Shown here piece after piece: positions 1 through 64,000 of a stretch of 64,000 bases of DNA (the first letter of the stretch is position 1; the number at the start of each line of letters is the position of its first letter). Source of the stretch: Myxococcota bacterium (GTDB taxonomy: Bacteria; Myxococcota_A; UBA9160; UBA6930). The notes under the pieces are model-generated. The model saw nothing but the letters and a program-made list of their open reading frames with translations, was not told where the DNA came from and ran no database searches. The DNA lies in NCBI GenBank assembly GCA_965223415.1, contig OZ245002.1, forward strand, positions 544,001 to 608,000. Direction: 5' to 3'. The position numbers and the translations under genes were made by a program.

Positions 1-222
1 GATACGGACCGGCAGCTCCAGATGGCCAATGTGGTGATGAAGCTGCGCGGAATCAGCTACGAGGAGGCGCGGGCGGAGCAGGCGGCGAGCATCGCGGCGG
101 GCCGGCTCGGCGATCCCGCGGAGCTGGGCGATACCTGTGCCTTCCTGTGCAGCGCCCAGGCGGGCTTCCTCACCGGGCAGAACCTCTCCCTCGACGGCGG
201 CACCTTCCCGGGCACGCTCTGA
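1..222 (+). CDS. SDR family oxidoreductase, C-terminal part (5' truncated by window)
   Basis: C-terminal SDR signature GRLGDPAELG...AFLCS...FLTGQNLSLDGG; frame open from the window edge. Confidence 0.8.
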   Translation, partial: DTDRQLQMANVVMKLRGISYEEARAEQAASIAAGRLGDPAELGDTCAFLCSAQAGFLTGQNLSLDGGTFPGTL

Positions 223-1919
223 TGGGCGACACCGATGTCTCCACGCTGCCGGTCCTGATCGTCGGCGCCGGCCCGATCGGCCTCACCGCCTCGATCCTCC
301 TCTCCCGCCTTGGCGTGGCCCACGAGATCGTCGAGCGACGCGACGCGCTCCATCAGTCGCCCCAGGCCCATGTGATCTCCGCTCGTACCCTGGAGGTCTT
401 CCGGGCCGCCGGCGTCGATCCGGAAGCCCTGGCGGCAGTCTCGACCCCGGCCCAGGACACCGGCTGCGTCCGCTACGTGTACTCGCTGGCGGGCCCCGAA
501 CTCGGCGTGCTCCCGATCGTCGATGCGGAGCGGGCCGCCAGCGTGCTGGACGCGACGCCCTGCGTGCCGACGAACATTCCCCAGCACCGGCTCGAACCGG
601 TGCTGCTCGATGCCGCCGAGAAGGCCGGCGGGCACGTGCGTTTCGGGCACGCTTGGGAGGGCAGGGAGGCCGACGCGGAAGGCGTGACCTCGATTCTGCG
701 CACGCCGGAGGGCGGGACCCGCCGCGTGCGCAGCCGCTACCTGCTGGGCTGCGACGGTGCCGGCAGCCGCGTGCGCAGGGCCCTCGGCATCGAGCTCGTC
801 GGCCCCACCGAGCTGCAGCGCTTCGCGATGGTCGACGTCGCGGTGAACCTGCGGCCCGTGGTGGGGGAGCGCACCGCCCTCCTCTACTGGAGCCTCGACC
901 CGGCCGAGCCCGGGGTGATGATCGCCCACGACCTGGGCGAGCGCGTCGTGTTCATGCTCATGCAGCCGCCCGGGCAGCCGACCCCGACCCCCGACCAGGT
1001 GCGCGAGCGGATCGCGGCCCGGATCGGCACCGAGACCCGCTTCGAGGTCCTCCGCGTCGACGAGTGGGTGATGACCGCCCAGGTCGCCGAGCGCTACCAG
1101 GAAGGTCGCGCGCTCCTGATCGGCGACTCCGCCCACCGCTTCCCGCCGACGGGCGGGCTGGGCATGAACACCGGCGTGGCCGACGCGTTCAACGCCGCGT
1201 GGAAGCTCGCGGCGGTGCTGGAGGGCCGGGCCGAGCCGTGGCTCCTCGACACCTACGGCGCCGAGCGCCGCGCCGTGGCCCAGGCCAACACCGACCAGAG
1301 CGTCGCCAACTTCCAGCAGACCGGACGCATCCTGGGCGCCCTCGCGCTGAGACCCGAGGACGACCTCGACGCCCAGCGGGCCTGGGTGCGCAGCCTTCCG
1401 GACGATCCGGAGCGGCAGGCCCGCCTCCAGCAGGCCATCGACGACGACGCACGACACTACGACCTGCTCGACCTGGACCTGGGCGCGCGCTACGGGAGCG
1501 AGGCCGTCGTCCCGGACGGAACGCCGGAGCCGGAGTGGGCGGCGGGCACCTACGTCGCCACGTCGCGTCCCGGCGCGCGGCTGCCCCACGCCTGGCTCGA
1601 GCGGGACGGCCAGCGCGTCTCGACCCTCGACCTGGTGCCTCTGGACCGTCCGCTCCTGCTGCTCGGTCGCGAGGGCGACGCCTGGACGCGAGCGGCGGAG
1701 GCGCTCGGCGTGACCACGGCGATGGTCGACGGCGAGCGCCTCGCGGACGCGGACGGCCGCTGGAGGGAGCTGCGCGAGGTCGGCGAAGACGGCGCCCTGC
1801 TCGTCCGCCCGGACCACCACGTGGCCTTCCGGGCAGCGTCGCTCCCCGGCGACCCGGCCGCGAGCCTGCGGCATGCACTCACCTCCGGTCTCGGCCGGCC
1901 CCTGGAGGCAACCTCATGA
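222..1919 (+). CDS. FAD-dependent monooxygenase (PheA/TfdB-like aromatic hydroxylase)
   Basis: VLIVGAGPIG Rossmann motif, GCDGAGSRVR, IGDSAHRFPPTGGLGMNTG, C-terminal PGARLPH and LVRPDHHVA; ATG at 222 overlaps the upstream TGA. Confidence 0.9.
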   Translation: MGDTDVSTLPVLIVGAGPIGLTASILLSRLGVAHEIVERRDALHQSPQAHVISARTLEVFRAAGVDPEALAAVSTPAQDTGCVRYVYSLAGPELGVLPIVDAERAASVLDATPCVPTNIPQHRLEPVLLDAAEKAGGHVRFGHAWEGREADAEGVTSILRTPEGGTRRVRSRYLLGCDGAGSRVRRALGIELVGPTELQRFAMVDVAVNLRPVVGERTALLYWSLDPAEPGVMIAHDLGERVVFMLMQPPGQPTPTPDQVRERIAARIGTETRFEVLRVDEWVMTAQVAERYQEGRALLIGDSAHRFPPTGGLGMNTGVADAFNAAWKLAAVLEGRAEPWLLDTYGAERRAVAQANTDQSVANFQQTGRILGALALRPEDDLDAQRAWVRSLPDDPERQARLQQAIDDDARHYDLLDLDLGARYGSEAVVPDGTPEPEWAAGTYVATSRPGARLPHAWLERDGQRVSTLDLVPLDRPLLLLGREGDAWTRAAEALGVTTAMVDGERLADADGRWRELREVGEDGALLVRPDHHVAFRAASLPGDPAASLRHALTSGLGRPLEATS

Positions 1920-2512
1920 GCTCGATTCCCGCTCCTGCCCGCGAACGCGGGCGAATCGCTCCCGCCAAGCTCGCCCACATCGTCCTGCGCACCACTTTCG
2001 AGCGCTTCGCGGCACTCGTGGCTTGGTACAAGACCGTGCTCGAGGCGAAGGCGGCCTTCGAGAACGCGGCCATCAGCTTCATGACCTACGACGAGGAGCA
2101 TCACCGCCTGGCCATCGTCGCCATCCCCGGCCTCGGCGAGAAGGTCACCCACTCGGTGGGGGTGGATCACGTCGCCTTCACCTACGCGTCCCTGCCCGAC
2201 CTGGTGGCGACCTACGAGCGCCTGAAGGCGGAGGGCATCACGCCCCGCACGGTGATCCACCACGGGCCGACGATGTCCCTCTACTACCTGGACCCGGATC
2301 GCAACCAGGTGGAGCTCCAGATCGACGTGTTCGAAAAGCTGGAGGACGCGGCGACCTTCTTGGCGTCCGGTCACTTCGAGAAGAACCCCATCGGAGCCGT
2401 CTTCGACTTCGAGGACATCTGCCGGCGCTACCACGACGGTGAGCCGGTGGAGGAGCTGATCCGCCCGATCGAGGGCCCGATCCCCGGACCGGACGCCTTC
2501 GGCGAACACTGA
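1916..2512 (+). CDS. VOC family protein (single-domain extradiol dioxygenase-like)
   Basis: LAHIVLRT, DEEHHRLAI, GVDHVAFTY, HHGPTMSLYYLDPDRNQVELQ; ATGA overlap with the upstream gene. Confidence 0.85.
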   Translation: MSSIPAPARERGRIAPAKLAHIVLRTTFERFAALVAWYKTVLEAKAAFENAAISFMTYDEEHHRLAIVAIPGLGEKVTHSVGVDHVAFTYASLPDLVATYERLKAEGITPRTVIHHGPTMSLYYLDPDRNQVELQIDVFEKLEDAATFLASGHFEKNPIGAVFDFEDICRRYHDGEPVEELIRPIEGPIPGPDAFGEH

Positions 2513-2535
2513 GCCGCCGGGGTACCTTCCCGGTC

Positions 2536-3600
2536 ATGACACTCGAACCCGCCGAACACAGCGCCGCGGGCCTGGACACGGCCTGGGCCGGCCTCGCCGC
2601 TCCGGGTAGCTGGTTCACCGGCGCCGAGCGCGTCGGGATCGCCCGCGAGGCACGCGCCGCCAGGGCCTGCGGGCTTTGCGCCGAGCGCAAGGCGGCGCTC
2701 TCGCCCTACGCGGTCGGCGGCGAGCATGCCTCCCCCGTCGTCGATGCGGTGCATCGGATCACCAGCGACCCGGGGCGGCTCAGCCAGAAGTGGTACGACG
2801 AGACGCTGACGGCGGGGCTCAGCGCCGAGCAGGTGGTCGAGATCACGGGAGTCGTCGGCGTCGTCACCGTGGCCGATACGCTGGCGCGAGCCCTGGGCCA
2901 GCCACTGCGCGAGCTACCTGTGCCCTCCGCCGGTGAGCCCGGCCGCACGAAGGTGCCCGGCGCCGTCGTGGCCGGGGGCTGGGTTCCGATGGTGGCCGTC
3001 GACCGTGCCGAGGGCATGGTCGGGATGGTCTACGAGCAGATCGGCCAGGCCGCGGGCTTCGTCTTCAACGTGGTGCGCGCCCTGACCTCGGTGCCCGAGG
3101 CGATGCAGGGCTTCTTCAGCGCCTTCGGGCCGAACTACCGCACCCACGGCCCGGTCGGCCCCGGCGGCCTCGACCGCCCGCAGGTCGAGCTGCTGGCGTC
3201 CTCCACCTCGGCGATCAACGACTGCTTCTATTGAACGGTCTCCCATGCATCGCTGCTCCGTGCGAGCGGCCAGCAGACCGGGACCGAGATCGACGTGCGG
3301 ATCGCGACGGGCCGGGCGACGAGCGTCGACGGCGGCGTGCCCCACGGCGAGGTGCTGCGCTGCTTCGCCGCGGCCGTGCTGGGCGACGGGGACGGGCTCG
3401 ACGAAGCCCGCGCGGCCTGCGTCGAGGCGGTGGGCGCGAGCGCGACCGTCCAGGCCGCCTCCATCATCGCGAGCTTCGACGGGATCAACCGCGTCGCCGA
3501 CGCCACCGGAATCCGCCTCGATGCGGAGACCGCCCAGGGGATGGGCGTGGGCATCACCGAGGAGCTCGAGCTCGGCGAGCTGGCCGCGGCCCGGGCTTGA
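2536..3600 (+). CDS. Alkylhydroperoxidase (AhpD/CMD-like) selenoprotein; UGA at 3232-3234 read as selenocysteine (354 aa, U233)
   Basis: Read-through gives RPQVELLASSTSAINDCFY-U-TVSH, matching the AhpD ELxAxxxSxxNxCxYCxxxH motif; the frame stays open to TGA at 3598-3600; SECIS-like hairpin 3' of the UGA; selD in window. Confidence 0.85.
3236..3280 (+). promoter_or_regulatory. Putative bacterial SECIS element
   Basis: Lower stem CGGTCT(3236-3241)/AGACCG(3275-3280); upper stem GCTGCTC(3252-3258)/GAGCGGC(3264-3270); loop CGTGC with G at loop position 2, starting after a 24-nt gap from the UGA. Confidence 0.7.
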
Positions 3601-3601
3601 G

Positions 3602-4765
3602 CTACTCCCAGGCGATCCCGAAGCGCTTCACGTAGGCGCCGAAGCGCTCCTTCACGCCGGCGACGGAGAGGCCGTACTCCTCGAGGCCGTAGTCGTGACT
3701 GCCGTGGCGGCCCTTGGGATGGCTCTCCACCCGGGCGCGCATGGCCGCCTCGGCCCGGGGCTCGAGGGCGAGGCCGAAGTGGTCATAGATGCGCCCGGCA
3801 CAGGCGAGCCCGTCGGCAACGAAGTCGTCGTGGGTCACGTCCACGAAGCGGGCCGGGTCCAGGGCGTCCCGAGCGGCGAGGCCGCGCTCGAGGGAGGTCG
3901 CGTACCAGTCCATGACCACCGGGCCGAGCTCGGCCTTCTCCGCCCCCTCGCGGGTCGCCATCAGCGTATGGGTCATGCTGCAGATGGAGGCCACGGCGAG
4001 GAGTGGCGTGCGATGGCTCCAGACGATCGAGACGTCGGGGAAGGTGTCCACCAACGCGTCGATGCCCCACATGTGGGCCGGCGCCTTGAGCAGCCAGCGC
4101 TCGCCGGGCCGCTGCCAGTCGAGGAGCTGGAGGATCTTCTTCTGGTAGGCGTACATGCCGCGCAGATCGCGCTCCCGCAGCCAGCTGCCGTAGGGCTCCA
4201 TCATGCACTCGACGCCCATCTGCACGCCGGACAGGGCGTAGGCGTGGACCAGAACGCACTCCTCCGGCGTGTCCGCGCTCGTGTAGTGGATCTTGGTGAA
4301 CGCCGGGTTGACCTCGCGCCCCTTCGCGTAGTGGGCCTCGATCGCGTCGCGCCGGGGGTCGGGCGCGCCTCGGCGCTCCGGCGAGAAGCCGGGGAGCGGA
4401 TCCGGGAACTGAGTCTCCCACAGCCGGAGCGGGCGGGCGGCCGGATCCTCGCCCAGCAGGTTGAAGAGTGCCGAGGTGCCGGAGCGCGGGAGGCCGGTGA
4501 GCACCATGGGACGGGGCACCGGCCGCTCGAGCACCTCCGGGTGTTGCTTCCAGGCATCCTCCAGACGCAGCCGCGTCGAGAGGAGGTTCACCAGCCGGCG
4601 CTGGTTCCGCTTGCGACCCTTCTCGGTGTAGGGGTGGCCCTCGTAGGTGGCGATCAGGGCTCGAAGGCCGTCGCGGAAGTCCGGGTCGCCGAAGTCCGCG
4701 AGGCCCGTGGCCTCGCGCGCCGCGGCCAGCAGCGCTTCCTCGTCCAGGGCGTAGGGATCACCCAC
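3602..4765 (-). CDS. Sulfotransferase family protein
   Basis: PAPS-binding GLPRSGTS, PEEC, RWLLKAPAH; GTG start overlapping the upstream stop. Confidence 0.85.
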   Translation of the reverse strand: MGDPYALDEEALLAAAREATGLADFGDPDFRDGLRALIATYEGHPYTEKGRKRNQRRLVNLLSTRLRLEDAWKQHPEVLERPVPRPMVLTGLPRSGTSALFNLLGEDPAARPLRLWETQFPDPLPGFSPERRGAPDPRRDAIEAHYAKGREVNPAFTKIHYTSADTPEECVLVHAYALSGVQMGVECMMEPYGSWLRERDLRGMYAYQKKILQLLDWQRPGERWLLKAPAHMWGIDALVDTFPDVSIVWSHRTPLLAVASICSMTHTLMATREGAEKAELGPVVMDWYATSLERGLAARDALDPARFVDVTHDDFVADGLACAGRIYDHFGLALEPRAEAAMRARVESHPKGRHGSHDYGLEEYGLSVAGVKERFGAYVKRFGIAWE

Positions 4766-5888
4766 GGGCGAGCTCCTCGCGGAGGTCGGCGAGGGCAACC
4801 AGCCGACAGCTGGGCTCCGGATGGGACTCGGCGCGGATCCAGCGCCAGCACATGGTGCCCTCGACGTGGCCACAGGGATCGAGCCAGTTGTCGCAGCCGG
4901 GATCCTCGTGGGCCACCACCACCCGGACCGACCCGTCGGACCGCGTGACCGCCGTGCCCTTGTTCAGGTGGATGTCGTGGTAGCGGTAGTCGAGGGACTC
5001 GAGCCAGTAGTTCGCGAGCTGGAAGTTCCAGTAGTCGCAGACCGGCGGGGTGGCCTCGATGACGAGGGCTTCACCCGGTCGGATGCGAAAGGCGCTGTGG
5101 TAGTAGGCGATGTTCGGATCGCCGCCGGCGGCGAAGGCCTTCTCGTGGGGGAAGCGCGGGAGCTGGTTCACGTGGGCCTGGAAGCCGTCGGACCAGTCCT
5201 TGAACAGCGTCGAGCAGCCCATCACGAAGCGGGCGGCGCCCTGCAGCATGCGGTCGAGGCGCGCGGGCTCGAGGGGCCGCGGCGTGGAGGGCCCGTCGAT
5301 GCGCTCGATCTCCACACGCGCCAGATCCTCTTCCCGATGGTGCACGCGGGTCTGGCGAATCTGGATCATGCGGGTCTCGGGCTTCATGGGCAGCCAGTTG
5401 ACGGCTTCGGCGGGCCGCTCCGCGGCGACCAGGATCTCGAAGCTGCCATCCGGCTCGAGGGCCAGGTCCTTGGCCTCGAGGTAGCCGGTCGTGTCCAGGC
5501 TCCCGGTCGCGCCGTAGTTGCCCGCCTGGGTGCCGAAGCCCAGATAGTGCACCGTCCCGCGGGTGCCGGTGATCCGGTAGGTGTAGGCACCGTTTACCGG
5601 CGCGTTCAGGTAGACGTTGTCCGGGTTGTCCATGCCCATCTTGATCGTGGGCCCCGTCGTCTGCTGGAAGGCCGGCGCCTGGGCGTCCGACGCCTCGACG
5701 AAGGTGTCGAGCGCCGCCCGGGTGAGCCGCGACAGGTAGCGCCAGCCCTCGGCGCGAACCAGCGGATCGTCCGGCGTGTCCCCGGCCAACACCGCACCCC
5801 CGGCTGCCTTCAACGTGTCACAGAACTCCTCCCAGCTCCGTCCGTCGACGACGCGCTGGAGGGCCTCCCGCTCCTTTTCTCGAGCCAT
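4758..5888 (-). CDS. DUF1214 domain-containing protein
   Basis: RAEGWRYLSRL, KMGMDNPDNVY, YWNFQLANYWLESLDY, HEDPGCDNWLD; typical partner of the adjacent sulfotransferase. Confidence 0.75.
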   Translation of the reverse strand: MAREKEREALQRVVDGRSWEEFCDTLKAAGGAVLAGDTPDDPLVRAEGWRYLSRLTRAALDTFVEASDAQAPAFQQTTGPTIKMGMDNPDNVYLNAPVNGAYTYRITGTRGTVHYLGFGTQAGNYGATGSLDTTGYLEAKDLALEPDGSFEILVAAERPAEAVNWLPMKPETRMIQIRQTRVHHREEDLARVEIERIDGPSTPRPLEPARLDRMLQGAARFVMGCSTLFKDWSDGFQAHVNQLPRFPHEKAFAAGGDPNIAYYHSAFRIRPGEALVIEATPPVCDYWNFQLANYWLESLDYRYHDIHLNKGTAVTRSDGSVRVVVAHEDPGCDNWLDPCGHVEGTMCWRWIRAESHPEPSCRLVALADLREELARG

Positions 5889-5918
5889 CGTGCGAGCTTA
5901 ACGCAACACGGGGGACGT

Positions 5919-7019
5919 TCAGATGTCGAGGACGGTGCGGACGCCGCGGCTGGCGCGAAGGTCGTCCATGGCCTGGTTGATCTCGGCGAGGGGACGCCGG
6001 GCGGTGATGAGGGCCTCGAGGTCGAGGCGACCGGCCTGCCAGAGGGCGATCAGGCGCGGGACCTCGAGGAGGGAGTTGCAGCTTCCGAGGAGCGAGCCCA
6101 CGAGCTTCTTGCCCGAGACGGGGACGAGCGCGGCGGGGGCGAGGGTGATGCTCTGGTCGACGGGGGGCGCGCCGATCGCGACAACGGTGCCGCCGTTCCG
6201 AGTGGCGTTCCAGCCGCTCTCGACCAGGCTGGCGAGGCCGGCAGTCTCGAAGGCGTAGTCGACGCCGATGCCTGCGGTGAGGTCGCGGCAGGCGGTCGCC
6301 ACGTCGTCGCCCGTCGGGTCGAGCTGGTGGGTGGCGCCGAACAGCTTCGAAGCCTCGCGCCTCTCGGCGACCGGATCGGAGACGATGATCTGCGCCGCCG
6401 ACGCGAGCCGCGCGCCCTGCACCACCGAGAGACCGATGCCGCCGAGCCCGAGCACGAGCACCGTCGCGCCCTCCACTACCTGCGCCGTATTCAGCACCGC
6501 GCCGACTCCCGTCTGCACCGCGCAGCCGATCACGCACGCCACGTCCAGCGGCACCTCCTCGGGGATCTTCACGGCGCCGTTCGCCAGCGTGACCGTGTAC
6601 TCGGCGAAGCCCGCGACGTTGAGCCCGCGGTACACGGAAGTGTCGCCGCGGGAGAGCCCGGTGGAGCCGTCCGAGAAGGTGTTCGTCATGATGCTTGTGG
6701 AGTTGACGCACAGGCTCCACTCGCCGCGCGTGCACCAGTAGCAGGTGCCACAGGGCGGGCACGGCGTGAGCACGACCGGATCGCCGGGCGCGTGGGAGGT
6801 GACGCCCGCGCCCACCTCCTCGACGACGCCGGCGGCCTCGTGGCCCAACACCAGGGGCAGCGTGCCGGGCACGGCCCCGTCCACCACGGTGAGGTCCGAG
6901 TGGCAGATCCCGCAGTTGCGGACGCGGACCTTCACCTCGCCGGGACGGGGGTCGCGGATCTCCACGTCGTCGACGACCGCGAGAGGCTGGCCCTGGGTCT
7001 CGAGCAGTGCTGCGCGCAT
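5919..7019 (-). CDS. Zn-dependent alcohol dehydrogenase
   Basis: GICHSD, GHEAAG, CGTCYWC...C structural zinc site, GCAVQTG, GLGGIG; RBS GGAGGA upstream. Confidence 0.9.
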   Translation of the reverse strand: MRAALLETQGQPLAVVDDVEIRDPRPGEVKVRVRNCGICHSDLTVVDGAVPGTLPLVLGHEAAGVVEEVGAGVTSHAPGDPVVLTPCPPCGTCYWCTRGEWSLCVNSTSIMTNTFSDGSTGLSRGDTSVYRGLNVAGFAEYTVTLANGAVKIPEEVPLDVACVIGCAVQTGVGAVLNTAQVVEGATVLVLGLGGIGLSVVQGARLASAAQIIVSDPVAERREASKLFGATHQLDPTGDDVATACRDLTAGIGVDYAFETAGLASLVESGWNATRNGGTVVAIGAPPVDQSITLAPAALVPVSGKKLVGSLLGSCNSLLEVPRLIALWQAGRLDLEALITARRPLAEINQAMDDLRASRGVRTVLDI

Positions 7020-7097
7020 GGCGATGTCCTCCGGCCCCGCAGGGTAGCCCCGGATTCCCGGCTGCCGCCGCCGCGGCGAGCGCGGTAGGATCGCACC

Positions 7098-8516
7098 ATG
7101 TCCGCCTCCGCCGAGGCCATCCGCGCCCGCCTCGACCATCCGGTGATCGACTCGGACGGTCACGACATCGAGTACCTGCCCCTGGTCCGCGAGCACCTCC
7201 GCGAGCTGGGCGGCGACGGCGTCCTGCCGGGCTTCGACGCCATGGTGAACGGCGCCCAACTCAGCCGGGGTCTCGACCTCGAGCAGCGCCGGCAGCTCGG
7301 CGTGATCCGCATCCCCTGGTGGGGCCTTCCCGCCGAGAACACCCTCGACCGCGCGACGGCGATGCTCCCGCGCCTCTTCCACGAGCGCATGGACGAGCTG
7401 GGCCTCGACTTCGCCGTCGTCTACCCGACCTACGGGCTGATGGCGATGTCGGCGGAGCCGGCGGAGCTGCGCCGGGCCATGTGTCGGGCCTTCAACCGCT
7501 ACCACGCGGAGGCCTTTGCCGGACTCGGCGATCGGCTGACACCGGTCGCCGTCATCCCCATGCACACGCCCGAGGAAGCGCTCGCCGAGCTCGACCATGC
7601 GGTGGCTGAGCTCGGCCTGAAGGCCGTCCTCGTCACCGGCCACGTGCTGCGCCCCTTCGAGAGCGAGAGTTCCTCGCGCATGGCCCGTTGGATCGACACC
7701 TTCGGTCCGGAGAGCCCCCACGACTACGACCCGGTGTGGGCGCGCTGCCAGGAGCTCGGCGTCGCTCCCACCTTCCACTCGAGCGGAATGGGCTGGGGAA
7801 GCCGCGCCTCCCACACGAACTACGTCCACAACCACGTCGGCAACTTCGCGGCCGCGGGGGAGGCGATCTGCCGCTCCCTCTTCCTCTCCGGCGTTCCCTG
7901 GCGCTTCCCGGAGCTGCGCTTCGCCTTTCTCGAGGGCGGCGTCGGCTGGGCGCGCAACCTCTACTCGGACCTCATCGGACACTGGGAGAAGCGCAACCGC
8001 GAAGCGATCCGGCTCTACGATCCCGCTTCCCTCGACCGGGACCGGCTCGCCGAGCTCTTCGCCAAGTACGCCGATCCCGCGGCGGCCCGGCACGCCGGGC
8101 AGCTCCCGGAGAGCCTCCACCTGCTCTCGGAGCCGGACGAGCCGGAGGACGCGCGCGACGAGTTCGCCGCCTGCCCCATCGCACGGGCCGAGGACATCCG
8201 CGACATCTTCGAGCGCTTCTTCTTCGGCTGCGAGGCGGACGACCCGATGAACGCGATCGCCTACGATCGCCGCAGCGCGCCGCTGGGCGCGACGCTCCAC
8301 GCCGTCTTCAGCTCCGACGTAGGCCATTGGGACGTGCCGGACATGCGCGGTGTCCTCCCCGAGGCGTGGGAGCTCGTCGAGGACGGCCTCGTCGACGAGG
8401 GGGACTTCCGGCGCTTCGTCTTCGCGTCCCCGGCGGCCCTCTGGTGCGCGGGCAACCCGTCGTTCTTCGACGGCACCGCCGTGCAGGAGGCCGTCCAGCG
8501 CGAGCTCCAGGGGTGA
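7098..8516 (+). CDS. Amidohydrolase family protein
   Basis: PVIDSDGH, PTFH, FPELRFAFLEGGVGW, FSSDVGHWD. Confidence 0.85.
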   Translation: MSASAEAIRARLDHPVIDSDGHDIEYLPLVREHLRELGGDGVLPGFDAMVNGAQLSRGLDLEQRRQLGVIRIPWWGLPAENTLDRATAMLPRLFHERMDELGLDFAVVYPTYGLMAMSAEPAELRRAMCRAFNRYHAEAFAGLGDRLTPVAVIPMHTPEEALAELDHAVAELGLKAVLVTGHVLRPFESESSSRMARWIDTFGPESPHDYDPVWARCQELGVAPTFHSSGMGWGSRASHTNYVHNHVGNFAAAGEAICRSLFLSGVPWRFPELRFAFLEGGVGWARNLYSDLIGHWEKRNREAIRLYDPASLDRDRLAELFAKYADPAAARHAGQLPESLHLLSEPDEPEDARDEFAACPIARAEDIRDIFERFFFGCEADDPMNAIAYDRRSAPLGATLHAVFSSDVGHWDVPDMRGVLPEAWELVEDGLVDEGDFRRFVFASPAALWCAGNPSFFDGTAVQEAVQRELQG

Positions 8517-9526
8517 AGGTCCTCGTTACCGGCGGCACCGGCTTCACCGGCTCCCACTCGGTGCGCGCCCTGGTCCAGGCGGGTCACGAGGTCCGTCTGC
8601 TGGCGCGCAGCGCGGAGAAGGTGAGGCGGGTGTACGGGCCCCTCGGCCTGGCGATGGAGGACGTCGTGCTGGGCGACATGACCGATCCGTCCCCGGTGGG
8701 CGAAGCGCTCGAGGGCTGCGACGGCGTCCTCCACGCCGCGGCCATGGTGGATCTGAAGGCCCGGAACGCGAGCCAGGTGATCGCCACGAACACCACCGGC
8801 GTGGCGAACGTGATCGGCGCCGCGGTGGAGCGCGGCATCGAACGCATCGTCTACGTCTCGAGCCTGGCGATCTTCTTCCGGCCGGGCTGCCCGCCCCTGC
8901 ACACCGGGATGTCCATTCCGCCGGCGTCCACAGCCTACGGCGAGTCGAAGACCCGCGCCGAGATCCAGGTCCGTACGCTCCAGGCCCGGGGGGCGCCGAT
9001 TCACGTGACCTATCCCGTGGGCATCATTGGACCGGACGATCCCGACATGAGCGACGCGAACCACGCGGTCTACTCCTGGTTCCGGGACCTGACCGTCCGC
9101 ACTTCCAGCGGCTTCCAGATCGTGGACGTGCGTGACGTCGCCGACCTGCACTGCCGGCTCCTCGAGCACGAAGGCCCGCCGGGTCGCTTCGCCGCAGCCG
9201 GCGAGACCGTGGCCTGGAACGACATGCCCGACTTCATCGAGTCGATCACCGGCACCCGACTCCGCTACCTGACGATCCCGGGGCCCCTGCTGCGCGCTCT
9301 GGGCCGCGTGGGCGACGCCGTCAAGCGCTTCCGGGACTTCAGCTTCCCGCTCACCCACGAGTCGATGACCTTCGCGACCCAGTGGCCGGGGACCGAACGG
9401 CCCGAGGCCAGCGAGGCCCTGGGCTTGCGCTGGCGACCGGCCCGGGAGACCTACGAGGACACGCTGCGTTGGATGTATTGCGCGGGCCACCTAACAGCCG
9501 AGCAGGTCGGGCGGCTGGCCGACTGA
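8513..9526 (+). CDS. NAD-dependent epimerase/dehydratase
   Basis: KVLVTGGTGFTG, HAAA, YGESK, VDVRDVA; GTGA overlap with the upstream gene. Confidence 0.85.
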   Translation: MKVLVTGGTGFTGSHSVRALVQAGHEVRLLARSAEKVRRVYGPLGLAMEDVVLGDMTDPSPVGEALEGCDGVLHAAAMVDLKARNASQVIATNTTGVANVIGAAVERGIERIVYVSSLAIFFRPGCPPLHTGMSIPPASTAYGESKTRAEIQVRTLQARGAPIHVTYPVGIIGPDDPDMSDANHAVYSWFRDLTVRTSSGFQIVDVRDVADLHCRLLEHEGPPGRFAAAGETVAWNDMPDFIESITGTRLRYLTIPGPLLRALGRVGDAVKRFRDFSFPLTHESMTFATQWPGTERPEASEALGLRWRPARETYEDTLRWMYCAGHLTAEQVGRLAD

Positions 9527-9672
9527 TCCGGGTTTCGGGGAAAGGCCCGACGCCTCCTCCGGCAGCCGCCCCACTCCACCGCGCGTTTTCCTCCGGGTTC
9601 TCCGGATCGACGGCTTGCTCCGTCAAGGAGGTCTCGGAGTGCGCCGAAGACGGCCGAGGGGAGACCGGCCAG

Positions 9673-11781
9673 GTGGAGGATCACACCAGGAAGCGCCCGC
9701 GGGTGCTCGTCGTCGATGACGACCCGGGGGTCTGTCGGACCCTTGAGAGGGCCCTCGAACGCGACGGCCTCGAGGCCCAGATCGCGAGAGACGGGGAGTC
9801 GGCGTTGCGCGCCTTCGACGAGCGGCCGCCCCAGCTCGTGCTCCTCGACGTCCAGATGCCGGGCCCCTCGGGCTTCGACGTCTGCGGGACCATCCGCGCC
9901 CGCCCAGGCGGAGCCGAGCTGCCGATCGTCATGATGACCGGCATGGAGGACATCCAGTCGATCCAGCGTGCCTACGAAGCGGGCGCCACCGACTTCGTGA
10001 CCAAGCCGATCCAGTACCTCGTGCTCTCCCACCGGCTCCGCTACCTGCTGCGCGCCGGCTCCACCCTGCACCTGCTGCGGGAAGCTCAGGACCGGGTGAT
10101 CGACCAGCAGCGCCTCGCCCAGATCGGAAGCTGGGAGCTCGATCTCGAGACCGGGCGCTTCCACGGGTCGGACGTGCTCTGGGAGATCCACGGCATCCCG
10201 CGACCGGATGCCAGCTCGGGCATGCGGGTGCTCGCCGACTCAATCCACCCGAGCGACCGCGAACGGGTACAGGAAGCGATCCGGCGCTGTCGCGAACAGG
10301 GGGGCGTGGTGCGCTTCGACCAGCGCATGCGACGCGTCGACGGCTCCGAACGCATCCTCCACTGCCAGGTGCGGCTCGGCTTCGACCCGGAAGGCGTGCC
10401 GGAGCGCCTGGAGGGCGTGGCCCAGGACCTCACCGAGCGACGGCGCACGGAGCAGCAGATCCGCTTCCTGTCTTCCCACGACGCGCTCACCAGCCTGGGC
10501 AATCGACGTCTGTTTCGCGAACGCCTCGATCTCGCGCTTCGGCAGGCGCGCCAGGGCGGCTGGAAGGCCGGCATCCTCTACCTTGACCTGGACCACTTCA
10601 AGCGCATCAACGAGACCTTCGGCCACTCGGTGGGGGACTCGCTCCTCGCGGAGGTGGCCAACCGTCTGGTGATGAGCGTGCGCGGCGCCGACCTGGTGAC
10701 CCGCGACGACGACTCGGCGATCTCCCGCCTTGGCGGTGACGAGTTCTCCATCCTGCTGCCGCGGGTGCGGGACGCCGAGAGCCTCGCCACCGTCGCCCGC
10801 CGGATCCTGCGCGCGCTCGCCCGCCCCTTCTCCCTGGAGGGCCACGAGGTGGTCGTCGGGGGCAGCGTCGGCATCACGGTCTTTCCCAGCGACGGCGACG
10901 ATCCGGAGACGCTGCTCCGCAACGCGGACACCGCCATGTACGCGGCGAAGGAGCAGGGGCGCAACACCTATCAGTTCTACGCGGAGCGGATGAACGAGCT
11001 CTCCCTGCGACGCCTGATCCTCGAGGGCAAGCTGCGCCGGGCCCTGGAAGAGGGGCAATTCGAGCTCTACTACCAGCCGAAGGTGAGCCTCGCCTCCGGC
11101 CGGATCGAAGGCTGCGAGGCCCTGGTGCGTTGGCACGAACCGGAGCTCGGCATGGTCGGTCCCGGCGACTTCATCCCGGTCGCCGAGGAGACGGGCCTGA
11201 TCGTCGGGCTCGGCGAATGGGTCCTGGAGGAGGCGTGCCGGCAAGCCGCCGATTGGAGCCGCCGGGGCGTCTGCGAGGTGCCCGTGGCCGTCAACCTCTC
11301 GCCCGAGCAGTTCCGCAGGCCCGGCCTCGCGCGGCGCGTGGCCCGTGTCGTCCAGGAGGCGGGAATTCCCCCGGAGCGACTGGAGCTGGAGATCACGGAG
11401 GGGGTCATGCTCCACGACACGGAGCAGGTGATCCGGGAGCTGGACGAGATGCGCGCCCTCGGCATGCGGATCGCCCTCGACGACTTCGGGACCGGCTACT
11501 CGTCGCTCTCCTACGTGCGCCGCCTGCCCGTCGATACCCTCAAGATCGACCGCACCTTCATCATGGACATCGACGAGGACCCGGAAGACGCCGCCCTGAC
11601 CCGGGCGATCATCGCCCTCGGGCACGTGCTGGGCCTGCGCAGCGTCGCGGAGGGCGTCGAGACCGAAGCCCAGCGCGCCCGGCTCGCCAGCTGGAGCTGC
11701 GACCAGATGCAGGGCTTCCTCTTCAGCCGCCCGCTCCCGGCAGCGGAGCTCGAGGCCTTGTGGCGGAGCGAGGAGACCTAA
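9673..11781 (+). CDS. REC-PAS-GGDEF-EAL diguanylate cyclase/phosphodiesterase
   Basis: VLVVDDD/LLDVQMP receiver, IGSWE...IHPSD PAS, RLGGDEF, EALVRW, LDDFGTGYSS; start codon uncertain. Confidence 0.9.
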   Translation: MEDHTRKRPRVLVVDDDPGVCRTLERALERDGLEAQIARDGESALRAFDERPPQLVLLDVQMPGPSGFDVCGTIRARPGGAELPIVMMTGMEDIQSIQRAYEAGATDFVTKPIQYLVLSHRLRYLLRAGSTLHLLREAQDRVIDQQRLAQIGSWELDLETGRFHGSDVLWEIHGIPRPDASSGMRVLADSIHPSDRERVQEAIRRCREQGGVVRFDQRMRRVDGSERILHCQVRLGFDPEGVPERLEGVAQDLTERRRTEQQIRFLSSHDALTSLGNRRLFRERLDLALRQARQGGWKAGILYLDLDHFKRINETFGHSVGDSLLAEVANRLVMSVRGADLVTRDDDSAISRLGGDEFSILLPRVRDAESLATVARRILRALARPFSLEGHEVVVGGSVGITVFPSDGDDPETLLRNADTAMYAAKEQGRNTYQFYAERMNELSLRRLILEGKLRRALEEGQFELYYQPKVSLASGRIEGCEALVRWHEPELGMVGPGDFIPVAEETGLIVGLGEWVLEEACRQAADWSRRGVCEVPVAVNLSPEQFRRPGLARRVARVVQEAGIPPERLELEITEGVMLHDTEQVIRELDEMRALGMRIALDDFGTGYSSLSYVRRLPVDTLKIDRTFIMDIDEDPEDAALTRAIIALGHVLGLRSVAEGVETEAQRARLASWSCDQMQGFLFSRPLPAAELEALWRSEET

Positions 11782-13427
11782 CGTCGGCGCTCGAGCGTGC
11801 GCAGGCGAAGGCGGAGGGCATGGGCGCGACGGGGATCGGCGTCGGCGTCCAACACCTCCAGGGCACGGGCCACCGCCCGGGCCGCCTCCGCGCGCCGGCC
11901 CACGGCCTCGAGGGCGTCGGCCAGGGTCTCGTGGGCGAAGGGGTCCGCCGGGTCGAGGGCCGCCGCCCTCTGCGCCGCCTCCAGGCCCTCCCGGCGGGCC
12001 TGCGCCCCCCGCCCGGCCGCCGCGAGCGCCCGCGAGAGGTTCAGGAGCGTGGGGACGTCGTCCGGTGCGATCGCCAGGGCCTCTCGCAGCGGCGAGAGAG
12101 CCGCCCGCGCCTCGCCCTCCGCGAGCAGGGCGGCACCGAGCCGCTCCTGGGCGCGCAGGTTGGGGCCGGTCACAGCGACGGTGTGCGCGAAGAGACTGCG
12201 GCTGTCCCGCCAGTGGGCGAGCTGGCTGCGGGTCGCCAGGCCCAGGCCGAGGAGACCGGCGAGGGCCAGGGCCCCGAGGGCGCGGCCCAGGGGGCGCGCC
12301 ATCAGGCCGGGCGGCACGCTCCAGGCCACCACGATCGTCAGCCCCGGGGTCGCGAGATAGGTGTAGCGATCGGCCATGGCCTGGGAGCCCACCTGCACCA
12401 GCCCGATCATGGGAACGAGCGTGCCGAGGAACCAGAGCCATCCCACCGCCCAGTAGGGCCGCGTGTCGAGGCGCCGGGTGACCGCGATGGTGAGCGCGAG
12501 CAGGACCACCAGGCTCGGGATCACTCGCAGCGCGCCGAGCTCGCCATGGGGGTAGTAGACGGCGAGGTCGCGCGGCCACAGGAAGTGGCCCAGGTAGCCC
12601 GCGTAGGCGACCGGAACGTTCAGCAGGCGTTGGACGATCGACAGCTGCTCGGCCGAGGCGACGGCACCGGCGCCGCGCTGGGCCACGAAGGTGATCGCGG
12701 AGACGAGCGCGACCAGAACGAAGAGCGGGACCTTCTCGACGACGCATCGACGCAGCCGCTCCGGGTCGATGCGCCCCGGGGCGTCGGGGGCGACCAGCCG
12801 CCCGAGGGGCCAGAGGTCGAGGAGGAGCAGGACGAAGGGCAGCGTGACGTAGCTCGGCTTCGACATCAGTCCGGCGACCACGCACAGGCCGAGCCCGCCG
12901 AGGCGCTTTCGCCCGAGCCCGCCCTGCTCGGCCGCTCCCCGGGTGAACGCCCCTGCATAGATCCACAGGGCGAGCATCCAGAAGAGCCCCGCCAGCAGCG
13001 CCCGCCGCTGGGCGGCCCACGCCACCACCTCCACCTGGAGCGGGTGCAGCGCGAAGACCGCGGCCACCAGGGCGCTGCGCCAGCGGTCGCCGGTGAGCCG
13101 CCGAAGCGCCGCGAAGGCCCCGGCCGTGCACAGCGCGTGCAGCAGCAGGTTGGTGGCATGGACGCCGCGGGAGGAGAGGCCGTGGAGCTCCGCATCGACC
13201 AGGTAGGAGAGCCAGGTCAGGGGGAACCAGTTGCCGCCGAAGTCGGTCGTGAAGGCCCAGCGAACGGCGCCGAGAGAGAGCCCACCCGCGAGCGCGGGGT
13301 TCTCCGAGACGTAGTAGTCGTCGTCGAAATTGAGGAAGGCGTGGCCGGTGGAGGGCTCGTAGAGCACCGCCGCCAGCAGGGCGAGGCCCGCCCCCACGAC
13401 CACGTCCAAGCCCGCCCGCGTACCCAT
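11778..13427 (-). CDS. TMTC-like membrane glycosyltransferase (GT-C fold) with C-terminal TPRs
   Basis: NFDDDYYV, NWFPLTWLS, FALHPLQVEVVAW, MADRYTYL, many TM segments, Ala-rich TPR tail. Confidence 0.75.
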   Translation of the reverse strand: MGTRAGLDVVVGAGLALLAAVLYEPSTGHAFLNFDDDYYVSENPALAGGLSLGAVRWAFTTDFGGNWFPLTWLSYLVDAELHGLSSRGVHATNLLLHALCTAGAFAALRRLTGDRWRSALVAAVFALHPLQVEVVAWAAQRRALLAGLFWMLALWIYAGAFTRGAAEQGGLGRKRLGGLGLCVVAGLMSKPSYVTLPFVLLLLDLWPLGRLVAPDAPGRIDPERLRRCVVEKVPLFVLVALVSAITFVAQRGAGAVASAEQLSIVQRLLNVPVAYAGYLGHFLWPRDLAVYYPHGELGALRVIPSLVVLLALTIAVTRRLDTRPYWAVGWLWFLGTLVPMIGLVQVGSQAMADRYTYLATPGLTIVVAWSVPPGLMARPLGRALGALALAGLLGLGLATRSQLAHWRDSRSLFAHTVAVTGPNLRAQERLGAALLAEGEARAALSPLREALAIAPDDVPTLLNLSRALAAAGRGAQARREGLEAAQRAAALDPADPFAHETLADALEAVGRRAEAARAVARALEVLDADADPRRAHALRLRLRTLERRR

Positions 13428-13520
13428 CGGCCGCAGTGTAGGCCCACCGGACGCCGGAGCGAGTCCGCGTTCCGCCCGGGGGCCGTGGCGCATCGCCACC
13501 ACACGGGGTTGAATCCCGGC

Positions 13521-14375
13521 ATGCCCGAAGTTGCCCACGATCGGACCTTCACCAACCGGGACGGGTTGGCGCTCTACTACCGCGAGTACGCGGGCCCGGG
13601 CGACGCGACCCTGCCGCCGGCGCTCTGCGTGCCGGGCCTCACCCGCAACCACCGCGACTTCGACGATCTCGCACCGCGGCTCGCCACGAAGCGCCGGGTG
13701 CTGTGCCCGGACCTCCGCGGGCGCGGGCGCTCGGCCTACGACCCCCGGCCGGAGCGCTACGTGCCGCCGACCTACGCCCAGGACCTGGTGGAGCTGCTCG
13801 ACGTCGCCGGGGCACCGCGAGTTGCCGTGGTCGGAACCTCCCTCGGCGGCCTGCTGGCGATGCTACTCGCCGCGATGCATGCCGAGCGGATCGATCGGAT
13901 CGTCCTCAACGACGTCGGCCCGGAGATCGACCCCAAGGGCCTGGCGCGCATCCAGGGTTACGTGGGCAAGAGCCAGCCGATCACCAGCTGGGAGGAGGCC
14001 GGCGCGGCGGCGAAGGCGATCTACGGCCTCGCGATGCCGGACCTCGACGACGAGGACTGGATCGCCCAGGCGAAGCGGGGCTCGGCCCGGGACGCGGACG
14101 GCACGATCCGCCCGGACTACGACCCGCGCATCTCCGAGGCCGCGGGAGACGCGGCCAGCGCCGCCCCGGACCTCTGGCCGATCTGGGGGGCGCTCGCCGC
14201 GATCCCGACTCTCGTCCTGCGGGGTGAGACCAGCGACATCCTCTCGGAGGCGACGCTGGATCGCATGGCGAGGGAGAAGCCGGACCTGGTGCGCGTGACG
14301 GTGCCCGGCCGGGGACACGCCCCGCTGCTCGACGAGCCGGTCAGCCGGGCGGCCCTGGAGGAATTCCTTCGTTAG
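13521..14375 (+). CDS. Alpha/beta fold hydrolase
   Basis: PGLTRN, DLRGRGRS, GTSLGG nucleophile elbow, LNDVGP, GHAP. Confidence 0.9.
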   Translation: MPEVAHDRTFTNRDGLALYYREYAGPGDATLPPALCVPGLTRNHRDFDDLAPRLATKRRVLCPDLRGRGRSAYDPRPERYVPPTYAQDLVELLDVAGAPRVAVVGTSLGGLLAMLLAAMHAERIDRIVLNDVGPEIDPKGLARIQGYVGKSQPITSWEEAGAAAKAIYGLAMPDLDDEDWIAQAKRGSARDADGTIRPDYDPRISEAAGDAASAAPDLWPIWGALAAIPTLVLRGETSDILSEATLDRMAREKPDLVRVTVPGRGHAPLLDEPVSRAALEEFLR

Positions 14376-14403
14376 GCCGGCCAGCCCTGCCGGAAGTCCC
14401 TCG

Positions 14404-15156
14404 TCAGGCCGGGTGATGCTCCGACTCGAAGCGCTCGGCCAGGGCGAGGAGCGCCGCGGACGGCTCCGCGCGTTCCACCGGGCGCTCCCCGGCCAGGTGC
14501 CGCAGGAGGGCCGCGGCGACCTCCTCCAGGGTCACGCCGGGGACCTCGTCCTGCACCGAGCCCGCCGCGCCGGGATCCATCGGTAGCTCCATCGCCGCGT
14601 AGATCGGCTCGAGCACCCGGCCCACCCGGGCGCCGTCGCCGACTACGACCACGCCTCCGACGTGGGCCGCGCCCTTCACGATCCGCTGTCCCACGCCCAT
14701 CAGCTTGCGCTGACCCCGGGCGTTCACGCTGTGGTCGCCGGGACAGTACTCGCCGGGCACCGCGCCGATGCGTGCGTCGACACCGAGGTCGGCCAGCGCC
14801 TTCCGCACCCGGCGGGCCAGGTCTTCGAAGCGCGCGCCGATCCCCGCCCGCGCGTCCTCGGCGGGAAGGCACCAGGCGAAGGCCAGGCTCTGCCGGGTGA
14901 AGAGCGCGGCGCGGCCGCCGGCGAGTCGCACCACCGCGTCGAAGCCGGTCGTCCGCGCGGCTTCGACGGCCTTGCCGAAGCCCGGCCGGGTGCGGTCGAG
15001 CACGGAGAAGGCCACCACGTCGTCGGGGACGTAGAGTCGGAGGCTCTCGCCCTCCAGACCGGCGGCCACGCGCGTGAGCAGCGCCCGGGAGACGGCGGTA
15101 TCGAAGGCGGCGCGGCCGGGAAAGCGCGCGTCGAGGACCTGGAGCGGGAGCGGCAC
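14404..15156 (-). CDS. Lipoate-protein ligase family protein (LplA/LipL-like, catalytic domain only)
   Basis: RLAGGRAA, GEYCPGDHSV, KLMGVGQR. Confidence 0.75.
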   Translation of the reverse strand: MPLPLQVLDARFPGRAAFDTAVSRALLTRVAAGLEGESLRLYVPDDVVAFSVLDRTRPGFGKAVEAARTTGFDAVVRLAGGRAALFTRQSLAFAWCLPAEDARAGIGARFEDLARRVRKALADLGVDARIGAVPGEYCPGDHSVNARGQRKLMGVGQRIVKGAAHVGGVVVVGDGARVGRVLEPIYAAMELPMDPGAAGSVQDEVPGVTLEEVAAALLRHLAGERPVERAEPSAALLALAERFESEHHPA

Positions 15157-15175
15157 CGCCGGAGTGTAGGCGCCC

Positions 15176-15751
15176 TCAGGTGCCCGGCTCGAACTCCGCC
15201 CGGGAGAGACGATCGGCCACGTGCTCGGCGAGCCCCTTCATCTCGGGGCGCTCGGCCCAGGGACCGGGGACGCGGAGCGACACGTCCGCGCGCAGGACGT
15301 CGCGGCTGGCCGGCCGCAGCAGCATCCAGTTCCAGGTGTGCAGCGTGCGGTTGCCGTCCTCCCGGGGCCCGGCGAAGGCCAGCATCACGTCGCCCGAGCC
15401 GGTGGAGGAGACCGCCAGGTCGCCCCACGCCGGCTCCAGGAAGCTGCGCGCCTGCTTGATCAGGCTGTCGTGGGCGGGCACGGCGCCGCGCACAGGATCC
15501 CGACCGACCGCGAGCCACAGCTCGACGTCCGGCACCTCCGGCAGCCGCAGCACGGTGGCGCCCTCGTCCTCGCGAGCCACCTGGAAGCGCTCGTCGAGGG
15601 AGAGCCGGAGGGAGAGATCCCCCGCGACCGGGGCCTCGGGGGTGGGAGACGTCTCCGGCGCCGGGGAGACCTCCGGCACCACCTCGACCCGGTTGCAGGC
15701 CAGGGCGAGCAGCAGGACACCAGCCGTGAGCAGCGATCGCATCATGCCCAT
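15176..15751 (-). CDS. Hypothetical lipoprotein
   Basis: Signal peptide with lipobox LALAC followed by a Pro/Glu-rich linker; fills the gap between neighbouring genes. Confidence 0.6.
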   Translation of the reverse strand: MGMMRSLLTAGVLLLALACNRVEVVPEVSPAPETSPTPEAPVAGDLSLRLSLDERFQVAREDEGATVLRLPEVPDVELWLAVGRDPVRGAVPAHDSLIKQARSFLEPAWGDLAVSSTGSGDVMLAFAGPREDGNRTLHTWNWMLLRPASRDVLRADVSLRVPGPWAERPEMKGLAEHVADRLSRAEFEPGT

Positions 15752-15822
15752 CGTTTCGGCCGGCCTCCCTCCTGGCTGGAGCCGCGTGGGATAGAGTCCC
15801 TGCCTTCGCGAAGGAGAGCGGC

Positions 15823-17025
15823 ATGGGACCGATGGACGGCGTTCGGGTGGTCGAAATGGGGGTCTGGGTGGCCGGACCCGCAGCGGGAGGGATCCTCGCG
15901 GACTGGGGTGCCGACGTGGTGAAGATCGAGCCCCCGGGCGTCGGCGACCCCGGCCGTCTCTTCGCCACGATGCTCGGCGGCGACCTGCCCTTCAACGCGC
16001 CCTTCGAGATGGACAACCGCAGCAAGCGCAGCGTCGTGATCGACCTGAGCACGCCCGAGGGCCGCGCCCTTGGTCTCGAGCTGGTGGACGGCGCGGACGT
16101 GTTCGTCACGAACGTGCGCCAGGCCGGCCTGGCGCGAATCGGCTTCGATCCGGAGAGCCTCATGGCTCGCAACCCGCGGCTGGTCTACGCCGCGGTCACC
16201 GGCTTCGGCCTCGAGGGCCCGGACAAGGACAAGGCGGCCTACGACATCGCCGGCTTCTGGGCGCGCTCGGGCATCGCCCACATGCTCACCCAGCCCGGCA
16301 GCCATCCGCCCTTCCAGCGCGGCGGCATGGGCGACCACAACACCGGCCTCGCGGCGGCCGGCGCCATCTCCGCGGCGCTCTTCTCCCGCGAACGCACGGG
16401 CAAGGGCCAGCTGGTCTCGACGTCCCTGCTTCGCGAGGGCGTCTACACCCTGAGCTTCGACCTGGCGACGGCCCTGCGTTTTGGGGTTGGCCTGCAGGTG
16501 GCCGACCGCACGACCATGGGCAACCCTTGCATCAACAACTACCGGGACAAGGACGGCCGCTGGTTCTGGATCGTGGGGCTCGAAGGCGATCGCCATTGGC
16601 CGCCGCTCTGCCGCGTGGCGGGCCACCCGGAGTGGGCCTCCGACCCCCGCTTCGCCACGCCGAAGGATCGCGCCGAGAACGCGGCGGCGCTGATCGGCTT
16701 GCTCGACGAGGTGTTCGCGACGAAGAGCCGCGACGAGTGGGCGGAGGTCTTCGCGACGGAGCCCGACATGTGGTGGGCCCCGGTCCAGGATCTGGAGGAG
16801 GTGATGGCCGACGAGCAGGTCCGCGCCGATGGCGGCTTCTGCGAGGTTCCGGACGGCGGCGCGACCAGCCTCTTCCCCGCGTCCCCGGTGGACTTCCACG
16901 GCACGCCCTGGGCGCCGCGCTGGATGGCGCCGGAGCACGGCCAGCACACCGAGGAGGTGCTGCGGGAGCTGGGCCGCGACGACGCGGCGATCACCGAGCT
17001 GCGGGCAACGGGGGCGATCGGCTAG
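15823..17025 (+). CDS. CaiB/BaiF family CoA-transferase
   Basis: GVRVVEMG, LADWGADVVKIEPP, NRSKRSV, GMGD, APEHGQHTEEVL. Confidence 0.92.
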   Translation: MGPMDGVRVVEMGVWVAGPAAGGILADWGADVVKIEPPGVGDPGRLFATMLGGDLPFNAPFEMDNRSKRSVVIDLSTPEGRALGLELVDGADVFVTNVRQAGLARIGFDPESLMARNPRLVYAAVTGFGLEGPDKDKAAYDIAGFWARSGIAHMLTQPGSHPPFQRGGMGDHNTGLAAAGAISAALFSRERTGKGQLVSTSLLREGVYTLSFDLATALRFGVGLQVADRTTMGNPCINNYRDKDGRWFWIVGLEGDRHWPPLCRVAGHPEWASDPRFATPKDRAENAAALIGLLDEVFATKSRDEWAEVFATEPDMWWAPVQDLEEVMADEQVRADGGFCEVPDGGATSLFPASPVDFHGTPWAPRWMAPEHGQHTEEVLRELGRDDAAITELRATGAIG

Positions 17026-17035
17026 GCGCCGGCGG

Positions 17036-18583
17036 TCAGTCGGACTCGAGGCCCGGCAGGAGCACCGATCGGTGTCGGTCCATCTCCTCGGCCATGAGCC
17101 GGTGCCCGAAGGCGGTGAGGTGCACCCGGTCCCACCACAAGAACCCCTCCGCGCGGCGGGCGACCAGCGCGGCGTGCAGGTCGAGCACCGGCACCCCGTG
17201 GCGCGCGCCGACGGCGCGCAGCACCTCGTGACGCTCGCGAAGGCCCGCCAGGCTGCGCTCGCTGCGGGCCTCGATCGTGTTGGGCTCGAGCACGAGCACG
17301 GTGCGGATGTCGCGGGCGCGATTGAAGACGACGAGCGCCTCCAGGGCCTGCTCCATGGCCTCCGGGTCGCGATCGTTGTTGCCGAGGTTCACGACCACCA
17401 GCTCGGGGGCCCAGGGGCTCCAGGTCTCGGTCCAGAGCGGCAGGATCTGGGGAGCGGTGAAGGCGGGGATGCCCGTGTTGATGCACTCCACCCGCGTCCC
17501 CGCCGCCGCGTCGGCGCTCCATCGCTGCTCGAGGTGGTGCACCCAGGTGTCCTCGGGCGTCGGCGCGCCGGAGCCCCAGGTCTGGGAGCTGCCGAGGAAG
17601 ACCACCCGGCGCACGCCGGTTGGCGCGGGCTCCAGGGGGTGATCGCGCGCGAGCCGCGGAACGATCTCTCCCTCGTACTCGATGAAGTTCGCGTAGCCGG
17701 CGAAGTCCGGCGCGGCCGGGTGCAGCTTGCCCAGGTAGATCCACTCCACGCCGAGGACCAGCGCGGCGACGGCCGTCACCACGAGGTTCGTCAGCAGGAG
17801 GACGGCGTCGCTGCGGATCTCGCCGCGTTGCCGCGCCCGCCGGGAGCCGCGCCAGGCCAACGCGCCGACGCCGGCCACCAGGACGAGCGCGACGCCGCCG
17901 ACCGCCGCCGCACCGCGCCGGTTCGCGAACCGCTCCTCGACCGCGGTCCCGTCGGCCAGGACGACGCGCAGGTCGTCGACCCAGGCCTTGTCGCCGGCCG
18001 TGCTGCGTAGGGCCAGGCGAACGGGAGGGTCGAACTCGCCTCCGCAGTGGCCGAGTTCCTGGCCATCGAGGGCCGCGTGGCTGCCCCGCCAGCGAAGCCG
18101 ATGCCAGCCGGCGTCGAGCTGCCCCGCTTGCGTGCCGGGCAGGCCCCGGATGCGCTCGATGGCGCCGCCCGCGGCGACCCGCAGACAACCCCCGGGAAGA
18201 CCGGGGCTGCGGCTGAACCGGAGCGCGTCGAAGCCCCGCTGGTCGTCGCCGAGCAGTACGCTGAAGGTCCCCTCTTCCGGGAGGCGGAAGCGCAGCTCCA
18301 GCTCCGCCGGCGCGACGGGGCGTCGCAGGCGGAGCTCGTGGTGGCCGTGCCAGACCCCGAGATCGAGGCGCTCGCGAAACAGCGCCGTGCGCGTGGTCAG
18401 GAACGAGACGGAGCCGAGGATGCCGCGTGCGAGCCCGACCTTGCCGCTCTCCCAGCGACCGTTCGCGTGCAGGGTGTTGCCGAGCTGGAGCCAGGTGCGG
18501 GAGAGCAGGCTTGCGGCCAGCAGCGCCAGGAGCCCGTTCGCGATCCACAACCCGGCGCGCCCGCCACGAGCGGGCTCAGCCAC
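17036..18583 (-). CDS. Membrane-anchored SGNH/GDSL hydrolase family protein
   Basis: FLGSSQTWG (block I), NLGNND (block III), DRVH (block V); TM segments; GTG start overlaps the selD stop. Confidence 0.7.
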   Translation of the reverse strand: MAEPARGGRAGLWIANGLLALLAASLLSRTWLQLGNTLHANGRWESGKVGLARGILGSVSFLTTRTALFRERLDLGVWHGHHELRLRRPVAPAELELRFRLPEEGTFSVLLGDDQRGFDALRFSRSPGLPGGCLRVAAGGAIERIRGLPGTQAGQLDAGWHRLRWRGSHAALDGQELGHCGGEFDPPVRLALRSTAGDKAWVDDLRVVLADGTAVEERFANRRGAAAVGGVALVLVAGVGALAWRGSRRARQRGEIRSDAVLLLTNLVVTAVAALVLGVEWIYLGKLHPAAPDFAGYANFIEYEGEIVPRLARDHPLEPAPTGVRRVVFLGSSQTWGSGAPTPEDTWVHHLEQRWSADAAAGTRVECINTGIPAFTAPQILPLWTETWSPWAPELVVVNLGNNDRDPEAMEQALEALVVFNRARDIRTVLVLEPNTIEARSERSLAGLRERHEVLRAVGARHGVPVLDLHAALVARRAEGFLWWDRVHLTAFGHRLMAEEMDRHRSVLLPGLESD

Positions 18584-20795
18584 CGCGGGCTGCCACGGCG
18601 AAGCGGGCGCCGTCACCCCGGGCGGGCTCGACGCTTCCGATGCGGCGCGCGCCCTCGTCGCCGGCTGCGTGCAAGGCGGCCAGGGCCTCGTCGGCGTCAC
18701 CCGCGGGCACGGCGAGCAGCAAGCCCCCGGAGGTCTGGGGGTCGAAGAGCAGCTCCGCCTCGGGCCGTCCCTTGGCGCGCGCGTCCCACGCCAGGCCGCG
18801 CCGGCCTTCGGCGTTCTGCTCGTGGAAGCTGCTGCGCACACCGGCGGCCAGCAGCGCGGTCGCGCCGGGCAGCGCGGGCAGTGCGTCGACGTCGACCGTC
18901 GCCGCCTGCTTGCCCGCGTCGAGCATCTCGGCCAGGTGTCCCGCGAGGCCGAAGCCCGACACGTCGGTGGAGGAGCGGGCGAAGCGCAGCGCGACCTCGG
19001 CCGCCGCTGCGTTGGAGCGCACCATGTGGCGGAGCGCCGCCACGAGCCACGGGCCGCGGGCGCGGCCTTGCATGTCCGCGGCGAGGACCACGCCGGTGCC
19101 GAGTGGTGCGGTCAGGAGCAGCGCGTCGCCGGGCCGGGCCGTGGACAGGGGAAGCGGCCCCGGCCCGCTGGCATCGCCGGTGACCGACAGGGCCACGAAG
19201 AGCTCGGGCCCCTGGGTCGAGTGGCCGCCGACCAGGCTCACGCCCAGCGGATCGAGCGCGGCGCGCAGGCCCGACAGGACCTGGAAGAGGGTCTCCTCGG
19301 CCCGGTCCGCGTCCTCTTCGGGAACCGTCACCAGGGCGAGGGCGTGGCGGGGCGTGCCGCCCTTCGCCTGCACGTCGCTCACCGCGTTGACGGCCGCCAC
19401 CCGGCCGACCCACCACGGATCGTCGGTGAAGGCGCGGAAGCCGTCAACGGTGGCCAGCACCACGTCGCCGGCGGGCGTACGCAGGGCGGCCGCGTCGTCG
19501 GGTGCGTCGAGGCCGACCACCACCCGCTCGTCCGACGGGGCGGGCGCGAGGCGGGCCAGGGCCCTCGCAAGAGGGCTCGCGCCGACCTTCGCCGCGCATC
19601 CTCCGCAGGGCATGTCCTCCATTCCCATCTCCTCGGGCGTCGGGAACGGCGCCGCGGGCGCGCCCTCGGGACCGAGCACCTGGAAGCGCTCCATGAAGCG
19701 GCGATCGATGCGGTCCTTCCATCGCCACACCCAGGGGCCCGAGAAGGCGAAGCCCCACTTCCCGCCCAGGGCGCGCCCGCCCCCCAGGTTGAGGAGCGCG
19801 AGGAAATCGCGCTGGGGCCGGTGGGTGCGGAGCGGCCGGCCCTGCAGGGCCGCGCGCAGGTTCGCATCGAGGGTCGGGCCCGCGCGCACGGCGTGGACGC
19901 CCGCCTTCGGAACCCACGGGTGGTCGACGAAGGAGGCGCAGTCTCCGGCGGCGAAGAGCGCGTCCTCGCCTTCGACCCGGAGGTCCGACGTCACCCGAAG
20001 GAAGCCGGCCGCATCCTTCGGGAGGTGCGAGGCCGCGAGGAGCGGCACGGGCGCTGCTCCGGTGGCCCAGACCACGAGCTCCGCCGGGAGGACCTGGCCG
20101 TCCTCGAGTCGCACGCCGTCGGCCTGCACGGCGGAGACGCGAGCGCCGGTGCGCAGCTCGATACCACGAGCCACCGCCTCCTGCTCGGCACGTCGCCGCA
20201 GGCGAGCCGAGGAGCCCGGCAGCAGCGGATCGTCACTCAGGAGCTGGACCGCGGGCTCGAGCCCGGCGGCGCGGCAGCGCGCGTCCAGCGAGAAGGCCAG
20301 CTCGGTGCCCGCGGCGCCGCCACCGACGATCAGCACCCGCGGCCGGCCGACGGCGCGGAGGCGGCCCAGGACGGCGTCGACGCGGCCGACGAAGTCGGCG
20401 ATCGGGCGGGTGGCGAGGGCGTGCTCGCGGACACCGGGAAGATCGGCGCCCCGCACCGTGCTGCCCACGTCCAGGCTCGCCACGTCGTAGCGGATGGGCG
20501 CGCGGCCCTCGAGCGCGATGGAACGGGTGGCGGGGTCGATCCGCGTCGCCGCTGCGAGGATCACCCGGGCCCGGGCGCGCCGGGCCAGGGGGACGACGTC
20601 GATCTCCGCTTCGGCGGCGCCGTAGTCGCCGGCGACAACGCCGGGAACCATGCCGGAGTAGAGCGCGACCGGCCGGTCGAGCACGACGCTGAGCCGCACG
20701 TCGGGAAGCGGGTCCATCATCCAGCGACGCAGGACCTGGACGTGGGCGTGGCCGCCGCCGACCAGCATGAGGTCGGCACGGGGCGTAGCGTTCAT
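18576..20795 (-). CDS. selD: Selenide, water dikinase fused to an N-terminal FAD/NAD(P)-dependent oxidoreductase domain
   Basis: N-terminal LVGGGHAH, VGGGAAG, FAAGDC; SelD part CGGCAAKV, DDAA, NAVSDV, GGHS, TDVSGFGLAGH, DPQTSGGLL. Confidence 0.93.
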   Translation of the reverse strand: MNATPRADLMLVGGGHAHVQVLRRWMMDPLPDVRLSVVLDRPVALYSGMVPGVVAGDYGAAEAEIDVVPLARRARARVILAAATRIDPATRSIALEGRAPIRYDVASLDVGSTVRGADLPGVREHALATRPIADFVGRVDAVLGRLRAVGRPRVLIVGGGAAGTELAFSLDARCRAAGLEPAVQLLSDDPLLPGSSARLRRRAEQEAVARGIELRTGARVSAVQADGVRLEDGQVLPAELVVWATGAAPVPLLAASHLPKDAAGFLRVTSDLRVEGEDALFAAGDCASFVDHPWVPKAGVHAVRAGPTLDANLRAALQGRPLRTHRPQRDFLALLNLGGGRALGGKWGFAFSGPWVWRWKDRIDRRFMERFQVLGPEGAPAAPFPTPEEMGMEDMPCGGCAAKVGASPLARALARLAPAPSDERVVVGLDAPDDAAALRTPAGDVVLATVDGFRAFTDDPWWVGRVAAVNAVSDVQAKGGTPRHALALVTVPEEDADRAEETLFQVLSGLRAALDPLGVSLVGGHSTQGPELFVALSVTGDASGPGPLPLSTARPGDALLLTAPLGTGVVLAADMQGRARGPWLVAALRHMVRSNAAAAEVALRFARSSTDVSGFGLAGHLAEMLDAGKQAATVDVDALPALPGATALLAAGVRSSFHEQNAEGRRGLAWDARAKGRPEAELLFDPQTSGGLLLAVPAGDADEALAALHAAGDEGARRIGSVEPARGDGARFAVAARGG

Positions 20796-20896
20796 CGAAG
20801 GCGGCCGTCCTCGGGCATCGGGCAAGGGGTAGCGCATTGGACGCCCCGCGAGGGTCGAGTAGCCTGGGCGCCCCCCTTGGAGGAGCATTCGCGCCG

Positions 20897-22357
20897 ATGG
20901 ATCCCCGAACTCCGGTCCTTGTGGGTGCGGCTGCGGTGATGCAGCGGGAGGACGATCCCTCGCGCGCCCGAGAGCCCCTCGACCTGATGGAGCGGGCGAT
21001 CCGCGCCGCCGCCGACGATGCGGGCAGCGTCGCGCTGCTGGAGCGGGCCGGGTGGATCGGCACGCCGCGCGGGTTCTGGGACTACGCGGATCCGGGAAGA
21101 GCCCTCGCCGAGCGCGTCGGCGCGACGAGCGCCGGCTCGATGCTGGCGGAGATCGGCGTGCTGCAGACGACGCTCTTCGGGGCCGCGGGACGGGACATCG
21201 CCCGGGGCCGCGCCGACGTGTGCATCGTCACCGGGGGCGAGGCGAAGTACCGGAGCCTCCGGGCGCAGATCGGCGGCGGCGAGGCGGGGCTGTCGCCGGC
21301 TCCCGGCGTGCCCGACACCGTGCTGCGTCCCCAGGACGACATCATGCACCCGCTCGAGCTGCAGCACGGGCTCGCGATGCCGGTGAAGCAGTACGCGATG
21401 ATCGAGAACGCCCTGCGCATCGCCGAGGGGCAGCGCGTCGATGCGCACCGGGACGAGGTCGCGACGATCTGGGCGGGCATGAGCGAGGTCGCGGCAAAGA
21501 ACCCGGATGCCTGGGTGCGCGGCGCCCTCTCCCCCGCGGAGGTGCGCGGGGCGGGGGGGCGCAACCGGATGCTCGCCTTCCCCTACACCAAGCTCCACAA
21601 CTCCCAGTGGAATGTCGACCAGGCCGCGGCGTTGATCCTCTGCGCCGCCGAGACCGCCTCCGCCCTGGGCATCCCGGAGGAGCGCCAGGTGGTGCTGCGC
21701 GGCGTCGCAGACTCGAACTTCATGCTCCCGCTGTGCGAGCGCGAGGCGCTGCACCGCTCGGCGGGGTTCGCGGCGGCCGGTAGGGCCGTGCTGGAGAGTG
21801 CGGCCTTGTCGGCGGGCCAGATCGACCACCGGGAGCTCTACAGCTGCTTCCCCAGCGCCGTGCGGGTGCAGCAACGGGAGCTCGGTGTGCCGCGGGAGCT
21901 GCCGGTCACGGTCACCGGCGGCATGACCTTCGCCGGGGGTCCGCTGAACAACTTCGTGCTGCAGGCGGCGGTGAAGATGGCCCAGGTGCTGCGGGCCGAT
22001 CCGGGCTCCCTCGGAATGGTGAACGCCGTGAGCGGTATCCTCACCAAGCAAGGCGTGAGCCTGTGGTCCACAGCGGCGGGGCCGCCGTTCGTCTTCCACG
22101 ACGTGAGCGTCGAGGCCGAAGCCGGGACGCCGCGGGTGGAGCTCGTGGCGGGGGTCGACGCCGACGCGACGATCTGCACCTACACGGTCGAGTACGACGG
22201 CGATGCGCCGAGCCGCGGCGTCGCCCTGTGCGAGCTCGAGCCCGGCCGCCGCACCCTCGCCACCACCCCCGACCGGGAGCTGACTGCCGCCCTCACCACC
22301 ACCGACCTCGGCAGCCGCACCGTCCGCATCCACGCCGACGGAACCTTCACAACTTAA
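20897..22357 (+). CDS. Acetyl-CoA acetyltransferase (thiolase-like) family protein
   Basis: MDPRTPVLVG, NRMLAFPYTK, NVDQAAA, ELYSCFPSAV, TVTGGMTFAGGP; RBS AGGAG. Confidence 0.85.
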   Translation: MDPRTPVLVGAAAVMQREDDPSRAREPLDLMERAIRAAADDAGSVALLERAGWIGTPRGFWDYADPGRALAERVGATSAGSMLAEIGVLQTTLFGAAGRDIARGRADVCIVTGGEAKYRSLRAQIGGGEAGLSPAPGVPDTVLRPQDDIMHPLELQHGLAMPVKQYAMIENALRIAEGQRVDAHRDEVATIWAGMSEVAAKNPDAWVRGALSPAEVRGAGGRNRMLAFPYTKLHNSQWNVDQAAALILCAAETASALGIPEERQVVLRGVADSNFMLPLCEREALHRSAGFAAAGRAVLESAALSAGQIDHRELYSCFPSAVRVQQRELGVPRELPVTVTGGMTFAGGPLNNFVLQAAVKMAQVLRADPGSLGMVNAVSGILTKQGVSLWSTAAGPPFVFHDVSVEAEAGTPRVELVAGVDADATICTYTVEYDGDAPSRGVALCELEPGRRTLATTPDRELTAALTTTDLGSRTVRIHADGTFTT

Positions 22358-22384
22358 CAAACGGAACCGGCCCCTAACTTAACG
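22349..22384. repeat. AT-rich 36-bp intergenic repeat, type A copy 1
   Basis: ACAACTTAACAAACGGAACCGGCCCCTAACTTAACG; 34/36 identical to 57632-57667. Confidence 0.9.
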
Positions 22385-24283
22385 CGGGGTGTACCAGATG
22401 GGGGAGGTCCAGGCGCGTTCCTGGAGCTTGGGGCGGTGCTGGTCGGAGCAGCAGGGGGCGAGGGCGTCGGGGATGGACGCGGGGTCGGCGCAGTCGACGC
22501 CGGCGGCGTTGCAGACGTACTGGCTCCAGCGGCAGGTCGGATCTTCGAGCACGCGGGCGTAGTAGAAGGCGCCCTGGGCCGGGTCGAAATCGGGGTCGGT
22601 CCAGACGCTGCACAGGGTGTCGGAGCCGGCGCTGCCGGTGGGCTGGCAGGTGGCCAGGTCCACGTCGGCCCCGCCCTCCCCGCCCGCGACCAGCACCACC
22701 TTCTCGTGGGCCTCGTCGCCCTCCACCCATCCCTTGACGATCTGGATGCGCTCCAGGGGGCGCGCAGCGGAGGCGGCGTCGCGCATCGCCCAGACGGCCA
22801 GGGTCGGCGCGCCGGCGCCGTCAGGGCGCTCCGGAAGGTCGGCCCCCATCGGGACGCCGTCGGCGTAGCCCCGGGCCACGAAGTCCTCCCGCTCGCAGAG
22901 GTCGGCGGGATAGTCCCAGCCGCCGAAGAAGCGCACCTGCGGACGCGTCCCGCTGGTGGCGTAGGCCTCGCGGCGCTGCATCGCGGAGAAGAGCGCGTCG
23001 CGGCTGTTCTCCGCGGCCCAGAGCACCGCCAGGCCGCCGGGCCCGAACTCGAAATCGTCCGGGAAGCCGTAGGACGCCGCCTCGTGGGCGCCGATCCCGG
23101 CGCCCCCGTGACCGGGGTGACCTTCCTCTGCCACCTGGCCGGGCGCCGCGATGTGCGAATCGGTGCTGCCGATGAAGCCGAACTGGAAGGGGTTGGCACC
23201 GTGCCGGCGGGCGACGAGCAGGCCCTGCTTGAGTGCGTCCCGCGCGAAGTTGCTCGCGGCGGGCACCTGCTCCGAGACGAACATCGACATCTTCGCCCCG
23301 AAGCGGTCGTAGGGCAGCTTCTCGAAGCCGCAGGCCTCATCGTCGGTCCAGCCTGCGGCGATATCGCACTCGCTCTCGCCCTTGTGCTGCACCAGCTCGA
23401 CCAGGGGCTCCCAGCGCGAGCGCCGCCGCGCCTCGTCGACGCCGATCTCCATGCCTTCGTCCTCGGGCGAGGTGATGCCCGCGGACTGGAAGATCAGCCC
23501 GCCGGAGATGTTCGAGTTGTGGGGAATGGTGAGCGCATCGCAGCCCGGCTTCCCCTCCACGCACTCGGCCTGGAGCCGATCCCACAGATCGAGGGCCGAC
23601 GGTGTGTCCACCCAGCTGACCGGCATGTCCGGGACCTTCTCGTTGCGGAAGATCACGTTGCGGTGGAGGTTCTGACCCTCCCCCACCGTGCCCGTCCACT
23701 CGTAGCCGACGAAGCTGGTGAACGAGCAGGCCGCGGTTCGGTCGTAGGCTTCTTCCGCGGCGTCCCGGATCTCGCCCCAGACGATGCCGCGCTGCTCGGC
23801 GCAGCGGGCGCCGTCGTCCCCGCACAGGCCCCAGCGCGTCTTCGCGACCAGGGTTCGGCTCGCGATCAGGAGACGCGCGAGGGAGGGGAGGTTCCGGTGG
23901 GCGATGCAGGCCGGGTGCCAGTAGCCGTCCATCCCCTCGGTCATGCACACGCGCACCGTGCCGAGCAGCTCCGAGTGGTCGCTCAGCGCGGTCCAGTCGA
24001 GGGGCCGATCGAGCTGGATCGTCCGTGTCGCCTCCCCGCGCTCGTCGTAGGGCTGGATGCCCATCGGCTCGCCCCTGGCGAAGCGGTAGGCGTCCCGCGG
24101 CGTGTTGCGGGTGTCCTGGGTGCTGGCGTCGAAGGAGTAGGCGGTGTGCACGTGGGTGTCGCCGAAGAAGGGCCGGCGCAGCGGATCGTGCTGGGCGCAA
24201 GCCTCTCGGTGTTCCGTGCGCTCGAAGGCCGCGCCGGAAGTGGCGAGCAGCACGACCATGGAGGCGGCCATGATCCCGCGCAT
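22379..24283 (-). CDS. DUF3604 domain-containing protein (exported, PHP-like metallo-hydrolase)
   Basis: Signal peptide; FFGDTHVHTAYSFDA, SDHSE, GYEWT, NLHRNV, IPHNSN, GSTDSH, QERAWTSPIWY. Confidence 0.85.
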   Translation of the reverse strand: MRGIMAASMVVLLATSGAAFERTEHREACAQHDPLRRPFFGDTHVHTAYSFDASTQDTRNTPRDAYRFARGEPMGIQPYDERGEATRTIQLDRPLDWTALSDHSELLGTVRVCMTEGMDGYWHPACIAHRNLPSLARLLIASRTLVAKTRWGLCGDDGARCAEQRGIVWGEIRDAAEEAYDRTAACSFTSFVGYEWTGTVGEGQNLHRNVIFRNEKVPDMPVSWVDTPSALDLWDRLQAECVEGKPGCDALTIPHNSNISGGLIFQSAGITSPEDEGMEIGVDEARRRSRWEPLVELVQHKGESECDIAAGWTDDEACGFEKLPYDRFGAKMSMFVSEQVPAASNFARDALKQGLLVARRHGANPFQFGFIGSTDSHIAAPGQVAEEGHPGHGGAGIGAHEAASYGFPDDFEFGPGGLAVLWAAENSRDALFSAMQRREAYATSGTRPQVRFFGGWDYPADLCEREDFVARGYADGVPMGADLPERPDGAGAPTLAVWAMRDAASAARPLERIQIVKGWVEGDEAHEKVVLVAGGEGGADVDLATCQPTGSAGSDTLCSVWTDPDFDPAQGAFYYARVLEDPTCRWSQYVCNAAGVDCADPASIPDALAPCCSDQHRPKLQERAWTSPIWYTPR

Positions 24284-25329
24284 CAGGCGCCCTCGCGGAT
24301 CATCGTCACCGCGGCGTCGGCGAGCCCGTCCACCTGGGCGCGGAACGCATCCGTGTCGGCGCCGCTCCCCATCACGCCCTTCAGGTAGCGGGCGAGGACG
24401 CCCTCGACGATCGCCGCCAGGCGCCAGTACTGGAACGCCCGGTAGTAGCTCACCTGGGAGACGTCGCGGCCCGTCCGCTCGGTGTAGCGGGCGAGGAACT
24501 CGGCGCGGGTCGGAAAGCCGCCGCAGGCGGTGGGCGAGATCGCCGCGCCGCGGGCCGTCGGCCCCTCGTCCCCGGGCTCGGCCCAGTTGTTCATGATGTA
24601 GCCGACGTCGGCCATGGGATCGCCGAGGGTGCAGAGCTCCCAGTCGAGCACCGCCGCCACCTGCCCTTCGGCCCGGGAGAGCATGTTGCCGAGGCGGTAG
24701 TCGCCGTGGACGATTCCGGCGCCCACCTGCTCGGGCATCCGCGCCTCGAGGGCCAGGGCCACCTCCTCCATGGGCGGGAGCTCCCGGGTCTTCGTCTTCT
24801 CCCACTGGGTGCGCCAGCGCTTGATCTGGCGCGCCAGGTAGCTCTCCTTGCGCCCCAGGTCGCCGAGGCCGATCGCGTCGGGATCCAGGGCGTGGAGGTC
24901 CGTCAGCACCTCGATCACGTGCTCCCCGAGTCGCCGGCGGGCGGGCTCGTCCAGGATCTGCGCCGCCTGGCGCGCATCGGTGAGGACGTGCCCTTCGACG
25001 AAGGCCATCACGTAGAAGGGCGCGTCGTTGACGCTCTCGTCCTCGCAGAGGCCCAGGGCCGGAGGCACCGGCACCGACGTGGGGCCGACCGCCGAAATGA
25101 TCCTGTGCTCGCGGGTCATGTCGTGGGCGGTCGCGATGACGGCGCCGAGGGGCGGACGGCGCAGCACGTAGGCCCGCCCCGCAGCGTCCAGGACCTTGTA
25201 GGTGAGGTTCGAGTGGCCGCCGGTGATCAGCGAGAAGGAGAGCGGCGGCTTCACGTCGGGGACGTGGCTCTCGAACCAGGCGGTCACGTTCTCGGCGTGG
25301 ATGCCCTTCACGGGTTCCGGATCCGTCAT
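24283..25329 (-). CDS. Phosphotransferase (APH/ACAD10-11 N-terminal-like) family protein
   Basis: GGHSNLTY, VLRRPP, AHDMTRE, HGDYRLGN, VLDWELCTLGDP. Confidence 0.9.
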   Translation of the reverse strand: MTDPEPVKGIHAENVTAWFESHVPDVKPPLSFSLITGGHSNLTYKVLDAAGRAYVLRRPPLGAVIATAHDMTREHRIISAVGPTSVPVPPALGLCEDESVNDAPFYVMAFVEGHVLTDARQAAQILDEPARRRLGEHVIEVLTDLHALDPDAIGLGDLGRKESYLARQIKRWRTQWEKTKTRELPPMEEVALALEARMPEQVGAGIVHGDYRLGNMLSRAEGQVAAVLDWELCTLGDPMADVGYIMNNWAEPGDEGPTARGAAISPTACGGFPTRAEFLARYTERTGRDVSQVSYYRAFQYWRLAAIVEGVLARYLKGVMGSGADTDAFRAQVDGLADAAVTMIREGA

Positions 25330-25339
25330 GGCGCCGACG

Positions 25340-26323
25340 CTAGCTCGAAGGCTTCTCCCCCGCGAAGAACGCCCGCGGATTGTCCACCAGAAGCCGCTCG
25401 ATCTGGGCCTTGCTCGCCCCGCCCTCGCGAAGCTGCGGAACGATCCGCTCGAAGAAGTGGCTGGGGTTCCAGACCCGGGTCGCCTCCGCGTACATCTCCG
25501 GCGGGAAGGGCTGACCGCGCCAGCACCAAACCGAGTCGTGGGACACCACCACGTGCCCCTCGGCGCCGGCCTCGAGCAGCTTCAGCAGCGCGCCGACGCG
25601 CTCGGCATCCGGGTGGATCATCTCGATGCCGAAGCGGTCGAAGCCCAGGTAGGAGCCGCCGCGCACGAGCTTCATGTGATAGTCGTGGTCTGCCGTTCCG
25701 CAGGAATGCCCGATGATGATCCGGTGGGGCGGCACTCCGTTCTCGGTGAGGATGCGCTGCTGCTCATCGCCCATCGTCCCGGCGTCCGTGTGGGTCGTGA
25801 TCGGCGCGCCGGTCGCCACCGAAGCCTTCGCGGCCGCCGTGAGCACCTGCTCCTCGTACTCGGTCACCTTCCCCGGCCCGGTCGCGACCTTGATGATCCC
25901 GGCCCGCACCCCGGTCTCGCCGATGCCCTCGGTGAGCTCCTTCTCGAAGAGCTCCGCCATCATGTCGACGACCGGCCCGAAGTTCGAGCGGAAATGCCAG
26001 TACGGCACGCCGCCCTCGCTCTGCTTGTAGAGCCCGGTGGCGCAGATGATCTGGAAGCCGGTGCGCGACGCCATCTCCGCCATGAACTCGACGTCGCGCC
26101 CCAGATCCGCCGGACACGGGTCGAGCAGCGACACCACCCCGTGATCGCGGATCTCGGCGACGCGGTCGGTCACTGCCGCCCGCATCTCGTCCCGGCTCGG
26201 CCCGGGATGGATCGTGTCCGATTCCCAGCCCGGGTAGCCGATCAGCAGGTGCTCGTGCATGAGCGTCCGCCCCAGCTCCTCGGGTGAGATGGGGCCGGTG
26301 ACGGTCTGGATCTCCTGGGCCAT
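25340..26323 (-). CDS. Phosphotriesterase-related protein (lactonase-like)
   Basis: TLMHEHL, ICATGLY, GIIKVA, ITTHT, IIGH, FDRFG, SHD; metal ligands present. Confidence 0.9.
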   Translation of the reverse strand: MAQEIQTVTGPISPEELGRTLMHEHLLIGYPGWESDTIHPGPSRDEMRAAVTDRVAEIRDHGVVSLLDPCPADLGRDVEFMAEMASRTGFQIICATGLYKQSEGGVPYWHFRSNFGPVVDMMAELFEKELTEGIGETGVRAGIIKVATGPGKVTEYEEQVLTAAAKASVATGAPITTHTDAGTMGDEQQRILTENGVPPHRIIIGHSCGTADHDYHMKLVRGGSYLGFDRFGIEMIHPDAERVGALLKLLEAGAEGHVVVSHDSVWCWRGQPFPPEMYAEATRVWNPSHFFERIVPQLREGGASKAQIERLLVDNPRAFFAGEKPSS

Positions 26324-26340
26324 GGCGCTTCCTCCGCCGC

Positions 26341-28323
26341 TCAGGGTACCCCGGAACGCGGCGCCAGGTGCTCCTCGAAGAAGGCCGCCAGCCGGGTGTA
26401 GAAGCGGATGCGGTTGGACTCGAGGAGGAGACGATCGGTCTCGTTCTCGAACTCCAGGTGATCGACGACGGCGCCGGCTGCGCGGAGCGCGCGGGCCATG
26501 TCGCGAGAGTGGCGGGGGTGGACACGCGAGTCGTCCGCACCGTGGCCGAGCAGGACCGGCACCTGGACTTCGGCGACCCGCCGCAGCGGCGAGTGGTTGC
26601 GAAGGAACTCGCGGTCGTCCCTTCCCTCCCCGACCAGGGCGCCGTGCCATTCGTGCCGGAACTCGTACCACTGGTCGTCCCCTACGAGCGTTTCCAGGTC
26701 CGAGACCCCACCGAGGCTCGCTCCAGCGCGGTACTGATGCGGCGTCTTCACGAGGCCGAACAGGGCAACGTGGCCTCCGAAGCCCTCGCCAAAGATGCCT
26801 ACGCGATCCGGGTCCGCGACGCCGCGGTCGATCAGATGCCGGACGCCGTCCGTGACGTCGTCCTGGATGCGGCGACCCCACTCCCTGCGGCCCGCGTGGG
26901 CAAACACGCGTCCGAAGCCCTGCGATCCCCGATAGTTGACCTGGAGAACGGCGAACCCGCGGCTTGCGAGGAGCTGGACCACGGGGTCCCAACGGATCCA
27001 CTCGCGGCTCCAGGGATCCGCCCACGGGAACCCCTTGGGCCCGCCGTGGAGCACGACGACCAACGGAAGACCCGAGCTCCCGTGGCCCGTCGGGAGGGTC
27101 AGATAGGCCCGGATCGAGAGGCCGTCCGTCGCTTCGTAGTCGATCCGGCGCGTGGGAGAGAGGCGGTCGTCCGGCACGTCCGGCCAGGGTTCGGTAAGTG
27201 GCTCGAGCCGCCGTCGGGCCCGGTCGAACGTGTAGTACATCGGCGGTCGCGTGGGTCCCCCGACCCAAGCCAGCCACACCGCAGCGTCCGTGGTCACGTC
27301 GATCCAGAAGATTTCGACGTCCTCGTCACCGAACGCTCGGCGTACGGCCCGGTGGATCCGCCCGAACTCCTCATCGAGCGGCTCGATTCGGGCCCTGTCG
27401 CCGATGAAGCGCACACCCAGCAGCCGCTCCCGGCTCCGATCGAAGGCGAGCGATCCTGCATCCACCTCGGGATGGGAGAACAGGCGCCGGCCGATCTCGC
27501 CGGTCGAGATCGACATCTGGTGGACCGCCACCCGACCCTCGGTCGACCTCCCGACGAAGATGCGATCGGGGTCGCTGGACGAGAAACCGAGGAGGCGCAG
27601 TCCTTCCTCTTCGATCGCACGGTGCCGACCGATCTCGACGAAGTCCTCCTCGACCGAGCGGCGGACCCATAGGAAGGACTCCTGGTCTTCGCCCCCTCGG
27701 CCCGCGCGGACCCCTCCGGCCGCATCCACGAACCACTCGAAGATCGGTCGCTTCGCGACCTGGCGCATGGTGAGAGCGCCTGTCCGGACGTTCATGGCGC
27801 GGATACTCCGGTAGCGGGAATACGGGTCCCGGTACTGCATCAGCACGTGCTCGGGATCGTGCGGAAGCAGATGCACGACGCCGTCCTGGAGAAAGGCCTG
27901 CAGCTCCTCCTGTCCGTGGAGCGGCCAGCGCTTGCCGAGCCAGTCGAAGTCGCTGCCGTCGGCGTCGATTCCGAACAGCCGAGTGGAGCGGCTGCGCATG
28001 CCGACGGAGGCCAGATTGCGAGTCTCCGCACTCAACAGGAGACGCTCGCCGTTCGCCCATTCCAGCCAGCGGAACCGGTAGGCCGGGTCCGTGAGCTTCG
28101 CGATGGGCCGGAGCTTGCCGCCTGCAGCGTCCCGCACGAGCAGGAACTGGTCGTCCCCCTTCGAGTGCAGGAGCGCGACCTTCTTGCCATCCGGCGAGAA
28201 ACGCGGCGAGGAGAAGACCGGATTCGAGAACAGGGCCTCGACGGAGATCGGCTCGGGGCGCTCGGCCGCCGCTCCGGCGGCGAGGAGAATCAGGCTGAGC
28301 GCGGCGAGCGGGCGAACCAGCAC
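26341..28323 (-). CDS. S9 (prolyl oligopeptidase) family homologue, probably catalytically inactive
   Basis: Signal peptide, SPDG propeller repeat, LHGGP, QVNYRGSQGFG, HGADDSRV; the GxSxG site reads GEGFG and the EGHG site reads ETDR. Confidence 0.8.
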   Translation of the reverse strand: MLVRPLAALSLILLAAGAAAERPEPISVEALFSNPVFSSPRFSPDGKKVALLHSKGDDQFLLVRDAAGGKLRPIAKLTDPAYRFRWLEWANGERLLLSAETRNLASVGMRSRSTRLFGIDADGSDFDWLGKRWPLHGQEELQAFLQDGVVHLLPHDPEHVLMQYRDPYSRYRSIRAMNVRTGALTMRQVAKRPIFEWFVDAAGGVRAGRGGEDQESFLWVRRSVEEDFVEIGRHRAIEEEGLRLLGFSSSDPDRIFVGRSTEGRVAVHQMSISTGEIGRRLFSHPEVDAGSLAFDRSRERLLGVRFIGDRARIEPLDEEFGRIHRAVRRAFGDEDVEIFWIDVTTDAAVWLAWVGGPTRPPMYYTFDRARRRLEPLTEPWPDVPDDRLSPTRRIDYEATDGLSIRAYLTLPTGHGSSGLPLVVVLHGGPKGFPWADPWSREWIRWDPVVQLLASRGFAVLQVNYRGSQGFGRVFAHAGRREWGRRIQDDVTDGVRHLIDRGVADPDRVGIFGEGFGGHVALFGLVKTPHQYRAGASLGGVSDLETLVGDDQWYEFRHEWHGALVGEGRDDREFLRNHSPLRRVAEVQVPVLLGHGADDSRVHPRHSRDMARALRAAGAVVDHLEFENETDRLLLESNRIRFYTRLAAFFEEHLAPRSGVP

Positions 28324-28333
28324 CCCGCCGAAC

Positions 28334-28816
28334 CTAACACGCCCCGGCGAGCTCCCGCACCAGCTCCGCCAGCTCGCCGCTCCCGACGAGGCCCCGCAAC
28401 GGGTGATCGTCGTCGCGCTCGACGAGGCGGACGAGTCCGGGCGTGCCGGAGCGCGCGAGGACGCGGCTGTCTTCCGGGTCGATCAGGTCGTCCCGCAGGC
28501 CGTGGACGATCCAGATCGGAACGCCTTCCGGCAGCTCGGCGGGCAGACCGCGCCGGAGCGCAGCCTGGGCCAGGAGCAGAGTCGGCCCCGCCCAGAGGCC
28601 ACGTTGGAGCAGCGCCACGGCGACGGCTCCACCGAAGGACGAACCGACCAGCACGTCCGGCCGGAAGCTCGCGACGACTTCGGACTGCTGCACCACGCAG
28701 CCCTCGAAATCGCTCGTGTCCATGGCCGGCGTGAGCGCTTCGAAGTGCTCCGCGAGGAGCGTCGCCTTCGCGCTCTGCGGGCTGCTCTCGAGACCGTGGA
28801 CGAAGAGGACTCTCAC
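28334..28816 (-). CDS. YqiA/YcfP-like small alpha/beta hydrolase
   Basis: FVHGLESSP, VGSSFGG, HGLRDD, DDH. Confidence 0.8.
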   Translation of the reverse strand: MRVLFVHGLESSPQSAKATLLAEHFEALTPAMDTSDFEGCVVQQSEVVASFRPDVLVGSSFGGAVAVALLQRGLWAGPTLLLAQAALRRGLPAELPEGVPIWIVHGLRDDLIDPEDSRVLARSGTPGLVRLVERDDDHPLRGLVGSGELAELVRELAGAC

Positions 28817-29592
28817 TCCGGCGTGACGTACGCCGCCGTGATCCCCCCGTCGACGAGGAAGGTCGAGCCGGTCACGAACGACGATTCGTCGGAGGCCAGG
28901 AACACCACCGCCCGCGCGATCTCCTCCGCCTCGCCGAAGCGCCCCATCGGGATGTGGACGAGGCGGCGGTTCCGCTTCTCGTCCGTGTCGAGGTACTTCA
29001 TCAGCAGCTCGGTGCGCAGCGGGCCCGGGCAGAGCGCGTTCACCCGGATGCCCTCCCGGGCGTGGATCACCGCGAGCTCCCGGGAGAGGGCCAGCACGCC
29101 GCCCTTGCTGGCGGTGTAGGCGAGCTGCGGCGTGGCGGCGCCGAGCACGGCGACGAAGGAGGCGGTGTTGATCACCGAGCCGCCCCCGGCCCGCCGCAGC
29201 GCCGGGATGCCGTACTTGCAGCCGAGGAAGACGCCCTTCAGGTTGACGTTCATCGTGAGATCGAAGACGGCCTCGTCGGTGCTCTCGGCGTCGCCGTCGT
29301 CGATGTGGGAGATACCGGCGTTGTTGAAGAGCACGTGCAGCGCGCCGAAGGAGCGCTCGGTGGCGGCGACCATGCGCTCGCAGTCGGTCGCCTTCGACAC
29401 GTCGGCCTGCACGAAGAGCGCCTCGGCGCCGTCCCCGCGCAGGCGCTCGGCGGCTGCGCCGCCCTCCTCCTGGTCCAGGTCGGCGAGCACCAGGCGGGCC
29501 CCCTCGGCGGCGAAGGCGCGGGCGGTCTCGAAGCCGATCCCCCGCGCCGCACCCGTGACGAGCGCGACCTTCTCCGTCAGCCGATCCGCCAC
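28813..29592 (-). CDS. SDR family oxidoreductase
   Basis: TGAARGIG, NNAG, YTASK, VNALCPGP. Confidence 0.92.
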   Translation of the reverse strand: MADRLTEKVALVTGAARGIGFETARAFAAEGARLVLADLDQEEGGAAAERLRGDGAEALFVQADVSKATDCERMVAATERSFGALHVLFNNAGISHIDDGDAESTDEAVFDLTMNVNLKGVFLGCKYGIPALRRAGGGSVINTASFVAVLGAATPQLAYTASKGGVLALSRELAVIHAREGIRVNALCPGPLRTELLMKYLDTDEKRNRRLVHIPMGRFGEAEEIARAVVFLASDESSFVTGSTFLVDGGITAAYVTPE

Positions 29593-29595
29593 CGC

Positions 29596-30639
29596 TCAGC
29601 CGCCGATCCGGTACATCTCGATGCGCTCACCGGCCTTCCGGGGCCCGGCCTTCTCCGAGCGCTCCTCGGAGTAGCGGTCGGTCCGGGCCCGCCAGGTGCC
29701 GGTGATCAGATCGCGCAGGGTGGCGTCGCTGACGCCGGCGCGCAGCGGGCCCTTCAGATCGCGCCCGCCCCGGGCGAAGAGACAGGTGACGAGCTCGCCC
29801 TCCGCCGAGAGGCGCGCGCGGGTGCAATCGCCGCAGAAGGGTTGGGTGACCGAGGCGATCACGCCGATCTCGCCACCGCCGTCCCGGTAGCGCCAGCGCC
29901 GCGCCACCTCGCCCGGGTAGTTCGGCTCGGCGGGCTCGAGGGGCAGCTCGGCGTCGACGCGCTCGACGATCTCCCGGGCCGACTCCACCTCCTCGAGCTG
30001 CCAGGCGTTCATGGTGCCGACGTCCATGAACTCGATGAAGCGCACGATGTGTCCGCTGCCGTGGAAGTGGCGCGCCAGGGCCACGACGTCGTCCTCGTTC
30101 GCGCCGCGCCGCACGACGCAGTTGATCTTGATCGGGCCGAGGCCCGCCGCCTCGGCGGCGGCGATGCCCGCGAGCACCTGCTCCGGCGTGCCGCGTCCGC
30201 CACTCATGCGCTGGAACACCTCGGTGCGCAGCGAGTCGAGGCTGATCGTCACCCGCTGGAGACCCGCCTCAGCCAGTGCCGCGGCGTGGTCGGGAAGCAG
30301 CACGCCGTTGGTGGTGAGCGCCAGGTCCTCCACGCCGGGGATCGCGGCGAGCCCGGCGACCAGCTCGCTCAGGTTGGAGCGCACCAGCGGCTCACCGCCG
30401 GTGATGCGCAGCTTCGCCGCGCCCAGCCCCACGGCCAGGCGCGCGACGCGCAGGATCTCCTCGAAGCGCAGGATGTCCGGCCGCGGAAGGAAGCGGTAGT
30501 CCTCGCCGAACACCTCGGCGGGCATGCAGTAGGGGCAGCGGAAGTTGCAGCGATCCGTGACCGAGATGCGCAGGTCGCGGAGCATCCGCCCGCGCGTGTC
30601 GCGAAGCCCCTCTCCGCCATGGCCGCCCTGGCCGCTCAG
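29596..30639 (-). CDS. moaA: GTP 3',8-cyclase MoaA (start uncertain: CTG 30639 or ATG 30585)
   Basis: [16 protein letters not shown] radical SAM motif, [18 protein letters not shown]-terminal IGG. Confidence 0.93.
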
Positions 30640-30989
30640 TCGGCGTAGCCCCACTTCTGCTTGTTCGCGGCGACGTCCTCGGTGGAGGGCGTCGGCTTCT
30701 CGGTGACCTCGGGCACCGCGAAGGTGTCCTTGTCGTCGACGATCTTCGCGTTGAGCGCGGTGTCCTCCGCGAACACCTCGGGCACGCGCTCGTCCTCGAA
30801 GATCGCCTCCCACGGACACTCGGGCTCGCACACGCCGCAATCGATGCACTCTTCCGGGTCGATGAAGAGCTGGTTCGGGAAGGTGGTCTTGTCGTCTCCC
30901 GTGTACTCGTAGATGCAGTCGACGGGGCAGACCTCGACACAGGCCTGATCCACGCAATCCCGACAAAGACGGGTCACTACCCAGGGCAT
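30636..30989 (-). CDS. fdxA: Ferredoxin (FdxA-like dicluster)
   Basis: [18 protein letters not shown] and [17 protein letters not shown] motifs; RBS GAGGAG. Confidence 0.9.
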
Positions 30990-31072
30990 CGTCTCTCCTC
31001 AGATGGGCCGCCCGGCCTTCTCTCACCGGGCGGCGGGATCCTAACCCCTCGTGGCGGCTTGGGGAAGGAATC

Positions 31073-31101
31073 TTGACTGATTGGTCGCGTATTTCTACCC
31101 T
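31073..31101 (+). promoter_or_regulatory. Putative sigma70-type promoter for grxD
   Basis: TTGACT (31073-31078), 17-bp spacer, TACCCT (31096-31101). Confidence 0.45.
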
Positions 31102-31136
31102 GCCCGCCTCGTCCGGATCTTCCCAAGGAGGCCGCC

Positions 31137-31454
31137 ATGAGCGACGCCGCCCGCGATCGCATTCAGAGCCTGGTGGACGGAGAACCCGTCGTCCTGTTCA
31201 TGAAGGGCAACCGCCAGATGCCCCAGTGCGGCTTCTCGGCCCAGGTGGTGCAGATCCTGGACACGCTGGTGCCCGACTACACCACCGTGAACGTGCTCGA
31301 GGATCCCGAGATCCGGCAGGGCATCAAGGACTTCTCGAACTGGCCCACGATCCCCCAGCTCTACGTGCGTGGCGAGTTCGTGGGCGGCTGCGACATCATC
31401 AAGGAGATGTACCAGTCCGGTGAGCTCCAGCCGCAGCTGCGCGGCGACGGCTGA
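31137..31454 (+). CDS. grxD: Monothiol glutaredoxin Grx4
   Basis: [34 protein letters not shown]. Confidence 0.95.
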
Positions 31455-31476
31455 GCCCGCCGCGAGGATCCGATCC

Positions 31477-32361
31477 TTGGATCCCCAGCCTGCCGCACCC
31501 GCCGTCTTCGACGTCGGCGACGAGGGCTTCGTCGCCGAGGTGCTGGAGGCGTCCCACCAGGTCCCGATCGTCGCGGACTTCTGGGCTCCCTGGTGCGGGC
31601 CGTGCAAGGCCCTGGGACCGATCCTCGAGCGATTGGCACGGGAGTCCGGCGGCGCGTTCCGCCTCGCCCGGGTGAACGTGGATGAGGCGCCCCAGGTCGC
31701 CGCGCAGGTGCAGGCCCGCAGCATCCCGCTGGTCGTGGGCTTCCGGGACGGGCGGGCCGTCGCCGAGTTCGTCGGCGCCCAGCCCGAGAGCGCCGTGCGC
31801 CAGTTCCTGGAGCAGCTCCTCCCCAGCGAGGCGGACCAGCTCGCCGACGAGGGGCGCGACCTCCTCACCGGCGCCCAGCCGGGGGCCGCCGAGCAGCGGT
31901 TCCTCCTTGCCCTGGAGGCGGAGGACCGCCACCCCCGCGCGCTCCTCGGCCTGGCCCAGGTGCTCGCCGGGCGGAGTGACACCGAGGCCGCCCTGGAGGC
32001 CCTGGAGCGCATCACCCTGGCGCCCCCGGAGGTCGAGCAGGCCGCCGAGCGGCTGGCCGCCCAGATCCGCACCCAGGCCCAGGCTCCCACCGCCGACCCC
32101 GCCTCGACCGGGGCCCTGCGCATCGCCGTCGAGGCGAACCCGGACGACCTGGCCGCCCGCCTCGACCTGGGCCGCGCCCTCGCCGCGGCCCGCGACTACG
32201 AAGCTGCCCTCGCCGAGCTGCTCGAGCTCGTCCAGCGCGACAAGGACTTCGCCGACCAGGCCGCCCGCAAGGCCATGCTCGATCTCTTCGAGCTGCTCGG
32301 CGGCGACCACGATCTCACCCAGCACTACCGCACCGAGCTGGGCCGCGCCCTCTTCCGGTAG
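31477..32361 (+). CDS. cnoX: Thioredoxin-TPR chaperedoxin (CnoX/YbbN family)
   Basis: DFWAPWCGPCK, FVGAQPE, TPR region, C-terminal YRTELGRALF; TTG start assumed. Confidence 0.85.
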   Translation: MDPQPAAPAVFDVGDEGFVAEVLEASHQVPIVADFWAPWCGPCKALGPILERLARESGGAFRLARVNVDEAPQVAAQVQARSIPLVVGFRDGRAVAEFVGAQPESAVRQFLEQLLPSEADQLADEGRDLLTGAQPGAAEQRFLLALEAEDRHPRALLGLAQVLAGRSDTEAALEALERITLAPPEVEQAAERLAAQIRTQAQAPTADPASTGALRIAVEANPDDLAARLDLGRALAAARDYEAALAELLELVQRDKDFADQAARKAMLDLFELLGGDHDLTQHYRTELGRALFR

Positions 32362-32461
32362 GCGGCGCCGGCGACGTTCCGGAGCGCGACACCGAGGTTG
32401 CAGGAACGTTCCCACCGTTGCGTCGCAGCCCGGCCTCGTGTCAGCGCGATACCCTCCTCGG

Positions 32462-34786
32462 ATGCATCGGGGCTCCATCGTCCAGCCGACCTACCGCATC
32501 CGGGGCGGCGTGCCGGTGGTGCAGCTGTACGGGCGGCTGGAGAGTGGCGAGCCGTTCCTGGTCGAGGACGATCGGTTCCGTCCCTACCTGTTCGCGCCGC
32601 CCGCCGCGCGGGAGGAGCTGGCCCAGCGGAAGGGCGTGCGGATCACCGAGACCGAGCTGCACGACCTGGCGGGCCAGCCGGTCGTGCGCATCGAGGTGGC
32701 GACGCCGGGGGACGTGCCGCCGATCCGCGACCGTCTCCAGGGCCGGGGCATCGCGCCGCTCGAATCGGACATCCGCTTCCCCTACCGCTACCTGATCGAC
32801 CACGACGTGCTGGCGACCCTCGCGATCGAAGGCGAGGCAGAGCGCGTGCCCCTCGGCCCGGGCGCGCCGGAGCTGCTGCGCTTCCGGAACCCGACGATCG
32901 GGGCCACCGACGCGCGGCCCGCGCTCACGCACCTCTCGATCGACATCGAGACGACCCCCGACGCGAAGCTCGTGTTCGCCGTCGCGCTGGTGGGCTGCGG
33001 CGTGGAGGAGGTGCTCCTCGTCGCCGATCGGCCGGTGGCGGGCGCGACCGTCGTGCCGGACGAGCCGGAGCTGCTGCTCGCCACGCTGGAGCGCATCCGC
33101 GCCCTCGATCCGGACCTGCTGCTGGGCTGGGCCGTGGTCGACTTCGACGTGAAGGTGCTGGCCGGCCGCTGCGAGGCCCACGGCATCCCCTTCCACCTGG
33201 GCCGCTCCGACGAAGGCGTGCGCTTCCAGCGCGATCTGGGCTTCACTCGTCAGTCCCGCGCCGAGGTGCCGGGGCGCATGGTGCTCGACGGCATTCCTCT
33301 CGTGCGCGACGCCCTGCGCCTGCCGGACTACCGGCTCGAAACCGTCGGCCGGCACGTGCTCGGCCGCGGCAAGAAGATCGACCAGAGCGCGCCCAACAAG
33401 GCCCTGGAGATCCAGCGCATGTGGCGACAGGATCCGGAATCCCTGGTCGCCTACAACCTGGAGGACGCGCGGCTCGTGCCGGAGATCCTCGAGCACGAGG
33501 GGCTGCTCGAGCTCACGAAGGAGCGCAGCCGGCTCGGCGGCATGCAGCTCGACCGGGTGGGCGCGAGCATCGCGTCCTTCGATCGGGTCTACCTGCCGGA
33601 ACTGCGGCGCCGCGGGGTCGTGGCGCCGAGCGTCGACGCCGAGCGCAAGAGCGCGATGATCCAGGGGGGCGCGCTCCTCGATCCGCAGCCGGGCATCTAC
33701 CGCAACGTCGCAGTGCTCGACTTCAAGAGCCTGTACCCGAGCCTGATCCGCACCTTCCACCTCGACCCCCTCGCCCACGCCCGGGCCGGAGAGAACGATC
33801 CCGCGGCACCCAACGGCGCGCGCTTCTCTCGCAGCGAGGCGATCCTGCCCGGTGTGATCGAGCGCTTCATGGAGCGCCGCGAGGCCGCCCGGGCCCGCGG
33901 CGACCGCCATGGGGACCAGGCCATCAAGATCATGATGAACGCGCTGTTCGGCGTGCTGGGCGCGGCCTCCTGCCGCTTCTTCGACCCGGCCATCGCCAAC
34001 GCCATCACCGGCTTCGGCCAGCAGACCCTGCACTGGACCCGCGACGCCTTCGAGGAGACCGGGCACGCGGTGCTATACGGCGACACGGACTCGGTCTTCG
34101 TGCAGCTCCCGGAAGAGGTCGGCGCCGACGAGGCCCAGGCGCTCGCCGAGAAGCTGCGCGGACGGGTCGAGGCGCGCATCACCGAGCGCATCCGCGAGAC
34201 CTACGACGTCACACCGCGCCTCGTACTCGAACTGGAGAAGGTCTTCGCGCGGCTCATGCTCCCGCGAGTGCGCAGCGGCCGTTCCGGGAGCAAGAAGCGC
34301 TACGCGGGCTGGATCGGCGGCCCGGACACCGGCGAGCTCGTGATCGTGGGGCTCGAGAGCGTCCGGCGCGACTGGCCCGACGTCGCCCACCGGCTCCAGC
34401 AGGGCATGCTCGAGCGCCTGTTCACGGACCGGGAGGTGATGCCCTTCGTCGGGCGTCTGGTGGAGCAGGTGCGCGAGGGCGCCCTCGACGACGAGCTCGT
34501 CTACGTGAAGCGACTGCGCAAGGGATCGCTGGATAGCTACTCCGCCAACGCGCCCCACGTGGTGGTCGCGCGCAAGCTCGGCCGGCGCCCCGGCTCGGTG
34601 ATCCGCTACGTCATCACCCGCCTGGGCCCCGAGCCGGCCGAGCCCGGCGAGGCGCTGCCGACGGAGATCGACCGCGAGCACTACGTCGAGAAGGTGCTGC
34701 GCCCGGTCGCCGACGCCATCTTCGAGCTGAGCGGCCACAGCTTCGACGAAGCCATCGGCAACCCCACCCAGCTGAGCCTCCTCTGA
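32462..34786 (+). CDS. polB: DNA polymerase II (family B)
   Basis: SIDIET (ExoI), DFKSLYPS (motif A), KIMMNALFG (motif B), YGDTDS (motif C), SKKRYAG. Confidence 0.93.
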   Translation: MHRGSIVQPTYRIRGGVPVVQLYGRLESGEPFLVEDDRFRPYLFAPPAAREELAQRKGVRITETELHDLAGQPVVRIEVATPGDVPPIRDRLQGRGIAPLESDIRFPYRYLIDHDVLATLAIEGEAERVPLGPGAPELLRFRNPTIGATDARPALTHLSIDIETTPDAKLVFAVALVGCGVEEVLLVADRPVAGATVVPDEPELLLATLERIRALDPDLLLGWAVVDFDVKVLAGRCEAHGIPFHLGRSDEGVRFQRDLGFTRQSRAEVPGRMVLDGIPLVRDALRLPDYRLETVGRHVLGRGKKIDQSAPNKALEIQRMWRQDPESLVAYNLEDARLVPEILEHEGLLELTKERSRLGGMQLDRVGASIASFDRVYLPELRRRGVVAPSVDAERKSAMIQGGALLDPQPGIYRNVAVLDFKSLYPSLIRTFHLDPLAHARAGENDPAAPNGARFSRSEAILPGVIERFMERREAARARGDRHGDQAIKIMMNALFGVLGAASCRFFDPAIANAITGFGQQTLHWTRDAFEETGHAVLYGDTDSVFVQLPEEVGADEAQALAEKLRGRVEARITERIRETYDVTPRLVLELEKVFARLMLPRVRSGRSGSKKRYAGWIGGPDTGELVIVGLESVRRDWPDVAHRLQQGMLERLFTDREVMPFVGRLVEQVREGALDDELVYVKRLRKGSLDSYSANAPHVVVARKLGRRPGSVIRYVITRLGPEPAEPGEALPTEIDREHYVEKVLRPVADAIFELSGHSFDEAIGNPTQLSLL

Positions 34787-34787
34787 A

Positions 34788-34867
34788 TGAAGAAACGGGG
34801 CCAGAGTTAAGAATTCAGTTACCCCGAAGGGGGTAACTGAATTCTTAACTCTGGCCCCGTTTCTTCA
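34788..34867. repeat. Perfect 38-bp inverted repeat (80-bp hairpin), type B copy 1
   Basis: TGAAGAAACGGGGCCAGAGTTAAGAATTCAGTTACCCC, loop GAAG, then the exact reverse complement. Confidence 0.95.
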
Positions 34868-36134
34868 CGACTTCGAGGAGGGAGGCTTCGCCGGGGACGC
34901 CGATGCGGAGGGGGAAGCCGTAGAAGCCGGTTCCGCGGTGGACGTAGAGGCGGTTGGTGCCGAGGGCCCAGAGGCCGTGGTCGGGCCAGCGGCTGCGGGA
35001 GAGGACGGTCCAGTCGAGGCCGAAGCTCACCAGGCCCACCTGGCCGCCGTGGGTGTGGCCCGAGAGGACGAGATCGGCCTCCCCGTCTGGGAGATCGGCG
35101 AAGCCCAGGGGATCGTGGACGAGCCAGAGCCGCAGGTGGTCCGCCCGCCGCGGGAAGCGCGCAGCCAGGGCGCCGAGACGCTCCGCCCGCCCCTCCCGGA
35201 CCCAGTCGGCGCCCACGAGCTGGACGCGGCCGGCCGGCGTGTCGACCACCGCCTCGTCGTCCAACAGCAGGTGTGCCCCGCAGGCGGCCAGGGCGCCGCG
35301 CACCTCCTCCGGCGCCTCGTGGTCGTGGTTGCCGAAGATCGCGAAGCAACGCCCGGCGGCCGCCTTCAGCGGCGACAGGGCCTCGGCCAGGGCGCCCGGG
35401 GTCGCGTTGCCCTCCATGGTCAGCAGATCGCCGGTGATCAGCACCAGGTCGGGATCGTGCTCGAGCAGCTCGCCCAGCCGTCGCTGCAGCCGGTGGATCG
35501 GCTGCCACGGCCCGAGGTGGGGATCGGCGATCTGCACGATCCGCAGCGGGCGCTCCCCGGTCGCGGGCGGAGGCTGGCGCCGATGACGCTCGACCGGCAC
35601 CCGCGAGCGATCCGCGTGGCCGCGACCGTCGAGGACCACCCGCACGACCTCCCGCCGCAGGGTGAGCGAGGTCACGATCGCACCGGCGACCAGGGCGAGG
35701 GGGAGGAGCTGGAGCCAGCCGAGTAGGTTCGACGCGGTGCCGAGCCCCACCGCATGACTCCCGAGCCGCAGGAGCTCCGTCACCAGCAGCCACGGCCCGG
35801 CCAGCGCCCCCAGGGCCAGGAAGGCCATGCCGGGAAGGGACACACCCCAGCGGAACGCCCGGGGCCGCAGCCGCGCCCGTACCAGGGAAGCGAAATGGAC
35901 GCCGGTGGTCAGCATCCCGTAGACGAAGGCCCAACCCACGGCCCAGCGGAGCTCCTCCGGCGCCTGGGCCGCGGTGCGCGCCGCCAGGCCCACCGCCCCC
36001 GGAAACGAGAAGAGCACCAGGACCGTGGCGAAGATCGCGTAGGTCCGGCCCCGAAAACGGCCTGCGTAGAGGGGCAGCCCCACCCCGATGCCCAGCGCGA
36101 GGGTCGGCAGCAGCCAGGTGGGCGGGGCGAACAT
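34845..36134 (-). CDS. Membrane-bound metallophosphoesterase (YkuE-like)
   Basis: DPHLG, TGD, GNHD, HDP, SGHTHGGQ; N-terminal TM helices. Confidence 0.9.
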   Translation of the reverse strand: MFAPPTWLLPTLALGIGVGLPLYAGRFRGRTYAIFATVLVLFSFPGAVGLAARTAAQAPEELRWAVGWAFVYGMLTTGVHFASLVRARLRPRAFRWGVSLPGMAFLALGALAGPWLLVTELLRLGSHAVGLGTASNLLGWLQLLPLALVAGAIVTSLTLRREVVRVVLDGRGHADRSRVPVERHRRQPPPATGERPLRIVQIADPHLGPWQPIHRLQRRLGELLEHDPDLVLITGDLLTMEGNATPGALAEALSPLKAAAGRCFAIFGNHDHEAPEEVRGALAACGAHLLLDDEAVVDTPAGRVQLVGADWVREGRAERLGALAARFPRRADHLRLWLVHDPLGFADLPDGEADLVLSGHTHGGQVGLVSFGLDWTVLSRSRWPDHGLWALGTNRLYVHRGTGFYGFPLRIGVPGEASLLEVVKKRGQS

Positions 36135-36272
36135 CGAGCCGCAGGATAGGGGCCTACCGTCCCGAGCCCAGCGGGGCCCCGAGGCCCCGCTTCATTTCGG
36201 CATCACATGGCCGGGCTACCTCTTGTCGAGAAGATCGGAGCACCCCTTCCTCACCACCCGGGAGGTACCCCC

Positions 36273-36497
36273 ATGAATCCGCTCCAGCGCCTCGCTCCCC
36301 GCACCGAGACCCGGGAGATCCGCGTCCGCTTCGCCAGCCGTGCCTCGCTGCTGGCCGGCCTGGCCCGAGCTCGCCAGGAGCCCTGGGTCCGCGCGGCTCG
36401 CGTCGACCTGCCGAAGAGCGAGCTGGTCCTCGCCACCGCCGGCGGCCAGGGCCACACCGGCCGCCTGCGCCTGGTGCCCCAGAGCGCTGCCGCCTAG
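36273..36497 (+). CDS. Small hypothetical protein (74 aa)
   Basis: GGAGG RBS before the ATG; fills the gap upstream of hemF; no motif recognised. Confidence 0.5.
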   Translation: MNPLQRLAPRTETREIRVRFASRASLLAGLARARQEPWVRAARVDLPKSELVLATAGGQGHTGRLRLVPQSAAA

Positions 36498-36531
36498 GGG
36501 GCCCGCCTCCCCCCTCCGGTAGGATCCGCGG

Positions 36532-37467
36532 ATGGCTGCTGCCTCCGCTCCCGATCCGTCCGCCGTCCACGCCTACCTCGCCGACCTCCAGGACCGGATC
36601 TGTCGGGAGCTCGAGCGCGAGGACGGCCGCGCCCGCTTCCGCCGCGAGGAGCTGCCGGGCCCCGGCGGCGGGCTCGCCCGGCCCCGCGCGCTCGAGGACG
36701 GCGAGGTCGTGGAGAAGGCCGCCGTCCACTTCACCCACGCCCGGGGCCCGGGCCTGCCGCCGGCCGCCACCGAGCGCCGTCCGGAGCTGGCAGGCGCGCC
36801 CTTCGAGGCGGTCTCGCTCTCGATGATCGTCCACCCGACGAACCCCTATGTCCCGACCACCCATATGAACCTGCGCTGCTTCGTCGCCTCGCCGCCGGGG
36901 AGCGAGCCGGTGTGGTGGTGCGGGGGCGGCTTCGACCTCACGCCGACGTACGGCTTCCTGGAGGACGCCGTCCACTGGCACCGGACCGCCCGCGACGCCT
37001 GCGCGCCCTTCGGCGCCGACGCCTACCCGCGCTTCAAGGCCTGGTGCGACGAGTACTTCGCTCTCCCCCACCGCGGCGAGACCCGCGGTGTCGGCGGCCT
37101 CTTCTTCGACGACCTCGTGCTGGACGACTTCGAGACGACCTTCGCCTTCCTGCGCAGCGTGGGAGACCACTTCCTGCCCGCCTACCTGCCCCTCGTACAG
37201 CGTCGCCGGGCCATGACCTTCGGCGAGCGCCAGCGCGATTTCCAGCTGCTGCGCCGCGGGCGCTACGTGGAGTTCAATCTCGTCTACGACCGCGGCACCA
37301 GGTACGGCCTTCAGTCCGGCCGGCGGGTGGAGTCGGTGCTCGCCTCGATGCCGCCGCTGGTGCGCTGGGCCTACGACTGGCAGCCGGAGCCGGGCAGCCC
37401 GGAGGCGGAGCTTGGCGAGACGTTCCTGAAGCCGCGGGATTGGCTCGCCGACGCGCCGGAGGCCTAG
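36532..37467 (+). CDS. hemF: Oxygen-dependent coproporphyrinogen III oxidase
   Basis: [49 protein letters not shown]. Confidence 0.95.
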
Positions 37468-38231
37468 GCGCTGAGACGCCGCCGGGTCACCCGCGCCGCC
37501 ATCCAGAGCAGCACCAGGGCAAGGGCGAGCACGTAGCCCAGGTCCCAGACGACCTGCGTCGAGAAGCTGCCGCCGAAGGCGGTGCGCATCAGGCGCACCG
37601 GGTGCAGCAGCGGCAGCACCTCGGCCACGTGCAGCCAGATGCCCGAGAGCCGCTCCTGGAGCGGGAAGAAGACGTCGGAGAAGAGGAACAGCGGCATCAG
37701 GAAGAGCGTGAAGTAGAAGCTGAAGAGGTCGATGCTCGGGATGCGCAGGGAGAAGGCGATCCCGATCGCAGCGAAGAGCAGGCCGGTGAGCGGGACGAGG
37801 GGCAGCGCGACCAGGGCGCGCAGTGGCGGGGCCAGGCCCATGGCCGTGATGACGAGCAGGAAGCAACCGCCATAGATCGTCGCGCGCGTCATCGCCCAGA
37901 GGATCTCGCCGGCCAGCACGTCCTCGGGCAGGATGGGCGCCGTCAGCATGGACTCGTAGGTCTTCTCGAAGTTCATGCGCACGTAGGCGTTGTAGGTGAC
38001 CTCGAAGCTCGCGCCGTTCATCGCAGCGACGGCCACCAACCCCGGCGCGATGAAGGCGATGTAGGAGGTGCCGCCCATCTCGGTGATGTAGGCGCCGACG
38101 CCGATGCCCATCGCCATCAGGTAGAGGACGGGCTCGAAGAAGTTCGGGAGCAGGTTGAGCTTCCAGGTCCGCCGGTAGAGGGCGAAGTTCCGCCTCCAGA
38201 CGGCCAGGGCGTGACGCGGGCTCACTGTCAC
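37464..38231 (-). CDS. ABC-2 transporter permease (NodJ-like)
   Basis: [31 protein letters not shown] overlap with the ATPase gene. Confidence 0.88.
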
Positions 38232-39145
38232 GCGCCGCCCTCCAGGGCCGTGCCGGTGAGGGCGAGGAAGACGTCTTCCAGGTTGGTGGGGCGGAAGACC
38301 AGGCCCTCGGAATCGGCGCCAGCGCGACGGGCGGCCTCGAGGAGCGCCGGCCCGTCGTTGGCGTAGAGCATGAGACGGCGACCGGCCTCGAGGTGGCGCA
38401 CGCCGTTCAGACGCGCGAGCAGGCCGGCGTGCCGCCCGGGATCCTGGTCGAGCTCGACGGCGACGCGGGCCAGGTTGCCGTCGATCAGCTCCCGCGGCGT
38501 ACCCTCGACGAGCTTGCGCCCCTCGTCCAGGATGGCGAGGCGATCGCACAGGCGCTCGGCCTCGTCCATGTAGTGAGTCGTCACCAGCACGGTGGTGCCG
38601 CGGGCCCGGAGCTCGCCCACCCGCGACCAGAGGGCGAGGCGCACCGCCGGGTCGAGGCCGGTGGTCGGTTCGTCGAGCACCAGCAGCTCGGGCCGGTTCA
38701 TCAGCGAGAGCGCGATCGCCAGCCGACGCTGGAAGCCGCCGGACAGCACCTGCACCGGCAGGTGGGCGTGCGAGCGCAGGTCGAGGAAGTCGAGCAGGTC
38801 CTCGATGCGCGTCTCGATCTCGGCCTCCGAGAGCAGGTGGTAGCGGCCGAACACGCGCAGGTTGTCGACCGGAGTGAGCACCTCGATCAGCGCGTTCTCC
38901 TGCAGCGTCACGCCGAGACGCACGCGCACGCGGCGGGGTTCCTTCGTCACGTCCTCGCCGAAGACGTGCACCGTGCCCTCGCTTGGCGCCGTGACGCCGT
39001 AGATCATCTTCAGGGTCGTGGTCTTGCCGGCGCCGTTCGGCCCCAGGAGGCCGAAGCAGCCGCCGGCGGGGACCGAGAGATCCAGCTCCCGGACGACCGG
39101 CCGGCCCTCGAAGCGCTTCGTGACGCGATGGCAGGCAATGACCAC
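38228..39145 (-). CDS. ABC transporter ATP-binding protein (NodI-like)
   Basis: GPNGAGKTT, LSGG, LDEPTTGLD, TTHYMDEAE; start uncertain. Confidence 0.92.
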   Translation of the reverse strand: MVIACHRVTKRFEGRPVVRELDLSVPAGGCFGLLGPNGAGKTTTLKMIYGVTAPSEGTVHVFGEDVTKEPRRVRVRLGVTLQENALIEVLTPVDNLRVFGRYHLLSEAEIETRIEDLLDFLDLRSHAHLPVQVLSGGFQRRLAIALSLMNRPELLVLDEPTTGLDPAVRLALWSRVGELRARGTTVLVTTHYMDEAERLCDRLAILDEGRKLVEGTPRELIDGNLARVAVELDQDPGRHAGLLARLNGVRHLEAGRRLMLYANDGPALLEAARRAGADSEGLVFRPTNLEDVFLALTGTALEGGA

Positions 39146-39228
39146 GGCGGCGGAGAGTAGCCCGCTCCCGGATTTCAGCCGGGCAGCAGGCGTTCCGATG
39201 GGATGGCATCGCTTTGGGAGGAGTGAGC

Positions 39229-40041
39229 ATGGCGCAGCGTCCGCACATGGCGGAGATCGTCGACTGGTTTCGCGACCCGGCGCACACGCGGGCGATCGAG
39301 GCCTGTCCGCTGTGCGGCGGCGCACCGGAGCCCGAGCACGAGAACGCCTGGACGCGCCTCGACCGCTGCACCGGCTGCACCCACGTTTACAGTCGCCGGG
39401 CGCCCGGGCGGCGCATCCTCTCCCGCATGTACGCCGGCCGCGGGTACTGGGTTCACGACCGCGAGCATCAGGGGATCGACCGGGTCGGGCCGGGGAATCA
39501 ATGGGACGGCTTCCTCGCCGCGCGTCTCGGCGCCCTCGAGCGAGCGGGGTTGCTGGCCGGCAGCGCGCTGCGCTTCTACGAGATCGGCTGCTCGGAGGGA
39601 GCGCTGCTGGCGGAGCTGCGTCGTCGCGGGCATCAGGTCGCCGGCTGCGAGGCCAACGAAGACGTGGCCGGGATGGGACGCGCCGCCTACGACCTCGACA
39701 TCGACGCGCGCCCCTTCGAGACGATCCCGCTCGTGCCGGCGAGCGTCGACCGGGTGATCTCCTTCCACACCTTCGAGCACCTGGTCGATCCGGAGGGCGC
39801 GCTGGCGCGGGCGGCCGCGCTGCTCACCGACGACGGCCAGGTGCTGCTCGAGGTGCCCACGGGTCCGGAGGAGTACGGCAACATCGACCACCTCCACTTC
39901 TTCGAAGAGGCCTCCCTCGAAGGGATGCTGGGCCGGCACTTCCGGGACACCTCCCTCCTCGAGAACGGCTACCGCAACGGCGCCGGGACCCTGATCGGCT
40001 CGCTCTACGGCATCGGCCGCGTGCCGCGACGTCCGCGCTGA
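39229..40041 (+). CDS. Class I SAM-dependent methyltransferase with N-terminal CxxC...CxxC
   Basis: CPLC...CTGC, EIGCSEG motif I, FHTFEHL, EVP; RBS GGAGG. Confidence 0.82.
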   Translation: MAQRPHMAEIVDWFRDPAHTRAIEACPLCGGAPEPEHENAWTRLDRCTGCTHVYSRRAPGRRILSRMYAGRGYWVHDREHQGIDRVGPGNQWDGFLAARLGALERAGLLAGSALRFYEIGCSEGALLAELRRRGHQVAGCEANEDVAGMGRAAYDLDIDARPFETIPLVPASVDRVISFHTFEHLVDPEGALARAAALLTDDGQVLLEVPTGPEEYGNIDHLHFFEEASLEGMLGRHFRDTSLLENGYRNGAGTLIGSLYGIGRVPRRPR

Positions 40042-40067
40042 CGGAAGGGATTTCCTAGCCTGGGGCG

Positions 40068-40517
40068 ATGCCGCTCCGGGATCTCCAGCTCTCCCCGCGC
40101 CGCCGCGTCCCGGCCCGCCTGCTGCGGGCGCGGAGCGTGCGCGCCAGCGGGCCCGGCGGGCAGAACGTCAACAAGGTCGCCACCAAGGTGGATCTCTCCC
40201 TCGACCTCGAGGGCGCGGCGGAGGTGCTGGGCGAGACGCCCTTGGCGCGGATCCGCCGGGAGCTCGCCAGCCGCATCGGCGTCGACGGTCGCCTCCACGT
40301 CCAGGCCGGCCGCGCGCGCACCCGCGGCCGCAACCTCGAGGCGGCCCTCGGCCGCATGGAGACCCTCCTCCGCGAAGCCCTCACCGAAGCCCCCCGGAGA
40401 CGCCCTACCCGCCCAACCCGCGCCAGCCGCGAGCGCCGCCTCGCCGCGAAACGCCGCCAGTCCGAGAAGAAGCACCAGCGAGGGAGTGCTAGGAAGGGGG
40501 CCGGATCCGATTGTTAG
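40068..40517 (+). CDS. arfB: Alternative ribosome rescue peptidyl-tRNA hydrolase ArfB
   Basis: RASGPGGQNVNKV; basic C-terminal tail RRPTRPTRASRERRL. Confidence 0.9.
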   Translation: MPLRDLQLSPRRRVPARLLRARSVRASGPGGQNVNKVATKVDLSLDLEGAAEVLGETPLARIRRELASRIGVDGRLHVQAGRARTRGRNLEAALGRMETLLREALTEAPRRRPTRPTRASRERRLAAKRRQSEKKHQRGSARKGAGSDC

Positions 40518-40559
40518 GTCGTGACAACTTAACAATCGGATCCGGCCCCCTTCTTAACG
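40493..40559. repeat. Type A repeat as an inverted pair (24-bp perfect stem 40493-40516/40530-40553); full copy at 40524-40559
   Basis: ACAACTTAACAATCGGATCCGGCCCCCTTCTTAACG is 31/36 identical to 22349-22384 and is preceded by an inverted partial copy. Confidence 0.88.
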
Positions 40560-40958
40560 CCAGTGGAAGTGGGTGGTGATCTGGGTGTCGGGGTGGAGGC
40601 TGCGGTGGACGGGGCAGGTGTGGGCGGCGCGTTCGAGGACCTTGCGGGCGTCCTGGGGGATGCCGGCGGGGAGCTCGAAGCGGACGTCGAGGCGGCCGAT
40701 GCGGCGCTCCGGATCGGCGACCATGTGCTTCTCAACGGCGACGCTGGCCCCCTCCAGCGGCCAGGCGTGGCGGCGGGCGACGATGCCCATCACGGTGAGC
40801 ATGCAGCTGCCGAGGGCGGTGGCCAGCAAATCGGTGGGGGAGAAGGCCTCGCCGCGGCCCTCGTTGTCCTTGGGCGCGTCGGTGGCCAGCTCGGCTCCGG
40901 AGGGATGCCGGGCGCTCGTGTGGAGCTCGCCTTCGTAGCGAAGGTCGATCTTCAGCAC
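40554..40958 (-). CDS. OsmC family protein
   Basis: TDAPKDNEGRGEAFSPTDL, LGSCM, CPVHRSL. Confidence 0.9.
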   Translation of the reverse strand: MLKIDLRYEGELHTSARHPSGAELATDAPKDNEGRGEAFSPTDLLATALGSCMLTVMGIVARRHAWPLEGASVAVEKHMVADPERRIGRLDVRFELPAGIPQDARKVLERAAHTCPVHRSLHPDTQITTHFHWR

Positions 40959-42361
40959 GTCGGCCACTCCGGATGCCAGGGCCGCTCGCGCTCGAAGGCG
41001 AGTGCGGCCTGCAGCACGAGATCGTCCCGGTGGCGCGGCCCCACGATCTGCAGCCCGATCGGCAGCCCGGCCTTCGAGATCCCGGCCCGCACCGTCGCCG
41101 CCGGGTGCCAGGACAGGTTGAACGGGATCGTGAAGGCGGCCACGCCGGCGGGCGGCTGCTTCCTGCCCTCGGTCTCCGCCGGGAACGGCCCCCGGGCCGG
41201 CGGCGGATCGTAGGGCACGGTCGGCGTGAGCAGGAAGTCGACCTCCGAGAAGAGCTCGGCGCACCACTCATTCAGCTTCATGCGCTGCTCGGACATGCGC
41301 CCCCAGATCTCCGGCGTCATCGCCGAGGCGGCCTTCACGCCCTGGATGAAGGTGCGGCCGAACTCCGTCTCCCGCTCCGGCAGGTAGCGGCCCAGCTTGC
41401 CGGCCAGCTCGAAGGAGCCCATCAGCCCCCACTCGCGACCCATCAGCGGCGGCCCGCCGGCCACCGGCACCAGCTTGTGACCCGCCTTCTCGAAGGCGGT
41501 CACCGCGTCCTCGAAGCAGGCGGCGATGTCGGACTGCACGACCGCATAGCCGAGATCCGGCGACACCCCGAAGCGCGTGCCCGAAGGCAACGCCTCCGCC
41601 AGCGCCTCCACGTAGGAGCAGCCCGGGTGGGGCAGCGACTTCGGATCGCAGGGCGACGCGCCCGCCACCTGATCGAGGAAGAGCGCGCCGTCCGTGACGG
41701 TCTTCGTCGTCGGCCCATACACCGAGGTGTCCCCGTGGTTCCACGAGTCCATGGGCCCCCTCGGCACCCGGCCGAAGGAAACCTTCAGGCCGAACGCCCC
41801 GACGAAGCTCGCGGGAATGCGGATCGAGCCGCCGCCGTCGGACGACGTCACCAGCGGGCACACCGAGCCCGCCAGCACCGCCGCCGACCCGCCACTCGAG
41901 CCGCCCGGGGTGCGCTCGAGATCCCACGGCGAGCGGGTCACACCGTAGACGAGGTTCTTGGTAATCGCCGTGTAGCCGAACTCCGGCGCATTCGTCTTGC
42001 CCACCAGGATTGCACCAGCGCCGCGCAGTCGTGCCACCTGGGTGCTGTCGCGCTCGGCGATCCGGTCCTTGTACACCAGGCAGCCCTCGGTGTTGGGCAG
42101 GCCCTCCGCATCCTCCAGGTCCTTCACGCCCAGGGGCACGCCCTCGAGCGGGCGGGCGTCGCCGGCCGCGATGCGCTCGTCGGCGGCGCGGGCGTCGGCG
42201 AGGATCGCCTCCCGGTCCCGCAGGGCCACGAAGGCGTTCAGGTCGTCGTTCGTCGCATCGACGCGCGCCAGCACGGCTTCGGCCAGCTCGACGGAGGAGA
42301 GCTTGCGATCGCGCAGAGAGGCGGTGAGGTCGGTGAGGGACAAGTCGAGGGGTGTGCTCAT
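40952..42361 (-). CDS. Amidase signature family protein
   Basis: GVKDL, GKTNAPEFG, PGGSSGGS, SDGGGSIRIPAS. Confidence 0.93.
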   Translation of the reverse strand: MSTPLDLSLTDLTASLRDRKLSSVELAEAVLARVDATNDDLNAFVALRDREAILADARAADERIAAGDARPLEGVPLGVKDLEDAEGLPNTEGCLVYKDRIAERDSTQVARLRGAGAILVGKTNAPEFGYTAITKNLVYGVTRSPWDLERTPGGSSGGSAAVLAGSVCPLVTSSDGGGSIRIPASFVGAFGLKVSFGRVPRGPMDSWNHGDTSVYGPTTKTVTDGALFLDQVAGASPCDPKSLPHPGCSYVEALAEALPSGTRFGVSPDLGYAVVQSDIAACFEDAVTAFEKAGHKLVPVAGGPPLMGREWGLMGSFELAGKLGRYLPERETEFGRTFIQGVKAASAMTPEIWGRMSEQRMKLNEWCAELFSEVDFLLTPTVPYDPPPARGPFPAETEGRKQPPAGVAAFTIPFNLSWHPAATVRAGISKAGLPIGLQIVGPRHRDDLVLQAALAFERERPWHPEWPTC

Positions 42362-42383
42362 CCCGGGAGGATATCGCGGTCCT

Positions 42384-43739
42384 TCAGCCGGCGGGCGTCG
42401 AAGCCGGCCTCGGGTGTCGGTTCGCTGATGGGGGGCTCCGGGGCGCATCAGGGTGGCCGGGCAGATCGACTTCGATCACCGTGCCGCCGCCCTCCCGGGC
42501 GCAGGCGGAGGCGTCGCCGCCGTGGTGGCGGGCGATCTGCCGCACGATGGCGAGGCCGAGGCCCAGGCCGCGCCCGTCGGCGGCGGCGCGGCCCCGTGCG
42601 AAGGGATCGAAGACCGCCTCGCGTTCATCCTCCGGAATGCCCGGGCCGCGATCGGCGACGCAGAGGCGCACGCCCGGGCCATCAGGCTGGGCGCCGACGG
42701 CGATCTCGACCGGCGAGCCCGGCGCGTGGCGCTCGGCATTGGCGATCAGGTTGCGCAGCAGATGACGGAGGCTGCGGGCATCACCGATCACCGCCGGCGG
42801 AGCGGCCCCGTCACCCGACACCGTGACGGAGCCGGACGTGGGGGCGGCCACCTCCGCGGCCAGGGCGAGGAGATCCACCGGCTCGTGGGCCGCCGTGGTA
42901 TCGAGCAGGTCGAGCCGGCTCACGACCAGGAGCTCCTCGACACCGGCGTCGAGCTCGGCGACGTCGGCGGCGAGCTGCCCGCGCAGCTCCGAGAGGCGTT
43001 CCGACGAGAGGGCGGTGTCGTCGCCGAGGATCTCCGCCGCGACCCGGAGGCGGGCGAGAGGCGAGCGAAGCTCGTGGGAGGCGCTCGCCAGGAGTGTGCG
43101 CTGGGCGCCGACCAGCGCTTCGATGCGCTCGGCCGCGCGGTTGAAGCTCTGGGCGAGGCGCGCCACCTCGTCGCGGCCTTCGATCGGCGCGCGAGCCTGG
43201 AGCTCCCCCTGGCCGAGCGCGTCGACGCTCGCCGAGAGGCGCTCGAGGCGGCGGGTGATCCCCCTGGCCACCGGGTAGGCGCCGGCTCCGAGCGCGAGAG
43301 CGAAGAGGCCGAGCATGGCGAGGCCGTGCCAGCCGGGCCCGCGGTCGGGCCCGAGCTGGGCCACGACCCAACGCCCGTCGGAGAGCGGAAGCGCGGCGGC
43401 GGGCGGGCCGCGGCGCCGCCCCCGGAGCCAGTGGGCGTGAGCCTCATGGAGGCGCGGCATCGGCACGAAGGGACCGGCCTCGGCCAGGCGGCGTCCCTCG
43501 CGGTCGAACACGGCGAGTCCGGAGTCGAAGGCAACGGCGAAGCGATCCAGTCGCTCCTGCAGGGCGTCACCGTGCATCGCGTCCGGTGGCAGCAGCAGCT
43601 CCACGGCAGTGGCCACGTCCGCCAGGGGCTGGCGGTGGCGGCCGTCGTCCACGGCCCAGAAGAGCAGGACCGAGAGCGCGAAGAAGATCAGCACCACCGC
43701 CACGAAGGCCAGGTAGATGCGCAGGGAGAGCCGGCTCAC
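42384..43739 (-). CDS. HAMP-domain sensor histidine kinase
   Basis: Two TM segments, HAMP, SHELRSPL, NLIANA, DRGPGI, GLGLGL. Confidence 0.9.
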   Translation of the reverse strand: MSRLSLRIYLAFVAVVLIFFALSVLLFWAVDDGRHRQPLADVATAVELLLPPDAMHGDALQERLDRFAVAFDSGLAVFDREGRRLAEAGPFVPMPRLHEAHAHWLRGRRRGPPAAALPLSDGRWVVAQLGPDRGPGWHGLAMLGLFALALGAGAYPVARGITRRLERLSASVDALGQGELQARAPIEGRDEVARLAQSFNRAAERIEALVGAQRTLLASASHELRSPLARLRVAAEILGDDTALSSERLSELRGQLAADVAELDAGVEELLVVSRLDLLDTTAAHEPVDLLALAAEVAAPTSGSVTVSGDGAAPPAVIGDARSLRHLLRNLIANAERHAPGSPVEIAVGAQPDGPGVRLCVADRGPGIPEDEREAVFDPFARGRAAADGRGLGLGLAIVRQIARHHGGDASACAREGGGTVIEVDLPGHPDAPRSPPSANRHPRPASTPAG

Positions 43740-44461
43740 GGCACCGGCTCGTCCTGCTTCGACGCGAACACGTAGCCGGCGCCGCGCACGGTGAGGATGC
43801 GGCGCGGCTTCTTCGGGTCGTCCTCGATCGCCGCCCGGATGCGCGACACGTGCACGTCGATGCTGCGGTCGAAGGCCTCGAGATCGCGGCCGGCGAGGCG
43901 CGCCATGATCGCCTCGCGGCTCTGCACCCGGCCCGGCCGGTCCGCCAGCACGCACAGGAGATCGAACTGGTGGCTCGTCAGCTCGCGCTCCACACCGTCG
44001 ACGCGCACCCGGCGGGCACCGCGGTCGATCTCCAGGCGGCCGAAGCGCAGCACGTTCCCGGCCTCCGGCGATGCCGAGCCGCGGCGCAGGACGGCGCGCG
44101 CCCGGGCCAACAGCTCGCGGGGATTGAAGGGCTTGGGCAGGTAGTCGTCGGCGCCGAGCTCGAGGCCGACGATGCGGTCCGTCTCCTCGCCGCGCGCGGT
44201 GAGCATGACGATCGGCAGGCCCGCGGCCGCGTCGCCCGCCTCCCGGGCGCGGATGCGGCGGCACAGCTCCATGCCGTCGCCGTCCGGCAGCATCACGTCG
44301 AGGAGCAGCAGGTCGTAGGCGGCGCCCGGGGCCCGGAGGGCGCGGAGGCCGTCCGCAACGCTCGCACGGGCCTCGACGGCGAAGCCGGCCTCGGCCAGGT
44401 AGTCGGAGAGCATGCGGGCCAGCTCCACGTCGTCGTCGATGAGAAGGATGCGCGGCGCCAC
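43736..44461 (-). CDS. OmpR/CpxR-family response regulator
   Basis: LLIDDD, LDVMLP, GADDYLPKPF, DRSIDVHVSRIR, TVRGAGY. Confidence 0.93.
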   Translation of the reverse strand: MAPRILLIDDDVELARMLSDYLAEAGFAVEARASVADGLRALRAPGAAYDLLLLDVMLPDGDGMELCRRIRAREAGDAAAGLPIVMLTARGEETDRIVGLELGADDYLPKPFNPRELLARARAVLRRGSASPEAGNVLRFGRLEIDRGARRVRVDGVERELTSHQFDLLCVLADRPGRVQSREAIMARLAGRDLEAFDRSIDVHVSRIRAAIEDDPKKPRRILTVRGAGYVFASKQDEPVP

Positions 44462-44517
44462 CCCGGGACCGTGCGGCGGCCGGGCGGCCGCCGCCAGTCC
44501 CGGGGCGGCGGCGGGGC

Positions 44518-45000
44518 TCAGTGCCCGTGCCCCCAGCGGCCGCGGCGCTCCTCGTGCTCGGCGATCAGCGTGGTGCGTTGCTCCGGCGTCAGCACGTCGG
44601 CCACCCGCACGAACGCGTCCATGGCCTGCTTCGAGCCCTGCTCGAAGCGGGTCAGGGCGTCGGCGCGCAGCGCCTCGATCGCCTCGCGGTCAACCGTCGT
44701 GCCCGAGAGCGCGGCAGAGAGCTCGGCGTGACGGCCCTCGCGGTCGCCGCGCAGGCCGCGCATCTCCTCGATCGCGGCCTTGGCGATGGCCGTGATCTCG
44801 TCGAGCTGCTCGTCCGTCGGATCCGCACTCCGCAGCATCCAGCGCGCGCCGTGCCGCAGATGCTCCTCGTCGACCTCCCCGTCGCCATGGAACATGCCGT
44901 GGGGTCCGTGGCCGTGGTGCCGCCCACACGCGCTCGCCCCGAGCAGCACGAAGCCGAGCAGCCCGATCACCGCCGTCCCGATCCAAACCTTGCGTCGCAT
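44518..45000 (-). CDS. Spy/CpxP-like periplasmic (lipo)protein, His-rich
   Basis: Signal with GASAC lipobox-like site; PTDEQL and VLTPEQR (LTxxQ) motifs; directly upstream of a two-component system. Confidence 0.75.
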   Translation of the reverse strand: MRRKVWIGTAVIGLLGFVLLGASACGRHHGHGPHGMFHGDGEVDEEHLRHGARWMLRSADPTDEQLDEITAIAKAAIEEMRGLRGDREGRHAELSAALSGTTVDREAIEALRADALTRFEQGSKQAMDAFVRVADVLTPEQRTTLIAEHEERRGRWGHGH

Positions 45001-45065
45001 CCGATGTCCTCCCGGGCGCTGGAAGAGAACATCGCCCCCCCACGTATCCCCACCCGGTCCGCCCC

Positions 45066-45080
45066 GTAAAGAAATGTGAA
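45066..45080. promoter_or_regulatory. CpxR-box-like tandem site
   Basis: GTAAA-GAAAT-GTGAA versus the consensus GTAAA-N5-GTAAA, about 65 bp upstream of the Spy/CpxP-like gene. Confidence 0.5.
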
Positions 45081-45160
45081 GAAACGGGGCCGGAGTTAAG
45101 AATGAAGAAACTCTTTCCGGAAGGGACAACTGAATTCTTAACTCTGGCCCCGTTTCTTCA
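45077..45160. repeat. Type B inverted repeat, copy 2 (imperfect)
   Basis: Left arm TGAAGAAACGGGGCCGGAGTTAAGAAT; right arm 45128-45160 identical to 34835-34867. Confidence 0.9.
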
Positions 45161-46124
45161 TTCCGGCGGATTCGTAGGCTTGGTCGATGGCGGCCATGTT
45201 GGCGATGGCGTCGGGGCGACCGCCCCAGAGCGGGGTGTAGGGGGCGCCGCGGTCGAGGTCGGTGAGGAAGGCTTCGAGCTGGTAGGCGAAGGTGAGCCGT
45301 CGCGTGAGCTCGTAGCGCTCGGCGGGGCGGGCGGAGCGCTCCAGGGTGATCTCGTGGCCGATCATCGGCGCCTGGAAGCGGGTCACCTGGAGGCGCAGGC
45401 GCGGGCCGCGGGCGCGGAAGACGGTCTCGAAGGGCGTGCCGCGGCCCATGGCGACGCGGAAGCGCCCGGTCGCTCCGCCGGGAAAGCCGAGCATGCCCTC
45501 CATCTTCACGTCGATGCCGGGCGGCCCCTGCATCGCCTGCGCCTCGATGCGCTCCGGCTCCGCTCCCGCGGCCATGCGCAGGACGTGCAGCGTGTAGCAG
45601 CCCAGGTCCATCGTCGCGCCGCCCGCCAGGGAGAGATCGAAGCGGATGTCGTCTTCGGGAATCGGCGCGGTAAAGACCGCCTCGAGCTCGTCCACCTCCT
45701 CGCCCCGGCACACCTCGCGAATGTGGGCCGCCACCGGGTGATACGCGTAGTGGATGGCCTCCATCAGCAGCAGACCGCGACGCTCCGCCTCGTCGAAGAG
45801 CGAGGCCGCCTCTTCCGCGTTCGCGGCCAGCGGCTTCTCGCACAGCACGTGCTTGCCGGCCCGCAGTGCGGCCAGGGTCCAGGCCCCGTGGAGACCGTTC
45901 GGTAGCGGGTTGTAGACCGCGTCGAGATCCGCGCGGGCGATGAGAGCCTCATAGCTCTCTGCGACCTCGGGAATCCGGTGCGTCTCCGCGTACGCCCGAG
46001 CCCGCTCCGGATCCCGGGCCGCCACCGCGACCACCTTGGCTCCGGGATGCTCGGCGCAGGGCGCCAGGAGGGCCTTCGGCGCGATCTTCGCCGCACCGAG
46101 CACACCGAAGCGGATGGGCTGCAT
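45138..46124 (-). CDS. Gfo/Idh/MocA family oxidoreductase
   Basis: FGVLGAAKIA, YNPLPNGLH, KHVLCEKP, GGATMDLGCY. Confidence 0.92.
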   Translation of the reverse strand: MQPIRFGVLGAAKIAPKALLAPCAEHPGAKVVAVAARDPERARAYAETHRIPEVAESYEALIARADLDAVYNPLPNGLHGAWTLAALRAGKHVLCEKPLAANAEEAASLFDEAERRGLLLMEAIHYAYHPVAAHIREVCRGEEVDELEAVFTAPIPEDDIRFDLSLAGGATMDLGCYTLHVLRMAAGAEPERIEAQAMQGPPGIDVKMEGMLGFPGGATGRFRVAMGRGTPFETVFRARGPRLRLQVTRFQAPMIGHEITLERSARPAERYELTRRLTFAYQLEAFLTDLDRGAPYTPLWGGRPDAIANMAAIDQAYESAGMKKRGQS

Positions 46125-46167
46125 GCCGAGAGCCTAGGCTACGCTGCCCCCCTTCCAGGAGGCCCCC

Positions 46168-47124
46168 ATGACCGATCGCAGCCGCTTCGATCACGAAACC
46201 ACCACCGACCAGGTGCTCGACGGCATCGACCTCTCCGGAAGGGTCGCCATCGTGACGGGCTCCTCCGGCGGCCTGGGCGCCGAAGCGGCCCGCGCCCTCG
46301 CCTCCAAGGGCTGCGCCGTCACGATCACCGCCCGTGACGTTCCGAAGGGCGAGACCGTGGCGACCGGCATCCGCGAGAGCACCGGCAACCCGGCCGTCGA
46401 GGTGCGGCCCCTCGAGCTCGGCTCGCCGGAGAGCATCCGCCAGTTCGCCAAGGGCTGGCTCGCCGATCACGACGCCCTGCACATCCTCCTGAACAACGCG
46501 GGCGTCATGGCCTGCCCCCTCGAGCGCACCGAGCAGGGCTTCGAGCTGCAGTTCGGCACCAACCACCTCGGCCACTTCCTGCTGACGGGCCTGCTGGCCC
46601 CCGCGCTCGTCGCGGGCGCACCGTCCCGGGTGGTGTGCGTGAGCTCCGGCGGCCACCGCTTCTCGCCGGTGGTGTTCGAGGATCCGAACTACGAGAGCCG
46701 CCCCTACGACAAATGGGAATCCTACGGCCAGGCGAAGACCGCGAACATCCTCCACGCGGTGGAGCTCGACCGGCGGCTCAGGGACAGGGGCGTGCGCGCC
46801 TACGCCATCCACCCCGGTGGGATCATGACCGAGCTCGGCCGCCACCTGACCCAGGAAGACATCCAGATGCTGACCGGCCGCACCAAGGGCTCCGGCCTCA
46901 CCTGGAAGGAGATCCCGGCCGGCGCAGCCACCGAGGTCTACGCCGCCACCGCGCCGGAGCTGACGGACCGCGGCGGCGTCTACCTCGAGGACTGCGGCAT
47001 CGCCCCGGTGAGCGACGACCTCGGGACGTCGAGCGGAGTCGCCTCCTACGCCCTCGACGCGGACAACGCGCGGCGGCTGTGGGAGGCCTCGGAGGCGCTC
47101 GTCGGCCAGAGCTTCGACCTCTAG
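46168..47124 (+). CDS. SDR family oxidoreductase (retinol dehydrogenase/WWOX-like)
   Basis: TGSSGGLG, NNAGVM, QFGTNHLGHF, YGQAK, HPGGI. Confidence 0.92.
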   Translation: MTDRSRFDHETTTDQVLDGIDLSGRVAIVTGSSGGLGAEAARALASKGCAVTITARDVPKGETVATGIRESTGNPAVEVRPLELGSPESIRQFAKGWLADHDALHILLNNAGVMACPLERTEQGFELQFGTNHLGHFLLTGLLAPALVAGAPSRVVCVSSGGHRFSPVVFEDPNYESRPYDKWESYGQAKTANILHAVELDRRLRDRGVRAYAIHPGGIMTELGRHLTQEDIQMLTGRTKGSGLTWKEIPAGAATEVYAATAPELTDRGGVYLEDCGIAPVSDDLGTSSGVASYALDADNARRLWEASEALVGQSFDL

Positions 47125-48413
47125 GCCTCCGCCAGCTCCGCGAGCCGAGCCTCGAGAAAGCGCCGCTCGGCGGGTCCGGCGGCCAGCTCGATGGCGCGAC
47201 GATAGGCGGCGGCCGCCTCGTCGCCGCGGCCCGCCGCGCGCAGCAGGTCCGCCCGGGCCGCGTAATAGGGCTGGTAGTCGGCGAGCTTCTGCGCGGTGCG
47301 CGGATCCCCCGCCAGCGCGTCGAGAAGGGCCAGACCCGCCGCCGCCCCCTCGGCGCGGCCGACGGCCACGGCGCGATTCAGGGTCACCACCGGCGTCGGG
47401 TGCAGCGCCTCGAGCATCTCGTAGAGCCGCGCCACCCGTGGCCAGCGCCAGCCCCCGTCGCGGCCCTTCTCCGCCGCCTCGACGTGCACGGCGGAGATGG
47501 CGGCCTGGAGCTGATAGGGCCCCGGCCGGTCGTACCGCGCCGCCCGCTCGAGGGCGGCCCGGCCCTCGCGGATCTCGTCCCAGTGCCAGCGCCCGGGCGT
47601 CTGGTCCTCGAGGGCGATCATCTCGCCGTCCGGCCCCACCCGCGCGTCCCGGCGGGCGTCGTGGAGCAGGAGCAGCGCCTCGAGGCCGAGGATCTCCGGC
47701 TCGTCCGGGAGCAGTCCGGACAGCACGCGGACCAGACGGATCGCATCGCCGCACAGCCCGCGGCGCTCCTTGTCCCCCTGGGCGGCGGCGGCGCTGTAGC
47801 CCTGGTTGAAGATCAGGTACACGGCGCCCAGCACGGCACCGATCCGCTCGGGCAATGCCTCCGGCCCGGGCACCTCGTAGGGGATCCTGGCACCGCGGAT
47901 CTTCGTCTTCGCCCGGGTGAGGCGCCGCGTCATCGTGTCCTCGCCCACCAGGAAGGCCCGGGCAACCTCGCCGGTGGAGAGGCCGCCGAGGGTGCGCAGC
48001 GTGAGCGCCACCTGGGCGTCGCGGGAGAGCGCCGGATGGCAGCAGGTGAAGATCAGTCGGAGCCTCTCGTCGGGGATCGCGGCCTCGTCCATGGCGGCCT
48101 CCAGGTCGACCTCTTCCCTTCGCAACGCCTCGTCGTGGCGAAGGTCTTGCGCCTTCTCGCTCTGCATGCGCCGGTGGCGAAGGCGGTCGATCACGCGCCG
48201 GCGGGCGGTGGTGGTGAGCCACGCCGCCGGGTTGTCGGGCACGCCGTCGCGGGGCCAGCGCTCGAGAGCGACGGACACCGCCTCCTGGAAGGCGTCCTCG
48301 GCCAGATCGAAATCGCCCAGCCGTGCGATCAGGGCGGCCAGCACCCGACCCGCCTCTTCGCGGAACACCGCCTCGAGCGCGGGTCGGGTGTCTTCCTTCT
48401 CCTCGCCGGTCAC
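47121..48413 (-). CDS. ECF sigma factor with C-terminal TPR-like extension (ECF42-like)
   Basis: FDLAEDAFQEA, LRLIFTCCHPAL, VYLIFNQGY, GPYQLQAAISAVH; downstream of a YciI gene. Confidence 0.88.
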   Translation of the reverse strand: MTGEEKEDTRPALEAVFREEAGRVLAALIARLGDFDLAEDAFQEAVSVALERWPRDGVPDNPAAWLTTTARRRVIDRLRHRRMQSEKAQDLRHDEALRREEVDLEAAMDEAAIPDERLRLIFTCCHPALSRDAQVALTLRTLGGLSTGEVARAFLVGEDTMTRRLTRAKTKIRGARIPYEVPGPEALPERIGAVLGAVYLIFNQGYSAAAAQGDKERRGLCGDAIRLVRVLSGLLPDEPEILGLEALLLLHDARRDARVGPDGEMIALEDQTPGRWHWDEIREGRAALERAARYDRPGPYQLQAAISAVHVEAAEKGRDGGWRWPRVARLYEMLEALHPTPVVTLNRAVAVGRAEGAAAGLALLDALAGDPRTAQKLADYQPYYAARADLLRAAGRGDEAAAAYRRAIELAAGPAERRFLEARLAELAEA

Positions 48414-48778
48414 GCCTCCGGCGGCGCCGTGTACTGGTAGACCGGCCGTACCTCCACCCGACCGATGCGCGCGCTCGGCAGCCGCCCGGCCCAGGCCAGG
48501 GCCTCGTCCAGGTCCCGGGCCTCGATCAGGTAGAAGCCGGCGAGCGTCTCCTTCGTCTCCGCGAAGGGCCCGTCGGTCACGGTCAGCTCGCCGTCCAGGG
48601 CGCTGACGGTGGTGGCGGTGTCCACGGTCTGGAGGCGTCGCGATTCCACGTAGGCGCCGGCCGCACGGATGTCCTCGTTCAGCTTCCGGAAGTCCTCGTA
48701 GAAGGTCTCGCGGAACGCCTCGGACTGCGTCTCCGGCAGCACGTCCTCGGTGGAATAGATGAGGAGCGCGTACTCCAC
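48410..48778 (-). CDS. YciI family (DGPF) protein
   Basis: YALLIY, TDGPFAETKETLAGFYLI, VEVRPV. Confidence 0.9.
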   Translation of the reverse strand: MEYALLIYSTEDVLPETQSEAFRETFYEDFRKLNEDIRAAGAYVESRRLQTVDTATTVSALDGELTVTDGPFAETKETLAGFYLIEARDLDEALAWAGRLPSARIGRVEVRPVYQYTAPPEA

Positions 48779-48783
48779 GGGGC

Positions 48784-49401
48784 TCAGCCTCCCGCGGCTT
48801 TCTGGTAGGAGGGCCGGGCGAGGAGCGCCTTCGCGTAGGCCGCGAGCTTGGGCCAGCGGGAGGCGTCGACCTCGAGCCCCACGAAGGCCAGGTTGCCGAG
48901 GGCGCCGGCCAGGGCCGCATCCGCGATGGAGAAGCTGCCGAGGAGGGTCTCGGCGCCCTTCGTGAGCTGGCTCTCCAGGTAGTCGAAGACCGGCGGGACG
49001 TCGTTCTCCCAGGCCTGGTTCGCGCGCTCCTCGTCCGCCTCCGCGCCCATCAGGTTCGGCTTGATGAAGCGCTCGAAGAAGATCGGCCCGAGAGCGCTGG
49101 TGACGCTCGTGTCGGAGTACTCCTCGAGGAAGAGCGCCCGGGCCAGCTCCTTCGGATCGGCCGGGTAGAGGGCGGGCTCCGGATGCAGCCTCTCGACGTA
49201 CTGGCAGATCACCGACGAGTCCGGGATGTAGCGGCCCTCGTGCTCGAGCACCGGGATCTTGCCCTGGGGGTGCTTCTCGAACAGCTCCGGCGTCTTGGGG
49301 ATGGGCACCAGGGCCTTGCTCTCGTAGGCGATGCCCTTCTCTTCCAGGAACGTCATCACCTTGCGGGCGAAGGGGGAGGGTCGGCCACCGTGAACGATCA
49401 T
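48784..49401 (-). CDS. Glutathione S-transferase family protein
   Basis: SPFARKV, PQGKIPVL, DSSVICQY, FSIAD; RBS AAGGAG. Confidence 0.9.
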   Translation of the reverse strand: MIVHGGRPSPFARKVMTFLEEKGIAYESKALVPIPKTPELFEKHPQGKIPVLEHEGRYIPDSSVICQYVERLHPEPALYPADPKELARALFLEEYSDTSVTSALGPIFFERFIKPNLMGAEADEERANQAWENDVPPVFDYLESQLTKGAETLLGSFSIADAALAGALGNLAFVGLEVDASRWPKLAAYAKALLARPSYQKAAGG

Positions 49402-49427
49402 GTCGGTCTCCTTGGGTTGGGCGCGGG

Positions 49428-50126
49428 TCAGGTGCCGAGCTGCTTCGCGATCCAGTCGGGGATCGGCCGCAGCTCGCGGAAGCGGTCGAGGAAGAACTTC
49501 GTGCAGTCCTTGCGGAAGAGGGCCGCCGGGTGCTTCGTCTCGGCGAAGAGGGAGAGGCCGGCCTGACGCAGCAGGTCCGCGTTCGGGCCGTCGGCGTCGA
49601 AGCCGCGGGGCACCCGCTTGTAGTGGGGCTCGGGCAGCTCGTAGGGGCCGGCCTTGCGCACCTTCTCGATGGCCGCGCGCAGCGACCTGCCGATCTTCGG
49701 ATCCGCTGCGGCCTTGCGGTAGGCCGCCAGGCGATCCTTGTCGAAGTGGAACTGCCCGGCGCCGAGGCCCAGCCCCTCCGGTGCGATGCGCAGGAAGAAG
49801 CCCGGGCTCTCCGTGAGGCGGCCCTCGCCGTGGGTGAAGAGCAGGTGGAGCGCGGTCTTGTACGGGGTCTTGTCCTTCGAGAAGCGCGTGTCCCGGTGGA
49901 TGCGCATGATCGAGCCGCCGATCCGGGGCTCGGCCCGGACCCCGGGAGCGAGCTTCGCGAGCCCCGGCGCCAGGGCGACGACGAGAGCCTTGGCGGGCTC
50001 CACGTAGAGGGCCTCGTAGTCGTCGCGATGAGCGTCGAACCAGGCCTTCTCGTTGTGCTTCGCCAGGGCGGCAAGGAAGCGGGGCAGCTCCTTGGGGAAG
50101 CCGGGGAAGCGGGGGGCTGCGGGCAT
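49428..50126 (-). CDS. DUF2461 family protein
   Basis: HNEKAWF, RIHRDTRFSKDKTPYK, KRVPRGF. Confidence 0.85.
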   Translation of the reverse strand: MPAAPRFPGFPKELPRFLAALAKHNEKAWFDAHRDDYEALYVEPAKALVVALAPGLAKLAPGVRAEPRIGGSIMRIHRDTRFSKDKTPYKTALHLLFTHGEGRLTESPGFFLRIAPEGLGLGAGQFHFDKDRLAAYRKAAADPKIGRSLRAAIEKVRKAGPYELPEPHYKRVPRGFDADGPNADLLRQAGLSLFAETKHPAALFRKDCTKFFLDRFRELRPIPDWIAKQLGT

Positions 50127-50234
50127 GGTCGGTTCCTCGGTGATCTGGGAGGACGACGAAGCAGGATGGCAGGGACGGACCGCCGCCGGGAGGTTTTTTC
50201 GCGAACCGGAGTGTTTCCCTTGGGGGTCGGGCGG

Positions 50235-50999
50235 CTAGACGAGGTCGGCGATCACCGGGGCGTGGTCCGAGGCGGTGAGGCCGTCCTGCTTCTTGCGGTA
50301 ATCGCGATCGACCGTCACCTCCCTTGTGCGCTCGCGCACGGCCGCCGTGCCGAGGACGAGATCGATGCGCAGGCCCTGGCCCCGGTGGAAGGCGCCGCCC
50401 CGGTAGTCCCACCAGGAGAAGACCTGCTCGTCCGGGTGGAGGGCGCGGAACAGGTCGGTCCAGCCCTGCGCCGCGAAGCGGGCGAAGCGGGACCGCTCGT
50501 CGTCGGTGTGGAAGATGTGGCCGGCGAGGCGGGCCTCGTCCCAGCTGTCGATGGCGGCGGGGCAGATGTTGAAATCGCCGCACAGCACCGAGGGGGCTTC
50601 CGGTGCGCCCACGTGGGCGGCCAGGGCGTCGAACCAGGCGAGCTTGCGCGGGTAGTCCGCGTGGTCGGTGCTCTTGCCGTTGGGGCAGTAGACGGTCGTG
50701 AAGGTGAGGCCCCCCACCTCGGCGGTGATCAGGCGGGCGCCGAAGTCCTCCTGGCCCGGAAGACCGGCCTGGACGAGCGCCACCGGCTTGCGGCTCAGGA
50801 TCGCGACTCCGTTCCAGGCCTTCTGGCCGTGGGTGACCGCCTGGTAGCCGGCCTGCTCGAACACGTCGTGGGGGAACTGGTCGGCGGCGAGCTTCAGCTC
50901 CTGGAGGCCCACCACGTCGGGCTCCCGGGCGGCGAGCCAGTGGAGGACGAAGTCCAGGCGTGCGCGAAGACCGTTCACGTTCCAGGTGGCGAGGCGCAT
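50235..50999 (-). CDS. xth: Exodeoxyribonuclease III
   Basis: ATWNVNG, LQELK, YCPNG, GDFN, FSWWDYR, GLRIDL, SDHAPV. Confidence 0.93.
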   Translation of the reverse strand: MRLATWNVNGLRARLDFVLHWLAAREPDVVGLQELKLAADQFPHDVFEQAGYQAVTHGQKAWNGVAILSRKPVALVQAGLPGQEDFGARLITAEVGGLTFTTVYCPNGKSTDHADYPRKLAWFDALAAHVGAPEAPSVLCGDFNICPAAIDSWDEARLAGHIFHTDDERSRFARFAAQGWTDLFRALHPDEQVFSWWDYRGGAFHRGQGLRIDLVLGTAAVRERTREVTVDRDYRKKQDGLTASDHAPVIADLV

Positions 51000-51035
51000 G
51001 GTCGGAAGATGTACTCTCGATGAGGAGGTCCTGCC

Positions 51036-51668
51036 ATGTCACTTCTCTCCAGGAAGGCGGAGATGCCCTCGCGCGAGCGTGCCCTGCCCGGCCGCGACAC
51101 CAAGATGCCGGTGGCGAACCGGCACAGCGTGCTCGGCAACCCGATCCTCCCGCCCTTCCCGGACGGCCTCGAGCTCGGGCTCTTCGGCCTCGGCTGCTTT
51201 TGGGGCGCGGAGCGGAAGTTCTGGCAGGCGCCGGGCGTGTGGACGACGGCGGTGGGCTACGCCGCCGGCTACACGCCCCATCCGACTTATGAGGAGGTCT
51301 GCAGCGGGCTCACCGGACACAACGAGGTGGTGCGGGTCGTCTTCGATCCGGCGCAGACCTCGTTCGACGAGATCCTGCGCATCTTCTGGGAGAGCCACGA
51401 TCCCACCCAGGGCATGCGGCAAGGGGGCGACGTCGGCACCCAGTACCGCTCGGGCATCTACGTCTACGACGACGCCCAGCGGAAGCATGCCGAAGCCACT
51501 CGCGAGGCCTACGCCAAGCTGCTCACGGCCGGCGGCTACGGCGACATCACCACCGAGATCCAGGACGCCGGCCCCTTCTACTACGCCGAGGACTACCACC
51601 AGCAGTACCTCGACAAGAATCCCGGCGGCTACTGCGGCCTCGGCGGCACCGGCATCGAAATGGAGTAG
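51036..51668 (+). CDS. msrA: Peptide-methionine (S)-S-oxide reductase
   Basis: [34 protein letters not shown]. Confidence 0.96.
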
Positions 51669-51670
51669 CA

Positions 51671-51693
51671 GGGCCGGAGCTCCGTTTCTTCAT
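51671..51693. repeat. Degenerate remnant of the intergenic repeat family
   Basis: GGGCCGGAGCTCCGTTTCTTCAT shares CCGTTTCTTCAT with type B and GGGCCGGA with both types; lies between convergent msrA and WYL genes. Confidence 0.55.
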
Positions 51694-52427
51694 CGGCCGA
51701 TGCCGGGGGTTTGCATGCCACGCGGGGGAGGGCCGCCCCATTCGCGGCCCTCGGCTTCCGTTCGGCCGAGGTACTCCTGGAGGCTGGGGCCGTCGGCCGG
51801 GTCGAAGCGGCGGCCCGTGCGGGTGACGCCCTGCATGCGGTCGGGGCGGAAGCTGCGGTAATCGTGGCGCAGCTCGCACCAGGCGGCGAGGGTCCACTTG
51901 TCGCCCCAGAAGTAGAGGCCGAGGGGCCGCACGTCGCGCTCGCTGGGCTCGCCGTCCTCGCGGGTGTAGTCGAGGTGCACGACCTCGTAGTCGCCGATGG
52001 CGCGGCGCAGGAGGTCGAGGTGCTGGGCGCGGGCCGCGGCCCGGCCGTAGCCCGGGGCGAAGAGCGGCGCGTCCAGCAGCGCCTCCCGCAGGCCGGGCGG
52101 GATCACGGCCTCGATCTTCGAGACGGCGGAGGCCACGGCCTTGCCGAGCTCGGCGTCGCCCCAGGCCGCCACGATGCGCGCTCCGAGGGCGAGCCCCTCC
52201 AGCTCCTCGGTCGTGAAGGTCAGCGGCGGCAGCTCGTAGCCGCGGTCGAGGCGGTACCCCACGCCCGCCTCGCCCCGGATCGGCACGCCGGACCGCTGCA
52301 GGTCCTGCACGTCGCGATAGAGGGTGCGCTTCGAGATCCCGAGGGCCTCGGCCAGGTCCTGTCCCGTGGCGAAGCGCCGGGCGCGCAGCGTCTGGATCAG
52401 CTGGAAGAGTCGGTCGGCTCTACGCAC
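51690..52427 (-). CDS. YafY-family HTH-WYL transcriptional regulator
   Basis: RRADRLFQLI, SKRTLYRD, GEAGVGY, LPPLTFT, WTLAAWCELRHDYRSFRPDR. Confidence 0.92.
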   Translation of the reverse strand: MRRADRLFQLIQTLRARRFATGQDLAEALGISKRTLYRDVQDLQRSGVPIRGEAGVGYRLDRGYELPPLTFTTEELEGLALGARIVAAWGDAELGKAVASAVSKIEAVIPPGLREALLDAPLFAPGYGRAAARAQHLDLLRRAIGDYEVVHLDYTREDGEPSERDVRPLGLYFWGDKWTLAAWCELRHDYRSFRPDRMQGVTRTGRRFDPADGPSLQEYLGRTEAEGREWGGPPPRGMQTPGIGR

Positions 52428-52663
52428 TCCGGTCCCTCGCACACGGCCGAAGCCCTCTCGAGCCCGGCGGGCCCCACACCGCCGGCCACGCCGCCGCCGG
52501 GGTCGAGGTGGAAGCGCCAGCTCGCCGGCTCTCGGCCGGGCTGCGCCGACCGGGGCGCCTCCGCTCGTTTCCTGCGCCCTCTCGCATCCGCTCGCCTCCG
52601 AAAGCTCCCACCCATGGCCTGGCTCCTCCTCGCACTCGGTGAAGCCATTCTACGGCGGTGCCA

Positions 52664-52740
52664 CTGCCATCCTGATGGCAGCAAGTCTGGAAGGAAAGAC
52701 CTGAGATGGTCGCTAGCTGACACGAGGCTGTCAGCAAGTC
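52664..52740. promoter_or_regulatory. Tandem palindromic operator pair CTGmCA-N6-TGkCAG-CAAGTC
   Basis: CTGCCA-tcctga-TGGCAG-CAAGTC at 52664 and CTGACA-cgaggc-TGTCAG-CAAGTC at 52717, 53 bp apart, in a divergent intergenic region. Confidence 0.6.
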
Positions 52741-52809
52741 ACCCCCTCGGGGGCTCTGGCGGCCGTTTCGGGGCCTGTCATCCTCCCGCTCCCAACCAGG
52801 AGGACCGGA

Positions 52810-53619
52810 ATGGCGCGCGTGCTTCGCGAAGGAGCCTTCGAGGGCGAGACCCACATCGTGACGGGGGCCGCCCAGGGCATCGGCAACGCCGTGGCCACGG
52901 CCCTGGCGGAGCACGGTGCCCAGGTGGTGCTGGTCGACCTGGATCCGGGCCGGCTGGCCGAGGCCCGGGACGCCATCGCTGCGGTGGCCTCGGTCTCGCC
53001 CCTCGTCGCGGCGGCCAACGTCACCGACGAGGACGACGTGAAGGGCGCGGTCGGCGCGGCCCTCGAGGCCACCGGCCAGGTCAACGGCGTCGTGAACGTT
53101 GCCGGCATCACCCGCGACGCACGCATCGCGAAGAAGTCCTTCGACGACTTCAAGGCGGTGGTGGCGGTCCACCTCCACGGGACCTTCCTGTTCACGCGAG
53201 AGGTCGCTGCCCAGCACTGGCATCCCCTCTTCAAGGCCAACGGCAACGAGCCCCTGGACGACGGCGTGAACCGCTTCATCCTCAACTTCTCGTCCGTGAG
53301 CGCGCGCAACGGCAACGTGGGCCAGGTGGACTACACCGCCGCGAAGGGCGCCATCGAGTCGGTCACCAAGACCGCGGCTCGCGAGTTCCAGGGCTACCGC
53401 GCCCGCGTGAACGCCATCGCCCCGGGGCCCGTCAACACCCCCATGCTCGAGGCGGTGGGCGAAGCCGGCATCGCCGCCATGGGTCGTGCGACCCTCACCG
53501 GCAAGATCGCCGAGCCCGAGCAGATGGCCGCCGTCATCTGCTCCCTCGCCGACCCGAAGATCTCCGGCTACATCACCGGCGAGATCCTCCAGGTCAACGG
53601 CGGTATGTACCTGGACTGA
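52810..53619 (+). CDS. SDR family oxidoreductase (FabG-like)
   Basis: TGAAQGIG, NVAGITRD, GNVGQVDYTAAK, VNAIAPG; RBS AGGAGG. Confidence 0.9.
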   Translation: MARVLREGAFEGETHIVTGAAQGIGNAVATALAEHGAQVVLVDLDPGRLAEARDAIAAVASVSPLVAAANVTDEDDVKGAVGAALEATGQVNGVVNVAGITRDARIAKKSFDDFKAVVAVHLHGTFLFTREVAAQHWHPLFKANGNEPLDDGVNRFILNFSSVSARNGNVGQVDYTAAKGAIESVTKTAAREFQGYRARVNAIAPGPVNTPMLEAVGEAGIAAMGRATLTGKIAEPEQMAAVICSLADPKISGYITGEILQVNGGMYLD

Positions 53620-53636
53620 CGTCCAGGTCCCTGCGT

Positions 53637-54266
53637 CTAGCGGCGGAGGAGCCGGCCGAGGAGGCTCTTGCCGGCGCGGACGATGCCCTCGTCGACGCGG
53701 CCGTCGCCGTCCATGTCGAGGATGCTGCCGAGGGGCCCGAAGCGGTCGCCCAGGGATTCCTCGGCGCGCTTGGAAACGCGGCCGAGCTCGTAGCCGAGCT
53801 CCTGGGAGCCCATGCGGTGCTCCTTCTGGGCCTTGCCGAGTGCGCCCATCACGAGGGGCGCCAGGGCGACGAGCAGCTTCGAGATCGTGCTGCTGTCGAG
53901 GCCGGCGTTGCGCCCGATCTCGCTCTCGAGTCCGCTGCGCCGCCCGCCCAGCATGTGGCCCAGGATCGCCTCGCCGATCGGGCCCAGGCCGCCACCGGCA
54001 CCCGACTGACTCCCGCCGCCACCGGCCAGGGCGCCGACGAGATCCTCGAGCAGGCCGCCGTCGTGGTCGCGATCGAGGGCGCCGAGCAGCGCGCCCGCAC
54101 CGTCGGGCGTCGAGGCGTTGCGGCTCAGCGCGCCGAACATGGCGGGCAGGGCCGCCCGCGCCGCCTCCGCCGTGGCGTCCTCGGGCGCGCCGATCTGACG
54201 CGCCAGCGCCTCGAGGCCCTGTCCCTGGGTCACCTGCCCGAGCAGCTCGTCAAAAATGCCGTCCAT
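53637..54266 (-). CDS. DUF937 domain-containing protein
   Basis: ALDRDHDGG, GEAILGHMLG, LAPLVMGAL, LDMDGDG. Confidence 0.82.
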   Translation of the reverse strand: MDGIFDELLGQVTQGQGLEALARQIGAPEDATAEAARAALPAMFGALSRNASTPDGAGALLGALDRDHDGGLLEDLVGALAGGGGSQSGAGGGLGPIGEAILGHMLGGRRSGLESEIGRNAGLDSSTISKLLVALAPLVMGALGKAQKEHRMGSQELGYELGRVSKRAEESLGDRFGPLGSILDMDGDGRVDEGIVRAGKSLLGRLLRR

Positions 54267-54270
54267 CGCC

Positions 54271-55392
54271 CTATCCCTCCGGCTGAATCGCGTTCAGTCG
54301 CTCGATCGCGTCGAGGTACTCCTCGACCATCTCATAGATCACCTCGCGGCAGGAGCGAATCTCGTTGAGCTGCCCCACCACCTGCCCGATCGGGTTGAAT
54401 GCGACCCGCTGCGCCGCGTTCGCGTACATATGCACGCGCTGCACCGCGTCCGCCGTCACCATGCCCTGGAGCGGCATGCCCAGCGGATCCGGCGTGTCCT
54501 CGCGCTCCCAGGCATCGGTCCAGTCGTTGCGCAGCATGCGGCAGGGCTTGCCAGTGTAGGACCGGGAGCGCACGGTGTCCTGGCTGGTCGCGCCCAGGTA
54601 GGAGTCCATCTGCGCGGGCGGCGCTTCGGCCTCCTCCACCGTCAGCCAGAGCGAGCCGGTCCAGACGCCCTGGGCGCCCATCGCGAGCGCCGCCGCCATC
54701 TGCTTTCCGGTGCCGATCCCGCCGGCGGCGAGCACCGGCGTGGGCGCCACCGCCGCGATGATCTGGGGCCACAGCACCATGCTGCCGATCTCGCCGGTGT
54801 GGCCGCCGCCCTCGGTGCCCTGGGCGATGATGATGTCGATACCCGCCTCCCGGTGGCGCTGGGCCTGGTGGACCTTGCCGCACAGCGCCGCGACGAGCCG
54901 CCCGCTGTCCTGCACGCGCTTCACGACCTCCGGCGGCGGCGTGCCGAGGGCGTTCGCGATGAGGGTCACCTTCTCGTGCTCGAGAGCGACGTCGAGCTGG
55001 GGCGTCGCTGTGGCCTCGGTCCAGCCGAGCATCTCGGACCGCTTGTCCTCCGGCGGCACCTCGGGCACGCCGGCATCGGCGAGCAGCTTGGCGGCGAACT
55101 CCCGGTGCTGCGCGGGCACCATCTCGCGCAGCTGCTGCTCGAGCTTGGCCGGGTCCATCTCGCCCATCCCCTCGTACTTCTGGGGAATGACCAGGTCGAC
55201 GCCGTAGGGCCTGTCGCCGATGTGCTCGTCGATCCACTTGCACTCGATCTCGAGCTGCTCCGGGCTGAAGCCCACCGCGCCGAGCACGCCGAAGCCGCCG
55301 GCCTGGGAGACGGCAACGACCACGTCGCGGCAATGGGTGAAGGCGAAGATCGGGAACTCGATGCCGAGTCGCTCGCAGAGCTCGGTGCGCAT
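54271..55392 (-). CDS. Nitronate monooxygenase family flavoprotein
   Basis: PIFAFTHC, AQGTEGGGHTG, VLAAGGIG, GVWTGS. Confidence 0.9.
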   Translation of the reverse strand: MRTELCERLGIEFPIFAFTHCRDVVVAVSQAGGFGVLGAVGFSPEQLEIECKWIDEHIGDRPYGVDLVIPQKYEGMGEMDPAKLEQQLREMVPAQHREFAAKLLADAGVPEVPPEDKRSEMLGWTEATATPQLDVALEHEKVTLIANALGTPPPEVVKRVQDSGRLVAALCGKVHQAQRHREAGIDIIIAQGTEGGGHTGEIGSMVLWPQIIAAVAPTPVLAAGGIGTGKQMAAALAMGAQGVWTGSLWLTVEEAEAPPAQMDSYLGATSQDTVRSRSYTGKPCRMLRNDWTDAWEREDTPDPLGMPLQGMVTADAVQRVHMYANAAQRVAFNPIGQVVGQLNEIRSCREVIYEMVEEYLDAIERLNAIQPEG

Positions 55393-55482
55393 GGGGGGCT
55401 CCTCCGAAGGGGTCCGAGAGTAACGAATGTTCTCCCGGAACGTGGTCGTCTATGCTCGCGTTCGCGCCCCCGAGGAGCCCCC

Positions 55483-56712
55483 ATGACGAGCGCCGCCGCC
55501 CCCGCACCTTCCTGGCACGGCATGGACCCGACGAATCCGGAGCAGGACCCGGAACGCTGGGAGGATCCCTTCCCCTCCCTCGCGGACGTCCGCGAGCGCG
55601 TGCCGGTGCACGAGACGCCGGCCGGCCTCTGGAGGGTGTTTCGCTGGGACGACTGCGTGCGGCTGCTGCGGGCGGTGCCGGCCGGCGTGCGGCGCACCGA
55701 CGGAACCTCGCCGGGAGACGCCATGGGAGGCGACGGGCCCGAAGGCGGACAGTTCATGCTCCAGCAGGATCCGCCGAACCACACCCGGCTGCGCAAGCTG
55801 GTGAGCAAGGCCTTCACGCCGCGGGCGGCGGATCGCTGGCGCCCGCGCACCCGCGAGATCGTGGCCGGCCTGATGGAGCCGGTGCTGCAGAAGGGCGAGC
55901 TCGACGTGATCGCCGACCTCGCGCTGCCGGTTCCCTCCCAGGTGATCTGCGAGATGCTCGGCGTCCCCCTCGCCGATCGGGACAGCTTCACCGAGTGGAC
56001 GTCCCTGGCGACCCATCTCCTGCGCGGCCGGTTCCTGCCCGACGAAGAGCGGGCGCGGATCGAGCCCGGGGTGAACCAGCTCGTCGGCTACTTCCAGGCG
56101 CTGATCGAGGAGCGGCGGAGCGACCTGCGGGAGGATCTGCTCTCGGTCCTGATCCGCGCCGAGGAGGAAGGCGATCGGCTCAGTGGGGACGAGCTGCTGA
56201 TCCACGCCATGGGTCTCTTGATCGCGGGCTTCGAGACGACGATCGGGCTGATCGGCCTCGGGGCCAAGAATCTGGCCGACCATCCCGATCAAGCGGACGC
56301 CCTGCGCGCCGAGCCCGGGCTGATCGGCAACGCGGTCGAGGAATGCCTGCGCTTCGAGGGACCGATCGGCATGACGACCCGGGTGCTGCACGCGGACGCG
56401 GAGTTCGGCGGCTTCGTGATCCCGAAGGACACGACGATGTGGGCATCGATCTGGGGCGCGAACCGCGACCCGCGGCGCCACCCCCACCCCGATCGCTTCG
56501 ACGTGACGCGGGCGGACACGACCCACCTCGGCTTCGGCATGGGCACGCACATGTGCCTGGGCGCCCACCTCGCCCGGATGGAGACCCAGGAGGCACTCGG
56601 CGCCCTCGTCGGCCGGACGCGGCGCTTCGAGCGGACGGAGCCGACGGTGCGCTGGGGCCTCTCGGTGTTCCGCGTTCCCGGCGCCCTGCCGATGCGCATC
56701 GAGGCAGCTTGA
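55483..56712 (+). CDS. Cytochrome P450
   Basis: DPPNHTRLR, AGFETT, EECLR, ANRDP, FGMGTHMCLG heme-thiolate motif. Confidence 0.95.
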   Translation: MTSAAAPAPSWHGMDPTNPEQDPERWEDPFPSLADVRERVPVHETPAGLWRVFRWDDCVRLLRAVPAGVRRTDGTSPGDAMGGDGPEGGQFMLQQDPPNHTRLRKLVSKAFTPRAADRWRPRTREIVAGLMEPVLQKGELDVIADLALPVPSQVICEMLGVPLADRDSFTEWTSLATHLLRGRFLPDEERARIEPGVNQLVGYFQALIEERRSDLREDLLSVLIRAEEEGDRLSGDELLIHAMGLLIAGFETTIGLIGLGAKNLADHPDQADALRAEPGLIGNAVEECLRFEGPIGMTTRVLHADAEFGGFVIPKDTTMWASIWGANRDPRRHPHPDRFDVTRADTTHLGFGMGTHMCLGAHLARMETQEALGALVGRTRRFERTEPTVRWGLSVFRVPGALPMRIEAA

Positions 56713-56719
56713 GGCGCGA

Positions 56720-57640
56720 GTGGCCCTCGACCTCCTCGCCACGGCCCACGTCAACCTGAACTGCCGGCAGCTCGCGGTCTCGCGGCGCTTCTACGAGCAG
56801 GCCCTCGGCCTGAAGGGGCTGGTGCACACGGATCCGGAGGCCCAGGACGGCCGCGCCTTCGGGCTCTCGGGCCCGATCCGGTGGGACGCCTGGATGCTCC
56901 ACGACGGGCGGGCCCTGGGTGCGGCGGCGATCGACCTGCTGGAGTGGAAGCAGCCGCGGCCGATCGGGGAGGTGGACGCGGCGCCGGGCCGGCTCGGCCT
57001 GGCGCGCCTGGCCTTCGGCGCGCCCGACCTGGAGGCCGCGCGGGCCCGGATTGGCGCGGCGGGTGCGCGGCAGCTCTCGAAGGTCGCGCAGCTTCCGCTT
57101 CCGGGCGGAGAGGTACAGGCTGCCTTCGGTGCGCGGGACCCGGACGGCTGCGCCCTGCTCGTCACCCTCGCTGAGGAATCGCGCCTCGACCATGTGGAGA
57201 TCGGCTGCACGGATCTCGCCGGCTCGGCGGCCTGGTTCGGCGACGTCCTGGGCCTGGTTCCTCTTGGCGAGCAGGAGGCGGAGGCTGCGCCCGGCGAGCC
57301 CTTCGGCAGCGCGGGAACCGTGTCCTGGAGCGCCCGGTCCCTCGCCCTGCCCGGCCAGGAGCCCGGCGGCTTCCGCGTCGCTCTGATGGCGTGGCGGGAG
57401 CCGGGGCCGAACGGCGCGCCCGCCGCCGAGGCCAATCACCTTGGCCTCTACCGCATGGCCTTCCTCACCGACGACATCGACCGGGACCACCGCGAGCTGC
57501 GGGGCCTCGGCGTCGCCGCGCTGACGGAGCCCGTGACCCTCGACCTGGGCCCCTCCTGCCCGGCGCCAAGCTGCCGCGCCCTCTTCTTCCGCGACCCCGA
57601 CGGCAACTGCCTCGAGCTCATCGAGACGCCGACAACTTAA
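56720..57640 (+). CDS. VOC family protein (two-domain)
   Basis: HVNLNC, FYEQALG, RDPDG twice, LELIE. Confidence 0.82.
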   Translation: MALDLLATAHVNLNCRQLAVSRRFYEQALGLKGLVHTDPEAQDGRAFGLSGPIRWDAWMLHDGRALGAAAIDLLEWKQPRPIGEVDAAPGRLGLARLAFGAPDLEAARARIGAAGARQLSKVAQLPLPGGEVQAAFGARDPDGCALLVTLAEESRLDHVEIGCTDLAGSAAWFGDVLGLVPLGEQEAEAAPGEPFGSAGTVSWSARSLALPGQEPGGFRVALMAWREPGPNGAPAAEANHLGLYRMAFLTDDIDRDHRELRGLGVAALTEPVTLDLGPSCPAPSCRALFFRDPDGNCLELIETPTT

Positions 57641-57667
57641 CAAACGGAACCGGCGCCCAACTTAACG
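57632..57667. repeat. AT-rich 36-bp intergenic repeat, type A copy 3
   Basis: ACAACTTAACAAACGGAACCGGCGCCCAACTTAACG. Confidence 0.9.
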
Positions 57668-58867
57668 GCGGCGTTCCCAGCGGTGGAGGATGGGGAAGGC
57701 GACGAGGGCGAGGAGGATTTCGCTGGCGCCGGCGACGGCGAAGGCGGCGCGGTAGCCGGCCTGCCAGCCGGCGCTCTCGGCGACGAGCTGGCTGACGAGG
57801 CCTCCGGTGAGAGGGCCGATGATGAAGCCGAGGCTGCCGGCGGCGTTGAAGGCGCCCATGGAGGTGGTGCGCACCCGTTCGGGCGTGAGCTCGGTGGTCA
57901 TCAGCATGGAGGGGACGAACATCACAGCGGCCGCGGCTCCGTTCAGCAGCATCAGCAGCCAGAGCTGCTCCTTCGGCCAGTAGCCGACGCTCGCGACGAA
58001 GCCGCCGTACACCAGGCTTCCGCCGCACAGGAGCATCGCCCGGGAGGTCCGTTGCGAGAGGAGCCCGAAGGGGAAGGAGAAGAGCGCGAAGGGGAGCATG
58101 AAGGTGGCGATCAGCACGCCGATGCTCGGCGGCGGCAGCTCGTGGATGTTCCCGAGGAAGAGCGAGAAGGTCGAGGTGAAGAAGCCGACCGTGAAGCGGT
58201 CGGCGAAGGCGAAGAGCAACGGCACCACGAGCAGGCGGTTGGCGCGCACCAGCCGGCCGATCTGCCGCAGGCCGGGCCGGGCTTCACTGGGCTCGCCCGT
58301 CTCGCGCAGCAGGGCGACGGCGAGCACGGCCGCCATCGCCACGATCGCCGCACCCACGTAGAGGGGCCGCACCGGGTCGCCCCGCCCCAGTACGCCGCCC
58401 AGCGGCGCGCCGAGGGCGACGCCCAGCAGGAGCCCGGCACCGGTCACGCCCATCACCGCCCCGCGCCCTTCGATGCCCCGCGCCCCGGCCGCGAGCCCGA
58501 GCAGCAGCGAGAGGGCGAAGATGTGGGCGCAGCCCTCGAAGAAGCGCACGGCCAGGAACCCGGGGAAGGGCACGTCCCGCGTCAGGCCGAGGAAGCAGAG
58601 GGCGTCGACCAGCAAGGCGGCGGCGATCAGTCGCGGGCGGCCGCCGAAGCGATCCGCGAACGCTCCAGACAGGGGCGCCGCCAGCACCGCGCCCACCATG
58701 TTGATGGACATGAAGAGCGAGGTGAGGAGCTCCGAGACCCCGAAGCGCTCCTGCACCAGCTCCCGCAGCACGGGCACCGGCAGGGTGACCGGCATCAGGA
58801 TCAGCACGGCGAGCAGGCCCAGCGCCGCCACGCGCCCCCGCGAGTAGAGCTGCCCCTCCAGGTCCAT
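57662..58867 (-). CDS. MFS transporter
   Basis: About 12 hydrophobic segments; GAFADRFGGR motif A; GFIIGPLTGG. Confidence 0.88.
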   Translation of the reverse strand: MDLEGQLYSRGRVAALGLLAVLILMPVTLPVPVLRELVQERFGVSELLTSLFMSINMVGAVLAAPLSGAFADRFGGRPRLIAAALLVDALCFLGLTRDVPFPGFLAVRFFEGCAHIFALSLLLGLAAGARGIEGRGAVMGVTGAGLLLGVALGAPLGGVLGRGDPVRPLYVGAAIVAMAAVLAVALLRETGEPSEARPGLRQIGRLVRANRLLVVPLLFAFADRFTVGFFTSTFSLFLGNIHELPPPSIGVLIATFMLPFALFSFPFGLLSQRTSRAMLLCGGSLVYGGFVASVGYWPKEQLWLLMLLNGAAAAVMFVPSMLMTTELTPERVRTTSMGAFNAAGSLGFIIGPLTGGLVSQLVAESAGWQAGYRAAFAVAGASEILLALVAFPILHRWERRR

Positions 58868-58928
58868 CGCGGCCGGAGGGTAGCCCGCGCTACCCTGGCG
58901 GCCCTTCCCCTCGCACCGAGGAGCCGTC

Positions 58929-60014
58929 ATGAAGGCCGCTGTCCTGCGCGCGTACAACACCCCCCTCGAAATCGAGGACGTCCAGCTGGCCGATCCGGGC
59001 CCCCACGAGGTGCGGGTGCGCACCGCCGCCTGCGGCGTGTGCCACAGCGACCTCCACTGCCTCGAAGGCGGCCTGCCGGTTCCGCCGCCGATGGTGCTCG
59101 GCCATGAGCCCGCCGGCATCGTCGAGCAGGTCGGCGCCGAAGTCACCTACGTGAAGCCCGGCGACCGCGTGATCGGCTGCCTCTCGGCCTTCTGCGGGAA
59201 CTGCGAGTACTGCCTGCGCGGCGAGCCCAACCTGTGCGGCGGCGAGGCCACCGGTCGCGCCGCCGACGCGCCGCCGCGGATCTCGAAGGGCGACGAGACG
59301 ATCCACCAGTTCGCCCATCTCTCCGCCTTCGCGGAGGAGATGCTGGTCCACGAGAACGCGCTGGTAAAGATCAAGGAAGAGATGCCCCTCGAGCAGGCCG
59401 CGCTCATCGGCTGCGGTGTCACCACCGGCCTGGGCGCAGCGCTGAACACGGCGAAGGTGCGCGCCGGCGAGACCGCCGTGGTGATCGGCTGTGGCGGCGT
59501 CGGCCTGGCGGCGATCCAGGGCTGCCACATCGCCGGCGCCGGACGGGTGATCGCCGTCGACACCGTGCCGTGGAAGCTCGAGCTGGCCCAGAAGCTCGGC
59601 GCCAGCGAGGGCATCAACGCCAAGGACGGCGACGCGGTCGCGGCCGTGCTGGAGGCGACCGGCGGTGGCGTCGACTATGCCTTCGAGTGCATCGGCACGC
59701 CGACCACCTGCCAGCAGGCGGCCATGATGATCCGCAAGGGCGGCACCTGCGTGCTCGTCGGCGTGGTTCCGATCGGCGTGGGCGTCGAGTTCCAGGCCCT
59801 CGACATCGTCCTCCAGGGCAAGTCGATCATCGGCTCGATGATGGGCTCGAACCGCTTCCGCATCGACATGCCGCGCTTCGTCGATTTCTACCTCGACGGC
59901 CGGCTCAAGCTCGACGAGATGATCTCGACGCGCCTCAGCCTCGATGAGGTGAACACCTCTTTCGAGAAGATGAAGGCTGGAGAGATCGCGCGCAGCGTCA
60001 TCGCGTTCCAGTAG
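58929..60014 (+). CDS. Zn-dependent alcohol dehydrogenase
   Basis: GVCHSD, GHEPAG, CGNCEYC...C, GCGVTTG, GCGGVG. Confidence 0.92.
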   Translation: MKAAVLRAYNTPLEIEDVQLADPGPHEVRVRTAACGVCHSDLHCLEGGLPVPPPMVLGHEPAGIVEQVGAEVTYVKPGDRVIGCLSAFCGNCEYCLRGEPNLCGGEATGRAADAPPRISKGDETIHQFAHLSAFAEEMLVHENALVKIKEEMPLEQAALIGCGVTTGLGAALNTAKVRAGETAVVIGCGGVGLAAIQGCHIAGAGRVIAVDTVPWKLELAQKLGASEGINAKDGDAVAAVLEATGGGVDYAFECIGTPTTCQQAAMMIRKGGTCVLVGVVPIGVGVEFQALDIVLQGKSIIGSMMGSNRFRIDMPRFVDFYLDGRLKLDEMISTRLSLDEVNTSFEKMKAGEIARSVIAFQ

Positions 60015-60021
60015 GCCCGGG

Positions 60022-61062
60022 ATGAAGGCGCTCGTCTACCACGGCAAGGAGGATGTGCGCGTCGAGTCCGTCCCGGACCCGACGCCGCCGGACGCCCGCG
60101 GCGCGATCGTGAAGGTGGAGCGCGCCGCGATCTGCGGCTCCGACCTCCATCTGTACCACGGCGACATGCCCGTGCCGCCGGGCTTCGCCCTCGGCCACGA
60201 GTTCGTGGGCGAGGTGGCGGAGGTCGGCAGCGAGGTCCAGGACGTGCGCGCCGGCGATCGCGTGCTGGTGTCGGGGGTGATCGGCTGTGGGGCGTGCGCA
60301 CGGTGCCTTCGGGGCGAAGTCGTGCGCTGCGAGCGCCAGGGCACGAAGGTGTTCGGCGTGGGGCCGGAGCTGCCCGGCGGCCAGGCCGAAGCCGTGGCCG
60401 TGCCCGGGGCGGATCACGCCATCCGCCGCATCCCCGACGGCGTAAGCGTGGAGCAGGCCGTGCTGCTGACCGACATCCTGCCGACCGGCTACTTCGGCGC
60501 CCGCAACGCGGACATCGAGCCCGGCGAGACGGTGGTGGTGATCGGCGCGGGCCCCGTGGGTCTCCTGGCCCTGATGTCCGCCCAGCTCTTCGGGCCCGCG
60601 CGGGTGCTGGTCGTCGATCGGGTCCCCGAGCGCCTCGCCCTGGCCGCCGAGCTGGGCGGAACGCCGGTGCCCGCCGACGAAGCCGACGCCGCCGTGGCCG
60701 AGCACACGAACGAGCAGGGCGCCGATCGGGTGATCGAGGCCGTCGGCGCCGACGCCACGATCCTGAAGGCCCTCGAGTGGGTGCGGCCGGCGGGCACCGT
60801 CTCGATCGTCGGCGTGAACACCAGCCCGGCCCTGCCCTTCCCGATGGCCCTTGCCCTGATGAAGGACCTGACCCTGCGGGTGGGCCTGGTCCCGGTCCCG
60901 GAGCTCTGGCCGGCGCTGATCCCCCTCGTCGCCGCGGGCCGCCTCCAGCCCGAGCGCGTCTTCACCCATCGCATGGGGCTGTCGGAGGGCAGCGAGGCCT
61001 ACCGTCGCTTCAACGCCCGGCGGGACGGCATCTTGAAGGTGCTGCTGGACCCGAGTCGCTAG
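60022..61062 (+). CDS. Zn-dependent alcohol/formaldehyde dehydrogenase-like protein
   Basis: ICGSDLH, GHEFVG, CGACARC...C, DILPTGY, GAGPVG. Confidence 0.9.
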   Translation: MKALVYHGKEDVRVESVPDPTPPDARGAIVKVERAAICGSDLHLYHGDMPVPPGFALGHEFVGEVAEVGSEVQDVRAGDRVLVSGVIGCGACARCLRGEVVRCERQGTKVFGVGPELPGGQAEAVAVPGADHAIRRIPDGVSVEQAVLLTDILPTGYFGARNADIEPGETVVVIGAGPVGLLALMSAQLFGPARVLVVDRVPERLALAAELGGTPVPADEADAAVAEHTNEQGADRVIEAVGADATILKALEWVRPAGTVSIVGVNTSPALPFPMALALMKDLTLRVGLVPVPELWPALIPLVAAGRLQPERVFTHRMGLSEGSEAYRRFNARRDGILKVLLDPSR

Positions 61063-61075
61063 GCCCCGGGGCCGG

Positions 61076-63661
61076 TCAACGGGAAGCCAGCAGGCCGCCG
61101 ACCTGCTGCAGCAGCACCGTGGGACCGAACGGCTTCGGAAGCAACGGGACGTCCTCGGGCCAGGATCGGTCCCGGTCCGGGTGGCCACTCATCACCAGGG
61201 CCGGCAGGCCCGGCGCCCGCGCGCGGATCGACTCCACGGCGGTGAGACCGTCGCAGCCGGGCATGCTGAGATCGAAGAGCAGCAGATCCACCTCGTCCAC
61301 GTGGGCGTCGAAGAGCTTGATCGCCGCCTCCCCGTCCTCGGCCTCCAGCACCCGGTAGCCCGCCCGCTCCAGAGCCGCCCGGGTCATGCGCCGGACCCCG
61401 GGCTCGTCCTCGGCCAGGAGGATCGTGCCCTCGCCGGTGGGACCGAAGGGCAGCTCCCCGCGCTCCTGCAACGGCGCCTGGAGCTTGGCTGCCGGCCACA
61501 CCACGCGGAACATGCTGCCACGGCCGAGGCTGCTGCGAACCGCGATGCTCCCCCCGTGGGCCTCGACGATGCCGTAGACCACGGCGAGCCCCAGGCCCGT
61601 GCCGTGCCCTTTCCCCTTGGTCGTGTAGAAGGGATCGAAGATCCGGCGCTTCGTGGCGGCGTCCATCCCGACTCCGTCGTCGGTGACCGTCACCTCCAGG
61701 CTCTGGCCGCCGTCGATGCTGCGCGCCTGTAGCACGATGCTCCCCTCCTCCCCCACCGCGTCCCGCGCGTTGAGCAGGAGGTTCGTGACCACCCGTCGCA
61801 GCTCGGTCGCGTCGGCGGCGGCCGGCGGGATGCCGGGCTCGGTCCGCACTTCCAGCTTCACGGCGGGCCCGAGCGAGGGACGCAACAACGCCTCGATCTC
61901 CAGGAAGAGACGGTTCAGGTGGACGGATCCGTCGGCCCGCGGACCCTGGCGGGCGAAGGCCAGGAGGCCCTGGGTGAGCTCGGCGCAATGCTCGGCGGCT
62001 CGTTCGAGATCCTGCAGCGGCCCGGTGGCGGCAGCGTCCTCGGGAAGCTCGTGGAGGAGCAGCCGGGCGTTGCCCAGGATGCCCGTCAGCTGGTTGTTGA
62101 AGTCGTGGGCGAGCCCTCCCGCCAGGGTCCCGAGCGTCTCCATGCGATCGGCGTGCTGCATCCGCTCGACGATGCGCCGCTCCGCGGTGACGTCGTGGGT
62201 GACCCAGACCCGGCCGAGCGGGGTGCCGTCGGGCCCGCGCACCGCCTGGGCGCTCATCCACAGGACGCGCCCGTCATCCTCGGGGAAGCGCAGCTCGAAG
62301 GCGTCCAGGGGAAGCACCTGGGAGCCTCCCAGGCGCAGCAGGTGCGCGTCCAGGTGGGGTCGCACCGCCCTCTCGAGGCGACCGCGGATCGTCAGCATGA
62401 CGTCCTGCACCTCCTTGCCGAGCCAGGCCTCCGGTGCGCCGAGATCGAACTGTGCCGCGATCGTGCGGTTCATCAGCTGGATGCGACCACTGCCGTCGGT
62501 GAGCAGGATGCCGACCGGCACCGCCTCGAGCAGCGCCCGCGTGTTGCTTCGGCCGACCTCCAGGGAGTACGCCTGACGCTCCGCCTCCTCCCGGGCCCGC
62601 GCCACCCGGAGCGCGGAGGCCACGACCTGCGCCAGCTCCTCGACGAACTCCGTGCGCTCGGCGAGCGGGCTCGGCGAGGGAGAAAAGACCGCCACCAGCA
62701 CGCCGACCAGCTCGCCGTCCATCCGCACGGGGGCGAAGAAGCCGTCTCCGTCGGAGAGGATCCACGCGACGCTGGCCAGAGCCGGGTCGTCCTCCGCGAC
62801 GAGCCGCATCGCGCCCTCGGCGCCGACGGCGCGTCGGCCCAGGCCGTCGTCGAGCCCCACGTGCCGGAGGTCCCGGGGCAACCTGGGGCCCCGCGGGCTC
62901 GGCAACAGGCGCAGCACATCACCCTCGCGCTTCCAGACGCCGATCAGCGGCGCCACCGCGGCCGCGCCGAGCTCCTCGGCGAGACGAGCGAGGAGCCGGT
63001 CCGCGTCGCCGGGCTCCCGCGCCAGGTCGGCGACACGACGCAGGAGCCTGCGCTCTTCCCGCACCTCCTGCTGGCGTCGGCCGGCCCGCTCGACCAGGCT
63101 GACGAGCTGGAACGCGCCGGTGCTGAAGCCCAGCACGAGCCAGGCCGTCACCGCCGCCGCGTGAGGGGCTCCGAGCTGGTCCGGGTCCAGGATCCGCAGG
63201 GTCGCGAGACCGAAGATCAAGGCGGCGAGGCCGTACTCGGCGGCGGCCGCCTTCGTGGCCCGCGCGTAGCGCCATACCCGCAACGCGGACGCCAACAGCA
63301 TCCCGGCGCAGATCAGGCCGGAAACGAGCTGGGCCGGAGGGGAAGGCCGCAGGAAGAGGAGGCCGACGACGGGCAACCCCAGCCACGACCAGCGCGAAAG
63401 GGGCACGGCCATGGGGTGCCGGGTGAAGGCGAGCGCGCCGGCCAGGAACAGGGCGGCGAAGGCGTAGGCAGCGACGGCCGTGAGCGGCTCGACGATCGGG
63501 TGCGCCCGATCCAGCTCGCCGAGCACACCGGTCAATACCAGGACGCACCAGGCCGCCGCCCAGAGGGGCGCGGCCCGGAGGTGCGCGTAGCTCGACCTCA
63601 GATACAGAAAGGCCGCAATGGCGGCGAGGCCCGCCGGCAGCACCTTCCAGAGCTCGTCCAA
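61076..63661 (-). CDS. Hybrid sensor kinase (multi-TM, GAF-like, PAS, HisKA-HATPase, REC)
   Basis: About 7 N-terminal TM segments, AHDFNNQL, NARDA, FDPFYTTK, GTGLGL, LLAEDE, FDLSMP, KPF; TTG start. Confidence 0.9.
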   Translation of the reverse strand: MDELWKVLPAGLAAIAAFLYLRSSYAHLRAAPLWAAAWCVLVLTGVLGELDRAHPIVEPLTAVAAYAFAALFLAGALAFTRHPMAVPLSRWSWLGLPVVGLLFLRPSPPAQLVSGLICAGMLLASALRVWRYARATKAAAAEYGLAALIFGLATLRILDPDQLGAPHAAAVTAWLVLGFSTGAFQLVSLVERAGRRQQEVREERRLLRRVADLAREPGDADRLLARLAEELGAAAVAPLIGVWKREGDVLRLLPSPRGPRLPRDLRHVGLDDGLGRRAVGAEGAMRLVAEDDPALASVAWILSDGDGFFAPVRMDGELVGVLVAVFSPSPSPLAERTEFVEELAQVVASALRVARAREEAERQAYSLEVGRSNTRALLEAVPVGILLTDGSGRIQLMNRTIAAQFDLGAPEAWLGKEVQDVMLTIRGRLERAVRPHLDAHLLRLGGSQVLPLDAFELRFPEDDGRVLWMSAQAVRGPDGTPLGRVWVTHDVTAERRIVERMQHADRMETLGTLAGGLAHDFNNQLTGILGNARLLLHELPEDAAATGPLQDLERAAEHCAELTQGLLAFARQGPRADGSVHLNRLFLEIEALLRPSLGPAVKLEVRTEPGIPPAAADATELRRVVTNLLLNARDAVGEEGSIVLQARSIDGGQSLEVTVTDDGVGMDAATKRRIFDPFYTTKGKGHGTGLGLAVVYGIVEAHGGSIAVRSSLGRGSMFRVVWPAAKLQAPLQERGELPFGPTGEGTILLAEDEPGVRRMTRAALERAGYRVLEAEDGEAAIKLFDAHVDEVDLLLFDLSMPGCDGLTAVESIRARAPGLPALVMSGHPDRDRSWPEDVPLLPKPFGPTVLLQQVGGLLASR

Positions 63662-64000
63662 GCCGCCCCTCCTCGACGGGTCAGGATATCACCCGCGTCG
63701 TGTCGGGCCTCGGCGACCAGCGAGCCAGCACGCCCTACGTGCCGATTCCCGCTCAAGAGGGCCAGACCCTTCTCTTTCGTGAGGAGCTGCGCCATGGCCC
63801 TTCGTCTGGTGTGCCCCCGATCTCGGACCCGGCGAACCCGGCGCTGTGGGTCCTGACGCCGGTGCGCGCCCTCCTCGCGACCGGCATGCTGGCCGCGTCG
63901 GTGTGCCTGTGGCTCAGCTTCTTCCCGCCGGGCGTTGCCGGAGCTGGCTGCTCAGGAACGCATCGTGGGCCCGGGCGCCGCTCTCGGGCGCAGGGCTGGG

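Follow-up and report, generated by a model that had tools for sequence, protein, structure and literature searches.

The 64,000-nucleotide stretch of DNA analysed here (hereafter the window) carries at positions 2536..3600 of its forward strand what, judged from its sequence, is almost certainly one genuine selenoprotein gene, an ordinary member of the AhpD-related family NF041238 with selenocysteine (Sec) predicted at the in-frame UGA of positions 3232-3234. The gene comprises 354 codons (2536-3597) and a terminal TGA (3598-3600). The NCBIfam model NF041238.1 ('AhpD_rel_CFYUT, alkylhydroperoxidase-related (seleno)protein'), an equivalog-level model named for its CFYUT motif, matches the read-through protein at 370.9 bits (cut-off 175; E 7.3e-111), with protein residues 9-349 covering profile positions 5-355 of 357. 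In a six-frame search of the genome with the same model, the gene scores 361.9 bits with one TGA inside the match. The only Pfam match of the read-through protein at E<=1 is PF02627 (CMD), at residues 209-246 with 26.1 bits. The initial annotation had proposed a 354-aa selenoprotein with an N-terminal CGLC and a CFYU redox centre, and the family match, the fixed UGA, the hairpin and the sel genes of the genome all agree with this proposal. The gene belongs to an already-known family, and the selenoprotein call is correct but ordinary.

Reading frame and conservation of the in-frame UGA

The frame opening at ATG 2536 runs to ...SAINDCFY, meets TGA at 3232-3234 and continues as TVSHASLLRASG..., with the next stop only at TGA 3598-3600 (codon 355), and the product after read-through has 354 residues with U at position 233. 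The 101-aa open reading frame at 3295..3600 is in frame and forms the tail of the 2536 frame; the initial annotation had likewise described an ORF at 2536..3234 stopping at SAINDCFY-TGA with the frame open through 3295..3600, and the frame reads as described. The G+C contents of the three codon positions are 0.73/0.55/0.91 upstream of the UGA and 0.76/0.55/0.94 downstream of it (window G+C 72%), indicating that the same coding frame goes on past the UGA. Other open reading frames overlap the gene on the minus strand (2706..3017, 2914..3345 and 3228..3557) and in the +2 frame (3245..4948); none matches a Pfam family, and they were set aside as high-G+C artefacts.

Ordinary ORF calling reads the locus as two genes, one for 232 aa (2536..3234) and a separate one for 101 aa from GTG 3295, and the public protein of the locus, P0002, is indeed the 232-aa form. 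However, the 101-aa piece on its own has no Pfam family, neither the family profile nor the Cys homologues break at the junction, and conservation is among the highest in residues 234-253, encoded between the TGA and the GTG, leaving two separate genes with a negligible probability. P0002 is instead a truncation of a single gene, in line with the earlier suggestion that gene callers mis-split it. The practical outcome is an annotation fix, the public 232-residue entry being without a third of the sequence, the histidine of the active site included.

In the protein database, 90 of 93 matches end exactly at C-x-Y (81 CFY, 7 CVY, 1 CLY and 1 CAY), including P0002. Full-length Cys forms account for two of the 93 (P0066, 367 aa; P0067, 383 aa), and P0094 is unrelated. 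The CFYC of P0066 and P0067 aligns to CFYU, and 40-42% identity continues to the C-terminus; these are full-length homologues with Cys aligned to codon 233, of the kind that the initial annotation had suggested looking for. At the DNA level, a six-frame NF041238 search of 61 related genomes found exactly one TGA at the site in 49/49 matches above the cut-off. The same search of a 301-genome sample of the phylum found exactly one TGA in 51 of 52 matches, the sole match without it being a fragment (profile positions 1-157) that ends before the site. A metagenome scan seeded with P0066 for Cys-form DNA returned 55 loci, 49 of which cover the site, and exactly one TGA is present in each of these 49 metagenomic relatives. 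In addition, a search of genome contigs with the read-through protein gave 65 pattern matches, none of which was confirmed.

Within the phylum sample, the family occurs in 39 of the 301 genomes, all from the window's own class, and was not found in sampled genomes outside that class. No Cys form was seen among the 51 full-length copies in these 39 genomes.

Taken by itself, the window shows just a family domain interrupted by a stop codon, and a Cys-type AhpD-related gene could also show such a stop through recent inactivation by mutation or through a sequencing error; that paralogues do decay is shown by another copy in this genome, which is truncated at its 5' end. However, the same TGA stands at the same codon in the three sets of relatives given above (49/49, 51/52 and 49/49), the 121 codons downstream of it are conserved with H270, R292, F314, R319, G325 and I326 invariant, and the codon-position G+C is unchanged after it. 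A nonsense pseudogene is thus extremely improbable. The initial annotation had named, as the outcome that would speak against its own reading, homologues that end at CFY with TAA or TAG stops and show no similarity beyond; what is found is a fixed TGA with similarity continuing past it.

Two observations concern the family more broadly. The NCBI record MDJ0866249.1 (P0046), from a Myxococcota metagenome-assembled genome, is named 'alkylhydroperoxidase-related (seleno)protein' and yet is stored as a 245-aa truncation ending in CFY, indicating that the curated name is used even where Sec read-through is not applied. Among close orthologues, the motif reads C-Y-Y-U in L044 (1749-1829) and U-A-V-S-H in L047 (3001-4041), showing that both the F and the T of 'CFYUT' can be replaced.

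The downstream hairpin and the selenocysteine machinery

The predicted apical hairpin of a bacterial SECIS element (bSECIS) lies at 3252..3270 on the plus strand, with stem strands GCUGCUC (3252-3258) and GAGCGGC (3264-3270) enclosing the loop CGUGC (3259-3263). The stem begins 17 nt and the loop 24 nt from the UGA, and by itself the hairpin has a folding energy of -11.3 kcal/mol (z -1.86). The limits for bSECIS elements set out in a section of a 2026 review are a loop of 3-9 nt, an upper stem of 4-16 bp, G in the first two loop positions, a distance of 16-37 nt from UGA to loop and a minimum free energy of at most -7.5 kcal/mol (PMC13188914). The hairpin lies inside all of them, with a 5-nt loop carrying G at position 2, a 7-bp stem, a 24-nt distance and -11.3 kcal/mol.

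Relatives share the consensus GCUGCUC-CGKGN-GAGCRGC downstream of the UGA, and the 7-bp hairpin at 3252-3270 is the sole structure predicted by RNAalifold from 23 sequences. Covariation was evaluated in sets of 34 and of 83 sequences (the latter with 75 distinct); in the larger set, stem pairing is standard in 98.3% of 525 cells, falling to 23-55% when the 3' partners are slid by 1-3 columns, and the observed covariation score was reached by 0/500 shuffles. The outer pair is found as GC (43), AU (14), GU (8), CG (3) or unpaired (7), and since both of its letters are third codon positions the covariation is partly synonymous. At the second pair (CG 66, AU 5, GC 1, UA 1, unpaired 2), compensation changes two amino acids together, Leu to Met/Val with Gly to Ile/Ala. 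The hairpin lies within conserved coding sequence (LLR-x-S), so that part of its conservation is protein-driven.

The initial annotation had described a two-stem hairpin starting 1 nt after the UGA with a CGTGC loop after a gap of 24 nt. The loop stands at that distance on a conserved apical stem, and the single-sequence fold of the region does give nested stems. However, that fold pairs the UGA itself and puts the start of its next stem 2 nt, not 1, past the UGA, and it is nothing out of the ordinary for DNA of 72% G+C, 25 of 200 shuffles folding just as stably (z -1.12). The lower stem, although present in the single-sequence minimum-energy fold, is absent from the RNAalifold consensus of the 23 sequences and was rejected as a conserved feature. 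An Rfam scan of 3100-3450 found no SECIS family and only two chance matches (E 2.4 and 8), a miss that says little, as bacterial SECIS elements are diverse.

The genome (5.83 Mb, one contig) encodes tRNA-Sec, SelA, SelB and SelD, all above their family cut-offs. tRNA-Sec (selC) lies at 4487769-4487863 on the minus strand with 69.4 bits (cut-off 47), and ARAGORN likewise calls it SeC with anticodon TCA. selA occupies 1917410-1918735 on the minus strand (497 bits, cut-off 267.9), and selB starts from 1703912 on the plus strand (267.2 bits, cut-off 242.25). The initial annotation had made the absence of selA, selB and selC a point against itself, and all three are found. The SelD domain lies inside the window at 18702-19610 on the minus strand (G000:C1:562702-563610; TIGR00476, 252.9 bits, cut-off 125). 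The Sec genes are scattered rather than gathered in a sel operon, with selD at 0.56 Mb, selB at 1.70 Mb, selA at 1.92 Mb and selC at 4.49 Mb.

SelD forms the C-terminal half of a 770-codon open reading frame (18576..20888, minus strand), where it follows, as a fusion, a pyridine-nucleotide-disulphide oxidoreductase domain at the N-terminus; the Pfam domains of this frame are Pyr_redox_2 (39-328), AIRS (464-571) and AIRS_C (585-758). The initial annotation had placed SelD at 18576..20795, and its presence stands, the minus strand and the oxidoreductase fusion having gone unstated there. By its predicted domains, this open reading frame encodes the selenium-donor enzyme of the Sec pathway as an Ndh-SelD fusion, a type to which a figure legend of the GOS selenoproteome paper (PMC2398784) refers. 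It contains no in-frame stop, indicating a Cys-type or other non-Sec SelD.

Together these elements suggest how the gene would be decoded. A ribosome reaching UGA 3232-3234 would be served by SelB with Sec-tRNA(Sec), bound to the 7-bp hairpin 17 nt further on; selenocysteine would then enter at residue 233, and translation would go on to TGA 3598. Sec insertion in bacteria competes with release factor 2, and no experimental work on the NF041238 family was found in the literature searched; the UGA might accordingly be read by near-cognate Cys or Trp insertion, or serve mostly for termination at 232 aa with Sec as a minor, selenium-dependent route. However, the genome keeps a full and costly Sec machinery, a covarying hairpin stands at the distance that SelB-dependent decoding needs, and a product of 232 aa would break off within the active-site helix, without H237 and half of the domain. 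Such decoding is therefore very unlikely, if somewhat less so than a pseudogene or a pair of genes, and Sec at codon 233 is the reading followed below.

Redox motifs, modelled structure and gene neighbourhood

The redox motif C230-F-Y232-U233-T-V-S-H237 is encoded at 3223..3246 (+). It lines up column by column with 21 other family members, and in this alignment of 22 proteins E218, C230, F231, Y232, U233, T234 and H237 are invariant. Glu218 (3187..3189, +) lies 12 residues before Cys230, where the M. tuberculosis AhpD relay has Glu118, and TIGR00777 aligns protein residues 208-248 to profile positions 108-148. The AhpD proton relay, as described in part of PMC3141380, consists of Glu118/Cys130/His132/Cys133/His137 in M. 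tuberculosis AhpD and of Glu36/Cys48/Tyr50/Cys51/His55 in PA0269. Its pattern, Glu-x11-Cys-x-[His/Tyr]-Cys-x3-His, is matched by E218, C230, Y232, U233 (Sec for Cys) and H237. The UGA thus falls on the second Cys of the AhpD motif with a conserved His after it, as had been proposed from the sequence at the outset. The N-terminal motif C45-G-L-C48 is encoded at 2668..2679 (+), at a helix junction of an N-terminal AhpD-like domain. C45, L47 and C48 are invariant in 20/20 N-terminal domains, and CxLC is also present in the Cys forms P0066 and P0067.

An AlphaFold model of the whole protein has a pLDDT of 91.5 and a pTM of 0.92, with both domains above pLDDT 90. For the C-terminal half, Foldseek returns 2prr and 6k40 with probability 1.00 (TM 0.76, E ~3e-3), 2pfx matches with Z 12.9, and 6k40 also matches by sequence (E 5.9e-08). 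The whole model gave no Foldseek match in the PDB at E<=0.001, its AhpD-core matches still having probability 1.00. Modelled alone, the N-terminal 140 residues reach a pLDDT of 93.8, and the top 7 matches among 48,161 chains are all AhpD/CMD proteins, with Z 8.1-5.7 (modest for a helical domain) against 4.9 for the next, unrelated chain. C45-x-L-C48 is modelled between helices 29-44 and 46-53, and CFYU is likewise placed at a helix junction in the whole model. An internal duplication is not claimed from sequence, hhalign of residues 1-140 against 141-354 being too weak (probability 10.3%, E 0.0031); the N-terminal AhpD-like fold is a matter of the structural comparison.

As predicted, the product would consist of two AhpD/CMD-like helical domains, the C-terminal one carrying a complete AhpD-type relay with selenium in place of the second cysteine. 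C230 and U233 would then cycle between the selenol/thiol and selenenylsulfide states, reducing peroxide or an oxidised partner protein. By analogy, the invariant N-terminal C45-x-L-C48 may represent a second redox centre, possibly with a relay role.

In the window's first 5888 positions, the gene has as neighbours an FAD-dependent aromatic-ring hydroxylase (147-1919, +) and a VOC/glyoxalase-family gene upstream, the latter on the same strand and ending 23 nt before start codon 2536, and downstream a convergent sulfotransferase gene ending 1 nt after the stop, a DUF1214 protein and an alcohol-dehydrogenase-like gene. In the five neighbouring open reading frames scanned, no ahpC or peroxiredoxin domain was found. 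In a tblastn set of 33 loci, the neighbourhood is partly kept at four of the five loci of the lower-scoring NF041238 subclade, which are presumed to be orthologous (L044, L046, L047 and L048). These four come from three genomes of the same genus and one of another genus in the family, and they retain the sulfotransferase in 4/4 cases, two of them together with both the VOC and the DUF1214 genes. Around the more distant family copies, the neighbourhood is not retained, and as the recurrence is too shallow, no functional link is argued from it.

Other copies of the family vary in number and arrangement. The second NF041238 copy of the same genome (L018, G000:C1:5146743-5147630, minus strand) has both the TGA and the hairpin and matches the profile from position 57, and the first ~57 residues with the CxLC are encoded in no frame of its locus; this copy is perhaps a paralogue that has lost its 5' end, perhaps a pseudogene. 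In some relatives, two NF041238 genes are direct neighbours on opposite strands, divergent in L031 (G020:C12:603855-606096) and convergent in G201 (G201:C80:61124-64167), and up to three copies are found per genome (G020, G047 and G265).

Comparison with known systems

At the motif level, the window protein is AhpD-like by sequence, and it lies outside the AhpD family proper. The five-residue relay spacing is identical to that of M. tuberculosis AhpD (TIGR00777; PDB 1gu9/1knc) and of the PA0269 type, and Tyr at the third relay position (Y232) is common to PA0269 and the window protein. The all-helical fold is also common to it and M. tuberculosis AhpD (1gu9, Z 8.0). However, the window protein has Sec for the second Cys, is double the length and carries an extra N-terminal AhpD-like domain with CxLC. 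Its score of 19.4 bits against TIGR00777 is far below the cut-off of 191.95, and it is not a member of that family.

A comparison for the C-terminal half is the 'AhpD-like 1' type (TIGR01926/COG2128), which is listed as a separate selenoprotein family in a part of PMC13188914. The C-terminal half (~145-340) has the same two-repeat AhpD-core fold as this type and as 2prr, 6k40, 2pfx and 3c1l, with the CxxU/CxxC motif at the same place. However, proteins of the TIGR01926 type are single-domain and ~190 aa long, and the window protein matches the model only over residues 149-327, at 67.2 bits against a cut-off of 81.8, which places it outside this family too.

For the whole model, the best structural match is human Sestrin2 (PDB 5cuf), with Z 15.9, an rmsd of 3.4 A and 228 aligned residues over model positions 3-326, although the structure-search tool itself notes that helical models often reach Z values of about 14. 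Human Sestrin2 consists of two AhpD-like helical lobes in one chain, and the window protein is modelled with a similar arrangement. However, identity is 9%, and the window protein has no Sestrin (PA26) Pfam match at E<=1. In the models, the Sestrin2 resemblance is thus an architectural likeness only, with any homology beyond the shared AhpD superfamily putative. A bolder reading, which is regarded as rather unlikely, is a self-contained, Sestrin-like two-lobed selenoenzyme in which C45-x-L-C48 would re-reduce the C230-U233 selenenylsulfide, with no need for a partner of the AhpD/AhpC type. In this reading, the enzyme also appears to depend obligately on selenium in the window's class, and the neighbourhood with its sulfotransferase and VOC genes might point to a particular small molecule as substrate more than to a general defence against peroxides.

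The initial annotation had seen novelty in a long architecture. The NF041238 profile is itself 357 positions long, and the protein covers positions 5-355 of it, so this length is the family norm. A section of the 2026 review, the sole match of a full-text literature search for 'NF041238', identifies the family as the 'hypothetical protein 1' that the Sargasso Sea selenoproteome had yielded (PMC13188914). The part of the 2005 paper that deals with hypothetical protein 1 introduces it as a new family of selenoproteins, in which CXXU is conserved, a SECIS is predicted and Cys homologues occur (PMC1088965). Since the family was described in 2005 and is curated by NCBI, the window gene is not novel, and the scientific gain is small, with the family, the CxxU motif and the SECIS already reported in 2005 and curated as NF041238. 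The new detail obtained here is that both halves model as AhpD-like folds in a two-lobed, Sestrin2-like arrangement and that the N-terminal CxLC is invariant. For the biochemist, modest leads are the Sec-fixed state across the sampled class, the two-lobed Sestrin2-like shape and the second conserved CxxC.

Within NF041238, the window copy falls in a lower-scoring subclade (~362-371 bits versus 440-490 in the main clade), whose motif reads SSTSA-x-NDCFYU as compared with GRVSALNECFYU in the main clade. No defining difference separates the window gene from NF041238 and hypothetical protein 1, with which it has in common the full-length match, a length of ~357 aa, the CFYU-T motif, the Sec position, the CxxU and the stem-loop downstream of the UGA.
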